NCBI RefSeq assembly: GCF_963921235.1
Contig: NC_086107.1
Span: 114,888,001-114,952,000 of the forward strand
From: Mobula hypostoma
Lineage: Eukaryota
DNA: 64,000 nt
Direction: 5' to 3'
Below, one piece after another: positions 1 to 64,000 of the stretch (positions within the stretch are counted from its first letter, which is position 1; every line of letters begins with the position of its first letter). The translations under genes were made by a program, and so were the position numbers. The notes under the pieces were generated by a model. That model was not told the DNA's origin. It made no database searches and saw nothing but the letters and a program-made list of their open reading frames with translations.

Positions 1-140
1 CTAGGAAGAGGTACAGTCGACGTTTCGGGCCGAGACCCTTCGTCAGGACTAACTGAAGGAAGAGCGAGTAAGACATTCTGTACCCCTTCCTAGAGATGCT
101 GCCTGGCCTGCTGCGTTCACCAGCAACTTTTATGTGTGTA
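1..140 (-). mobile_element. Penelope-like element terminus with an inverted partial copy (runs off the window start)
   Basis: Same sequence as the element end at 20462-20620; 1-16 is inverted-repeated at 78-93. Confidence 0.7.
15..50 (-). ncRNA. Minimal type I hammerhead ribozyme motif, intact core
   Basis: AGTC-CTGACGA-A-GGG(TCTCGG)CCC-GAAAC-GTC-GACT: stem I AGTC/GACT, CUGANGA and GAAA boxes, palindromic mini stem III as in Penelope-associated hammerheads. Confidence 0.75.
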
Positions 141-1485
141 ACTTGTGAGGCCTCAGTGGGGGAGGGACTAGATACCAGAAAGGTCGGAGCGGCTCATGAA
201 CCCGTCTGTAATTACAGTCTTGATTACGGGTCTGGGCCCGAAACGTCGACTTTTTACTCATTTCCGTAGATGCTGCCTGGCCTGCTGAGTTCCTCCAGCA
301 TTTTGTGTGTATTACCATGCTGAAGGATATCTCAGCTTGAGAAGACGGACCGCCATCCAAAAAGCAGCAGCGTGTCGGAAGGTGGGGTGGATGGAGTCTG
401 CCTGTCTGCTGGGGTAAAGGTGTTGGAGAGGGGCGTATACGGGAGCGAGGTCACGTTACACACTCCCTCCGCACCGTCCCGTCACGCACAATATTTCTAA
501 ACATTTTCCCAGAAAATTACATTGAAAGCATAGAACCGTATTTACTAATTATTGCAATCGTTAATCAAATTTCCAACATGAATATAATTTCAAAATTTAT
601 ATACAATAAGCATAATTCCGTTTTGTAACTGCATTACAATCGATGCTTTTTCTCCCTGGATCCCATAGGCGCTACCCTATGTCACTCCCACCCAGCACTC
701 AGTAGTACACTGGTTCCATGGATGAGGGAGCCCTTGGCCAGCCCGAGGACTAAGACTCCCTGGTGATGAGACTGCCGGTGGGAGGGAGGTTCTTACTGCT
801 CAGACCCCTCCTGTATCAATCGTCGCCCTGTACACGCTCCCCCTCCACCGATCTCCCTGTCTCTACACCACTGCCGTCTCCGTGACCTCCTCCCTCTCCA
901 TTCCTCAAGCCCCTACGACTCTCCCCGTTCCAATGACCACCTCCCTCCCCGTCTCCGTGATGGTCTCCCTTCCCTAAACACCTCTCCAACTCTGACACCC
1001 TTCCCCGATTCCGTGACCCCTTTCCTCACCGTCTCTGTAATCACACCACCTTGACTCTGAGACCCACTTGCATCCGTACACCCTCCTCATCTCCGAGATC
1101 ACCATAGACTTCCAGCCCCGTTTCCTTCGACCAGTTTTAACTTCCATCGCTCCTCCATCAGTTGCCTTGCCTTCTTTGCTCGGGTCTTCCCACCCACCCT
1201 CTCCTCCCACCTCCCATACCAGGGGCAGTGGGGACCCAGGAATACACGAGCTGATCTGTCCAGGAGAAGGCTAGCAAACACTTGTGGGATGAAGGGTCTT
1301 CAGCACGTGGTCCTTCAGTAAATCCATTTGGGCCAGCGAGCACCCGTTTGTTTTATTCTCCATCCCAACATCCTTCGGCCAAACAGTGGCCAACTCACCC
1401 ACCAACGTGGCTGGACGTCATGTTGCAGTCGCAGAAGCAGCATTTGGGAATATTCTGTGCAGTTCCCGTTCCCCCGGCTGGATGA

Positions 1486-1797
1486 ACAGACGCCTGGGAG
1501 TACGGGACAGACGCCTGGGAGCACGGGACAGACCCCTGGGAGCACGGGACAGACGCCTGGGAGCACGGGACAGACCCCTGGGAGCACGGGACAGACGCCT
1601 GGGAGTACGGGACAGACCCCTGGGAGCACGGGACAGACGCCTGGGAGTACGGGACAGACCCCTGGGAGCACGGGACAGACGCCAGGGAGCACGGGGCAGA
1701 CGCCTGGGAGCACGGGGCAGACCCCTGGGAGTACGGGACAGACGCCTGGGAGCACGGGACAGACACCTGGGAGCACGGGGCAGACGCCTGGCCACGG
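1486..1797. repeat. 21-bp tandem repeat, ~15 copies (ACAGACGCCTGGGAGCACGGG)
   Basis: Directly visible; gives periodic ORFs on both strands; lies 3' of the MAPK7 stop, possibly in the 3' UTR. Confidence 0.95.
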
Positions 1798-2992
1798 GGA
1801 GACAGAGCAATGATGCTGTTGTTTGACACATTGGCCTTCAGCTGTGGGGGCACTGAGTACAGGAGTTGGGACGTCCCGTTTCAGTTTCACAATTGGTGAG
1901 GCTGCTCGGTTCTGGTTATCCGGTTATTGAAAGGGTGGACTTAAACTGGAGAGGCGGCAGGAAAAGATTCTTCAGCAAGTAGTCTGGAGTGGGTAGTTGA
2001 ACTAGTTAAGTTTTAATTATTTCGTTTAGAGGTACAGCGCGGTACAGGCCAAACGAGCCGTACCACCCAACAACCCACCCACATAACACTAGCCTAATCA
2101 GCCAACAATTCACAATGACCAATTAACCTTTACGCCTTTGGACTGTGGGAGAAAACTAGAGCAAGTCCTCGCAAACTCATGGGGGACAATGTACAAACGG
2201 CGCCGGATTTAAACTCCGTACTCCGGAAAGTCCCGGGCTGCACTGACGTCCCGTTAGCCGCTACGCTCCCACGGTGCCCTGAGTTGTAAGGAGATACAGG
2301 ACAGGTCGGGGCTGTCTTCCATGGGGCATAGGAGACCGAGGTGTATAAAGCCACGAGGGGTACAGATAGGGTGAATGTGTACAGTCTTTTACTAGTGTTG
2401 GGGAATGAAGAACCAAAGGGGACGTGAAGTGCAGCTTTTTCATCTGGACTTTGGAGGTGGTTCGTAAATGGGACGATCTGCTCCAGGAAGTGGTCGATGT
2501 GGGACAGGCAAGTGGGTGGTGTAGGCACAGATTTGATGGGCTGAAGGGCCTATTTCAGTGCTGTACAGCTAAGTAAGTCTACACTAGGGTTGGAGTGGAG
2601 TTCTTACTCCTTCCCAGGGCAGAACACTGGGTGGGGTGGGAAGGACGATTTCTCACAGCAGATTTACCAGATCCTCCCTCTGTGGCCTCTACCACCTCCC
2701 CAGAATCTGGTCAAGTGTCTGTCCCCTCCCACATAACCTGCGGACGAGGATTCCAGTGTGCGACCTGGGCGCAGAGCAGATGACTCTTTCTGGTGAGGCT
2801 TCACCCTCTCTCTTCCTGCTCAAGGAGGTGTGTGGTGGGAAGGCCTCTGGCTCCCAGTGGGGTCCTGTATCCGCAGCCTGGTAATCCGCTGCTGTCCCGT
2901 TCTGTCAGTCTGGGGGTCCCGCACTACGACACACCCTCCCTCGCTCGCAGGGATTCCAACCAGGTCACGATCATTTCCCTCGTGATGGGGGG

Positions 2993-3137
2993 CTATATAT
3001 CGGCCAGGTCGGAGAGGCTCATGGGGGATCCCAGCTGTAATTCCTGCTGCAGGGATTCCATCTCAGCTGGATGCATCCGGTGGACCTCCAGCCAATCAGC
3101 CAGCAGCGAAGCAGAGAGGGGGGCAGAGTCTGCCTGG
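2993..3137 (-). CDS. MAPK7: MAPK7 last coding exon (transactivation domain; TAG at 2995-2993)
   Basis: SQADSAPLSASLLADWLEVHRMHPAEMESLQQELQLGSPMSLSDLADI*; the six exons total 2772 nt = 923 aa + stop. Confidence 0.94.
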
Positions 3138-3185
3138 CTGCAGGGGAGGGGTGGAAGAAACACGATCAGACACTCACAGTGTCAC

Positions 3186-3971
3186 GTCAGACACAGAGTG
3201 AAGCTCTCTCCACACCGTCCCATCATACACTCCCGGGGTCAGACACAGAGTGAAACTCCCTCCGCACCGTCCCATCACACACTCCCGGGGTCAGGCACAG
3301 AGTGAATCTCCCTCCACACCGTCCCATCACACACTCCCGGGATCAGACACAGAGTGAAACTCCCTCCACACCGTCCCATCACACACTCCCGGGGTCAGAC
3401 ACAGAGTGAAACTCCCTCCGCACCGTCCCATCACACACTCCCGGGGTCAGACACAGAGTGAAGCTCCCTCCGCACCGTCCCATCACACACTCCTGGGGTC
3501 AGACACAGAGTGAATCTCCCTCCACACCGTCCCATCACACACTCCTGGGGTCAGACACAGAGTGAATCTCCCTCCACACCGTCCCATCACACACTCCCGG
3601 GATCAGACACAGAGTGAAACTCCCTCCACACTGTCCCATCACACACTCCCGGGGTCAGACACAGAGTGAAACTCCCTCCATACCATCCCATCGCACACTC
3701 CCGGGATCAGACACAGAGTGAAGCTCCCTCCACACCGTCCCATCGCACACTCCCGGGATCAGACACAGAGTGAAACTCCCTCCACACCGTCCAATCGCAC
3801 ACTCCCGGGGTCAGACACAGAGTGAATCTCCCTCCACACCGTCCCATCACACACTCCCGGGATCAGACACAGAGTGAAGTTCCCTCCACACAGTCCCATC
3901 ACACACTCCCGGGGTTAGATACGGAGTGAAACTCCCTCCACACCGTCCCGTCACACACTCCCAGGATCAGA
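3186..3971. repeat. 52-bp minisatellite, left arm (~15 units)
   Basis: Unit TCAGACACAGAGTGAA(A/G/T)CTCCCTCCACACCGTCCCATCACACACTCCCGGGG; period 52 (e.g. 3241->3293). Confidence 0.97.
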
Positions 3972-6110
3972 ACCGTCTGGGTTTGGTAATTGGACAGGTG
4001 GTCCATCCTGACCAATCTTACACAGTCCCGGGCCGCTCCATCCAGGACAATGTCCACCTAGTACGGGACCTGATCCACCTGCTCCAGGAGACTGGGTCCC
4101 CGGCAGCGTTTCTTTCTCTTGACCAGGAGAAGGCGTTTGACCGGGTGGACCACAGTTTCCTGCTGGGCACCCTGCAGGCTTTTGGGCTCGGACTACACTT
4201 TGTGGCCCGAGTTCGGCTCCTGTACTCTGCCGCAGAGTGCCTAGTTAAGATTAACGGATCATTGACAGGACCTATCCACTTCCGAAGAGGAGTGCGTCAA
4301 GGGTGCCCCATGTCCGGTCAACTGTATGCGATCTGTGTCGAGCCATTCCTCAGCCTTCTTCGGCGAAGGCTGACAGGTCTGGTTCTGCGCGAACCGGACA
4401 TGAGGGTCGTCCTCTCGGCCTACGCCGATGACGTACTCCTCATGATGACAGACCCCTGTGACCTGCGGAGGATGCGCGAGTGCCAAGATGTTTTCTCGAC
4501 GGCATCCTCCGCGAGGATCAACTGGGCGAAATGTTCCGGACTCTTAGTAGCCCAGTGGCAGGTGGACTCCCTGTTGGAGGAGATGAGAGCTTTTGAGTGG
4601 AGCACCAGACGCCTTCTCTATCTGGGAGTCTACCTGAGTCCTTCTGGGGAGACCTGGCTGGCGAACTGGCAGGACCTGGAGACAAAGGTCATGGGCCGGC
4701 TGGGGCGCTGGTCAGGCCTTCTCAGGCTGCTTTCCTATCGAGGCAGGGTGGTGGTCATAAACCAGCTGGTGGCCTCCATGTTGTGGTACCGGATGGTCAC
4801 CTTGGCCCCCCCTGCCCCTTTTGTCGCGGGAATGCAGAGGAAGCTAGTGGACTTCTTCTGGGGAAACAGGAAACACTGGGTCTCTGCAGCGGTTCTGAGT
4901 CTCCCAGAAGGAGAGGGCGGACAGTCGCTGGTGTGTGTACGCACACGACTGGCGGCTCTCCGCCTCAGGACCCTGCAGAGATTCTTGTACGCCGAGCACC
5001 CTCTCAGTGGACGTGTTGGCGACTTTCTTCCTCCGGAGGGGCTGCTGCCTTCACGAAGATATGCAGCTACCACCGGCAGGCGTTAGCCGTGCTGCTTTGC
5101 AGAGGCTGCCCGGCTTCTATCAGGACCTACTGAGAGTCTGGAACATGGTTGCCTCAGGCCGGGAATCCCCTCCTCTGGCAGAGGGTGGGGTCCTGGCCGA
5201 CCCTTGCCCTGCCTCAGCGGATGTCGGTGCGGCTCAGGTGTGTGGATCGACTCAGGCTGAGCTGCTCGTCGGGCCCAGGCCCCGCAGCCTTACCCGGGAG
5301 ACGAATCCACACAACTTGAGCCGTCTTTCATCGACACCCACAATCCCATTCAGGGATGCAGGCAGGAGGTACCTTTATGGGCTGCTGCTCCACACCCTCC
5401 ACTTCCTAGCCCTTGTCCACCGTCCCGACACGCCATGGCGGTCGGTCTTTCCACCTGGAGGTGAGGGGGGTCCCCAATGGAAGTCCCTTTACAAGGGAGT
5501 CCTCCCCATGCACCTTGGGGATCTCGGCTGGAGGGTGCTGCATAAAGCGGTGCCCTGAAATAAGTTCTTTAGTCTGTACACGGATCTCCCAGCCGCGTGT
5601 CACTTCTGCGGGCTGGAGGAGACCGTGTACCACATGTACGTGGAGTGTGTGGGGCTGCAGCCCCTTTTCGCGTATTTGCGTGGGCTGCTTCTCGCCTTCT
5701 GGTTGCATTTCAGTCCCACCCTATTCATATATGGTCATCCAGTAAGGAGGGGGGCACAGAGGGATGAGGATGTCCTTGTCAACTTGCTCCTGGGGCTGGC
5801 GAAAATTGCCATCCGTGGCTCCTGGAAAAGGGTGGCAGGAGGTTCTGCCCGGACGGACTGCCTGGCTATGTTTAGGGGGTATGTTCGTGCCCGGGTGAAC
5901 ATTGAAAAGGAATACGCACAGTCCACGGCGACCGTAGAGGTGTTCCGGGACCGTTGGGCTCCGCGGGGTGTAAATGCCATCATTGATGAGGATGGCAATA
6001 TATTGGTTTAAGATGTATTGTCTGTTTGTAGTGTAGTAAATATGTTAGTCACTGGTTTTGTAAATATTGTATAGCACCGACATTTGTAATAAAGAATTTT
6101 GTGAAAAAAA
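3972..6110 (+). mobile_element. 5'-truncated Tx1-clade (L1 group) non-LTR retrotransposon with degenerate ORF2
   Basis: RT motifs SLDQEKAFDRVDH, GVRQGCPMSG, AYADD; C-terminal CHFCG..ETVYH..VEC; frameshift ~5010, stop 5556-5558; AATAAA 6088, poly(A) 6104-6110; TSD AGGATCAGA at 3963-3971 and 6111-6119. Confidence 0.88.
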
Positions 6111-9100
6111 AGGATCAGACACAGAGTGAAGTTCCCTCCACACCGTCCCGTCACACACTCCCGGGGTCAGACAGAGTAAAACTCCCTCCACACTGTCCCA
6201 TCACACACTCCCGTGGTCAGACACAGAGTGAATCTTCCCTCCACACCGTCCCATCACACACTCCCGGGGTCAGACACAGAGTGAATCTTCCCTCCACACT
6301 GTCCCATCACACACTCCCGTGGTCAGACACAGAGTGAATCTTCCCTCCACACCGTCCCATCACACACTCCCGGGGTCAGACACAGAGTGAAACTCCCTCC
6401 ACACCGTCCCATCACACACTCCCGGGGTCAGACACAGAGTGAATCTCCCTCCACACCGTCCCATCACACACTCCCAGGGTCAGACACAGAGTGAAACTCC
6501 CTCCACACCGTCCCATCACACACTCCCGGGGTCAGACACAGAGTGAATCTCCCTCCACACCGTCCCATCACACACTCCCGGGGTCAGACACAGAGTGAAA
6601 CTCCCTCCACACCGTCCCATCACACACTCCAGGGGTCAGACACAGAGTGAATCTCCCTCCACACCGTCCCATCACACACTCCCGGGGTCAGACACAGAGT
6701 GAAGCTCCCTCCACACCGTCCCATCACACACTCCCGGGGTCAGACACAGAGTGAATCTCCCTCCACACCGTCCCATCACACACTCCCGGGGTCAGACACA
6801 GAGTGAATCTCCCTCCACACCGTCCCATCACACACTCCCGGGGTCAGACACAGGGTGAATCTCCCTCCACACTGTCCCATCACACACTCCCGGGGTCAGA
6901 CACAGGGTGAATCTCCCTCCACACTGTCCCATCACACACTCCCGGGGTCAGACACAGGGTGAATCTCCCTCCACACCGTCCCATCACACACTCCCGGGGT
7001 CAGATACAGAGTGAATCTCCCTCCACACCGTCCCATCACACACTCCCGGGGTCAGACACAGAGTGAATCTCCCTCCACACCGTCCCATCACACACTCCCG
7101 GGGTCAGACACAGAGTGAAACTCCCTCCACACCGTCCCATCACACACTCCAGGGGTCAGACACAGAGTGAATCTCCCTCCACACCGTCCCATCGCACACT
7201 CCCGGGGTCAGACACAGAGTGAAGCTCCCTCCACACCGTCCCATCGCACACTCCCGGGGTCAGACACAGAGTGAAACTCCCTCCACACCGTCCCATCGCA
7301 CACTCTCGGGGTCAGACACAGAGTGAAGCTCCCTCCACACCGTCCCATCACACACTCCCGGGGTCAGACACAGAGTGAAGCTCCCTCCACACCGTCCCAT
7401 CACACACTCCCGGGGTCAGACACAGAGTGAAGCTCCCTCCACACCGTCCCATCACACACTCCCGGGGTCAGACACAGAGTGAAGCTCCCTCCACACCGTC
7501 CCATCACACACTCCCGGGGTCAGACACAGTGAAGCTCCCTCCACACCGTCCCATCACACACTCCCGAGGTCAGACACAGAGTGAAGCTCCCTCCACACCG
7601 TCCCATCACACACTCCCGAGGTCAGACACAGAGTGAAACTCCCTCCACACCGTCCCATCACACACTCCCGGGGTCAGACACAGAGTGAAACTCCCTCCAC
7701 ACCGTCCCATCACACACTCCCGGGGTCAGACACAGAGTGAATCTCCCTCCACACCGTCCCATCACACACTCCCGGGGTCAGACACAGAGTGAAACACCCT
7801 CCACACCGTCCCATCACACACTCCCGGGGTCAGACACAGAGTGAAACTCCCTCCACACCGTCCCATCACACACTCCCGGGGTCAGACACAGAGTGAAACT
7901 CCCTCCACACCGTCCCATCACACACTCCCGGGGTCAGACACAGAGTGAATCTCCCTCCACACCGTCCCATCACACACTCCCGGGGTCAGACACAGAGTGA
8001 AACACCCTCCACACCGTCCCATCACACACTCCCGGGGTCAGACACAGAGTGAATCTCCCTCCACACCGTCCCATCACACACTCCCAGGGTCAGACAGAGA
8101 GTGAACCTCCCTCCACACCGTCCCATCACACACTCCCGGGGTCAGACACAGAGTGAAACACCCTCCACACCGTCCCATCACACACTCCCGTGGTCAGACA
8201 CAGAGTGAATCTTCCCTCCACACCGTCCCATCACACACTCCCAGGGTCAGACACAGAGTGAAACTCCCTCCACACCGTCCCATCACACACTCCCGGGGTC
8301 AGACACAGAGTGAAGCTCCCTCTACACCGTCCCATCACACACTCCCGGGGTCAGACACAGAGTGAAGCTCCCTCCACACCGTCCCATCACACACTCCCGG
8401 GGTCAGACACAGAGTGAAGCTCCCTCCACACTGTCCCATCACACACTCCCGGGGTCAGACACAGAGTGAATCTCCCTCCACACCGTCCCATCACACACTC
8501 CCGGGGTCAGATACTGAGTGAATCTCCCTCCACACCGTCCCATCACACACTCCCGGGGTCAGACACAGAGTGAAACTCCCTCCACACCGTCCCATCACAC
8601 ACTCCCGGGGTCAGACACAGAGTGAAACTCCCTCCACACCGTCCCATCACACACTCCCGGGGTCAGACACAGAGAGAAGGTCCCTCTACACCGTCCCATC
8701 ACACACTCCCGCGGTCAGACACAGAGTGAATCTCCCTCCACACCGTCCCATCACACACTCCCGGGGTCAGACACAGAGTGAATCTCCCTCCACACCGTCC
8801 CATCACACACTCCCGGGGTCAGATACTGAGTGAATCTCCCTCCACACCGTCCCATCACACACTCCCGGGGTCAGACACAGAGTGAAACTCCCTCCACACC
8901 GTCCCATCACACACTCCCGGGGTCAGACACAGAGTGAAACTCCCTCCACACTGTCCCATCACACACTCCCGGGGTCAGACACAGAGTGAAACTCCCTCCA
9001 CGCCGTCCCATCACACACTCCCGGGGTCAGACACAGAGTGAAACACCCTCCACACCATCCCATCACACACTCCCGGGGTCAGACACAGAGTGAATCTCCC

Positions 9101-10578
9101 TCCACACCGTCCCATCACACACTCCCGGGGTCAGACACAGAGTGAATCTCCCTCCACACCGTCCCATCACACACTCCCGGGGTCAGACACAGAGTGAAAC
9201 TCCCTCCACACCGTCCCATCACACACTCCCGGGGTCAGACACAGAGTGAATCTCCCTCCACACCGTCCCATCACACACTCCCGGGGTCAGACACAGAGTG
9301 AATCTCCCTCCACACCGTCCCATCACACACTCCCGGGGTCAGACACAGAGTGAAACTCCCTCCACACCGTCCCATCACACACTCCCGGGGTCAGACACAG
9401 AGTGAAGCTCCCTCCACACCGTCCCATCACACACTCCCAGGGTCAGACACAGAGTGAAACTCCCTCCACACCGTCCCATCACACACTCCCGGGGTCAGAC
9501 ACAGAGTGAATCTCCCTACACACCGTCCCATCACACACTCCCGGGGTCAGACACAGAGTGAAGCTCCCTCCACACCGTCCCATCACACACTCCCGGGGTC
9601 AGACACAGAGTGAATCTCCCTACACACCGTCCCATCACACACTCCCAGGGTCAGACACAGTGAATCTCCCTCCACACCGTCCCATCACACACTCCCGGGG
9701 TCAGACACAGAGTGAATCTCCCTACACACCGTCCCATCACACACTCCCGGGGTCAGACACAGAGTGAATCTCCCTACACACCGTCCCATCACACACTCCC
9801 GGGGTCAGACACAGAGTGAAGCTCCCTCCACACCGTCCCATCACACACTCCCGGGGTCAGACACAGAGTGAATCTCCCTCCACACTGTCCCATCACACAC
9901 TCCCGGGGTCAGACACAGAGTGAAACTCCCTCCACACCGTCCCATCACACACTCCCGGGGTCAGACACAGAGTGAAACTCCCTCCACACCGTCCCATCAC
10001 ACACTCCAGGGGTCAGACACAGAGTGAATCTCCCTCCACACCGTCCCATCACACACTCCAGGGGTCAGACACAGAGTGAAACTCTCTCCACACCGTCCCA
10101 TCACACACTCCCGGGGTCAGACACAGAGTGAAGCTCCCTCCACACCGTCCCATCACACACTCCCGGGGTCAGACACAGAGTGAAACTCCCTCCACACCGT
10201 CCCATCACACACTCCCGAGGTCAGACACAGAGTGAATCTCCCTCCACACCGTCCCATCACACACTCCAGGGGTCAGACACAGAGTGAAACTCTCTCCACA
10301 CCGTCCCATCACACACTCCCGGGGTCAGACACAGAGTGAAACTCCCTCCACACCGTCCCATCACACACTCCCGGGGTCAGACACAGAGTGAAGCTCCCTC
10401 CACACCGTCCCATCACACACTCCCGGGGTCAGACACAGAGTGAAGCTCCCTCCACACCGTCCCATCACACACTCCCGGGGTCAGACACAGAGTGAAACTC
10501 CCTCCACACCGTCCCATCACACACTCCCGGGATCAGACACAGAGTGAATCTCCCTCCACACCGTCCCATCACACACTC
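6111..10578. repeat. 52-bp minisatellite, right arm (~86 units)
   Basis: Same unit, highly homogeneous; fills the last MAPK7 intron. Confidence 0.97.
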
Positions 10579-10680
10579 CTTTGGGAACAGGAAGCCCCTT
10601 CCACAGCACCCCATCACTTCCGAAATGTGACACCGAGGGCAGGGTAGAGTTGGTGTGGAACCAGTGTGAGGATCACTCAC

Positions 10681-10808
10681 CTTTCCTGGGTCTCGCCCAC
10701 CATGTCGAAAGACTGATTGAGGAACTCCTCCAGATCGAAGCCCACTCCGTAGCCTGCCCCACTGCCCTTTGGTGTGACTGAGAAAACAGGCGGGAGCAGA
10801 TCCTTCAC
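10681..10808 (-). CDS. MAPK7: MAPK7 coding exon 5 (128 bp)
   Basis: Manual translation VKDLLPPVFSVTPKGSGAGYGVGFDLEEFLNQSFDMVGETQE is near-identical to the ERK5 C-terminal motif; AG acceptor, GTGAGT donor. Confidence 0.95.
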
Positions 10809-10965
10809 CTGGAGGGGGCAAGCACAAGTTCAGGGAGGTACCTTCCACCGCATGCACCCTTCTGACTGTGTGACACCCTCCCTCCCCATCTCTGTGACCC
10901 CCTTCCCTACCTCCCCACCTGACCGCCTCCTCTTCCCCCAGACAGTCAAGCCCCGCTCACTTTAC

Positions 10966-11870
10966 CTGCGACTTGGACAGCTGCTGGGTCACCATGCTGA
11001 CATCCTCCTGCTCCGCAGTAGCCACCACCGAAGCCTCACTTCCTAGTCGTGGCTCAGTCGCCGGTCCTCTCGATGCCTCGGGGACTCCCTGCTCCTCCTC
11101 AGGGGGGTGGGGACCGTCCCAAGCCGCCGGCCGGTAGAGGGGTGCGGTGCTGCCCCACTCCTGTCCCACCCCCGTCCCGAACGGGCGCCCGGGGGTGGGT
11201 ATGTGGGCGAGGGCAGGGTTGGAGGCCGTGGGGGCTGGGGGAGGAGCGGGCGGGGGTGGCCGGGATCCAAGCGCCCGGTTGGGCTGGAACGGGTTCCCAG
11301 GGAAGCAACACGGCAGCTCGGCCGGGCCGCCAAAGCCCGAGAAAGGAGGTAGAGCCACGGGAGGCAGCAGCTCCGGATCCGTCCCTGGTCCCGCCGTGGC
11401 TGGGGCTGGTCCCAGTCCCGATCCTGTTCCTGGTGTCGGTCTGCTTCCTAGCCCAGGGCCTACGGGGGTCGGACCCTGTCCCGGTCCCTGGGGGGCAGGG
11501 GGACCCAGCCCCGGCCCGGCCGCGGCGGGTGGTGGCAGTCCCGGTCCTTGCTCGTGTCCGAAGCCCGGTCTCCTGCCCAGCCCGCAGCCGTTCCCAGTGC
11601 CGTTGAGGGTAGCCCCCGCCGGTCCCAGCCCGGCCTCCGTCATGCGCATCCAGCGCTGCAGCAGGCTCTTGTCGCCCTGGCTGAGGACCACGCCACCCAG
11701 CACGTCGCCTTCCTTCAGCTGCCGCCTCTCGCGCTCCCTCTGCCGCCGCTCGCGCTCACGGGCACGCTCCTGCCGCCGCCGCCGCTTCTCCTCGCGCTCC
11801 CGCTGCCGCTCCTGGGCCGTCACCGGCCGCCGCAGTTCCGCCATCTCCTGCACGCAGGCGGACGCTTCTG
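10966..11870 (-). CDS. MAPK7: MAPK7 coding exon 4: NLS and second Pro-rich region
   Basis: RRPVTAQERQREREEKRRRRQERARERE, LSQGDKSLLQRW.RM, MVTQQLSKSQ; acceptor AACAG/CAG, donor CAG|GTAAAG. Confidence 0.92.
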
Positions 11871-11999
11871 CTGTTGGGGGAAGAGGGTTTCCGTAACTAG
11901 GGGGCCACTGAAACCCTGCAGGGGCAGCAGGTGCCTGGGTTCCTGGGCTCTGCTTCTTAAATGCCCTCGTGCATCTACCCCTCAACTGCCCCCAACACC

Positions 12000-12960
12000 A
12001 CAGAACGGAGTTCCACACATCACCGAGCTGGCCTGTCCGCTGACGGTGGCAGGGATCTTTCTGGACACAGCTATCAAATTCCACCTTATCTAAACCTTTT
12101 GCCCTCCGGATGCTGACATCTCTCATGGCAACAATCCTGTTATCTTTGTACTTCCCAAAATCTTACCTCCCGATCTGTTCCTCGTGTCTCTGTTGCTTTT
12201 GGAGGATCTACAGAATGCTCCTACTCGAGTGATTTTGCTCTCCCCGTTTCTGATTTCCACCCGCATTCACTCAGTGCATTAACCTGCCTCAACATCTTCC
12301 CTTTCTGCAGCCATGATGCTGTTCCCCAGTACCTATCCTTCCTCAAGTCTCTCTACACGCTGCACCTACCTGTACATCTTCTGAACCATCACTCTCGTTC
12401 CCATCGCCCTCCCAAACTGGCTTAACTCCCCCCAAAGCTCTCGCAAATCTACCTGCAAAAGGTATTGGTCCCCTCAAGTTCAGTGCAACACACCTTTTTT
12501 TACATGCCACACCTTCTCCGGAAGAGATCCCAATGATCCACAAATCTGAAACCCTGCCCCCTGCACCAGATCCTCAGCCATGCATTAATTTACCAAATCA
12601 TCCGAGTTTGACCCTCACCGGTGCGTGGCATGGGCATCAATTCAGAGATTACTACCCTGGAGATCCTCTGTTTCAGCATCTCCCTTAACTCCCTGCATTC
12701 TCTCTTCAAGATATCATCTCTCTTCCTAACTATGGCGTTGGTACCAATGTGTACCACGACTTTCAGCTGTTCACCCTCCCCCTTTAGAATGCTGTGGACG
12801 CAATCTGAGACACCCCAGACCCTGGCACCTGGGAGGCAACATACCATCCGTGTGTCTCTTTCCTGTCACAGAATCTCCTATCTGCTCCTCTGACTAGTGA
12901 GTTCCCTGTCACTGCTCTCCTCTTCTCCCCACGATCCTTCTGAGCCACAGAGCCAGATCC
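12000..12960 (-). mobile_element. CR1 LINE fragment (ORF1 esterase-like and start of ORF2)
   Basis: CCLPGARV...VVVHIGTN...SRVVIS is the SGNH-like ORF1 of CR1; decayed; boundaries approximate. Confidence 0.7.
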
Positions 12961-12996
12961 CGTACCAGGGAGCTGGTTGCTGTGTCCTGCCCCCAC

Positions 12997-14950
12997 AGTA
13001 CACCCGTTACCAAGTCCACCTGTACAACAGTACACTCATTACTGAGTACACCTCTACAACAGTCCACCTGTACAACAGTACACCCGTTACCGAGTCCACC
13101 TGTTACTGAGTACACCTGTACAACAGTCCACCTGTACAACAGTACATCTGTTACTGAGTCCACCTGTACAACAGTACACCTATTACTCAGTACACCTCTA
13201 CAACAGTCCACCTGTACAACAGTACACCTGTTACTGAGTCCACCTGTACAACAATCCACCTGTACAACAGTACACCTATTACTGAGTCCACCTCTACAAC
13301 AGTCCACCTGTACAACAGTACACCTGTTACTGAGTCCACCTGTACAACAGTACACTCATTACTGAGTACACCTCTACAACAGTCCACCTGTACAACAGTA
13401 CACCCGTTACCGAGTCCACCTGTTACTGAGTACACCTGTACAACAGTCCACCTGTACAACAGTACACCTGTTACTGAGTCCACCTGTACAACAGTACACC
13501 TATTACTCAGTACACCTCTACAACAGTCCACCTGTACAACAGTACACCTGTTACTGAGTCCACCTGTACAACAATCCACCTGTACAACAGTACACCTATT
13601 ACTGAGTCCACCTCTACAACAGTCCACCTGTTACTGAGTCCACCTGTACAACAGTACACTCGTTACTGAGTACACCTCTACAACAGTCCACCTGTACAAC
13701 AGTACACCTGTTACTGAGTACACCTCTACAACAGTCCACCTGTTACTGAGTCCACCTGTACAACAGTACACTCGTTACTGAGTACACCTCTACAACAGTC
13801 CACCTGTTACTGAGTCCACCTGTACAACAGTCCACCTGTACAACAGTACACTCGTTACTGAGTACACCTCTACAACAGTCCACCTGTACAACAGTACACC
13901 TGTTACCGAGTCCACCTCTACAACAGTCCACCTGTTACTGAGTCCACCTGTACAACAGTACACTCGTTACTGAGTACACCTCTACAACAGTCCACCTGTT
14001 ACTGAGTCCACCTGTACAACAGTCCACCTGTCACTGAGTACACCTCTACAACAGTCCACCTGTTACTGAGTCCACCTGTACAACAGTCCACCTGTTACTG
14101 AGTCCACCTCTACAACAGTCCACCTGTTACTGAGTCCACCTGTACAACAGTCCACCTGTTACTGAGTCCACCTGTACAACAGTCCACCTGTTACTGAGTC
14201 CACCTGTACAACAGTACACCTGTACAACAGTCCACCTGTTACTGAGTCCACCTGTACAACAGTACACCTGTTACCAAGTCCACCTCTACAACAGTCCACC
14301 TGTACAACAGTACACCTGTTACTGAGTCCACCTGTACAACAGTCCACCTGTTACTGAGTCCACCTGTACAACAGTACACCTGTTACTGAGTCCACCTCTA
14401 CAACAGTCCACCTGTACAACAGTACACCTGTTACTGAGTCCACCTGTACAACAGTCCACCTGTTACTGAGTCCACCTGTACAACAGTACACCCGTTACCG
14501 AGTCCACCTGTACAACAGTACACCCGTTACCGAGTCCACCTGTACAACAGTACACCCGTTACCGAGTCCACCTGTACAACAGTACACCTGTTACTGAGTA
14601 CACCTCTACAACAGTCCACCTGTTACTGAGTCCACCTGTACAACAGTACACCTGTACAACAGTACACCTGTTACTGAGTCCACCTGTACAACAGTACACC
14701 CGTTACCGAGTCCACCTGTACAACAGTACACCCGTTACCGAGTCCACCTGTACAACAGTACACCCGTTACCGAGTCCACCTGTACAACAGTACACCCGTT
14801 ACCGAGTCCACCTGTACAACAGTACACCTGTTACTGAGTACACCTCTACAACAGTCCACCTGTTACTGAGTCCACCTGTACAACAGTACACCTGTACAAC
14901 AGTACACCTGTTACTGAGTCCACCTGTACAACAGTACACTCGTTACTGAG
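12997..14950. repeat. 16-bp two-monomer minisatellite (~120 units) with higher-order duplications
   Basis: Monomers T(A/C)CACCT(G/C)TACAACAG and T(A/C)CACC(T/C)GTTAC(T/C)GAG; blocks recur at 320 bp (13021/13341) and 240 bp (14581/14821). Confidence 0.93.
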
Positions 14951-14959
14951 AGCAACTGC

Positions 14960-17745
<2,786 letters not shown>

Positions 17746-17981
17746 TTCCTCATCCCCCTCCCATCACAACTATCTCCCTCCTCCACTGTCCCTCCCCTTT
17801 ACTTCTCTCCCTTCCCAATCCCACACTTGCTCCCCCTCCTACACATGGAGGGGGTTGGCCAGGCTTCCCGAGGGCTCCAGAATGACCCGTCCTCCCACTA
17901 ACACACCCTTTCCACCCCTCTCCACTCCTTCCACCTTCCCTCTCACTCCCCCCCAGCACTCTCTCCCTCCTCCCCTACCTA

Positions 17982-18170
<189 letters not shown>

Positions 18171-18173
18171 TCA

Positions 18174-18761
<588 letters not shown>

Positions 18762-20461
18762 CTACCTGATCAGGGCATTGTCCCTCACAAGCCTCCTTGA
18801 GGGATTTCCGCCACCCCTGTTCTCAGCCTTTGGCCGATCCAAACTTGCTGACCCAGATTCCCATCTGAGCCAGTTCCACTTGCACGTCTGGCCCCTGTTC
18901 CCTGTATCTTTCCTATCCATGTACCTACCTGAGTGTGAATGTTATTAATGCACCTGTATCAACACCTTCCTCCGGCAGCTCACTCCAAGACGGACCAGAC
19001 TCTGGGTGAAAAAGTGACCACTTTAAATCCTTCCTCCGTCACTTTAAATCTGTATCTTCAGGGTTTAGACACTGGGTGAGAAAGACTGTGACTGTCCATC
19101 TTTTCTATACCCCCCTAGTGATTTTATTAACCTCTGTCAATTCTCCTCAACCTCCTTCACTCCAGGGAAAACAGTCCCAGCCTGTACATTCTCTCCTTAT
19201 AACTACACCCTCCAGTCCCAGCAACGTCCATGTAAATATTTTCTGTTTCCTCTCCAGCTTAATCCCAGCCTTCCTACAGCAGGACGATCAAAACTGAATG
19301 CAATACTTGAAGTTTGGTCTCAGGAATGGTTTGTTGAACTGCAATGTTACATGGAACATTCCAGAACAGTACAGGCCCAATGGACCACAATGTTATGCTG
19401 ATATTTTAATCTACTCTGAGATTAATCAAACCCTTCCCTCCCACACAACCCTCCACTTTCTATCATCCATATATTCTCCTAATGTATCTGCCTCTGTCAC
19501 AGTGTGTTCCATACACCCACCACCCTCTGTGTGAGAAAACTACCTCTGACATTCCCCACTATACTTTTCTCCAGTCACCTTATAATTATGCCATCTCGTA
19601 TCGGCCACTTCCACCCTGGGGGAAAAAATCTCCTACTATACTTGTCATCTGTGCCTCTTATCATCTTGTACACCTCTATCAAGTCTCCTGACACTGTCTT
19701 CGCTCCATCTACCCTCATACAACATGCTCTCTCACCCAGGCAGTGTCCTGGTAAATATCCTCTGCACCTTCTCTGCATCCTTCCTTAAGTGAGGTGATCA
19801 GATCTGAACACAATATTCCAACTGTAGTGTAACCAGGGTTTTATAGAGCTACATTACCTTGTGGCCCTTTAACTCAATATCTCAACAAATGAAGGCCAAA
19901 ACAAATACACCTCCTTAATCACTCTATCAACTTGCACGCAACTTTGAGGGATCTATGATCATGTATTCCCAGATCCCTCTGTCCCTCCACACTGCTAAGG
20001 ATCTGGCCATTAACCTTTGTCTGATCTTGGCATCCCAACCCTATCCTGTCTACTTCCAACACCACTTTCAGGGAACCATGTACCTATTCCGAATGTCTCT
20101 CTGTTCTACAATACCTCGCACAGCCCTGTCGCTCACTGTGTGAAGTCCCCGGTTTGTCTTCCCAAGTTGCAACTCCCCACACTAGTCCGAGCGAAACTCC
20201 ATCTGCTACTCCTTGGCCCACATCCCCAGCAGATTCAGAGAAGCCTCTTCACTGTCCACTGCACCATCGATTTTGATCTGATGTTGGCAGAATCTCAGAT
20301 GGCAACGAGGAGGCGTACAGGGGTGAGGTTGATTGGCTGATTGAGTTTTGTCTGAACAACAACTTTCGTCAGTAAGACCGAGAGATTGATTGTGGACTTC
20401 AGGAAGGAGAAGTTGCGAGAACACGCTCAAGTCCATATCGAAAGTCAGCGGTGGAAATGGT

Positions 20462-21005
20462 AACAAAACAACAGGAATTCTGCAGATGCTGGAAATTCAA
20501 GCAACACACATCAAAGTTGCTGGTGAACGCAGCAGGCCAAGCAGCATCTATAGGAAGAGGTACAGTCGACGTTTCAGGCTGAGACCCTTCGTCAGGACTA
20601 ACTGAAGGAAGAGTGAGTAAGGGATTTGAAAGCTGGAGGGGGAGGGGGAGATGCAAAATGACAGGAGAAGACAGGAGGGGGAGGGATAGAGCCGAGAGCT
20701 GGACAGGTGATAGGCAAAAGGGGATACGAGAGGATCATGGGACAGGAGGTCCGGGAAGAAAGACGGGGGGGGGGGTGACCCAGAGGATGGGCAAGAGGTA
20801 TATTCAGAGGGACAGAGGGAGAAAAAGGAGAGTGAGAGAAAGAATGTGTGCATAAAAATGAGTAACAGATGGGGTACGAGGGGGAGGTGGGGCCTTAGCG
20901 GAAGTTAGAGAAGTCAATGTTCATGCCATCAGGTTGGAGGCTACCCAGACGGAATATTATATATATATAAGGAGAGGAGAGGGGGACAAGGGGGCGAGGA
21001 ATATA
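20462..21005 (-). mobile_element. Penelope-like 3' fragment inserted in a Rex/L2-like LINE remnant
   Basis: 11-bp TSD GTGGAAATGGT at 20451-20461 and 21006-21016; carries a hammerhead motif at 20564-20599. Confidence 0.75.
20564..20599 (-). ncRNA. Minimal hammerhead ribozyme motif (core intact, G-U at base of stem II)
   Basis: AGTC-CTGACGA-AGGGTCTCAGCCT-GAAAC-GTC-GACT. Confidence 0.65.
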
Positions 21006-23456
21006 GTGGAAATGGTGTTCAGCTTCAAGTTATTGGGCATTATCATCTCAGAGGTTCTGTCTTGGGCCGAACACATTGATACAGTCATGAAGAAGGCATG
21101 CCAACAGCTCTAGGAGTTTTGGAATTGGTGTGTCCCCCGCAGATGTACAGTGGACACTATGCTGACTGCTCGCAGCACCGTCTGCTGCGGAGGCCACAAT
21201 GTACACAATCGCAAAAGGCTGCAGAGGGCTGTAGGCTGTTGGCTCCATCACGGGCACAACCCTCCCCACCATCGAGAGGCAGAAGACGCCATCAATCACT
21301 AAGGACCTTTACTACCCGGACATGCTCTCTACTCATTACTGCATCAGGGAGGAGGTACAGGAGCCTGAAGACACTCACCTCCATCCCCTCTGCAGTCAGA
21401 TTTCTGAACGGTCCGTGAACACTTCTGTGCTATTCCTCTTTTGCAATATATATTTATTTGTTGTTATTTATGGCAATTGTACTGACTGCAGTGCCATCAC
21501 AAAACTACAAATTTCACAATGTGTGTCAGTGAATAACAAACCTGATTCTGAACTTACTCACCGTGACTGTTGTCATCTAGACCATTAACGTAGATGACAA
21601 ACGACAGAGAGCCCCACACAGGACTCCAGTCTGAGAAGCAACCCTCCACTCTCTCCCCTCCCACTGAGACAATTTTATGTCTGCGGCCCCAGGATCTTCC
21701 GGGCTCTCACCTCCAGACCGGCGTATGATGCGGGATCTTGTCAAAGTCTGTATGGACAACCACCCGGCCCTCGTCGGTCCTCTGTCATCTCTTGTGAAGA
21801 CACAAACAAATCTGTGGGACACAATTTCCCACGCACAAGGTCCTCTATCGTCTTTCATTATATCATACCCATCAGAACCCTCTCTGTACTTCCATACTAC
21901 TGGTGTTAGACTCACTGACCTGTAGTTTCCTCGAATGTCCTTACTGCTGTACTTGATAAAGGCTCAAGAACGGCCCTCCTCTCGCCCTTGGCTGACGACG
22001 ACACAGATATCTGTTGTGACCTCATAAAGTTCCTCCTTGGCTTCCCTCATTGACCTAGGACACAAATATGGTTAGTTTCCAGGGATTTATCCAATGCTTT
22101 TTGTAATGTGGGTATGTACCAGGACATCATGATTTCCATCCCTGAATTCCAGAGCCACCAAGACATTTTTCACGTTAAATACACACGTGACGGCTGCAGA
22201 GAGTTGTGGACACAGTTCAGCACACCATGGACACCTGCCTCCCCTCTGTCTCCATTTCCCGCTGCCTCTGTAAAGCAGACGGCATAATTGACGACCCCAC
22301 CCACCCCAGACATCCACCCTTCTCCCCTCCCATCAGGCAAACTATCCAAAAGCCTGAAAGCAGATACCAGCAGGCTCAAGGGCAGCTACCCTACTCTTCT
22401 AACCCTATTGACCAGACCACTGGTACGATAAAATAGACCTTAACCTCACAATCTACCTGCCCGTGGTCCCTGCACTGCACTCTCTCTGTAGCAGTAACCC
22501 TTTATTCTGCATTTTGTATTGTTTTACCTTGTACTACCTCGATGCACTGTGTAACGATCTGATTTGTATGAACGGTATGTAAGAAAAGTTTTTCACTATA
22601 TCTTGGTACATGTGACAGTAATAAATTAATTCTATTTCTAATATTCACGTGTACATCTAAAAGCCTCTTAAAACTGCCATTGTCTGCCTTCACCAGCACC
22701 CCTGACGGCACATTCTGGGCCCATCACACTCTGGGTGGGAAAAAGCTTGCTCCGCCCATCTCCTCTGAACTAGCCCCACTCACCTTAGACCAATTCCCCT
22801 CCGTGTTTGACACTCCCACTCATGGAGGAAAGAGGATTCTGACTGTCTACTCTGTTTACACTCCTGATAATTTCATAAATTCTTCCCCTCTGCAATCAGA
22901 TTACTGAATGGGCAGTGAACACTGAACCCATGAAAACTACTTCACCACTTTGTTCCTCTTTTCACTCCACTTATTTAATTTAACTTTTTACATAAATGTA
23001 TATATATATAAACACCCTGGGAAAGGTTTGACTGCTAACGGAATGGTCTGTCTGTAGAAGCAGTGTTTGGGTTACGGTTCGAGATAACTGGTGCTTTGGA
23101 ACGTGAGCCATCCAATGAATGGAGTCTGTTTTTGTGTTGTGTGCCTGACACTGGGGTGAGCTGGGCTTTCGTTCAGCGCAGGATGAAGGGAGAAGACGCC
23201 GGAGAGAAGAGTCATAGGACTCGACCCGGAGCAGGGCCACGATCCGACGAAGGCCAAGGAGATCGAAGGAGATTCGGTGAAGGGGAAACTGTGAGCTCCG
23301 GAATCAGAATCAGGTTTATTATCACCGGCATGTGACGTGAAATTTGTTAACTCAGCAGCAGCAGTTCAGTGCAATATATAATCTAGCAGAGAGAGAAAAA
23401 ATAATAAATAAAATAAAACATAATAATAAATTAAAAAGTAAATCAAGTAAATCCAA

Positions 23457-23568
23457 ACAACAGGAATTCTGCAGATGCTGGAAATTCAAGCAACACACAT
23501 AAAAGTTGCTGGTGAACGCAGCAGGCCAGGCAGCATCTCTAGGAAGAGGTGCTGCCTGGCCTGCTGCG
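23457..23568 (-). mobile_element. Short fold-back Penelope-like insertion
   Basis: 14-bp TSD TCAAGTAAATCCAA at 23443-23456 and 23569-23582; 24-bp inverted repeat 23516-23539/23546-23569. Confidence 0.75.
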
Positions 23569-24279
23569 TCAAGTAAATCCAACTTGTGCACATTAGATTG
23601 TTTCATTAAAATGGGCCCTTTTTTTTGCTTTCTCTTTACTTTTTCCTTTAGTCAAATTAAGAATTATAAAGCTAAATCATTTAATTCTATGAAGTGCACT
23701 GTCTGTAATTTCGAGGTACTGATTTGTAACAGGATAACAGATCACCCAGCATCCACACAAACGCTCACACCCCAGTCTCACACGTTTGGCGGGGCCAGAG
23801 ATTGTCTCCCCTAGAGTTACACAGCCGACAGAACCAGAGTGTTTCATATAGATAGATACACACACACAGACACACACAGAGACAGACAGACACACACACA
23901 CACAACTCAAAGTCCAACCCTACGTCCCCGACAAGAAAGACCGGCCATCAGAGCTCTGGTGAAGCTGTATAGACCAGCCCCTGTACAGTGGACACAATGG
24001 ATTACAGATTGTAATCTTCCGTGGGGGAGGGAGGGAAATTATATACACGTATATCCACCCTGAGAACTAGTACAGTAGAGGAGCAGGAATACATGAGACA
24101 TGGGTGAGGCCCAATCTGGTGCATGGGGCAAGTACCCACAACACAGCTCGTCTTCTGCTGAGCGAACACGGGGGGGGGGGGGGGGGGGCATTGACTCCAA
24201 ACTGGACGATGCGTCACACTGGCCCCTGATGGAGCGCACCGGTTCTCATGCCTCCTTCCCGGCAGCTGTAAACAGGCAA

Positions 24280-25680
24280 CACCGTGGTTTGGGGCCTAGT
24301 CCTCGTACAAACTAGACAGCGAGCACGTTGAGGGCTTCCTGACCAACCGACCATAACAAGTAGCAACAACACCTCTGCTACAGAAGTTCTCAACGTGGGC
24401 GCACCACCACTCGCCCTCTCCTCTACTCCCTACACTCTCATGTCTACACCATACTCCCTATACGTCTGTGCATGGCCAGACGTCTATGACAAGGCTGCAG
24501 ATGACACCACTGAGGTGGGCCATATCTTCAATAACCATGATGAATTACTGTACAAGAAGGAGATAGGGAGCTTCCTGCCATGATGCCTTGGTAACCTTTC
24601 TCTTCTTTGTCAGCAAAACCAAAGAGCTGGTCATTTCTTCAGGAAGCGTGTGCCGTGCACATGCTCCTGTCTAGATCAATGGGACTGAAGCTGAGAGGGT
24701 TCAGAGTTTCAAATTCCAAGGAGCGAATAGCCTCTCGTAGTCCAACCATGATGATGTCAAGGCCAAGAAAGCTCACCAACGCCTGTACTTCCTCAGGAGA
24801 CTAAAGAAATTTGGCATCTCCCCATCAACCCTCACCAATTTTCACTGACACAACACAGAAAGCCGCCTATCCAGATGCATCATGTCTACACTTCCCGCCG
24901 CCTCAGGAAAACAGCTACACAATCAAAGACCCCCACCCCAGACAACCTCTCGTCTCCCTTCTTGCACTGGACACAAGATCAAACACCTGAAAGCACCTTT
25001 CACCAGGCTCAAGGATAGCTCCAATCCCGCTCTCGTAGACGACTGAACACCCCCCTCGTATAACAGGACAGACTCCTGAGCTCACAATCGACCTCATCGT
25101 GGCCCTTACACCTTATTGTCTGCCTGCACTGTAACTGTGACACTTTATTCTGCACTGTTATTGTTTTCCTTGTAGTAGCTTAATGTACGGTGTAACAAAC
25201 ACTGTGCAAGACAAGTTTTTTTTTGACTGTATCTCAGTACGGGACAATAATAAACCCTTTCCAATTATAAAAGGAACCACAGGGAGTTGTGGACACAGCT
25301 CACCACATCATAGAAATCAGAATCCCCTCCATGGACATTTCTCACTGCCTCAGTCCCCTCCCACCTCAGACATTCTTCTCCCCCTCCCCATCAGGCAGAA
25401 GATTCAAAAGCCTCCAAGCATGTCCCACCAGGCTGAGGCATAGCATCTACCCTGCTGTTATAAGACTACTGAATGTTCCCCTGGTATGATAAGATTGACT
25501 CAAGACCTCATAATCTATGACTGTGGCCCCTGGACCATATTGTCTGCCTGCACAGAACTTTCGCTGTAGTTGTGACACTTTATTCTGTTAATGGTTTACC
25601 TTGTTCTAGTTCAATGCATGTGCATGAAAGATATGCGAGGCATGTTTTTCGCACTGTATCAGTGATGCAAATTAGTAACT
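24280..25680 (+). mobile_element. Decayed Rex/Babar- or L2-like LINE fragments
   Basis: ADDTT..G.I RT remnant and KAHQRLYFLRRLKKF-like coding sequence at ~24770; similar tails at 22190-22630, 28000-28680, 32370-33330, 44670-45340. Confidence 0.6.
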
Positions 25681-25959
25681 TACAAAATACACACTTGTCG
25701 GACTACTCTGACACCTCCTCTCTAACCACAGTGTTTCTCCAGACCCAGCAAAATGAGGGCAGTGGGTGAAGGCATACCATGCTCCCTCCACTGGAGCTAT
25801 TTCCATATAATGGAACTCCCTCTGACCATGATGCCAAAGGATCCCACAAAAGGGGCAGAAGTGGTGCAGGGTCTCACCCCTATTGTTTCGAGGAGGGTAT
25901 GATTGTGGGGTTGGATGATAATTATTGGCATCACCCCCCCCCCAACTCCACCTTCTCAA

Positions 25960-26480
25960 GGGTATTGTGAACAGCTTTGGGCCCCTCATCTTAGAAAAGA
26001 TGTGTTTGCATTGATTCCAGGAATGAAAGGGTTATCATCCGAGGAACACTTGGTGGCTCTGGGTCTGTACTTGCTGGAATTCAGAAGGATGAGGGTGGAT
26101 CTCATTGAAGCCTTTCAAATGTTGAAAGGCCTAGACAGAGTAGATGTGGAAAGGATGTTTCCCATGGTGGGAGAGTCTAGGACAAGAGGGCATAGCCTCA
26201 GGATAGAGACTCACCCTTTCAAAACAGAGATGTGGAGAGATTTCTTTGGCCAGATGCTGGTGAATTTGTGGACTTTGTTGCCACATGCAGCTGCAGAGGC
26301 CAGGTTGGTTGGTGTATTTAAGGCAGAGGTTGATAGGTTCTTGATTGGACATGGTATCAAAGGTTACAGGGAGAAGGCCAGGAAATGGGGTTGAGGAGAA
26401 TAGAAAACAAAAGGATCAACCATGATTGAATGGCAGGGCAGATTTAATAGGCCAGATGGCCAAATTCTGCTCCCACCTCT
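25960..26480 (+). mobile_element. CR1 LINE 3' fragment
   Basis: LGLYLLEFRRMRVDLIE..KGLDRVD..RTRGHSLR. Confidence 0.85.
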
Positions 26481-26589
26481 TAGGGAATGAGCTGACAAAG
26501 CTAACAGTGACGTCAGGATCTGGGAAATGGGACATTGATAACCCTTAGTAACTGGAGGATCACGTTAATGGTCTTGTCTAGTCTACTGT

Positions 26590-27680
26590 TGTTGGCCAAT
26601 GAATCTGATACCTATTGAACCCACCCCATCAACTTCAGTGACTCCTACAAGGCAGCCAGTGTGATTGGATGATGAGGAGACAGTGACATCACTAGGTAAT
26701 GACTGACCAGTGACCGCCATTGGGCCCCTGTGTTTCACCAATGACCCTCGTGGCCATGTTGTTCTACCAATCGGTTCCTTGTGAATGGTCAATAGCCTTA
26801 CGTGATTGGCCAGTGACCCCGTGACTCCATTGATCAGGTGAGTGGCCAATTACCCTAGCGACAAACCGAGGACCCCACCCGTACCTCACGGTGATTGGCT
26901 AAGAGCCCGCAGAGCCAGCTACCGCAGATGCGACCTTTCCCTCGTCACATGCCACCCGCTCCTACCTCACTCGTTTCCCCGAGGCCTCACCGCCACCGCC
27001 CCGGGCACCCGCCTCGCCGCACGGCCGCCGCCATGGCTGCTCCCATCGCAACCGCCAGCCCCGCCCCTCCCTCGGACTGACGCGCTGTCGGCAAGTCCAA
27101 TCAGGCACGCAGTTGCCGCGCCGCTCGACCAATCGGCGGCCAGGGACCGCCCTACGCCGAGGCATCACGTGGTGCTCTATTTGAATAGAAGGCAGAAACT
27201 CGGGAAAGTCTGCAGATGCTGGAACTCCAGAGCAACACACACAAGATGCTGGAAGAACTCAGCGGGTCAGGCGACATCTACGAAAATGAATAAACAATTG
27301 ACGTTTCCCGTTGAGACCCTTTTTCAGGACTCTCCATGTAAAGCCCGTCGGGCGGTGACCCCCCCCACCGCGCACGTGCGATAGGCAGTCGGCCAATCGG
27401 TGGCAGAGTTTGAATCGCCATTCACCAATCGATGCAAAGGGGCGGTACTAAAATAGTCACATGACTATGGCTGATTGGTCGGCCTGACTCTTGTTGACCG
27501 GTGGCTCAAACAATTGGATTGTGGCGTCTGACACCGTTGACCAATGAGGAAGCAAGCATAGGGCGGGATACGCCCGGATGATAGACAGTTCTTACAGCCT
27601 ATCTATTCGCGATTGCTGTCAGTATTAACGAATTGGTGATAACGTTGCCGGAGGGGGGCGGATCCTGAAGTAGCCTCGGG
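26590..27680 (-). promoter_or_regulatory. CpG-rich, CCAAT/GC-box-rich promoter and probable 5' non-coding first exon (~26966-27090) of MAPK7
   Basis: CpG-dense core 26930-27170; about 16 CCAAT/ATTGG boxes; GGGCGG boxes near 27440, 27560 and 27655; candidate minus-strand donors GTGAGG/GTAGGA at 26990, 26970, 26965; the ATG exon has an acceptor, so an upstream exon is expected. Confidence 0.6.
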
Positions 27681-28689
27681 AAGCTCAAGTTGTTGGCAGA
27701 TAATGTGAACAATCAAGTGTGGCCAAGAACTGTTAAAGTTGTATTTACCTTACAGGACACATTTTAACAATATTTGATAATTTAGAGATTTAATATTAAA
27801 GCCGATTAAAGACGACGTGTTGCACAGGCGCGCAAGAGTGGACGCGGACGCGAATGTCCACTGCGGGGCAGAAGCGCGCACAGCATTGTGGGTATTGTTG
27901 TCCTTGTTGACTTTAGGACATGACTTGGAAGCCGTGGTTGGCTGGTCATCTGAGCAATTGGTCCTCCCCTGGACCCAGTGATTGGCCAATGACATATACC
28001 AGGACCATTAACTTTGTCTGTGCTTCCTGCTGCCGCGGTAAAGCAGCTAGTATAATCAAAGACTGCACCCATCCCGGACATTCTCTCTTCACTCTACTCC
28101 CATCGTGCAGAAGATATAAAAGCCTGAAAGGATATGACACCGGATTCAAAGACATCATCTATAAGACTATTGAGCAGTCCCCCAGTACAGTGAGATAGAC
28201 TCCTGATCACTCAACCTATCCCGTATTGATTTGATCTGTATAAACAGTATCCAAGTCAAGTCGTTGATTGTCTTTTAACTATATTTATATAATTCCAGAA
28301 CTATACAATGTATATAGAAACGAGATAGCGTTTCCCGAACCAGGGAAGCACGTTAGTACACATTACATACGATAACTTAAGAAGGTAAGGATAAAATTAC
28401 AAACTTTTCAAACTTTTTACTGTATCTTAGTAGATGTGACTATAATATACCAATACTAGTTATGATCTTGCACCTTATTACCTGCCTGCTCTTTCTGTGT
28501 AACTGCGCACTTTATTCTGCACTCTTACTATTTTCTTTTATTCTATCTCAATGCACCTGTAATGAGATGATCTGTATCAAAAGCATGCAACGACAATCTT
28601 TTCACAGTACCTCAGTACATATGTAACAATATAACAATAACTTACAATTTACAATAATAAACTGATACCAATACTTTGCAATTTCAAAG

Positions 28690-30733
28690 GGGTCAAAATT
28701 TAAAAAGATGACAGATACAGAATTGAAAGTTTTATATTTGAATGCATGCAGTACAGAATAAAGTAGATGATCTTGTAGTGCTGTTAGAGATGGGCAAGTG
28801 TGATGCTGTGGGCATCAATGAGTCATGGCTGAAAGGAGATTATGTTTGGGAGCTTAACATCCAATGACATACATTGTATCAAAAGGACAAGCAGGTGGGC
28901 AGAGGGTTAGTGTGGCTCTTCTGGGGAAAAAATGAAATCAAAGAGATGACATAGGATCAGAAGATTTAGAACTCTTGTGGGTACAGATAAGAAACTACAA
29001 GGGTAAACAGACCCTGATGAGGCCTCCAAACAGTAGCCAGGATGTGAGCTACAAATTACAATGGGAAATAGAAAAGGCTTGTTAAAAGGGCAATGTTACA
29101 ATAGTCGTGGGGGTTTTCAATATGCAAGTAGATTGGGAAAATCAGGTTTGGTGCTATATCCAAAGAGAGAGAATTAGTAGAATGTCTACAAGATGGCTTT
29201 TTAGAGCAGCTTGTGGTTGAGCCCACTAGGGGATCAGCTGTGTTGGATTGAGTATTGTGTAGTAGACTGGATTTAATTAGGGAGCTTAAGGTAAAGGAGC
29301 ACTTAGGAGGCAGTGATCATGATATGATAGAATTTCCCCTGCAATTTGAGAGGGAGAAACTAAAGTCAGATGTATCAGTATTACAGTACAATAAAAGGAA
29401 TTACAGTGGCACGAGTAAGGAGCTGGTCAAAGTTGATTGGAAGGGGACAGTGGCAGGGAAAGCAGCAGAGCAGCAATGGCTGGAGTTCCTGGGAGCAATT
29501 CAAAAGGTGCAGGATAGATACATCCCAAAGAAGAAGAATTATTCCAAAGTCAGGATGACACAACTGTGGCTGACGAAGGAAGTCAAAGCCAACATAAAAG
29601 CAAAAGAGTGAGCAAAAATTAGTGGAAAGTTAGAGGACTGGGAAACTTTTAAAAACCAACAGAAGGCAACTAAGAAAGCCATAAGGGTGAAAAAGATGAA
29701 ATATGAAGTTAAGCTAGCTAGCAATATAAAAAAAGTTTTTTTTTCGGGTATATAAAGAGTAAATGAAAGGCGGGAGTACATTTTTGACCACTAGAAAACG
29801 ATGCTGGAGAGGTAGTAATGGGGAACAAGGTTCTGGCAAACAAACTGAATAAGTATTTTGCATCAGTCTTCACTGTGAAAGACACTACCAATATGCTGGA
29901 ATCACTTGATTCTGGAATGGTTCCAGAGGACTGGAAAATTGCAAATGTCACTCCAGTCTTCTATAAGGGAGGAAAACAGATGCAAGGAAATTATAGGTCA
30001 GTTAGCCTGATCTCAGTGGTTAGGAAGATGTTGGGAGTCGATTGCTAAGGACTTGGAGGCACATGGTAGAATATGCCAGTCAGTGTGGTTTGATAAGGGA
30101 AAATCTTTCTTGACAAATCTGTTGGGATTCGTTGAGGAAATAATAAGCAGGGTAGACAAAGGAGAATTGGTGGATGTTCAGAAGGCCTTTGACAAGGTGC
30201 CTCACATGGTTGACAAGTTATGAGCCCATGGAGTTACAGGAAAGATACTAGCATGGATAGAACATTGCCTGGTTGACAGGAGGCAAAGAGTGGGAATAAA
30301 GGGAGCCTTTTCTGTTTGGCTGCTGGTAACTAGTGGTGTTCCACAAAAGTCAGTGTTGGGACCGATTCTTTTCACGTTGTATGTCAGTGACTTGGATGAT
30401 ATGGAATTGATGACCTTGTGGCCAGGATTGTGGATGATACGAAGGTAGGTGGAGGTGCAGGTCATGTTGAGGAAACAGGGAGGCTGCAGAAGACTTGGGC
30501 ATATTAGGAGGATGTGCAGAGAAGTGGCAGATGGAATGCAATGTTGGGAAGTGTGTGGTTATGCACTTTGATAGACGGAACAAAAGCATAGACTTTTTTC
30601 TGAACAGGGAGAAAATTGAAAAAACTCTGAGGCACAAAAGGACTTGGGATTCCTCGTGTAGGATTCCATAAAGGATAATTTGTCGGTTGAGTCATTAGTG
30701 AGGAAGGCAAATGAAATGTTAGCATTCATTTCA
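28690..30733 (+). mobile_element. Decayed CR1 ORF2 (endonuclease to RT); continues at ~31750-32360 after a nested insertion
   Basis: EHLGGSDHDMIEF, PEDWKIANVTPVF.KG, NYRSVSL, KAFDKVPH remnants. Confidence 0.85.
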
Positions 30734-33700
30734 ATAGGTACATTTTGATGACGTTTTTGAGGATATTGGGGTTTCAGAGGTTAATGACCTTCAAGGACTA
30801 CGTACTGTGTTAGCATAAGTTGCATCCTTTGTTTCTATTTCAGGCAGCTGTGAGGTTGTGAAATAGCTAACAAGTGAAGGACTGTCGAAAAGTAACGGAT
30901 GTGTGCATGTCTAATAACAATGCCTTCCCTTAAAGCTGTCAGTACTAGTCTGTACGTACTTTGTAACAAAAAGAAAACACCCCCTTATTTGGAATGGACC
31001 GTGGCTCTTTAGGTGCAGAGGTCAGATATGAGACCTCAGGGAGAGAAGGAATTCTGTCCCTCGCGATGTTTTGGCTCCGGAGCCTCTTGCCGGCTGAGCT
31101 CGAACAAATAAACTGGTGAAAGGATAAGGCGAAGAACTGTGTGATGTGGCTATTGGTCCGACAAATTTAAGTTTACACTTTAATGTCAGAGGAATGTACA
31201 CAATATACATACTGAAATTCTTTTTCTTCGCAACCATCCATAAAAACAGAGGAGTGCCTCAAAGAATGAATGACAGTTAAATGTTAGAACCCCAAAGTCC
31301 CCCCCAGCTGCCCCCTCCCATGGATAAGCAGCAGCAGAGCAACGACCCTCCCCACCAGCAAAAAGTGTCGGCGACCCCCACCGAGCACTCAAGCATGCAG
31401 CAAAGCATCAGCAAAGACACAGACTTGCAGTACCCCAAAGACTACTCGTTCATCCGGTCATTCGACATACCACAGGCTCTCTGTCTCTCTGCAATAAGGG
31501 AAAAAGAGGCGTCCCCATTTCACAGTGAGAGGGGAGACATAACAAAGTAACTCGCCGATTTATGGTCCGTTTAAAGTCCATTGCATTGCTTTTTTGCGAG
31601 CTCTGTTCTGGTCTCCGGGCACACAGCCAGCTCGCTGCTTACGATCTTACGTCTCCCATCACGTACCAGGCAGTGGCACCGGCCTTGAGTCCACCTGCCT
31701 CCAGAGCTATGAAAATCAGGCACCCTGAATGCGCGCTAGTCTTCCAGTCTTCAAGAGGACTAGAATATAAAAGCAAGGATGTAATGCTGAGGCTCTATAT
31801 GGCACTGGTGAGGCCTCACTTGGGAGTATTGTGAGCACTTTTGGGCCTCTTATTTAAAAAAAGAATGTGCTGACGTTGGAGGGGGTTCAGAGAAGGTTCA
31901 CGAGAATGATGCCAGGAGTGAAATGGCATGAGAAGAGTTTGATGGCTTTGGGCCTGTACTCACTGGAATTTAGAAGAATGATCTCATTGAAACTGATCAA
32001 CTGTTGAAAGGCCCAGACAGAGTGGACGTGGAGAGGATGTTTCATATGGTGGTGGAGTCTAGGACCAGAGAGCGCAGCCCCAGAATGGATGTCGATTTAG
32101 AACAGAGATGAGGAGGAATTTCTTCACCCTGAGGCAGGTGAATCTGTGAAATTCGTGGCCACAGGTAGCTGTGGAGGCCAAGTCATTGGGTGTATTTAAG
32201 GTGGAGGTTGATAGGTTCTCGATTAGTCAGGGCATGAATGGTTATGTGGAGAAGGTAGGAGACTGGGGCTGAGAGAAAAATTGGATCAGCCGTGATGAAA
32301 TGGTGGAGCACTCTCAACGGGCTGAAAGGCCTTATTCTGCCGCTATCTGTTATGGCTGTGTGCTTGCTCAACTCACTTTATACTTGTGACTGTGAGGCTA
32401 AGCACAGCTCCAGTGCTATATTCAAGTTTGCTGACGACACCGCTGTCGTAAGTCAAATCACAGGTGGTGATGAATCAGTATATAGGAGGGAAGTTTTGCT
32501 AAATGGTGCCATATCAACAATTTCTTACTCAATGTCAGCGTGACCAGGGAGCTGATTATTGACTTCAGAAGAGGGAAACCAGAGGCCCATGAGCCAATCC
32601 TCACTGGAGGATCAGAAGTGGAGAGGGTCAGTAACTTTAAATTCCTTGGTGAGGACCTGTCCTGGGCAATTACAAAGAAAGTGTGGCAGCGCCTCTATTT
32701 CCTTAGGGGTTTGTGAAGATTCGGCATCCTATCTAAAACTTTGAAAGACTTCTATAGATATATACTGGAGAATATATTGACTGGCTGCATCACAGCCCGG
32801 TATGGTAACGGCAATGCCCTTGAATGGAAAATCCCACAAAAGAGTGCATACAGCCCAGTCCATCAGGGGTAAGTTCCTCCCCGCTATTGAGCACATCTAC
32901 GCGAAACACTGTCTCGAGAAAGCAGCGACCCCACCACCCCGGCCATTCTCTCTTCTTGCTGCTGCCATCAAGAAGAAGGTACAGGAGCCTCAGGACCCAC
33001 ACCACCAGTTATCCTTCAACCATTCAGCTCTTGAACCAAAAGGGAAAACTTCACTTGCCCCATCATTGAAATGTTCCCACAACCAATGGACTCACTTTCA
33101 GGGACTCTTCATCTCAATATTTATTTAATATTTCTTTCTTTTTGTATTTGCACAGCACAGTCTTTTGCAGTCTGATTGAACGCCCAAGTCGGTGCAGTCT
33201 TCCATTGATTCTGTTATGGTTATTATTCTATGGATTTACCGAGTATGCCTGCAAGAAAATGAATCTCAACGTTGTCCAGTATATGGTGACACACACACAC
33301 ACATATATATATACATTGAGAGTAAATTTATTTTAAATTTATGTTATTGTCTACACTCTTCTGTTCCCCACACTGGCCTCTTACCCCCTTCTCCTCACCT
33401 GCCCATCACCTGCTTCCCTGTCTCTCATAGCTCACTCTCTCCTCCTGTCAGATTCCGTCTTCTCCAGCCATTTACCTTTTCCACTTATTATTTCACAGTT
33501 TTCCACCTCATACCCCCTCCTCACCCTATCACCTTCAGGCTTGTCCTCCTCCCCTGACCCCCTTCTTATTCTGGCATCCTGCCCCTTCCTTTCCACTACT
33601 AATGAAGGATATTGGCACAAAATGTCGACTGTTTACTTATTTTCATAGATGCTGCCTGACCCGCTGAGTTCCTCTAGCATTTTATATGAATACAGTGTTG

Positions 33701-34739
33701 CTGGTCGAGTCAAAGGTTGTGACGAATTGACAGTTAGGAGGGAGACTGCCACAACAACAATCATTAAAACCAAAATAGCTGATTATCAACTGCAGGACAA
33801 AGAAACAGGAGTCCATGAGTCAGTTCTCGTTAGGGGATCGGAGGCGGGGAGGATCAGTGACTTTAAATTCCTTGATGTTATCATATCAAAGGATGTGTCC
33901 TGGGGCAAGCATGAATGTTCAAAGTGAATTTATTATCAAAGTACAGATACCACCCTGAGATTCACTGAAATGCTGCCAATGCAGCATCCATCATTGGGGT
34001 CCCCCACTGCTTAAGTCGTGCTGTCTCAGAACTCGTGCTACCAGTTTAGCAACAGTTACTGCCCTTCATCCTTCAAGCTCTCGAGCCAATGGGGGTAACT
34101 TCCCTCGCCCCATCATTGAGGTGTTCCCACAATCAATGGTCTCACCTTCAAGAACTCTACATCTCATGTTATTGATATTTATTGTTTATTTATTTACTAT
34201 TTTCACTTTTCCTTTTTTATCTGCACAGTTTGTTGTCTTCCACACTCTGGTTGAACGCCCCAGTTGGGTGGTCTTTCATTGATCCTGTACAGTTATTATT
34301 CTGTAGGTTTATTGAGCATGCCCACAAGAAAATGAATCTCCGGGTTGTATATGGTGGCATATATGTACTTCAATAATAAAATTTATTTTGAACTTTGATC
34401 ATGTGTTTCTGGTTACTGTTCTCTGCTATCTATGCAATTTGATTGAGCAACTTTGGTGCAGAAGTGGTTCTGCGGTCGTGGCCTGCTGTCATCGACACAG
34501 TGCTGAACTGAACTGTCTAAGCTGGCCGTCACTCTACAACCACATTTGGGCATTTTGCAGTTTGATGTTTAATATTCTGTGTGTTGATCACTCGGTTTTT
34601 GCTATTTGCATGAATTGTTTTTTTTTTCTGAGCTTTGGGTATTTGATATCTGCTTTGAACAAGTTCCGTGTGTTTCTTTGTTTCAGTGCTCCCTGCAGGA
34701 GGACAGATCTCAGGGCTGGACACTGCATGCACACAGCAC

Positions 34740-36570
34740 TTTGATAATAAGTGTGGTTTGATTACGGAGACTCGGCTGTCGCAAGGACAGGAGTGGCCGC
34801 TGGATGTTCCAGGGTTCAGACGTTTCAAAAAGGGGAGGGAGGTGAAAGAGGTGGGGGAGTGGCATTGCTAATCAGGGATGGTATCACAGCTGCAGAAAGG
34901 GAAGACATGGTGGAGGGTTAGTGTACTGAGTCAGTGTGGGTGGAAATCAGAAACAGGGAGAGCAAAATCACTCGATTGGGAGCATTTTGCAGACCCTCCA
35001 ATAGCAACAGAGACACTGAGGAACAGATCAGGACGCAGATTTTGGAAAGTGCAAAAATAACAGGATTGTTGTCATGGGTGACTTCAACTTCCCTAATATA
35101 GATTGGCATCTCCTTAATGCAGAAGGTTAGATGGGCCACAATTTGTTAGGCACGTTCTGGATTCCTGACACATTATGTGGATGTCGTCTGGAGGAAAGAG
35201 CATACTGGATCTGGTACTAAGTAATGAATCAGGTCAGGTGTCAGATCTCTCAGTGGATGAACATTTTGGAGACAGTGACCAAAACTCCCTGAAGCCCTGG
35301 CCAAGGATAGGAGCAGATGATAAAGTACTTAAGCGGGGGAGTCAAGTAATGAAGCTATTTGGCAGGAATTTTGGATGCAGAAATGCAGAGGTTGTTAGAA
35401 AGCTCTTGCGTAGGGTTCTGGATAGATTTGTCCCACTGAGGTCATAGAGTTTAGGAACCATGGTTGACAACTATTGTGGAACATATAGTCAAGGGGAAGA
35501 AGTAAGCTTCCTTATGGTTTAAGAAGCAAAGATTAGACGAGCTCCAGAGTTATATAATAGCCAGGAAGGAGCTTAAAAATGGACAAGTCAGCTGGAAGGG
35601 GAAATGAGAAGGCCTTGGGAAGTATGATTAAGGAAAATCTGAAGGTGTTCTATGTGTGTGAAGAACAGGAGGATAACCAGAGTGAGGATAGGACTGATCA
35701 TGGATAAAAGAGGAAAATGGTGTCTAGGAGTTAGGTATGGGATGTCCTTAATGATTATGTTGCTTCAGTGTTCACAGGTGAGAGGCATTTGACATTTCTG
35801 TAAAGCAGGCTGATGTGCTAGAATAGGTCGACATTAGGAAAGAGAACGTGCAGTAACTTTTGAAGAATTTAGAGTCATTGAGACGCACAGCACAGAAACA
35901 GGTCCTTTGGCCCATTTAGTTCATGCTGAGACCATTTAAACTGCCTTTTAAATGAGGATAGTTAACTCCCCAGGGCCGGAAGGGACATAGCCCAGGTTGC
36001 TACGGTTAAAGGGGTAAGAGATTGCTGTGCCTTTGGTGAAGATCTTTACATCCTCACTGGCCGCAGGAGTACCACCAGGTGATTGGAGGGTGGTAAATGT
36101 TATTCCTTTCTTTGAGAAAAGGAGTAGGGTCAATCCTGGGAAACTTAGATAACAAGTGTAAATTCAGTGGTGCATAAATTATTGGAGAAAATGATTTACA
36201 GCCATTTGGAGGAGCATGGCTTGGTAAGTGCTAGTCAATGTGGCTTTGTGAGAAGTAGGTCATGCCCCAAGAGCCTGACTGGATTCTTTGTTTGAGAGCT
36301 GGGAAAAAGCATGTTGATGAAGGAAGGGCAGTGGTTGTGGTGTGTGTGAATTTTAGTAAGGTGTTTGATACAGTTCCTCATGCTTTGCTCATTCAGACAT
36401 TTGGGAGGCACGGGAGCCAGGGAAACTTGGCTGTGTGGATTCAGAATTGGCTCGTCACTGAAGGCAGAGGGTTGTTGTAGATGGAGCGTTTTCTGCCTGG
36501 AGGTCGGTGACTAGTGGTGTCCCACAGGCATCTGTTCTTGGATCCCTGATCTTTGTGAGTTTTCTAAATA
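34740..36570 (+). mobile_element. Decayed CR1 ORF2 fragment
   Basis: ITETRL, MGDFNFP, DEHFGDSD, FSKVFDTVPH remnants. Confidence 0.75.
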
Positions 36571-37149
36571 GCTTGAAAGAAGAGAGGATGAGAGGGTGTG
36601 GTGAAGAGTAGCCGGTAAATGCACACCTTACACACGTGCATTAACACGCAGGAAAACATTGCCTTGTCATTTTGCTGATGTTGCGCTGTGTCACGTACTG
36701 TTCAGCTTGGTCTTCCAATGTACAGTCACAAATTCAGAGTGGATCAAATTATAAGTGCATTTTATTATTTACTTGCAAGGGAAGCTACCTCCATATGTTA
36801 TTGCTTCAATCCTTTCGCTCAAACAAACCACTTTTATACTTTTACAGAGAACAGCAGTTCCGTTGTTCCATTCCATAAAGGCATTCCTCCATTGTCTGCA
36901 AAGTGTCTGGTTCCTGACATTTATTCTTCAATCAGTTCATTTGTCTTTAGAGGCTCCTTTCCACATAATAGCTGTGTCCTGTTTACTTCTGTTGTCAAAA
37001 CGTCCCCTTGCCATAAAAACATGCACCTTAATGAAACACAAACACAGACCCCTTGTAAGCTTCCATTCAAACACACCAACAAAACAGCAAAGCACTCTGG
37101 GATCATACCAGTTCTGTTTCATCACATTACAAAAGTTATACATTCATAA

Positions 37150-39050
37150 AGACCATAAGATGTAGGAGCAGAATTAGGGTATTTGGCCCATCACGTCTGC
37201 TCCACTATTTTATCGTGGCTGATCCACTTTTCCTCTCACCCCATTCTCCTGCCTTCTCCCCACATCCCTTCGTGACTCAAGAATCTATCAATCTCTGCCC
37301 TAAATGGACATACAGACTTGGCCTCCACGGCTGCCTGTGGCAACAAATTCCAGATTCACCACTCTCTGGCTAAAGGTATTGCTCCTCATTTCCATTACAA
37401 CAGGACACCTACTCTGAGGCTGTGTCCTCTGGTCTTAGACTCTCCCACCACAGGAAACATCCTCTGCGCACCCACTCCATCTAGGCCTTTCACCACTCGA
37501 TAGGTTTCAAAGAGGTTTCGGAATTCAAGTGAATACAGGCTCAGAGCCGTATGACAAGCTGTTCAAACCTGGAATCATTTTCACAAACATCCTTTGAACC
37601 TTCTCCAGGTTCAGCACGTTCTTTCTAAGGGACCCAAAACTGCTCAATACTCCCAAGTGAGGCCTTACTAGTGCTTTATAAAGTCTCAACATTACGTCCT
37701 GACTTTTATAATCTAGTCCTTTTGAAATGAATGCTAATGTCACATTTGCCTTCCTCACCACAACTCGACCTGCAAACTAGCCTTTAGGGAAACCTGCACA
37801 AGCACTCCCAATTCCCATTGCACCTCAGATTTTTGTATTTTCTCTCCATTTAGAAATTAGTCAAACCTTTCATTTCTTCTACCAAGTGCATGACCATACA
37901 CTTCCTGACACTGTATTCCATCGGCCACACACATCCTTGCCCATTCGCCTAATCTGTCTGTCCTTCTCTAGCCTCTCTACTTCCCGCCCTTCCATCTATC
38001 TTCATATCGTCTGCAAACTTTGCAGCAAGGCCATCGATTCCATCATCAAATCATTGACATATAATGTAAAAAGAGTCAGTTCCAACACAGACCCCTGTGG
38101 AACACCACTAGTCACTGGCAGCCAGTCAGAAAAGGCTCCCTTTATTCCCACTCTTTGCCTCTTGCAAGTCAGCCACTGTTTTATCCTTGCTAGAATCTTC
38201 CCTATAGTACCATGGACGCGTAAGCTTGTAAAGCAGCCTCATGTGTGACACCTTCTCAATGGCCTTCTAAAACTCCATTTAAACAACATCAACCGATTCT
38301 CCTTTATCTTTCCTGCTTGTTATTTCTTCAAAGAATTCCAACAGATTTGTCAGGCAAGATTTTCCCTTGAGAAACCACGCTGACTGGCATATTTTACCAT
38401 GTGCCTCCAAGTACCCCGAAACCAATCGACTCCAATATCTTCCCAACCACTGAGGTCAGACTAATTGGCTTATAATTTCCTTTCTTCTGCCTCTCTCCCT
38501 TCTTGAAGATTGTAGTGACATTCGAAATTTTCCAGTCATAAGAACGGAAGAAATAGGAGCAGGAGTCGGCCATCTGGCCTGTCGAGCCTGCTCTGACATT
38601 CAGTAAGATCATGGCTGATCTGACCATTGACTCATCTCCACCTACTCTCCCCAGAACCCTTAATTTCTCTACTATGCAATGGTTCTTCCGGAACCATTTC
38701 AGGATCTAGTAATTATTGAAAGATCGTTACTAATGCCTCCACGATCTCTTCAGGCATCTCTTTCAGACTCTGGGGTGTAGACAGTCTGGTCCAGGTTCAC
38801 TACATCAGACCTTTCAGTTTCCCAAGAACCTTCTCCCTAGTTATGGTAACTTCACACACCTCATGACCCCTGACACCTGGAACTTACTGCTAATGTCTTC
38901 CACGGTGAATACTGATGCAAAATACTTATTCAGTTCATCTCCCATTTCATTGTCCCCCATTACTTCCTCTCTGGCGTCATTTTCCAGTTGTCCGATATTC
39001 ACTCTCGCTTCTCTTTCACACTTTCAGTATCCTCTTTAATATTATTGTCT
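37150..39050 (-). mobile_element. Decayed CR1 ORF2 fragments
   Basis: LYKALVRPHL, DWKISNVTTIFKKG..NYKPISLTSVVGKILES. Confidence 0.8.
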
Positions 39051-39359
39051 AGCTGTATCACACGCAAAATGCTGGAGGAACTCAGCAGCTCAGGCAGTAT
39101 CTATGGAAATAAGTCAACAGTTGATGTTTTGGGCTGAGATCCTTCATCAAGACTTGAAAGAAAGAAGGAAGAAGCCAGAATAAGAAGGTGGAGGGAAGAG
39201 AAGGAGTATTGGCTTGAAGGTGATAGTGGGGAAGGAGGGGGTGTGTCAAATACAAAGGTAGAAGGTGATGGGTGGAAAAGGGAGAATGGGAATTAGGTGG
39301 GAGGTGATGGGCAGGTGAGAAGAGATAAGGGGAGGCAGAGTGGGGAATTGTAGAAGAGA

Positions 39360-42300
39360 TGTTACGTACCCCGTAACTGGGTTGCCAAACCAGCAGAAAT
39401 GGATCACTCAGTTGGAGTCTGGAGTACTAGAACTAAGAAAGTTTTATTAAAGAAACAAGCAACACAGTAATCGAAAGGATAATAAATGCAACAGTTCAGC
39501 GATGATAAACACACATGTGCACAGAATTAAGATAACAGCATCAATCAAGCTCTATCGTTGTCTAGGGGTAAATGACCAAATCTCAAAGTGACTCAAAGTT
39601 CAGTCCAGTTTAGTAGTTCAGTTCGCAGTAATCGTTGCCATGGCGATGGACAACGTGGGGGGAGAGAGAGATAGAACAGGAACAACTCATCATTCAGAAC
39701 GGCTTCACTCACAGACCGGCGAGTTGGCTCACAAGCAGCTTTTGGGCGGGTCCTTGGTGATGTCACCTGAGGTCACCGACTGTGACCCCTCCTCCAGATG
39801 CGGTCGATCCTCTGCAGTGAACCCGGCACCCAGGCAAGGGCGGACACACACCGGGTTCCCGCTGATCGTACCTTTCCACATTGGCCGTTGAGGCGTACCG
39901 CTTCCAGTGTCTCGTTACCTCGGGTGGCGTGTGTGTTGCCTTAGCGAACCTGTCCCTTTTAATCCCCCTGCTGGGGCATCGCCTGTCCACCACTTCAAAC
40001 AGTTCAGGGTTCAAAGGAGGAGCCGCTCCAGACAGCTCTCTCTCCCACGTCCCTTCATTACACATCTCCAGACGCTGCTCCATTTGTTCCTTATCTCTCC
40101 TTCCCCTGAGGGCAGGTGGCAGACCACTTGCTGATGTCACTGATGCTAACCCAGGCCAGCAAACATCTTAATTTTATGTGTATTCTCGTCACACTTCCCC
40201 CCTTTTAAGGATTTTTACCGGGAGGTAAAAATTACAAACATGAATACATTATTTGATACATACACAAATATACATCTTTATCAGCTATTTGGCTAACACA
40301 ACGAGTTTGAAGCTGTCAACACCTTGACAGACAGTCATCACATTTTCTGTTCCTTTTACACGTGTTATTAATAATCCCTTAGACCAGGCTCCAACTCAGC
40401 AAACTTCATAGTGGCCAAAAACACTGATGAATTGCGACCAATGTAACCTCTCATTTGGTTTTGTCCCGGACCACAATAACAAGGGTCGTCCCATTCCGAC
40501 TCAGTTTTCTCTCGCAAGGGCTTAGTAGGAGGGGGACGGGTATTGACCGCAGAGTTATTGCAAAACTTCCTGCAGTACCCCACCATCTCCAAGAGCCTTC
40601 TGAGGGCCCTCTTGTCTGTCGGGGTTGGGAGGTCAGCGATAGCCTGCACTGTAGCATTGCATCACTGCCAGCTGCCCCTGTGTCACCACAATTCCCAGGT
40701 AAGTGACCCTCGTGTGGCCGAATTCATTTTTTTCAAGGTTCACCATCAAACTGGCTTCAGACAGCCGTATTAAATTGCCAATACACACCTCTGTGTTCAT
40801 CAGCCCTTTAGTCACTGAATTACTCAAAAAAATATGGGTGTTGTATACTAGGCTGCCCTATTGTAACAGACATCACCCAACGTCCCAGTTCTTTTCATTT
40901 CCTCGGGACAATCAAACACACGGGTGCGAGTCGTTTAATTACTTCTTCTAAAGATTCGCTTTGTTCGGGGATTAAGGGAGAGACCTTATCAGTAGACCTG
41001 GCCAAAACAATAGCCTTCTCCCATCTGACCGATCCCATCCTAATCTTTTCAAAATGGTTTTTTCCTCTTATCAGGGGGCCCCTAGCTCCATTGATTTCCA
41101 CGCTAACACCGACTAGGTTTGTTAGCATATCAAAAGCCGGTGACCGTCTCAGTTCGCGTCGGTCATGATCAATAACATTTTTCCCCCTGGGCAGCCGGTA
41201 AATCTCTTTCATGATTCCACCAACTGTTTCCTCCAGCACCGCAAAATGTCCACCCCGGGGTACCTCGTGGGCCATGTTAAAAATCTCATCCCCATAACTC
41301 TTTTGCACCACCCCCCATTCCTCATCTGCGGATACTGTACTTGATTTCCCTTTCTTCCTTAGCACTTCCTCCTCCGCACAATAGTCTACTAGTTCCCTTG
41401 TCAAGGCTGTGTCAGAGAGAGCGGTCTCTGCCAAAACCATCAGATCCTCGTCTCGCTCCTGCGTCTGCACAAATTCTTTCCTGGCTACTGCTACGTCCGT
41501 CCCAGCTCCCTCACTAACTCTTGTCTCACTACACCCCGTCTCAAACAAGGTTGGCAGAAATGTTTCAGCTAAATTCACTATCGCGGGCCCGTGATGAACC
41601 TGTGAGTCCATGGGCGGGGCCTCAATGCTGGCAGGCTGACCTGTCAATCTCACGACTGGGAACACGATTCCTCCGGCGATGTCATTACCGAGCAAGACTT
41701 CCGCGTCTTTCATCGGTAATTCGGACCTCACCCCGATCGTGACTAGTCCAGAGACCAGGTTGCTCTGTAAGTGTATCTGGTGCAAAGGGACTGACTCTGT
41801 CCCTTCCCCAACACCTTTGACCTCTACCTCCCCAGTCTGGGTCTCTGAGCTAAACTCTAATACACTCTTCAGTATTAGTGACTGACACGCTCCCGTGTCT
41901 CTCCAGATCCGCACTGGAACTGGTTTTAACCTCTCCTTCACTGACACCAGTCCGGCCGAGATAAACCTCTCGCGCCCTTCCTGGACTTTTTCAGACCTGT
42001 CCTTCCCTAGCGGTTCGCTTAACAGCTCGATACAGCCATTCCAAATTTCCGCTTTTCCTTTCCCCGTCTCCTTCCTTGGGGCAAAGCACCTGGACGCAAA
42101 GTGTCCGGCTTTCCCACAATTATAACAGACGACCCCAGGAGACTTCCTACCAGACTGCTCCCGGTCTACCTTATCCTTTTCACTAGTCCCCGGCTTACTT
42201 TCTGACTTTTCCGGCGGACTCTCCCCGCCGTCCTGACTACCCTTCTGGTAGCCTTTACTCGGGGCAAACTTCATTTTATGCGTCAACGCATACTCATCCG

Positions 42301-44194
42301 CTAACTTAGCAGTTGCGGCTAACGTGGCTGCCTCTTTCTCATCGAGGTAGGGTCTCATACCCTCAGGGACACAACCTTTAAACTGCTCAATCAGAATCAG
42401 TTGTAGCAGTCTGTCATAATCCCCCTCTACCCCCTTCGAGGCGCACCAACGCTCACAATATGTCTGCATATCACGGGCAAACTCCAAATACGTGCGGTCC
42501 CACCGCTTCCTCGCATTCCGGAACCTCTGCCGGTATGCCTCCGGGACCAACTCATAAATCCCGAGGATGGCCTCTTTCACCACCTCATACCTCTGGGCAT
42601 CTTCCGCGGACAAAGCTGAGTAAGCTTCTTGGGCCTTCCCTTTCAGTACACTCTGAAGTAAAACAACCCACTTATCCCTCGGCCAGTCCTGACTTATAGC
42701 CACTTTTTCGAAGTGGAGAAAGTACCGATCCACGTCGGTATCGTCAAATGGGGGAACCAGCCTAACCTCCTGGGTCGCCCGGAACCCTCCACCTTGGTTC
42801 GGCACGAGCCCCTGCTCGACCCTTATCTTTAACTTCTCTCGCTCAAATTCCCTTTCCCTCTGTTCCTCCTCTCTCTCCAACTGTCTCTCTCTCTCTCTCT
42901 TGCCTTTCTACCTCTTTCTCTTTCTCCCACCTTTCTAACCTCTCTCTCCTGCCTTTCTAACTGCTTCTCTTCGTGTTCTAACTGCCGTACCCGGAACTCG
43001 TGCTCGAGTCTCAGTTTTTCAAGCTGTACCTGTACCACGTCTCCAGCAGGTTTTTCAATAGACACCACCCCCAGCTCACTTTGGGGAAACACACCTTTAG
43101 ATACACAGTGCTCTACAATAGCTCTGTGTATCTCCTCTCTCCTCATTGTCGACTTCACCTTAGCAAGATTCAACCGTTTGGCCACAGCTATCAATTCCGA
43201 TTTCCTGGCATCCTCTAATGCCTCCAAGGTCGGCGCCTTTATAAATTCCTCAGCCTCCATTTCTGCTGTTTGTCTTTTCTTTCTTTCGGGAATTTTAACC
43301 CAATCAATTTACTCCGTCCCAAATTTAGCGTTCAAAATCGCGGACGAGAACCCCACTTATGTTACGTACCCCGTAACATGGGTTGCCAAACCAGCAGAAA
43401 TGGATCACTCAGTTGGAGTCTGGAGTACTAGAACTAAGAAAGTTTTATTAAAGAAACAAGCAACACAGTAATCGAAAGGATAATAAATGCAACAGTTCAG
43501 CGATGATAAACACACATGTGCACAGAATTAAGATAACAGCATCAATCAAGCTCTATCGTTGTCTAGGGGTAAATGACCAAATTTCAAAGTGACTCAAAGT
43601 TCAGTCCAGTTTAGTAGTTCAGTTCGCAGTAATCGTTGCCATGGCGATGGACAACGTGGGGGGAGAGAGAGATAGAACAGGAACAACTGATCATTCAGAA
43701 CGGCTTCACTCACAGACCGGCGAGATTGCTCACAAGCAACTTTTGGGCGGGTCCTTGGTGATGTCACCTGAGGTCACCGACTGTGACCCCTCCTCCAGAT
43801 GCGGTCGATCCTCTGCAGTGAACCCGGCACCCAGGCAAGGGCGGACACACACCGGGTTCCCGCTGATCGTACCTTTCCACCCTGGCCGTTGAGGCGTACC
43901 GCTTCCAGTGTCTCGTTACCTCGGGTGGCGTGTGTGTTGCCTTAGCGAACCTGTCCCTTTTTATCCCCCTGCTGGGGCATCGCCTGTCCACCACTTCAAA
44001 CAGTTCAGGGTTCAAAGGGGGAGCCGCTCCAGACAGCTCTCTCTCCCACGTCCCTTCATTACACATCTCCAGACGCTGCTCCATTTGTTCCTTATCTCTC
44101 CTTCCCCTGAGGGCAGGTGGCAGACCACTTGCTGATGTCACTGATGCTAACCCAGGCCAGCAAACATCTTAATTTTATGTGTATTCTCGTCACA
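39360..44194 (-). mobile_element. Gmr1-like Ty3/Gypsy LTR retroelement 1, internally deleted, inserted in a Penelope-like remnant (~39055-39359 + 44195-44660)
   Basis: LTRs 39360-40193 and 43360-44194 (TG..CA, ~9 substitutions + 1 indel by eye); tRNA-Pro-like PBS TGGGGTTCTCGTCCGCGATT next to 43359; PPT 40194-40206; flanks GAGA/GAGG (imperfect TSD). Confidence 0.92.
40895..43260 (-). pseudogene. Element 1 Gag-protease-integrase remnant; frameshift in the (GA)n tract ~42880-42900
   Basis: SCAN-like LLQLILIEQFKGCVP, CCHC knuckle CYNCGKAGHFASRC, protease RDTGA, integrase N-terminal AHEVPRGGHF. Confidence 0.85.
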
Positions 44195-45429
44195 GAGGGA
44201 AGGGGAAGGGTAAGGTTTCCAGAATTTGGGGAAATTGATATTTATGCCATCAGGTTGGAGGTTACCCAGACAGAATATGAGGCTTTGCTCCTCCAGCCTG
44301 AGTGTGGCCTCATCATGGCAGTAGAGAAGGCCATGGACCAACATGTCAGAATGGGAATAGAAAGTGGAATTAAAATGTTAGGCCACTAGGAAATCCTGCC
44401 TTATGCAGATGGAATGAAGCTGATCAACAAAGCAGCCCCCCAGTCTACGTCAGGTCTCACCAGTGTAGAGGGCATTAGGAGCACTGGATAAGGTAGACAA
44501 CCCCAGACTTGCAGGTATAGAGTTGCCTCATCTGCAAGGTCTGGGACCCTGAATGGGGGTGAATAGGCAGGTGTTGCACTTCTGCTTGCATGCAGAAATG
44601 CCAGCAGGGAGATTAGTGGGGAGGGCCAAATGGACAAGCGAATTACTGAGGGAGTGAGGGAGGGTTTTCATTGAGGGGATCAGCAGTGGAACGAGGTGAG
44701 CAGTTTCAAGTTCCTGGGCGTCATCATCTCTGAAGATGTATCCTGGGTCCAACATATTGATGTAATTACACAGAAGGAACAACAGTGCCTATATTTCATT
44801 AGAAATTTGAGGAGATTTGGTATGTCACCAAACACTCTTACAAATTTCTACCCATGTGCCATGGAAAGGATTGTAACTGGTTGCATCACCATCTGGTATG
44901 GAGGGGTCACTGCACAGGATTGGAAATAACTCCAGAAAGTTGTAAACTCAGCCAACTCCATTATGGGCACCAGCCTTCCCAGCATCGAGGACATCTTTAA
45001 AAGGTGATGCATTAAGAAGGTAGCATCCATCTTTAAGTACACCCATCACCCAGGACATTTCATTGTTATCATCACTGAGGAGTTATAGGACCCTGAAGAA
45101 ACTCAATGTTTCAGGAACAGCTTCTTCCTCTCCGCCATCAGATTTCTGAATGGACAACAAGGCCATGAACACTACCCCACTATTTTTCACTCTCTATTTG
45201 CACTATGCATTATGCAAGTTAATCTATATATATGGTTCTTATTGTACATTATAGTGTTTTAATTATTATATTTGCTAAGTACAGCTGCCGCAAAACAGTA
45301 CATTTCACAACATGTTTCAGTAATATTAAAAGAGATTCTGATTGGGAATTTCAGTAGATGACTGATACCAATACACCTCATTATTCCTTTTATTATTGAT
45401 TTCCACCGCAAATACACACCCATAAAAAT

Positions 45430-45728
45430 AGGCACCTGTTAGTCTCGTGAGCCATGGATTTGCGCCTTGGAAGGTTTCCAGAAGGCAAGCCTGGGCAAGG
45501 TTGTATAGAAGACCAGCAGTTGCCCATGCTGCAAGTCTCCCCTCTCCACGCTATCAATGTTGTCCAAGGGAAGGGCAGTAGGGTCAATACAGCTTGGCAC
45601 CGGTGTTGTCGCAGAGCAATGTGTGGTTAAGTGCCTTGCTCAAGGATACACATGCCGCCTTAACTCAGGCTCAGACTAGCGACCTTCAGATCACTATACC
45701 GACGCCTTAACCACTTGGCCACGTGCCA
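45430..45728 (-). mobile_element. tRNA-derived SINE
   Basis: Reverse complement of the 47039-47350 copy; A box TGGCCAAGTGG at its 5' end. Confidence 0.8.
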
Positions 45729-45794
45729 CATCCACACTTCACCACATACCACCCCATCCCGTAAATCGGCTTGTTGCTTTGCTCAAGTTGCTGT

Positions 45795-46006
45795 AAGACT
45801 ACAATATCCATGAGCCTCTGCGAGGGTGGCGGGAAAACACGTAGTATCCATGTCAATGGGATCTCCGGATGCTTCATATGCCAAAACTTATGGCTAAAAG
45901 GGTAAAAACTACACTTCCCAGAAGGTAAGCCCTCACGCTCGCCAATGGGATCGCACGTCGGTACTGACGTCGGAGCCTCCGCCCCTCCTTCGCCTGGTTA
46001 CTAGGG
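45795..46006 (+). promoter_or_regulatory. VKORC1 promoter: two ZNF143/THAP11-type ACTACAnnTCCCA motifs, CCAAT, CRE-like and GC box
   Basis: ACTACAATATCCATGAGC at ~45798, ACTACACTTCCCAGAAGG at 45908, CCAAT 45942, TGACGTCG 45965, CCGCCC 45979; CpG-rich and immediately upstream of the ATG. Confidence 0.65.
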
Positions 46007-46182
46007 ATGGCAGTGACGGCGCCCAGGTGGGACGGGGCAGTCCGCTGGCTGGTGTGCGGCCTCGGTCTGGTCCTGTCGCTCTACGCCTACCACGTGGAGA
46101 CGTCAAAGGAGCGGGACGCTGCATATCGGGCTATGTGCGACATCAGCGACTCCATCAGCTGCTCTAAAGTCTTCACCTCCCG
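46007..46182 (+). CDS. VKORC1: Vitamin K epoxide reductase subunit 1, exon 1
   Basis: [59 protein letters not shown] with the loop Cys pair; donor CG|GTAAG; not in the ORF track. Confidence 0.9.
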
Positions 46183-46814
46183 GTAAGCGGCTGTACCTTT
46201 TCGGATCCCGAGCCGTCACCCTTTCTGCCAATTGGCTGGCTGAGCTGACTGTTATCTGACTTGTACACTGCGATTGGCAGCTCTATCTGCCTGTTAGCTA
46301 CCACGTTCCCTCTATTCCGGTGCTGATTGGTTCGTAGCGTCTCGGCTCCACCATGATTGGTTAGAGTTCGGGGCTTATCATCCGTACCCGCCCCTCTTTG
46401 TGCTGTCCATTATTCCTTTCCTTATTGGTCCGTCGACTTTGCTTGTTAGCCTTCCCTGTGTATCTTATTGGTCTGCGGGACTGTCTGTTTAGAGGCCGCG
46501 CCCCGTGATTGGGTGCCAACGTGGCTTATTTACCTGCCGCTTTCCCATCAGGTTGAGCCACGTTGCCTCTATCTTTTCGCCCGCCCCCTCCTCCGGACCC
46601 GGTGTCAAGTTAGGTTCAGAGCGCACAGCAGCTGGTTTGGATAATTTTGCCTTTATTGTAAGAATAATTGCTTTAAAAACAACCCACAGTTAATTTGCTT
46701 TAAAGTTTGCATCCCTTATGCATTTGTTTTCAATGCTTTTTAACAATTTATGTGAGTATGTTATTCCAGATTAGTTTAATTAAAATACAGCGACGACCGA
46801 TTGTTGCAAAGGGT

Positions 46815-47860
46815 CCCAAAGAGTTCTTCCAGGTGAGGCGACACTTCACCTGTTAGTCTGTTGGGGCTATATACTGTGTTCGGTGCTCCCGGTGTGGCCT
46901 CCTGTATGTCGGTGAGACTGACTAGATTGGGAGACTGCTTTGCCGAGCATTTACGTTCAGTCTGTCAGAACAAGCCGGATCTCCCAGTGGCCACCCATTT
47001 TAATTCCACTTCCCATTCCCATATGTCCATCCATGTGTTGGCGTGTGGCCAAGTGTTTAAGGCGTCGGTCTAGTGATCTGAAGGTCGTTAGTTCGAGTCT
47101 CAGCTGTGGCAGCGTGTTGTGTCCTTGAGCAAGGTACCTAACCACACATCGCTCTGCGACGACACTGGTGCCAAGCTGTATCAGCCCTAGTGCCCTTCCC
47201 TTGGACCACATCGGTGGCGTGGAGAGGGGAGACTTGCAGCAAGGGCAACTGCCGGTCTTCCATACAACCTTGCCCAGGCTTGCGCCCTGGCAACCTTCCA
47301 AGGCGCAAATCCATGGTCTCAGGAGACTAACGGATGACTATATTATTATATATATTATGCCCATTCATAGCTTCCTCCACTGTCGGGATCAGGCCACACC
47401 TAGGATGGAGGAAAACCTTTTGGGTAGCCTCCAACCTGATGGCATGAACATCGATTTCTCAAACTTACAGTAATGCCTCCACACCCCCCTTCAGCATTTC
47501 TCACCCCTTTGTCCCTCTGTCATGTTACCTCTTTGCCCACCCATTGCCTCCCTCTGGTGCTTCCCCCCCCCCCACTTCCCTTTCTCTTACTTTCATGGCC
47601 TTCTTTTTCATTAATCAACTTCCTAGCTCTTTGCTTCGTCCCTACCCCTCCAGGTTTCACCTATCACCTGGCGCTTCTCTCTCCTCCCCCCGCCCCCTTT
47701 CAAATCTACTCCTCAGCTTTCCTCCTCCCAGTCCTGCCGAAGGGTTTCGGCCCGAAACGTCGACTGTTCTTTTTTCCATAGATGCTGCCGGCCTGCTGAG
47801 TTCCTCCAGCGTTTTGTGTGTGTTGCTCGGATTTCCAGCGTCTGCAGACTTCCTCTTGGT
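46815..47860 (+). mobile_element. Penelope-like 3' fragment (GIY-YIG region and terminus) interrupted by a SINE; in VKORC1 intron 1
   Basis: IYCVRCSRCGLLYVGET..RLGDCFAEHLRS; hammerhead-like motif 47730-47765 with core CTGCCGA. Confidence 0.8.
47039..47350 (+). mobile_element. tRNA-derived SINE
   Basis: A box TGGCCAAGTG, B box GTTCGAGTC, TAT-rich tail, degenerate TSD TATGTCCATCCAT/TATGCCCATTCAT. Confidence 0.8.
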
Positions 47861-48102
47861 TGCACAGGGTGCAGTGCAAACAGAAATGGAAGGGGGAATT
47901 AAGAGATTAACATAATAATCGACAGCACATTACAGGCCCTTCTGCCCACAATGTTGTGCCGACCATGTAACCTACTCTAGGAACACAGGGTGTTATTCAC
48001 CGTGCAACTGGATCCTCCAGTTCCTTGTTGGGAGACCCCAGTCATTGAGAACCAGTGATAACATCTCCTCGCTGACAATCGAAATCAGAACCAGGTTTAC
48101 TG

Positions 48103-51100
48103 TGTTACGTACCCCGTAACTGGGTTGCCAAACCAGCAGAAATGGACCATTTGTTGGAGTCTGGATTACTAGGAACTAATAAAGTTTTATTAAAGAAATA
48201 AGTAACACAGTACTCTAATTGTAAGGATATAAACGTAACAGGTTAGCAATGATAATACTCACATGTACACAGAACTAGGGTAATAGGGATCAACCAAGCT
48301 CTATTGCAGTCTAGGCGTAAAATGATCAGTCTTAAGTGACGCAGAGTTCAGTTCAGCTTAGTACAGTTCACAGTAATCGCTGTTGTGCCATTGGAGAGAG
48401 AGAGAGGGAGGGGGATGGAATTTGATTCAGCCAGACCTTTGATGTCTTCGCAGTTGGTTTCGGGCAGACCCTTTTATGTCTTCTATCCCACTGTGGTCAC
48501 CGACTGTGACCCCTCCGTTCCGGATACGATCATTCTTTCGTGGTGAACCCGGCACCCAGGCAAGGGCGGACACACACACCAGGTTCCCACCCATCGTACC
48601 TTTAAACCCTGTGAGCCTCTGATCGGTTCCCGCGAACCGGACCTCCAAACTTCCACCAACTTGTGGGGGCACACCGCTTTTTCCAGGGTCTCGTGGTCTC
48701 GTGATCTCGTGGTGTGTCGTGTACCTTAACGAACCTGCTCTTTTTATCCCCCTGCTGGGGTATCACCTGTCCATCAAACTTCAAACAGTTCAGGTTCAAA
48801 GCAACCGGTCTGTCAATATTCTGAATTGTGTTTCTTTTCCGTTAATCCCTCTCTCCTCTCTTATTAGCATTTTGGATGTTTCTTCATTGTCTCTCTTATC
48901 TCTCCAATTAGCATCAATTGTCCGATAGCTTGGTTTGGCGTCACACCCCTACCCTTCAAAGGATTTTTACTGGGGTAAAAATCATGGGCATGAATGCACA
49001 TTATTAGATACACACTGATATATAGGATGATCAGCTATTCGGCTAATACAGAGAACTTTAAGTTTCAACACCTTGATAGACAGTCAGCAATCACATTGCC
49101 CGTTCCTTTTATATGTTTTATTTTAATATCAAATTCCTGTAAGACTAGGCTCTAACTTAGTAACCTTTTGTTTTTATCCTTCATAGTGGCTAAAAACACT
49201 AATGGGTTGTGATCAGTGTAGATTATCAGTGGTTTCCGTGCTGGACAAATATAAACCTCAAAATGTTGCAATGCCAGTACGATTGCCAGTAATTCCTTCT
49301 CCACAGTGGAATAATTTCTCTGATGGATATTAAATTTCTTAGAAAAATAAGCAACTGGGTGATCAACCCCTTCTGTCTGTCTGTATCAGCTTCGTCGCTA
49401 GCATCTGTTGCTAGGGAGAAGAGTTTTGAAAAGTCAGGCGCATTCAGCACAGGGTGGTGACACAGAATCGCTTTCAGACTCTCGAAGGCTTGTTGACAAA
49501 GGTCGTCCCACACAAACTTCGCATTCTTTGGCAAGAGCTTAGTAAGAGGGAGGGTAATATCCGCAAAGTTTTTGCAAAACTTCCGATAGTACCCCACCAT
49601 CCCCAAGAACCTTCTCAGGGCTCTCTTGTCTGTCGGGGTGGGGACTTCAGAGGTAACCTGCACCTTAACTTGCATCGGCGCCAGCTGCCCCTGTCCTACC
49701 ACAAATCCCATATCAGTGACCTTCGCATGGCCGAATTCACTTTTCGCGAGGTTCACCGTCAGGTTGGCTTCAGACAGCCGTTTAAACAGCTCCTCTACTG
49801 CCACAATGTGCTCCTCCCACGTGTCACTTCAGACCACTACATCGCCAATATACGCTTCTGCGTTCTCTAGCCCTTTTGTCACTGAATTAATCATCCTATA
49901 GGGGTTTTGCTTACTAGGCTGACTTAATGTGACAACAACATCATGTACCGTCCCTTTGCATCGCCCCGGGACATCCGGACATACGTCTGTGTGCCGGTTA
50001 ATTAGCTTTCTCAGCGGCTCGCTCTGTTCGGGGGTTAAGGGAGAGACCTTATCAGCAAAGTTGGCCAAAACAATAGAGCTGTCCAATCTGGTCGGCACCA
50101 TACTTATCTTTTCAAAATGGGTTTTCCCCTTATCAGGTGGCACCCTAGCCTCACTATCTTTCGTGATAACACCGACTAGGTCTGCTTCCTTATCGTGGTA
50201 AGCGGTTAACATATTAATAGGCTGTGTCAGCTCATGTCTACAATACTCAATAATATCCTTCCTCATGCTGGGCCAGTAAAACTCTTCCATAATTCTATCG
50301 ACTGTCTTCCTCACCCCAAAATGTCCACCGAGGGGTATCTTGTGGGCCAGGTTAAAAGTCTCATCCCCATAAATTTTCGGCACTACCACCTGGTGCACCA
50401 CCCCCCATTCCTCATCTGCGGGCACGGTACTTGGTCTCCATTTCCTCATTAGTACTCCCTCCTTCACATAATAGCCCACTGGCTCCTTTTTTAATTCTGC
50501 TTCAGAGAGAGCTGCCTCTGTCAAAACCATCAGCTCCTCATCTCGTTCCTGTGCCTGTATAAATTCCTTCCACGCTAATGATAAATCTACCTCAACTCCC
50601 TCACTTCCTTCTGCTCCACTATGCTCCTTCTTCCCACTTTCTAACCCCTCCTGGTACAAGGCTGGTAAAAACGTCTCAGCTAAATCTATATTCACTTCGG
50701 CAGCCTTTCTGGACGTGTGCCGAGTCACTGCGCAAATGGGATAAACCTGTGAGTCCATGGGCGGGGCCTCAGTCCTGGCAGGCTTGCTTGTCAGCTTTAC
50801 TGCTGGGTACACATCTCCACCTGCAAGGTCGTTACCGAGTAAGACCACCACGTCTTCCATCGGTAGTTCGGGCCTCACCCCTATTGTGACCGGTCTGGAG
50901 ACCAAGTCGCTTTTTAGGTATATCTGGTGCAAAGGTACTGCTTCAGTTCGTTTCCCAATGCCTTTTATCACACTAACCTCCCCAGTCTCAGTCTCTGAAC
51001 TAAAGTCTAACACCCTCCTCAAATCAATGATTGACAAGCCCCAGGGTCTCCAGATCCGTACTGGAACTGGGGTTGACCCCTCCTTCACCGACATCAATCC

Positions 51101-53252
51101 GGCTGAAATAAACTTCTCGCGTCCTTCCTGAACTCTATCAGACCTCTTCTCCCCTAGCGGTTTGTTTGCCGGCTCAATACAGCCAGTCGGAGTCGTCGTT
51201 TTTCCTTTCCCCGTCTCCTTCTTTGGGGCAAAACACCTGGACGCAATGTGACCGGCTTTCCCACAATTATAGCATACGACCCCAGGAGACTTCCTACCAT
51301 ACTGCTTCCTGTCTTCCTTATCCTTCTCACTAGTTCCCGGCTTACTTTCTGGCTTTTCCGGCGGACTCTCTCCGCCCTCTCGACTACCCTTCAGGTAGCT
51401 TTTACTCGGGGTAAACTTCGCTGTGTGTGTCAACGTGTACTCATCTGCTAACTTAGCAGTTGCGGCTAAGGTTTCTGCCTCTCTCTCATCTAGATAGGGC
51501 CTCATACCTTCAGGGACACAACCTTTAAATTGCTCAATCAGTATTAGCTGTAGCAGTGTGTCATAATCCCCATTGACCCCTTTTGAGGCACACCAACGCT
51601 CACAATACACTTGCATCTCACGGGCAAACTCTAAATACGTGCAGCCCCACTGCTTCCTCTCATTCCGGAACCTCTGCCGGTATGCCTCCGGGACCAACTC
51701 ATAAATCCTGAGGATGGCCTCTTTCACCACATCATACCTCTGGGCACCTTCGGCGGACAATGCGGAGTAAGCTTGTTGGGCTTTCCCTTTAAGTACGCTC
51801 TGAAGTAACACAGCCCACTTATCCCTCGGCCAGTCCTGACTTGCAGCGACTTTTTCAAAATGTAGAAAGTACCGATCAACATCGGCCTCCTCAAATGGGG
51901 GAACCAGCCTAACCTCCTGGGTCGCCCTGAACCCTCCACCTTGGTTCGGCATGGGCCCCTGCTCTGCCCTTATCTTTAACTTCTCCAGCTCAAATTCCCT
52001 TTCCTTCTGCTTCTCTCTCCCCTCCCGTTCCAACTGCTTTATTCGGAACTCCTGCTCTCGTCTCAATTTTTCCATCTGCAGCTGCACTGCTTCTCCACCA
52101 GGTTTGCTCATAGATACCACCTCCAGCTCCCCTTGGGGAAACACACCTTTAGATACATAATGCTCTACGATAGCTCTGTGTATCTCCTCTCTCCTCATTG
52201 TTGACTTCCCCTTAAAAAGATTCAACCGTTTTGCAACAGTTGCCAATTCTGATTTCCTGGCATCCTCTAATGCCTCCAAGGTTGGCGCCTTTAGAAATTC
52301 CTCAATCTCCATTTCTGCTGTTTGCCCTTATTTTCTTTCGGGAATTTTAACCCAATCAATTTACCCAGTCCCAAATTTGGCGTTCAAAATCCCGGACGAG
52401 ACCCCCACTTATGTTACATACCCCATAACTGGGTTGCCAAACCAGCAGAAATGGACCACGCGTTGGAGTCTGGTTTACTAGAAACTAATAAAGTTTTATT
52501 AAAGAAATAAGTAACACAGTACTCTAATCGTAAGGATATAAATGTAACAGGTTAACAATGATAATACACACATGTACGCAGAACTAGGGTAATAGGGATC
52601 AACCAATCTCTATCGCAGTCTAGGCGTAAAATGATCAGTCTTAAGTGACGCAGAGTTCAGTTCAGCTTAGTACAGTTCACAGTAATCGCTGTTGTGCCGT
52701 TGGAGAGAGAGAGAGGGAGGGGGATGCAATTTGAATCAGCCAGACCTTTGATGTCTTCGCAGTTGGTTTTGGGTGGACCCTTTTATGTCTCTATCCCACT
52801 GTGGTCACCAACTGTGACCCCTCCGTTCTGGATACGATCGTTCTTCTGTTGTGAACCCGGCACCCAGGCAAGGGCGGACACACGCACCAGGTTCCCACCC
52901 ATCGTACCTTTACACCCTGTGAGCCTCTGGTCGGTTCCCGCGAACCGGACCTCCAAACTCGCACCAACTTGTGGGGGCACACCGCTCTTCCAGGGTTTCG
53001 TTATCTCATGATCTTGTGGTGTGTCACGTGCCTTAGCGAACCTGCTCTTTTTATCCCCCTGCTGGGGTATCACCTGTCCATCAAACTTCAAACAGTTCAG
53101 GTTCAAAGTAACCGGTCTGTCAATATTCTGAATTGTGTTTCTTTTCCATTAATCCCTCTCTACTCTCTTATTAGCATTTTGAATGTTTCTCCATTGTCTC
53201 TCGTATCTCTCCAATTAGCATCAATCGTCCGACAGCTTGGTTTGGCGTCACA
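48103..53252 (-). mobile_element. Gmr1-like Ty3/Gypsy LTR retroelement 2, internally deleted, antisense in VKORC1 intron 1
   Basis: LTRs 48103-48945 and 52412-53252; perfect TSD ACTG (48099-48102/53253-53256); tRNA-Pro-like PBS TGGGGGTCTCGTCCGGGATT; PPT next to 48946. Confidence 0.94.
49829..52312 (-). CDS. Element 2 Gag-(PR)-truncated IN-truncated RT ORF, 827 aa; same frame resumes after one TGA into an RT-thumb/RNase H remnant (to ~49380)
   Basis: Gag and CCHC knuckle, IN zinc finger HKIPLGGHFG..FYWP..YC, RT start KQNPYRM fused to AYIGDVVV, then RRFLGMVGYYRKF and LATDASD. Confidence 0.8.
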   Translation of the reverse strand: MEIEEFLKAPTLEALEDARKSELATVAKRLNLFKGKSTMRREEIHRAIVEHYVSKGVFPQGELEVVSMSKPGGEAVQLQMEKLRREQEFRIKQLEREGREKQKEREFELEKLKIRAEQGPMPNQGGGFRATQEVRLVPPFEEADVDRYFLHFEKVAASQDWPRDKWAVLLQSVLKGKAQQAYSALSAEGAQRYDVVKEAILRIYELVPEAYRQRFRNERKQWGCTYLEFAREMQVYCERWCASKGVNGDYDTLLQLILIEQFKGCVPEGMRPYLDEREAETLAATAKLADEYTLTHTAKFTPSKSYLKGSREGGESPPEKPESKPGTSEKDKEDRKQYGRKSPGVVCYNCGKAGHIASRCFAPKKETGKGKTTTPTGCIEPANKPLGEKRSDRVQEGREKFISAGLMSVKEGSTPVPVRIWRPWGLSIIDLRRVLDFSSETETGEVSVIKGIGKRTEAVPLHQIYLKSDLVSRPVTIGVRPELPMEDVVVLLGNDLAGGDVYPAVKLTSKPARTEAPPMDSQVYPICAVTRHTSRKAAEVNIDLAETFLPALYQEGLESGKKEHSGAEGSEGVEVDLSLAWKEFIQAQERDEELMVLTEAALSEAELKKEPVGYYVKEGVLMRKWRPSTVPADEEWGVVHQVVVPKIYGDETFNLAHKIPLGGHFGVRKTVDRIMEEFYWPSMRKDIIEYCRHELTQPINMLTAYHDKEADLVGVITKDSEARVPPDKGKTHFEKISMVPTRLDSSIVLANFADKVSPLTPEQSEPLRKLINRHTDVCPDVPGRCKGTVHDVVVTLSQPSKQNPYRMINSVTKGLENAEAYIGDVVV

Positions 53253-54249
53253 ACTGTCACTGGCATGTGTCATGAAACTTGTTGCTTTGGGGCAATACAT
53301 AGTAATGGAAACTCTGAGTTGCAACGAGAAATATGTATGTAGTTAAATTAAACTAGTCGTGCAAAAAGAACACTGAGGAAGTGTTCTTGCATTTGTCCAT
53401 TCAGAAATGTGATGGTGGGGGGCAGAAACTGTTCCTGAGACGTTAAGTGTGTGTCTCCAGGCCCCTGCAACTCCTCCTTGATGATGTCCGTATGCTTTCC
53501 TACAATCATCTCAAAATTGTGCCTCATATTAGCAATTTCCACCCTGTGAAAAAGTCTTTAGCTGTCCACTCTATTTTTGCCTCTTATCATCTTGTACACC
53601 CCCCCTCAAGTCACCTCTTATCCTCTTTCACTCCAAAAAGAAAAGCCCTCGCTCCCTCAGCCTTTCCTCATAAGACAGGCTGTCTAATCCAGGCGGCATC
53701 CTGTAAATCTCCTCGTCATCCTCCCTGAAGGTCTGCATCCTTTTTATAATGAGGTGACAGAACTGAACACAGTACTCCAGGTGAGTTTTGCCAGAGTTTA
53801 GAACTGCAACATTACAATAGACAATAGGTGCAGGAGTAGGCCATTCGGCCCTTCGAGCCAGCACCGCCATTCACTGTGATCATGGCTGATCATCCACTAT
53901 CAGTATCCAGTTCCTGCCCATCTCCATAACCTTGCGACTCTTGAACTCAATCCCCTGACTAATGAAGGCCAACATGCCATACGCCTTCCTAGCCACCCTG
54001 TCAACTTGCACAGCGACCTTGAGAGATCTGTGCACGTGGACCCCATGATCCCTCTGTTCCTCCACACTGCTAAGAATTCTGCCATTAATCCTGTACGCTG
54101 CCTTCAGATTCAACCTTCCAAAGTGAATACAGGTATCTGCCCAGGAAAGCTTCAGAAGGGCACAGGCCAAAGGGACGAGTTCAGAAAGCTGGGTGAGCAC
54201 GGACAAGTGTGGCCATAGGACAGGGGAACCGGATCTGCCGTGTGTCCTT

Positions 54250-54970
54250 CCTGGGTGTCATTGTACACCAGTCATTGAAAGTGGGCATGGAGGTACAGCA
54301 GGCGGTGAAAAAGGCGAATGGTATGCTGGCATTCATAGCAAGAGGATTGGAGTACAGGAGCAGGGAGGTTCTACTGCAGTTGTACAAGGCCTTGGTGAGA
54401 CCACACCTGGAGTATTGTGTGCAGTTTTGGTCCCCTAATCTGAGGAAAGACATTCTTGCCATAGAGGGAATACAAAGAAGGTTCACCAGATTCATTCCTG
54501 GGACGGCAGGACTTTCATATGATGAAAGACTGGATCGGCTAGGTTTATACTCATTGGAATTTAGAAGATCGAGGGGGGATCTGATTGAAACGTATAAAAT
54601 CCTAAAGGGATTGGACAGGCTAGATGCAGGAAGATTGTTCCCAATGTTGGGGGAGTCCAGAACGAGGGGTCACAGTTTGAGGATAAAGGGGAAGCCTTTT
54701 AGGACCGAGATGAGGAAAAACTTCTTCACACACAGAGTGGTGAATCTGTGGAATTCTCTGCCACAGGAAACAGTTGAGGCCAGTTCATTGGCTATATTTA
54801 AGAGGGAGTTAGATAAGGCCCTTGTGGCTAAAGGGATCGGGGGTATGGAGGGAAGGCTGGTACAGGGTTCTGAGTTGGATGATCAGCCATGATCATACTG
54901 AATGGCGGTGCAGGCTCGAAGGGCCGAATGGCCTACTCTTGCACCTATTTTCTATGTTTCTGTGTTTCTC
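54250..54970 (+). mobile_element. Young CR1 LINE 3' end with open ORF2 tail
   Basis: KANGMLAFIARGLEYRSREVLLQLYKALVRPHLEYCVQFWSP...; 3' tail TTCTATGTTTCTGTGTTTCT. Confidence 0.9.
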
Positions 54971-55824
54971 TCGATCTGCGACTTGCTGTCAAGTGTGTTC
55001 CCACAGGGACCTCGCTCCCCTCCCTCACTCCTGCCTGATAATCCGCCTTTTCTACCCAGCCCCCCACACCCTCCAACTCTGTGAGATCTCCGGGGCGGGG
55101 TGGGGGCTTTGTCAGGAACACCTCCCAGCTTCTGACAGATCCTCCTATACCCTCATCCCATTCCTCACTGGAGTGGAGGGGGGGGGTGGATTGAGAGATA
55201 AGGTTTGGGAAGGGAGGGGATGAGGATCTGAGACGAGGCCTTGAGAGAGAGAGAGAGAGAGGGGAAGGGGAGATGGTGGGGGAGGGGAAAAGGGGTGGGT
55301 GGGAGAGGGGAGAAGGGGTGAGTGGGGAAGGAGGGGATAGAAAGGGGAGGGGGAGAGAGAGAACGGACAAGAGGAAGTGGGGAGGATTGGATGAGAGGCA
55401 GCGAGGAAGCAGAGGAGAGGGGAGAGGAGGAGGGAGGGGGGGTGGGAGGGGAGTGAGAGTAGGGGTGGGAAGGATGGCCGTGGTAAAAGAGTACTGGGTG
55501 GGGTGAGAGGGGAGAGGAGAATTTCTCAAGTATGGAGGGGAGGAATGGCAGAGCTGGAGAGGGGAGAGGCAATGTTTGATAGAGGTGAGTGGAGGGAAGG
55601 GTAGGGAGGGAGTAAAGGGAGTGAGGTGGGAGGGGTGATCTTAGTCTGACAGAGGTAAGAAGGGTAAACCCTCCTCCAGAGGACAGACTTCTCTATCTTG
55701 TACCACCCCGCCCCATCTCCCCCAACTAGGCGACACCTCTGTTTCTCCACCCCATTCGCCACTGACGACGTCTCTGTCTCCCTGCCACCCCAACCAGTGA
55801 CATCTCCGTCTCTGTCTCTTGCAG

Positions 55825-55934
55825 GTGGGGCCGAGGGTTCGGACTGTTGGGCACATTCCTCGGCCAGGACAGCATCCTCAACCAGCCCAACAGTGTGTAT
55901 GGCCTCCTGTTCTACTTACTGCAGGTCCTCCTAA
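55825..55934 (+). CDS. VKORC1: VKORC1 exon 2 (110 bp)
   Basis: [36 protein letters not shown]; polypyrimidine+CAG acceptor, GTGAGT donor. Confidence 0.92.
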
Positions 55935-56008
55935 GTGAGTCAACTCCTTGGCTTTTGACTTGCGAGGTGGTAGGGGCTATGGGCAGGGGATCCAGGGTAG
56001 AACCTATA

Positions 56009-56166
56009 CACCGGTCAGCGTACAGATCTTCCACTGAGAGAGAGGGACTGAGAGACACTGGTCAGTGTACAGATCTCCCACTGAGAGAGAGGGACTGAGA
56101 GACACCGGTCAGTGTACAGATCTCCCGAGAGAGAGGGACTGAGAGACACTGGTCGGTGTACAGATC
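56009..56166. repeat. 47-bp tandem repeat (~3.4 copies) in VKORC1 intron 2
   Basis: CCGGTCAGTGTACAGATCTCCCACTGAGAGAGAGGGACTGAGAGACA at 56011, 56058, 56105, 56149. Confidence 0.9.
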
Positions 56167-56254
56167 ACACCCCTTCCCTCCCCGAAAGAGCGTGGTGGGG
56201 ATGGAGTGGTGAATGTGACACACGCACTCACCTCTGCCTTCCACTTCCCTGCAG

Positions 56255-56478
56255 GTCTGACCGAGAGTGCAGTGGCTGCTGTGGTCCTTCTGCTCACATC
56301 TCTACTCTCGCTGGCCGGCTCCCTCTACCTGGCCTACATCCTGGTCTTTGTTCTGCGTGACTTTTGCCTGGTATGCGTCACCACCTATGTTCTCAACCTG
56401 CTTCTCTTCGCCCTCAACTATCGTCGGCTGATCCGCCTGGATGCCGGCTGGCGGCGGGGCAAGGGCAAATTGGAGTGA
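56255..56478 (+). CDS. VKORC1: VKORC1 exon 3 with CXXC active site
   Basis: [30 protein letters not shown]...GKGKLE*; KxKxx ER-retrieval-like end; total CDS 510 nt = 169 aa + stop. Confidence 0.92.
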
Positions 56479-57092
56479 AGGGGCGGGAGGGGAGGGAATG
56501 GGCTTCTGGACCAAATGTAGTTGCTGGAGCAATTGCAACAGGGCAGCCATTCTGAGGGTGAGAGAGGGAGTGGGGTGACATGGAATTCCCCAGAACGTAC
56601 CAGGTAAATATCCCCCCCCCCACCCAACCACCACCTCATCCTTCCCACCCCTGAACTCACTTCTCATCCCATCTGAATGTGTGGAGGTGTGGAACGGGTG
56701 TTGAGGTGGGTGGGGGAGCGGTTATCGCAAGGTGTTTGGCGGGGTGAGGAGAAAAGTCTGGTGATCTGAAGAGGAGGGAGCCAGTGTGTCCTCCCACCCT
56801 CCGCTCCTCTTCTTACAGCCCCATCCTTCCCCTTCCCTCTCCTCACCTCTTCCTGCTCCTTCCCTCCTCATCCCACCTTCTTCCTTCCCCATTCCCTCTG
56901 CCCCCGGGAGCAGTTTGAGCAGAGTCTGTGGGTTTTGGGCCAGCATTGGCACCGGGGATAGAGGGACCATGAATGCTATGGACGAGACGCTGCCTTAGGA
57001 CTCTTTTTAAAAAATTCTTTTATTATTATACATTTTTCTGTGCCAAACAATCATTGTATATAATTCACAAATCCCCAAATAATTGGCCTGCT

Positions 57093-57098
57093 AATAAA
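57093..57098 (+). terminator. Probable VKORC1 polyadenylation signal AATAAA
   Basis: AATAAA ~615 nt after the stop, in an AT-rich tract followed by GT/T-rich sequence. Confidence 0.55.
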
Positions 57099-58329
57099 AA
57101 TGTACATTTATAAAGAACGCTTCTCTGCCGTGTTGCATTTTCCTGCCCTGGCAAAGATTCAGGAAGGCTCTGCACTTCCCTCTACCCATCCCTTGGGTGT
57201 GCCATGGCCCAGCCTCCCGTCCGGTGATGGGCATGGATTCCTCCGACCATCCCGTAGGGGATGTTGCAGACTGAACCGTAGGGGGCATTGAAGCCCAAAT
57301 CTCTTGCCCCTTGGTGGGTGTGGGTTCTGCACTTCCTTCCTCTCATCCTGTAGGTACCAGTCATCGTAACCACAGCGCTACTTTGTGGCCGGAGGTCAGG
57401 GCTGCAATGTGATTGTTGACATACGAAATTTTGACAGGGCAAGAGGGACTTGGGTGCTGGTGAGAGGAGCTAGACGTTTCTCAGCCCTGAGGAGATTTCC
57501 TTAAGGGGGAAGAAGGCAGAGGTAGCCCCAAGTTCCACTGAGAAGGTGTCATGAATACTTCTTCCAGCCTACGTCTGGAATTTTTGGGTTGCAAGCCCCA
57601 GTCTGGGGCTCTCGTCCAAAAAGGTGGCCGAGTAGCGAGTCCTTCTTTGCCAGTATCTTGCAGAACGGGAAGCTTCAGAGCAGGTCAGGGGATGTGGGGT
57701 AACTTGCAAGCAGATTGCAGAGTGGTAGAGGGGTTCTTGGAACAAGGAGGGTGGGGTGTAAAAGAATGGGCTGTCCTCTTTAGGAGGTTTGGAGACTGAG
57801 GAATACAAAGGACCTGTGGACCAAGAAAGATCTAGAAAGGGACGGGAGGAGTGAGGGAAGCTTTAAAGAGAATTTGGTGAGAGAGAGAGAGAGAGAGAGA
57901 GGCATCTAAAGAGGATTTGGGAGCAGGAAGGAATTTTAAGAGGATTTAGAAAGTGTGTCTTTACATTGGGATGGAGGGCAAGAGATACTGCAAAAAGGGA
58001 TTTAGAGAAGAAGAGTGGATTTAAAGGGGGATTTAAAGAGAGAGAAACATTTTCATAGTAGAAGCAAAGTAGTTTTAAAAGGTTTAGAACAGAGATGAGG
58101 AGGAATTTCTTTACCCAGAGGGTAGACAACCTGTGGAATTCATTGTCATATTTGGCTGTAGATGCCAAGTCATTTGGATATATTTAAAGTAGATGTTGAT
58201 AAGTTCTTAATTAGTAAGGGTGTCAGAGGTTACTGACAGAAGGCAGGAGAATGTGGTTGAGAGGAATAATGAATCAGCCACGATCAAATGGTGGAGCAGA
58301 CTCGATGGGCCAAATGGCTTAATTCTGCT

Positions 58330-59455
58330 GGCTAAGAATGCCATCCCCTTCTCTCAATTCCATTGTCTCCGCTGCATTTCCTGTCAGGATGAGGCTTTTC
58401 ATTCTAAAACTAAGGAGATGTCCGTCTCCTTCAAAAAAAGGGAATTCCCTCCCTCCACCATCCACGGTGCTCTCACATGCATCTCTTCCATTTCACACAC
58501 ATCTGGTCTTACCCATCCTCCTGCCACCCCACCAAGGAGAGGGTTCCTCTTGTCCGCACCTGCCACCCCACCAGCCTCTGCGTCCAGCACATCATTTTCC
58601 CTAACTTCTGCCATCTCCAACGGGATCCCAACACCAAGCACATCTGCTCCTCCCCCTCCTCTGCTTTTCACAGGGATCGCTCCCTACACAACCCCCTTGT
58701 CCATTTGCCTCTCCCCACTGATCTCCCTCCTGGCACTTATCCTTGCAAGCTGAACAAGTGCTACACCTGCCCCTCACATCCTCCCTCACTACCATTCAGG
58801 CCCCCAAACATTCCGTTCAAGTGAGGCGACACTTCCCCTGTGAGTCTGTTGGGGATCATATACTGTGTCCGGTGCTCCCGGTGTGACCTCCTGTGTATCA
58901 GTGAGACCCAACGTAGATTGAGCTGAGCACCTACACTGCATTCGCCAGGAAAAGTGGGATCTCCCAGTGGCCACACACTTTAATTCTACTTCCTATTCCC
59001 ATTCGGACATGTCCATCCATGTCCATCCTCTACTGTCGCGATGAGGCCACACTCTGGTTGGAGGAGCAACACCTCTGGGTAACCTCTAACCTGATGGCAC
59101 AAGCATCGATTTCATGAACTTCCAGTACTGCTTCTGCCCTTCAACATTCCTCTTTCCCTCTCTCACCTTTTATCCTGTCTTATCGGATTGCATTTCTCCA
59201 CCCCTGTATCTCTTTCACCAATCAAGTTCCCAGCTCTTTACTTCACTCCTCCACCTCTCCCAGTTTCCACCTCGTAATTCTTCCTCCCCTCCGCCAACCT
59301 TCTTGCTCCGACTTCTCATCTTTTTTCTCCAGTCCAGATGAAGGGTCTCGGCCTGAAACCCCCACTATTTCCCATAGATGCTGCCTGGCCTGCTGAGTTC
59401 CTCCAGCATTCCGTGTGTGTTGCTTTGCATTTCCAGCATCTGCAGATTTTCCCCT
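58330..59455 (+). mobile_element. Penelope-like element 3' portion (RT C-terminus, GIY-YIG, terminus)
   Basis: KNAIPFSQF..LR.I...DEAFH, CESVGIIYCVRCSRC.LL..SET; degenerate hammerhead at ~59330. Confidence 0.82.
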
Positions 59456-60049
59456 GTTAGTAATTCTGCTCCAGTGTTGTTGGTCCTGGGTTCAGGGTGT
59501 TACTGGTTTTAAAGGACAATTCAGGGAATTAGAGGTTTTAACTGGGCATTCAGAGAATGAGAGAGATTTGAGTTTCAAAAGCAAGGGTGATTTGAAAGTG
59601 GTTTTGGGTGAGAGTGAGGTTTACAGAGCGAGAGATTTTCATAGAGAATGCATGAGTGTTTTAAAAGGAGACGTCATGAATAGGAGATTTTAATAAAGAA
59701 ATGATACCTTTCGAAATGGGTTTTCAGATTGAGTAGTTTTAAAAGGGGATTTAGAAAGTGAAGTGATTTATGAGAAGGATGTAAGGGAGTGGGGTGGGAG
59801 GGGTGAATTGGTATGAGGGGTGTGGGGAGGGGGGAAATCCCTCGCGACCCTCCGGGGACTGGAGCCCTGCCCACAAGCGGGAGGTGGGAAGAGGCAGTGA
59901 GGTCGATTGGGTGGCTGGCTGTGCATGGGGAGCAAGGGTGAACAGCCTGATCCCAGGACTTTCTATGTGAGCGGGTGGGGTTGGGGGTAGAGACATGGGT
60001 GTTCGGGGTGGGGGGGGTAAGTCGCCCGGACCCCTCAACTCCTGGCTCT

Positions 60050-60151
60050 TCACCCCTGGGGGGCCCCGGGCTCGGCTGGACCTCCACCGCCCGCCCCGTC
60101 CTCCGCGGCCGCCTCCAGCTTCTCCTTGAGATCTCTGCGGAAGAAGCCGAC
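60050..60151 (-). CDS. Integrin alpha cytoplasmic-tail exon
   Basis: VGFFRRDLKEKLEAAAEDGAGGGGPAEPGAPQG*; GFF[KR]R motif; possible ATTAAA signal at ~59690 on minus. Confidence 0.88.
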   Translation of the reverse strand, partial: VGFFRRDLKEKLEAAAEDGAGGGGPAEPGAPQG

Positions 60152-60474
60152 CTGGGGGTGGTGGACAGAGAAGGTTAGGATTCATTCCGGCCTCTGGGCA
60201 AGCCGCTACCAAGGAACGGGAAAACTCCCCCTGTAGTTCCGCCCTCCCAGAGCTGTGCTGCGAACTCCACCCGCTGTCACCTTCTGTTGGATACCGGTGA
60301 TGATGAGCAGCAGGATGTTTGACCCCATGGTCTTCGCTGTGGTCCCGCTTCCCTTAGGGCCTGACCGATCAGGCGGACCCTTGTATTGGATGCCAGTGGT
60401 GACGAGCCCACCCATTGAGCCCCCCCACTTCCAAAGCTAACCAATCGCATGCCACCAACTCTGCCCACTCTCAC

Positions 60475-60585
60475 CTTGTATAGAATGCCAGCGGTGATGA
60501 GCAGCAGGACCAGCCCGCCCACCGAGCTTCCCACGATCAGGGGCAACAGGTTGACCTTCTCCGTGATCTCCACCCTGGTAGTGAT
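60475..60585 (-). CDS. Integrin alpha transmembrane exon (ITGAM/ITGAX/ITGAD/ITGAL group)
   Basis: ITTRVEITEKVNLLPLIVGSSVGGLVLLLITAGILYK; PLIVGSSVGGL is typical of CD11b/c; 111 bp. Confidence 0.9.
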
Positions 60586-60740
60586 CTGTTCGGATGACAG
60601 CAAGAGTCTGTATCAGTGGGGTGGCTCTGGCTGGAAGCCCACCCACCCCTTTGTAAATGACCTGTGCCCCTCCTTCCCATGTACCCCTCTATTTTGTCTC
60701 ATCTCCTCAATCCCCTCCCTCCGTCTGTCCCGTGCCTCAC

Positions 60741-60845
60741 CGATGCAGTCTTGAAGCGAGTTGTGGCCTGCGAGACGTGAATATATTTGCTTTCGTCGTA
60801 ACTGACCATGGCGAAACTGACCATTCTGATCTCCTGTGGTTTAAC
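60741..60845 (-). CDS. Integrin alpha (CD11-like) membrane-proximal exon
   Basis: VKPQEIRMVSFAMVSYDESKYIHVSQATTRFKTAS; CAG acceptor, GTGAGG donor; 105 bp, phase 0-0. Confidence 0.82.
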
Positions 60846-60869
60846 CTGTTGTGGAGTGAACAAGAGAGT

Positions 60870-62635
60870 CGAGGATTCGAGGATGAGCCAGCAGGTTTAC
60901 AAGGGTAACATGAATGTAAGTGAGGACAAGCCAATGATTGGGCACAAATGCGGACAGAGCAAAGAGTTAAACTGTACCACAGAGGCAAAAATCAAAAGGG
61001 CAAAGGATGCAGGACTGAAGGTGCTGTATTTAAATACACATAGCTTTCGGAATAAGGTGGACAAACTTGTGGTGCAATTAGAGATGGGTTGGTATGATGT
61101 GGACATCACTGAGTTGTGGCTGAAAGAAGGCCATAGTTGGGAGCTTAACATCAAAGGATGTACTTTCTATTGAAAGGACAGACAGGAAGGCTTTAGGTGG
61201 TAGTGTGTAAGGGATGGAAATACATATTTAGAGGGAGGTGACATAGGGTCAGAGAATGTTGAATCTTTGTGGGTGGAGTTAAAAAACTGAAAGTTTAAAA
61301 TAAAAACATTGTGGGAATCATATATAGGCCTCCAAGTAGTAGCCAAGATGTGAGGTTGAGATTGGAAAGGGAGCTGGAAAAGGCATTTAATAAAGGTAAT
61401 GACGCAATTATAATACGCAAGAGGATTGGGAAAATCAGGTTGATGTCGGGTCGCCAGAGAGGGAGTTTGTTGAATGGCTACGAATGGATTTTGCCTGAGC
61501 CTACTCGGGGAAAGGTTATCTTAGATTGGGAGCTTAATGTAAAGGAACCTTTAGAAGGCAGTGATTGTAATATGATTGAATTCATACTGTGAGAGGGAGA
61601 AACATAACTCGCATGTATCAGGATCACGATGGAATAAAGGGAATTACAGAGGCATGAGAGAGGAGCTTGCCCAGGTGGGTTGGAGGGGGATACTGGTGGG
61701 GTGACAGCAGAGCAGAGGTGGCTGGAGTTTCTGGGAAAAGTTCACAAGGTGCAGGATAGATATGTCCCACAGAGGAAGAGGTTCTCAAATGGCAGGGGTA
61801 GGCAACCGTGGCTAACAAGGGAAGTTAAGGATTGCATAAAAGCCAAGGAAAAGGCATACAAGGTAGCAAAAGTGAGTGGGATGTTGGATGTTTGGGAAGT
61901 TTTTAAAATTCAACAAGAGACAACTAAAAAAAAAGCTTTAAGAAGTGAAAAGATGAACCATGACAGCGGATTACCCAATAATATAAAGCAGAATACAAAA
62001 GGTTTTATTAGTTATATTTAGAATAAAAGGGAGGGGAGGGTTGATATTGGACCACCGGAAAATGATGCTGGTGAGGTAGTAATGGGAGACAAAGAAATGG
62101 CAGATGAACTTAAAAGTACTTCGCAGTAGTCTTCACTGTGAAAGACACTAGCAGTGTGCCAGAGGTCTGAGAGTGTCAGGGAGCAGGAGTGAGTGCCATT
62201 GCTATTACAAAGGAAAAAGACCTAGGCAAACTCAAATGTCTTAAGGTGGATAAATCACCTGGACCAGATGGACTACATCCCAGAGTCTTGAGCATGATTG
62301 CTGAAGAGATAACAGATGCATTGGCCATGTGTTGTCATTGGAGAGAGAGGTTCTTGAGGATGATTCCAAAAATGAAGGGTTAACAGATGAGGAGTGTTTG
62401 GCAGCTTTGGGCCTGTACTCACTGGAATTTAGAAGGTGTGGGGATCTCATTGAAACCTACAGAATATTAAAAGGATTGGATAGGGTGGATGTGGACAGGA
62501 TGTTTCTTATGGTGGAGGGTATTCAGAGCTGGATGACACAGCCTAAAAATTGAGGGGGTGGGGCATGTTATGGAACAGAGGTAAGGAGGAATTTTTTCAG
62601 CCGAAGAGTGGTGAATCTGTGGAATGCTCTGCCAG
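60870..62635 (+). mobile_element. Decayed CR1 ORF2 in an integrin intron
   Basis: LKVLYLN, ITELWL, IIYRPP, KSPGPDGLHPRVL, LGLYSLEFRR remnants. Confidence 0.85.
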
Positions 62636-62816
62636 AGCTGCTCCCTCTCCATCCTCCTCCCACTGCGTGCCCTCCCTTCTGCCAGCCCACCTCCTCCCTG
62701 CCGAGCGGCATCCTCTTCAGTACTTCCCTCCCGCGGAGCTCCCCCTCTTCTTGCTGTTCCTCCCACCCTGCCCCTCCCGCGGAGCTCCCGCCCCATTGCA
62801 GTGCTCTCTTCCTCAC

Positions 62817-62930
62817 CTTTGCGGGGTTTTCCCAGGTGATGTTGCCGGTGATGTTGAAGACGGGATGCTCTTTGTATCTCAGTAGTTGGATGGTGCAGAG
62901 GAATAAGTCACAAACAGTTTTATTGCATTT
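62817..62930 (-). CDS. Integrin alpha (CD11-like) calf-2 exon
   Basis: KCNKTVCDLFLCTIQLLRYKEHPVFNITGNITWENPAK; C-x4-C-x4-C...GN pattern of integrin alpha calf-2; 114 bp, phase 0-0. Confidence 0.85.
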
Positions 62931-63696
62931 CTGAGGGCGAGGGGATGGAAAGAAGAAGAAAAGTAAGAAGAGAGGAAATGGGAATGAGGACAATTTACAA
63001 TGACCAATTAACCTACTAACTGCTATGTCTTTGGACTGTGGGAGGAAACCAGAGCATCTGGAGGAAACCCGTACAAACTCCTTACAGGCAGCGACGGGAG
63101 TTGAACCCAAGTGGCTGGTACTGTGAATCGCTGTGCCAACCCCTATGATACCATGCATTACTGACGCATTGTGAAATTTGTTGTTTCACTACAATTCGCA
63201 AGTTTTAGAAGTATGTAGTTAGCGCAGAAGGGGAATAGCGAGGTACTGTTCACGGGTTCTTGGGTTGTTCAGAAATCTGATGGTAGATGGCAAGATGCTA
63301 TTCCTCATATGTACAGTGATGGAATGGGAGGGTGAGAGGTTGGGAAAGAGGGAGAGGAGAGAGGTGGGGTATGGAGGGTTGGGGAGAGGGGTAATAGAAG
63401 TGGGAAAATGAGGATAGAGCAAGGTGAGAGAGATAGGCAAGGAGGCAAGGAAGGGGATGCGAGTGGTGATGGGGAGACTCTGATTGTTTCCTGTACAGTG
63501 TAGGGGAAGAGAAGGTGATGGAGTTAGAGAGAGAAAGGTGGGAGTCATGCATTTGAAAGTTAGGAATGGAGGGATGATGAGGGAGGAGAGAGATGTGGTG
63601 CGAGGGAGGGAGAGACAAAGGGAGGAGTGGTAGAGGAAAGGAAGGAGAGAAGAGACTGGGGGTGAGGTGGGGGGAGGGGTGAGGAGGGAGTGGGGG

Positions 63697-63739
<43 letters not shown>

Positions 63740-63778
63740 AGGGAGGAAGAGAGAAGGGTTCAGTGATGTACTTCGTAC

Positions 63779-63841
63779 CTGTCCAATCCTCTGTGTCTTG
63801 TCTGGTGTCCAGTCTAGCTGTTGGCAAGGTTTGACTCCATG
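63779..63841 (-). CDS. Integrin alpha (CD11-like) calf-2 exon; gene continues beyond window
   Basis: CAG|HGVKPCQQLDWTPDKTQRIGQ|GTACGA; 63 bp, phase 0-0, fits the next exon. Confidence 0.65.
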
Positions 63842-64000
63842 CTGGGGGACAGGGGAGAGGATGTGAATGCACTTTAATGCCTTTCCCTCCCCACTCTTAC
63901 ACACACACACACGCGTGCACACACACACACACAAACTCTAGGCCTCTCCCATCCATCCCTCTCCCACACTGCCAGTGTAGGTCCTTCTCCCTCTCCCAGT

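Follow-up and report, generated by a model that had tools for sequence, protein, structure and literature searches.

A dead, recent Tx1-clade LINE in an intronic minisatellite, probably from an elasmobranch family that prefers one site in the 52-bp repeat

A truncated element within the last intron of a MAPK7-like gene

The window analysed here, a 64-kb stretch of the Mobula hypostoma genome, contains a minus-strand MAPK7-like gene, identified via its kinase exon; the exon at 2993-3137 is one that we take to belong to MAPK7 on the basis of the ERK5 C-terminus. The last intron of the gene is filled by an array of 52-bp units, inside which a LINE lies antisense to the gene. The features of the locus are as follows.

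2993-3137, minus strand: last coding exon of the MAPK7 (ERK5)-like gene, ends approximate, from a translation with acceptor and stop
3186-3971, no strand: left part of the minisatellite, 52-bp units, 15.1 copies (TRF), more diverged and GGATC-richer than the right part
3963-3971, plus strand: left copy of the target-site duplication, AGGATCAGA, an exact repeat
3972-6110, plus strand: Tx1-clade LINE copy of 2,139 bp, 5′-truncated, without ORF1 or endonuclease, antisense to the host gene
3974-5016, plus strand: ORF2, reverse transcriptase (RT) and thumb (Pfam RVT_1), with a frameshift at its end, at about 5008-5016 (tblastn frame change)
5016-6011, plus strand: remainder of ORF2, with a Cys/His C-terminal motif and the natural stop at 6009-6011
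6012-6111, plus strand: AT-rich 3′ UTR (27% GC); AATAAA lies at 6088, and the A8 tail occupies 6104-6111
6111-6119, plus strand: right copy of the target-site duplication, AGGATCAGA, its first A common with the poly(A) tail
6115-10579, no strand: right part of the minisatellite, 52-bp units, 85.9 copies (TRF)
10680-10808, minus strand: penultimate exon of the MAPK7-like gene, ends approximate, a GT-AG-bounded reading frame

The initial annotation had described a 5′-truncated, poly(A)-tailed Tx1-type element sitting in register in the 52-bp array, and this description holds: the 9-bp duplication is exact, and removal of the insert together with one duplicate brings the unit spacing back to 52, 52. 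The duplication measures 8 or 9 bp, because the last A of the A8 tail doubles as the opening A on the right. A poly(A) tail, 5′ truncation and alteration of the target site are thus all present in this copy. Two other occurrences of AGGATCAGA, at 28953 and 32608, are unrelated to either the element or the 52-bp repeat, and the 64-kb window contains no second copy of the element. Positions 3100-6500 gave no Rfam match at E up to 1, and the RNA of the 3′ UTR has no stable fold, being no more stable than shuffled sequences (z +1.6).

The RT frame, 3974-5083, matches Pfam RVT_1 (E 1.6e-28), and ORF2 aligns with that of Xenopus Tx1L over residues 545-884 (59% identity) and 1046-1292 (42%). Relative to the 1308 residues of Tx1L ORF2, the copy starts near residue 545, so that the endonuclease is indeed missing from it, as had been noted initially. 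ORF2 carries further lesions, namely, a gap of about 70-90 codons relative to its relatives near 5204-5244 and a premature stop at 5556-5558, and the copy is dead. It is also young: of two high-depth contigs of run X1 (see below), one differs from it at 4 bases in 226 and the other at 3 in 376.

Judging by its RT, which groups with that of Tx1L, the element is a non-LTR retrotransposon of the Tx1 clade. In a tree of 44 RT pieces, all of them matches of the query, without an outgroup from other clades and rooted at the midpoint, the window copy falls with a gene model of Hemitrygon akajei (89% identity) and two unnamed proteins (support 100/98), within a group of 16 of the 44 rows that unites it with Tx1L and turtle elements (100/99). 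Tx1L is the nearest named full-length relative (59% over 341 RT residues). None of 226 proteins had a satellite-coded peptide fused to a Tx1 protein.

The two parts of the array differ in their divergence, the units of the left part departing from the consensus by 2.2 differences on average versus 1.2 in the right part. The duplicated unit is, as initially reported, a minor variant: 7 of 100 units overall carry GGATC, the target unit counted. However, it is locally common to the left of the insert, where 5 of the remaining 14 units have it versus 1 of 85 on the right (Fisher p 1.5e-4), and duplication of a GGATC unit therefore says little about preference. The target unit is also one of six CCAGG units among the 100 units of the array, which we record as a weak hint. 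The repeat pattern of the 52-bp unit had no match in viral contigs and none in prokaryote contigs, and a metagenome scan yielded one weak, unrelated locus among 586 stretches.

Junctions of other copies with the 52-bp repeat

To compare insertion sites, the element's 3′ end with 20 bases of the repeat (5531-6130) served as the reference against four of 24 listed sequencing runs of coded organisms: 741 contigs matched in X4, 25 in X9 and 3 in X1, and the raw reads of X19 gave none. Junctions were taken from the best-supported 13 of 143 loose-end rows and 19 of 777 pieces, a selection that favours repeated flanks, and the 20 repeat bases of the reference help on-target contigs over the length threshold. 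Six of the 13 loose-end rows resembled the diverged element by eye and were removed before flanks were counted. Given this biased design and the reliance on best-supported rows, no on-target share is offered.

Two of the four 3′ junction rows listed, comprising 5 of 7 contigs (four from X4 and one from X9), enter the repeat at the same base and on the same strand as the window copy, continuing after the tail into GGGTCAGACACAGA or GCGTCAGACACAGA. The 14-mer core of GGGTCAGACACAGA has 96 matches in the window, all within the array, versus 0.02 expected; the four X4 contigs agree with one another at only 0.73. In the third row, from X9, an 11-mer matches the unit at a point 11-12 bases further upstream, after which similarity ends; the fourth, from X4, has ACACAGAGTG in common but finds no counterpart in the window even when 3 mismatches are allowed. 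At the 5′ side, two of four flanks (three listed rows and one joint) match the repeat, in X9 with the element starting at 6037 and in X4, the joint, at about 5860, each with 3 array matches versus 0 expected, and these flanks leave gaps of about 5 and 13 bases, respectively, before the 3′ site. The other two 5′ flanks are sequence other than the 52-bp repeat. Thus, among the rows listed, the 3′ junction base and orientation are fixed in the window copy, four X4 contigs and one X9 contig. The 5′ junction is variable: the window copy has a 9-bp duplication, and the flanks elsewhere stop 5 and 13 bases short.

Depth of coverage adds to the picture. The last, repeat-only bin of the reference has a summed depth of 856 in X4 versus 8-11 for lone contigs, roughly 45-90 lone-contig equivalents versus at most about 1 expected by chance at one register, although this is a rough comparison and summed depth is no copy number. 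In X1, the depth in this bin is 0, which suggests that contigs made of repeat alone did not enter these counts. The measure by which Kojima calls a family target-specific is more than 20% of flanks of one sequence type (PMC4494074); by that measure the family stands at 5 of the 7 3′ contigs listed, from a biased sample, and at only 7-16% of the family depth in X4 by summed depth, a lower bound at best.

Taken together, the anatomy of the insertion, the clade and several independent junctions at the repeat lead us to conclude that the window copy is a dead, recent member of a high-copy elasmobranch (ray-type) Tx1 family that probably prefers one site in a dispersed 52-bp minisatellite, CCC(A/G)^GG(A/G)TCAGACACAGA. 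The specificity is a preference and not absolute. Of the initial proposal, a family homing to this satellite, the preference for the repeat is supported by the junctions of other copies, whereas the rare variant as the target is not: the other in-register junctions run into the GGGTCAGA or GCGTCAGA variants of the unit and GGATC is locally common, so that we reject a preference for GGATC, which is not required for insertion. The expectation that most copies would be joined to the repeat in the same orientation goes beyond these junctions, as contigs give no share and two of the four listed 3′ rows go elsewhere.

It is quite possible, although we do not favour it, that the endonuclease reads a short motif, approximately YCA/YCG^GG followed by a tract resembling ACACAGAG. 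Several repeats would then contain the motif, and the minisatellite would be only its commonest carrier; this would refine the reading proposed above. The R1Bm endonuclease, with a hairpin of equal length to that of the proxy enzyme discussed below (PMC1950540), reads a 5-base consensus (PMC1919474). In all four listed 3′ junction rows, the first bases behind the tail are G-G or G-C; the X4 3′ flank of the fourth row, without a counterpart in the window, and an X1 5′ flank resemble a second repeat with ACACAGAG; a group of X4 5′ flanks ends in a look-alike of the window copy's duplication; and the displaced X9 junction, 11-12 bases upstream, lies in a repeat-like stretch. However, the motif is drawn from four rows judged by eye, one of them a mixed consensus with an agreement of 0.6, and two of the 3′ rows have different tails and may represent separate subfamilies with targets of their own.

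Tandem arrays multiply whatever they contain, and a few chance insertions copied by array expansion or segmental duplication could mimic targeting; some junction contigs are indeed deeper than lone contigs (46.3 in X4; 4.45 in the shallow X1). We nevertheless consider this scenario unlikely. The three different truncation points (3972, 6037 and about 5860) imply three separate insertion events rather than one insertion carried along as its array expanded. The differing unit variants at the 3′ side and the recurrence of register and strand in two organisms also speak against amplification. Moreover, the chance of even one junction falling at the register would be below 0.001 were the repeat 10% of the genome. 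That the family has no target preference at all and the window copy reached a 5-kb array by chance, which a single locus and a high-copy family (741 X4 contigs) would allow, is highly improbable, being contradicted by the recurrent same-base junctions of other copies.

Under the preferred reading of a family drawn to one site in the minisatellite, established LINE biology would imply the following course of events. The APE endonuclease of the family would nick the bottom strand at a pyrimidine-to-purine step, 5′-TGATCC(T)^GGGAG-3′, and the freed end would prime reverse transcription on the poly(A) tail. In the case of the window copy, synthesis would have stopped early, after about 2.1 kb, and the second strand would have been resolved 8-9 bp downstream, at a position that presumably varies among copies. 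Landing in intronic tandem repeats may represent a safe-haven strategy.

A proxy endonuclease with a short hairpin

The window copy is without an endonuclease of its own, and the closest whole one, P0297, was used as a proxy. It is tied to the window only via the Hemitrygon model, to whose endonuclease fragment it is 96.6% identical over 59 residues and which in turn is 89% identical to the window RT, and it may come from a sister subfamily. P0297 is an intact endonuclease (Pfam Exo_endo_phos) with the catalytic motifs kept, and its predicted fold resembles L1-EN (Z 24.4, rmsd 2.2, 203 aligned residues; pLDDT 96 at the loop). In another protein, P0295, an APE endonuclease is joined to an RT that is 73% identical to the window RT.

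The specificity hairpin of P0297 consists of 7 residues versus 11 in Tx1L, the latter length agreeing with the published one (PMC1950540). The loop could be located in 15 of 25 proteins, the other 10 having no pattern match: it has 7 residues in 4 of them (two being near-identical copies, one from the horn shark Heterodontus), 8 in 2 and 11 in 9, the last group including Tx1L and turtle elements. The R1Bm endonuclease, which belongs to the R1 clade and targets 28S rDNA, likewise has a hairpin of 7 residues by our count; as R1Bm differs in clade and target, the likeness is one of loop length only, and no common specificity is implied. The R1Bm loop is two residues shorter than that of L1, and loop grafting in L1, Tx1L and R1Bm affected both activity and site choice (PMC1950540). 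By analogy, the short loop may be tied to the target preference of the window family.

A broader scenario, which we put forward tentatively and regard as doubtful, is that a shark and ray lineage of Tx1 has had its hairpin shortened, from 11 residues to 7-8 that are rich in glycine, as long as that of R1Bm. In this scenario, the enzyme would read a short motif common to several unrelated tandem repeats and would change targets with the turnover of satellites.

Relation to known target-specific families

Tx1 is among the three groups in which target-specific families abound (PMC4640811), with targets including U2, U5, 5S, microsatellites, transposons and satellites (PMC4494074). The present family resembles Tx1L of Xenopus laevis, which targets Tx1D, in a fixed site within a multicopy target and, going by its relatives, in the combination of an APE endonuclease with an RT (PMC1950540, PMC4494074), and by analogy it appears to work like Tx1L. 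It differs in that the Tx1L target is a piggyBac derivative whereas that of the window family is a 52-bp minisatellite, for which the preference is apparently partial. Precise 3′ junctions combined with variable 5′ junctions are known from Utopia and R2 (PMC4640811). Kibi, Koshi, the crocodilian (TTCC)n/(TTTC)n families, Tx1-Mar and Keno are likewise Tx1-clade elements with repeated targets but are set apart by those targets, which are microsatellites, a Mariner transposon or U2 genes. Keno, the U2-specific Tx1 element, was considered and rejected, 3100-6500 having no Rfam match and the flanks being the 52-bp repeat.

Closest in target class are the "Sat" Tx1 families in Fig. 3 of Kojima 2015, of the same clade and known here from the figure legend alone (PMC4494074). 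The literature searched, outside of which lie most subscription journals and Repbase Reports, contains no description of a Tx1 family targeting the 52-bp repeat in sharks or rays. We regard the element as a member of a candidate new family with a new target and a habit already known in Tx1-type elements.

For a poorly catalogued group of vertebrates, the finding supplies a Tx1 family that is young, high in copy number and directed at a defined minisatellite; it is of use in repeat annotation and possibly as a source of dated markers inside arrays. Specialists would expect such families to exist. The short endonuclease hairpin across the lineage is the more useful lead, because the loop influences target choice in the grafting experiments with L1, Tx1L and R1Bm (PMC1950540). 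If the tentative scenario of a shrinking hairpin and shifting targets is true, the shark and ray lineage would provide a natural series of closely related endonucleases with different targets, on which site choice by APE endonucleases could be tested.

The 52-bp array on either side of the insert

The two parts of the 52-bp array separated by the LINE insert differ in their variant content, and the left part (3186-3971) carries 2.2 differences per unit versus 1.2 in the right part (6115-10579). The insert may form a boundary between homogenising domains of the array; alternatively, it may just sit within the older edge of the array. A lone 28-bp piece resembling the 52-bp unit (89%) lies at 462-489, 2.7 kb off the array. 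The window contains the following further repeats and frames:

1486-1791, tandem repeat with a 21-bp unit, 14.6 copies (TRF), downstream of the MAPK7-like gene
12995-14950, second tandem array with a 32-bp unit, ~60 copies and higher-order periods (TRF), flanked by other MAPK7-like exons
40897-43308 and 49228-52327, strand -, two long frames related to each other, presumably LTR retrotransposon gag-pol

Flanks of other element copies

Contigs assembled from two sequencing runs contain element copies with flanks that resemble a second tandem repeat (run X1, joined at 5695; run X4, at 6102), and ACACAGAG is common to this putative repeat and the 52-bp unit. In the shallow run X1, the junction contig has a depth of 4.45 as against ~11 for the element, a value that may reflect amplification or duplicate reads.

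Tx1 relatives among proteins

P0028 and P0296, gene models publicly available for Hemitrygon and Heterodontus, fuse pieces of the Tx1 lineage of the window element to other sequence, and in P0296, the Tx1 part passes into the translation of a low-complexity repeat. These fusions are probably annotation artefacts. Three further Tx1 ORF2 pieces, P0259, P0294 and P0295, the last of which joins the APE endonuclease to the RT, are near-identical and each is recorded on an 18,092-bp contig; they may represent a sister family arranged as a head-to-tail array.
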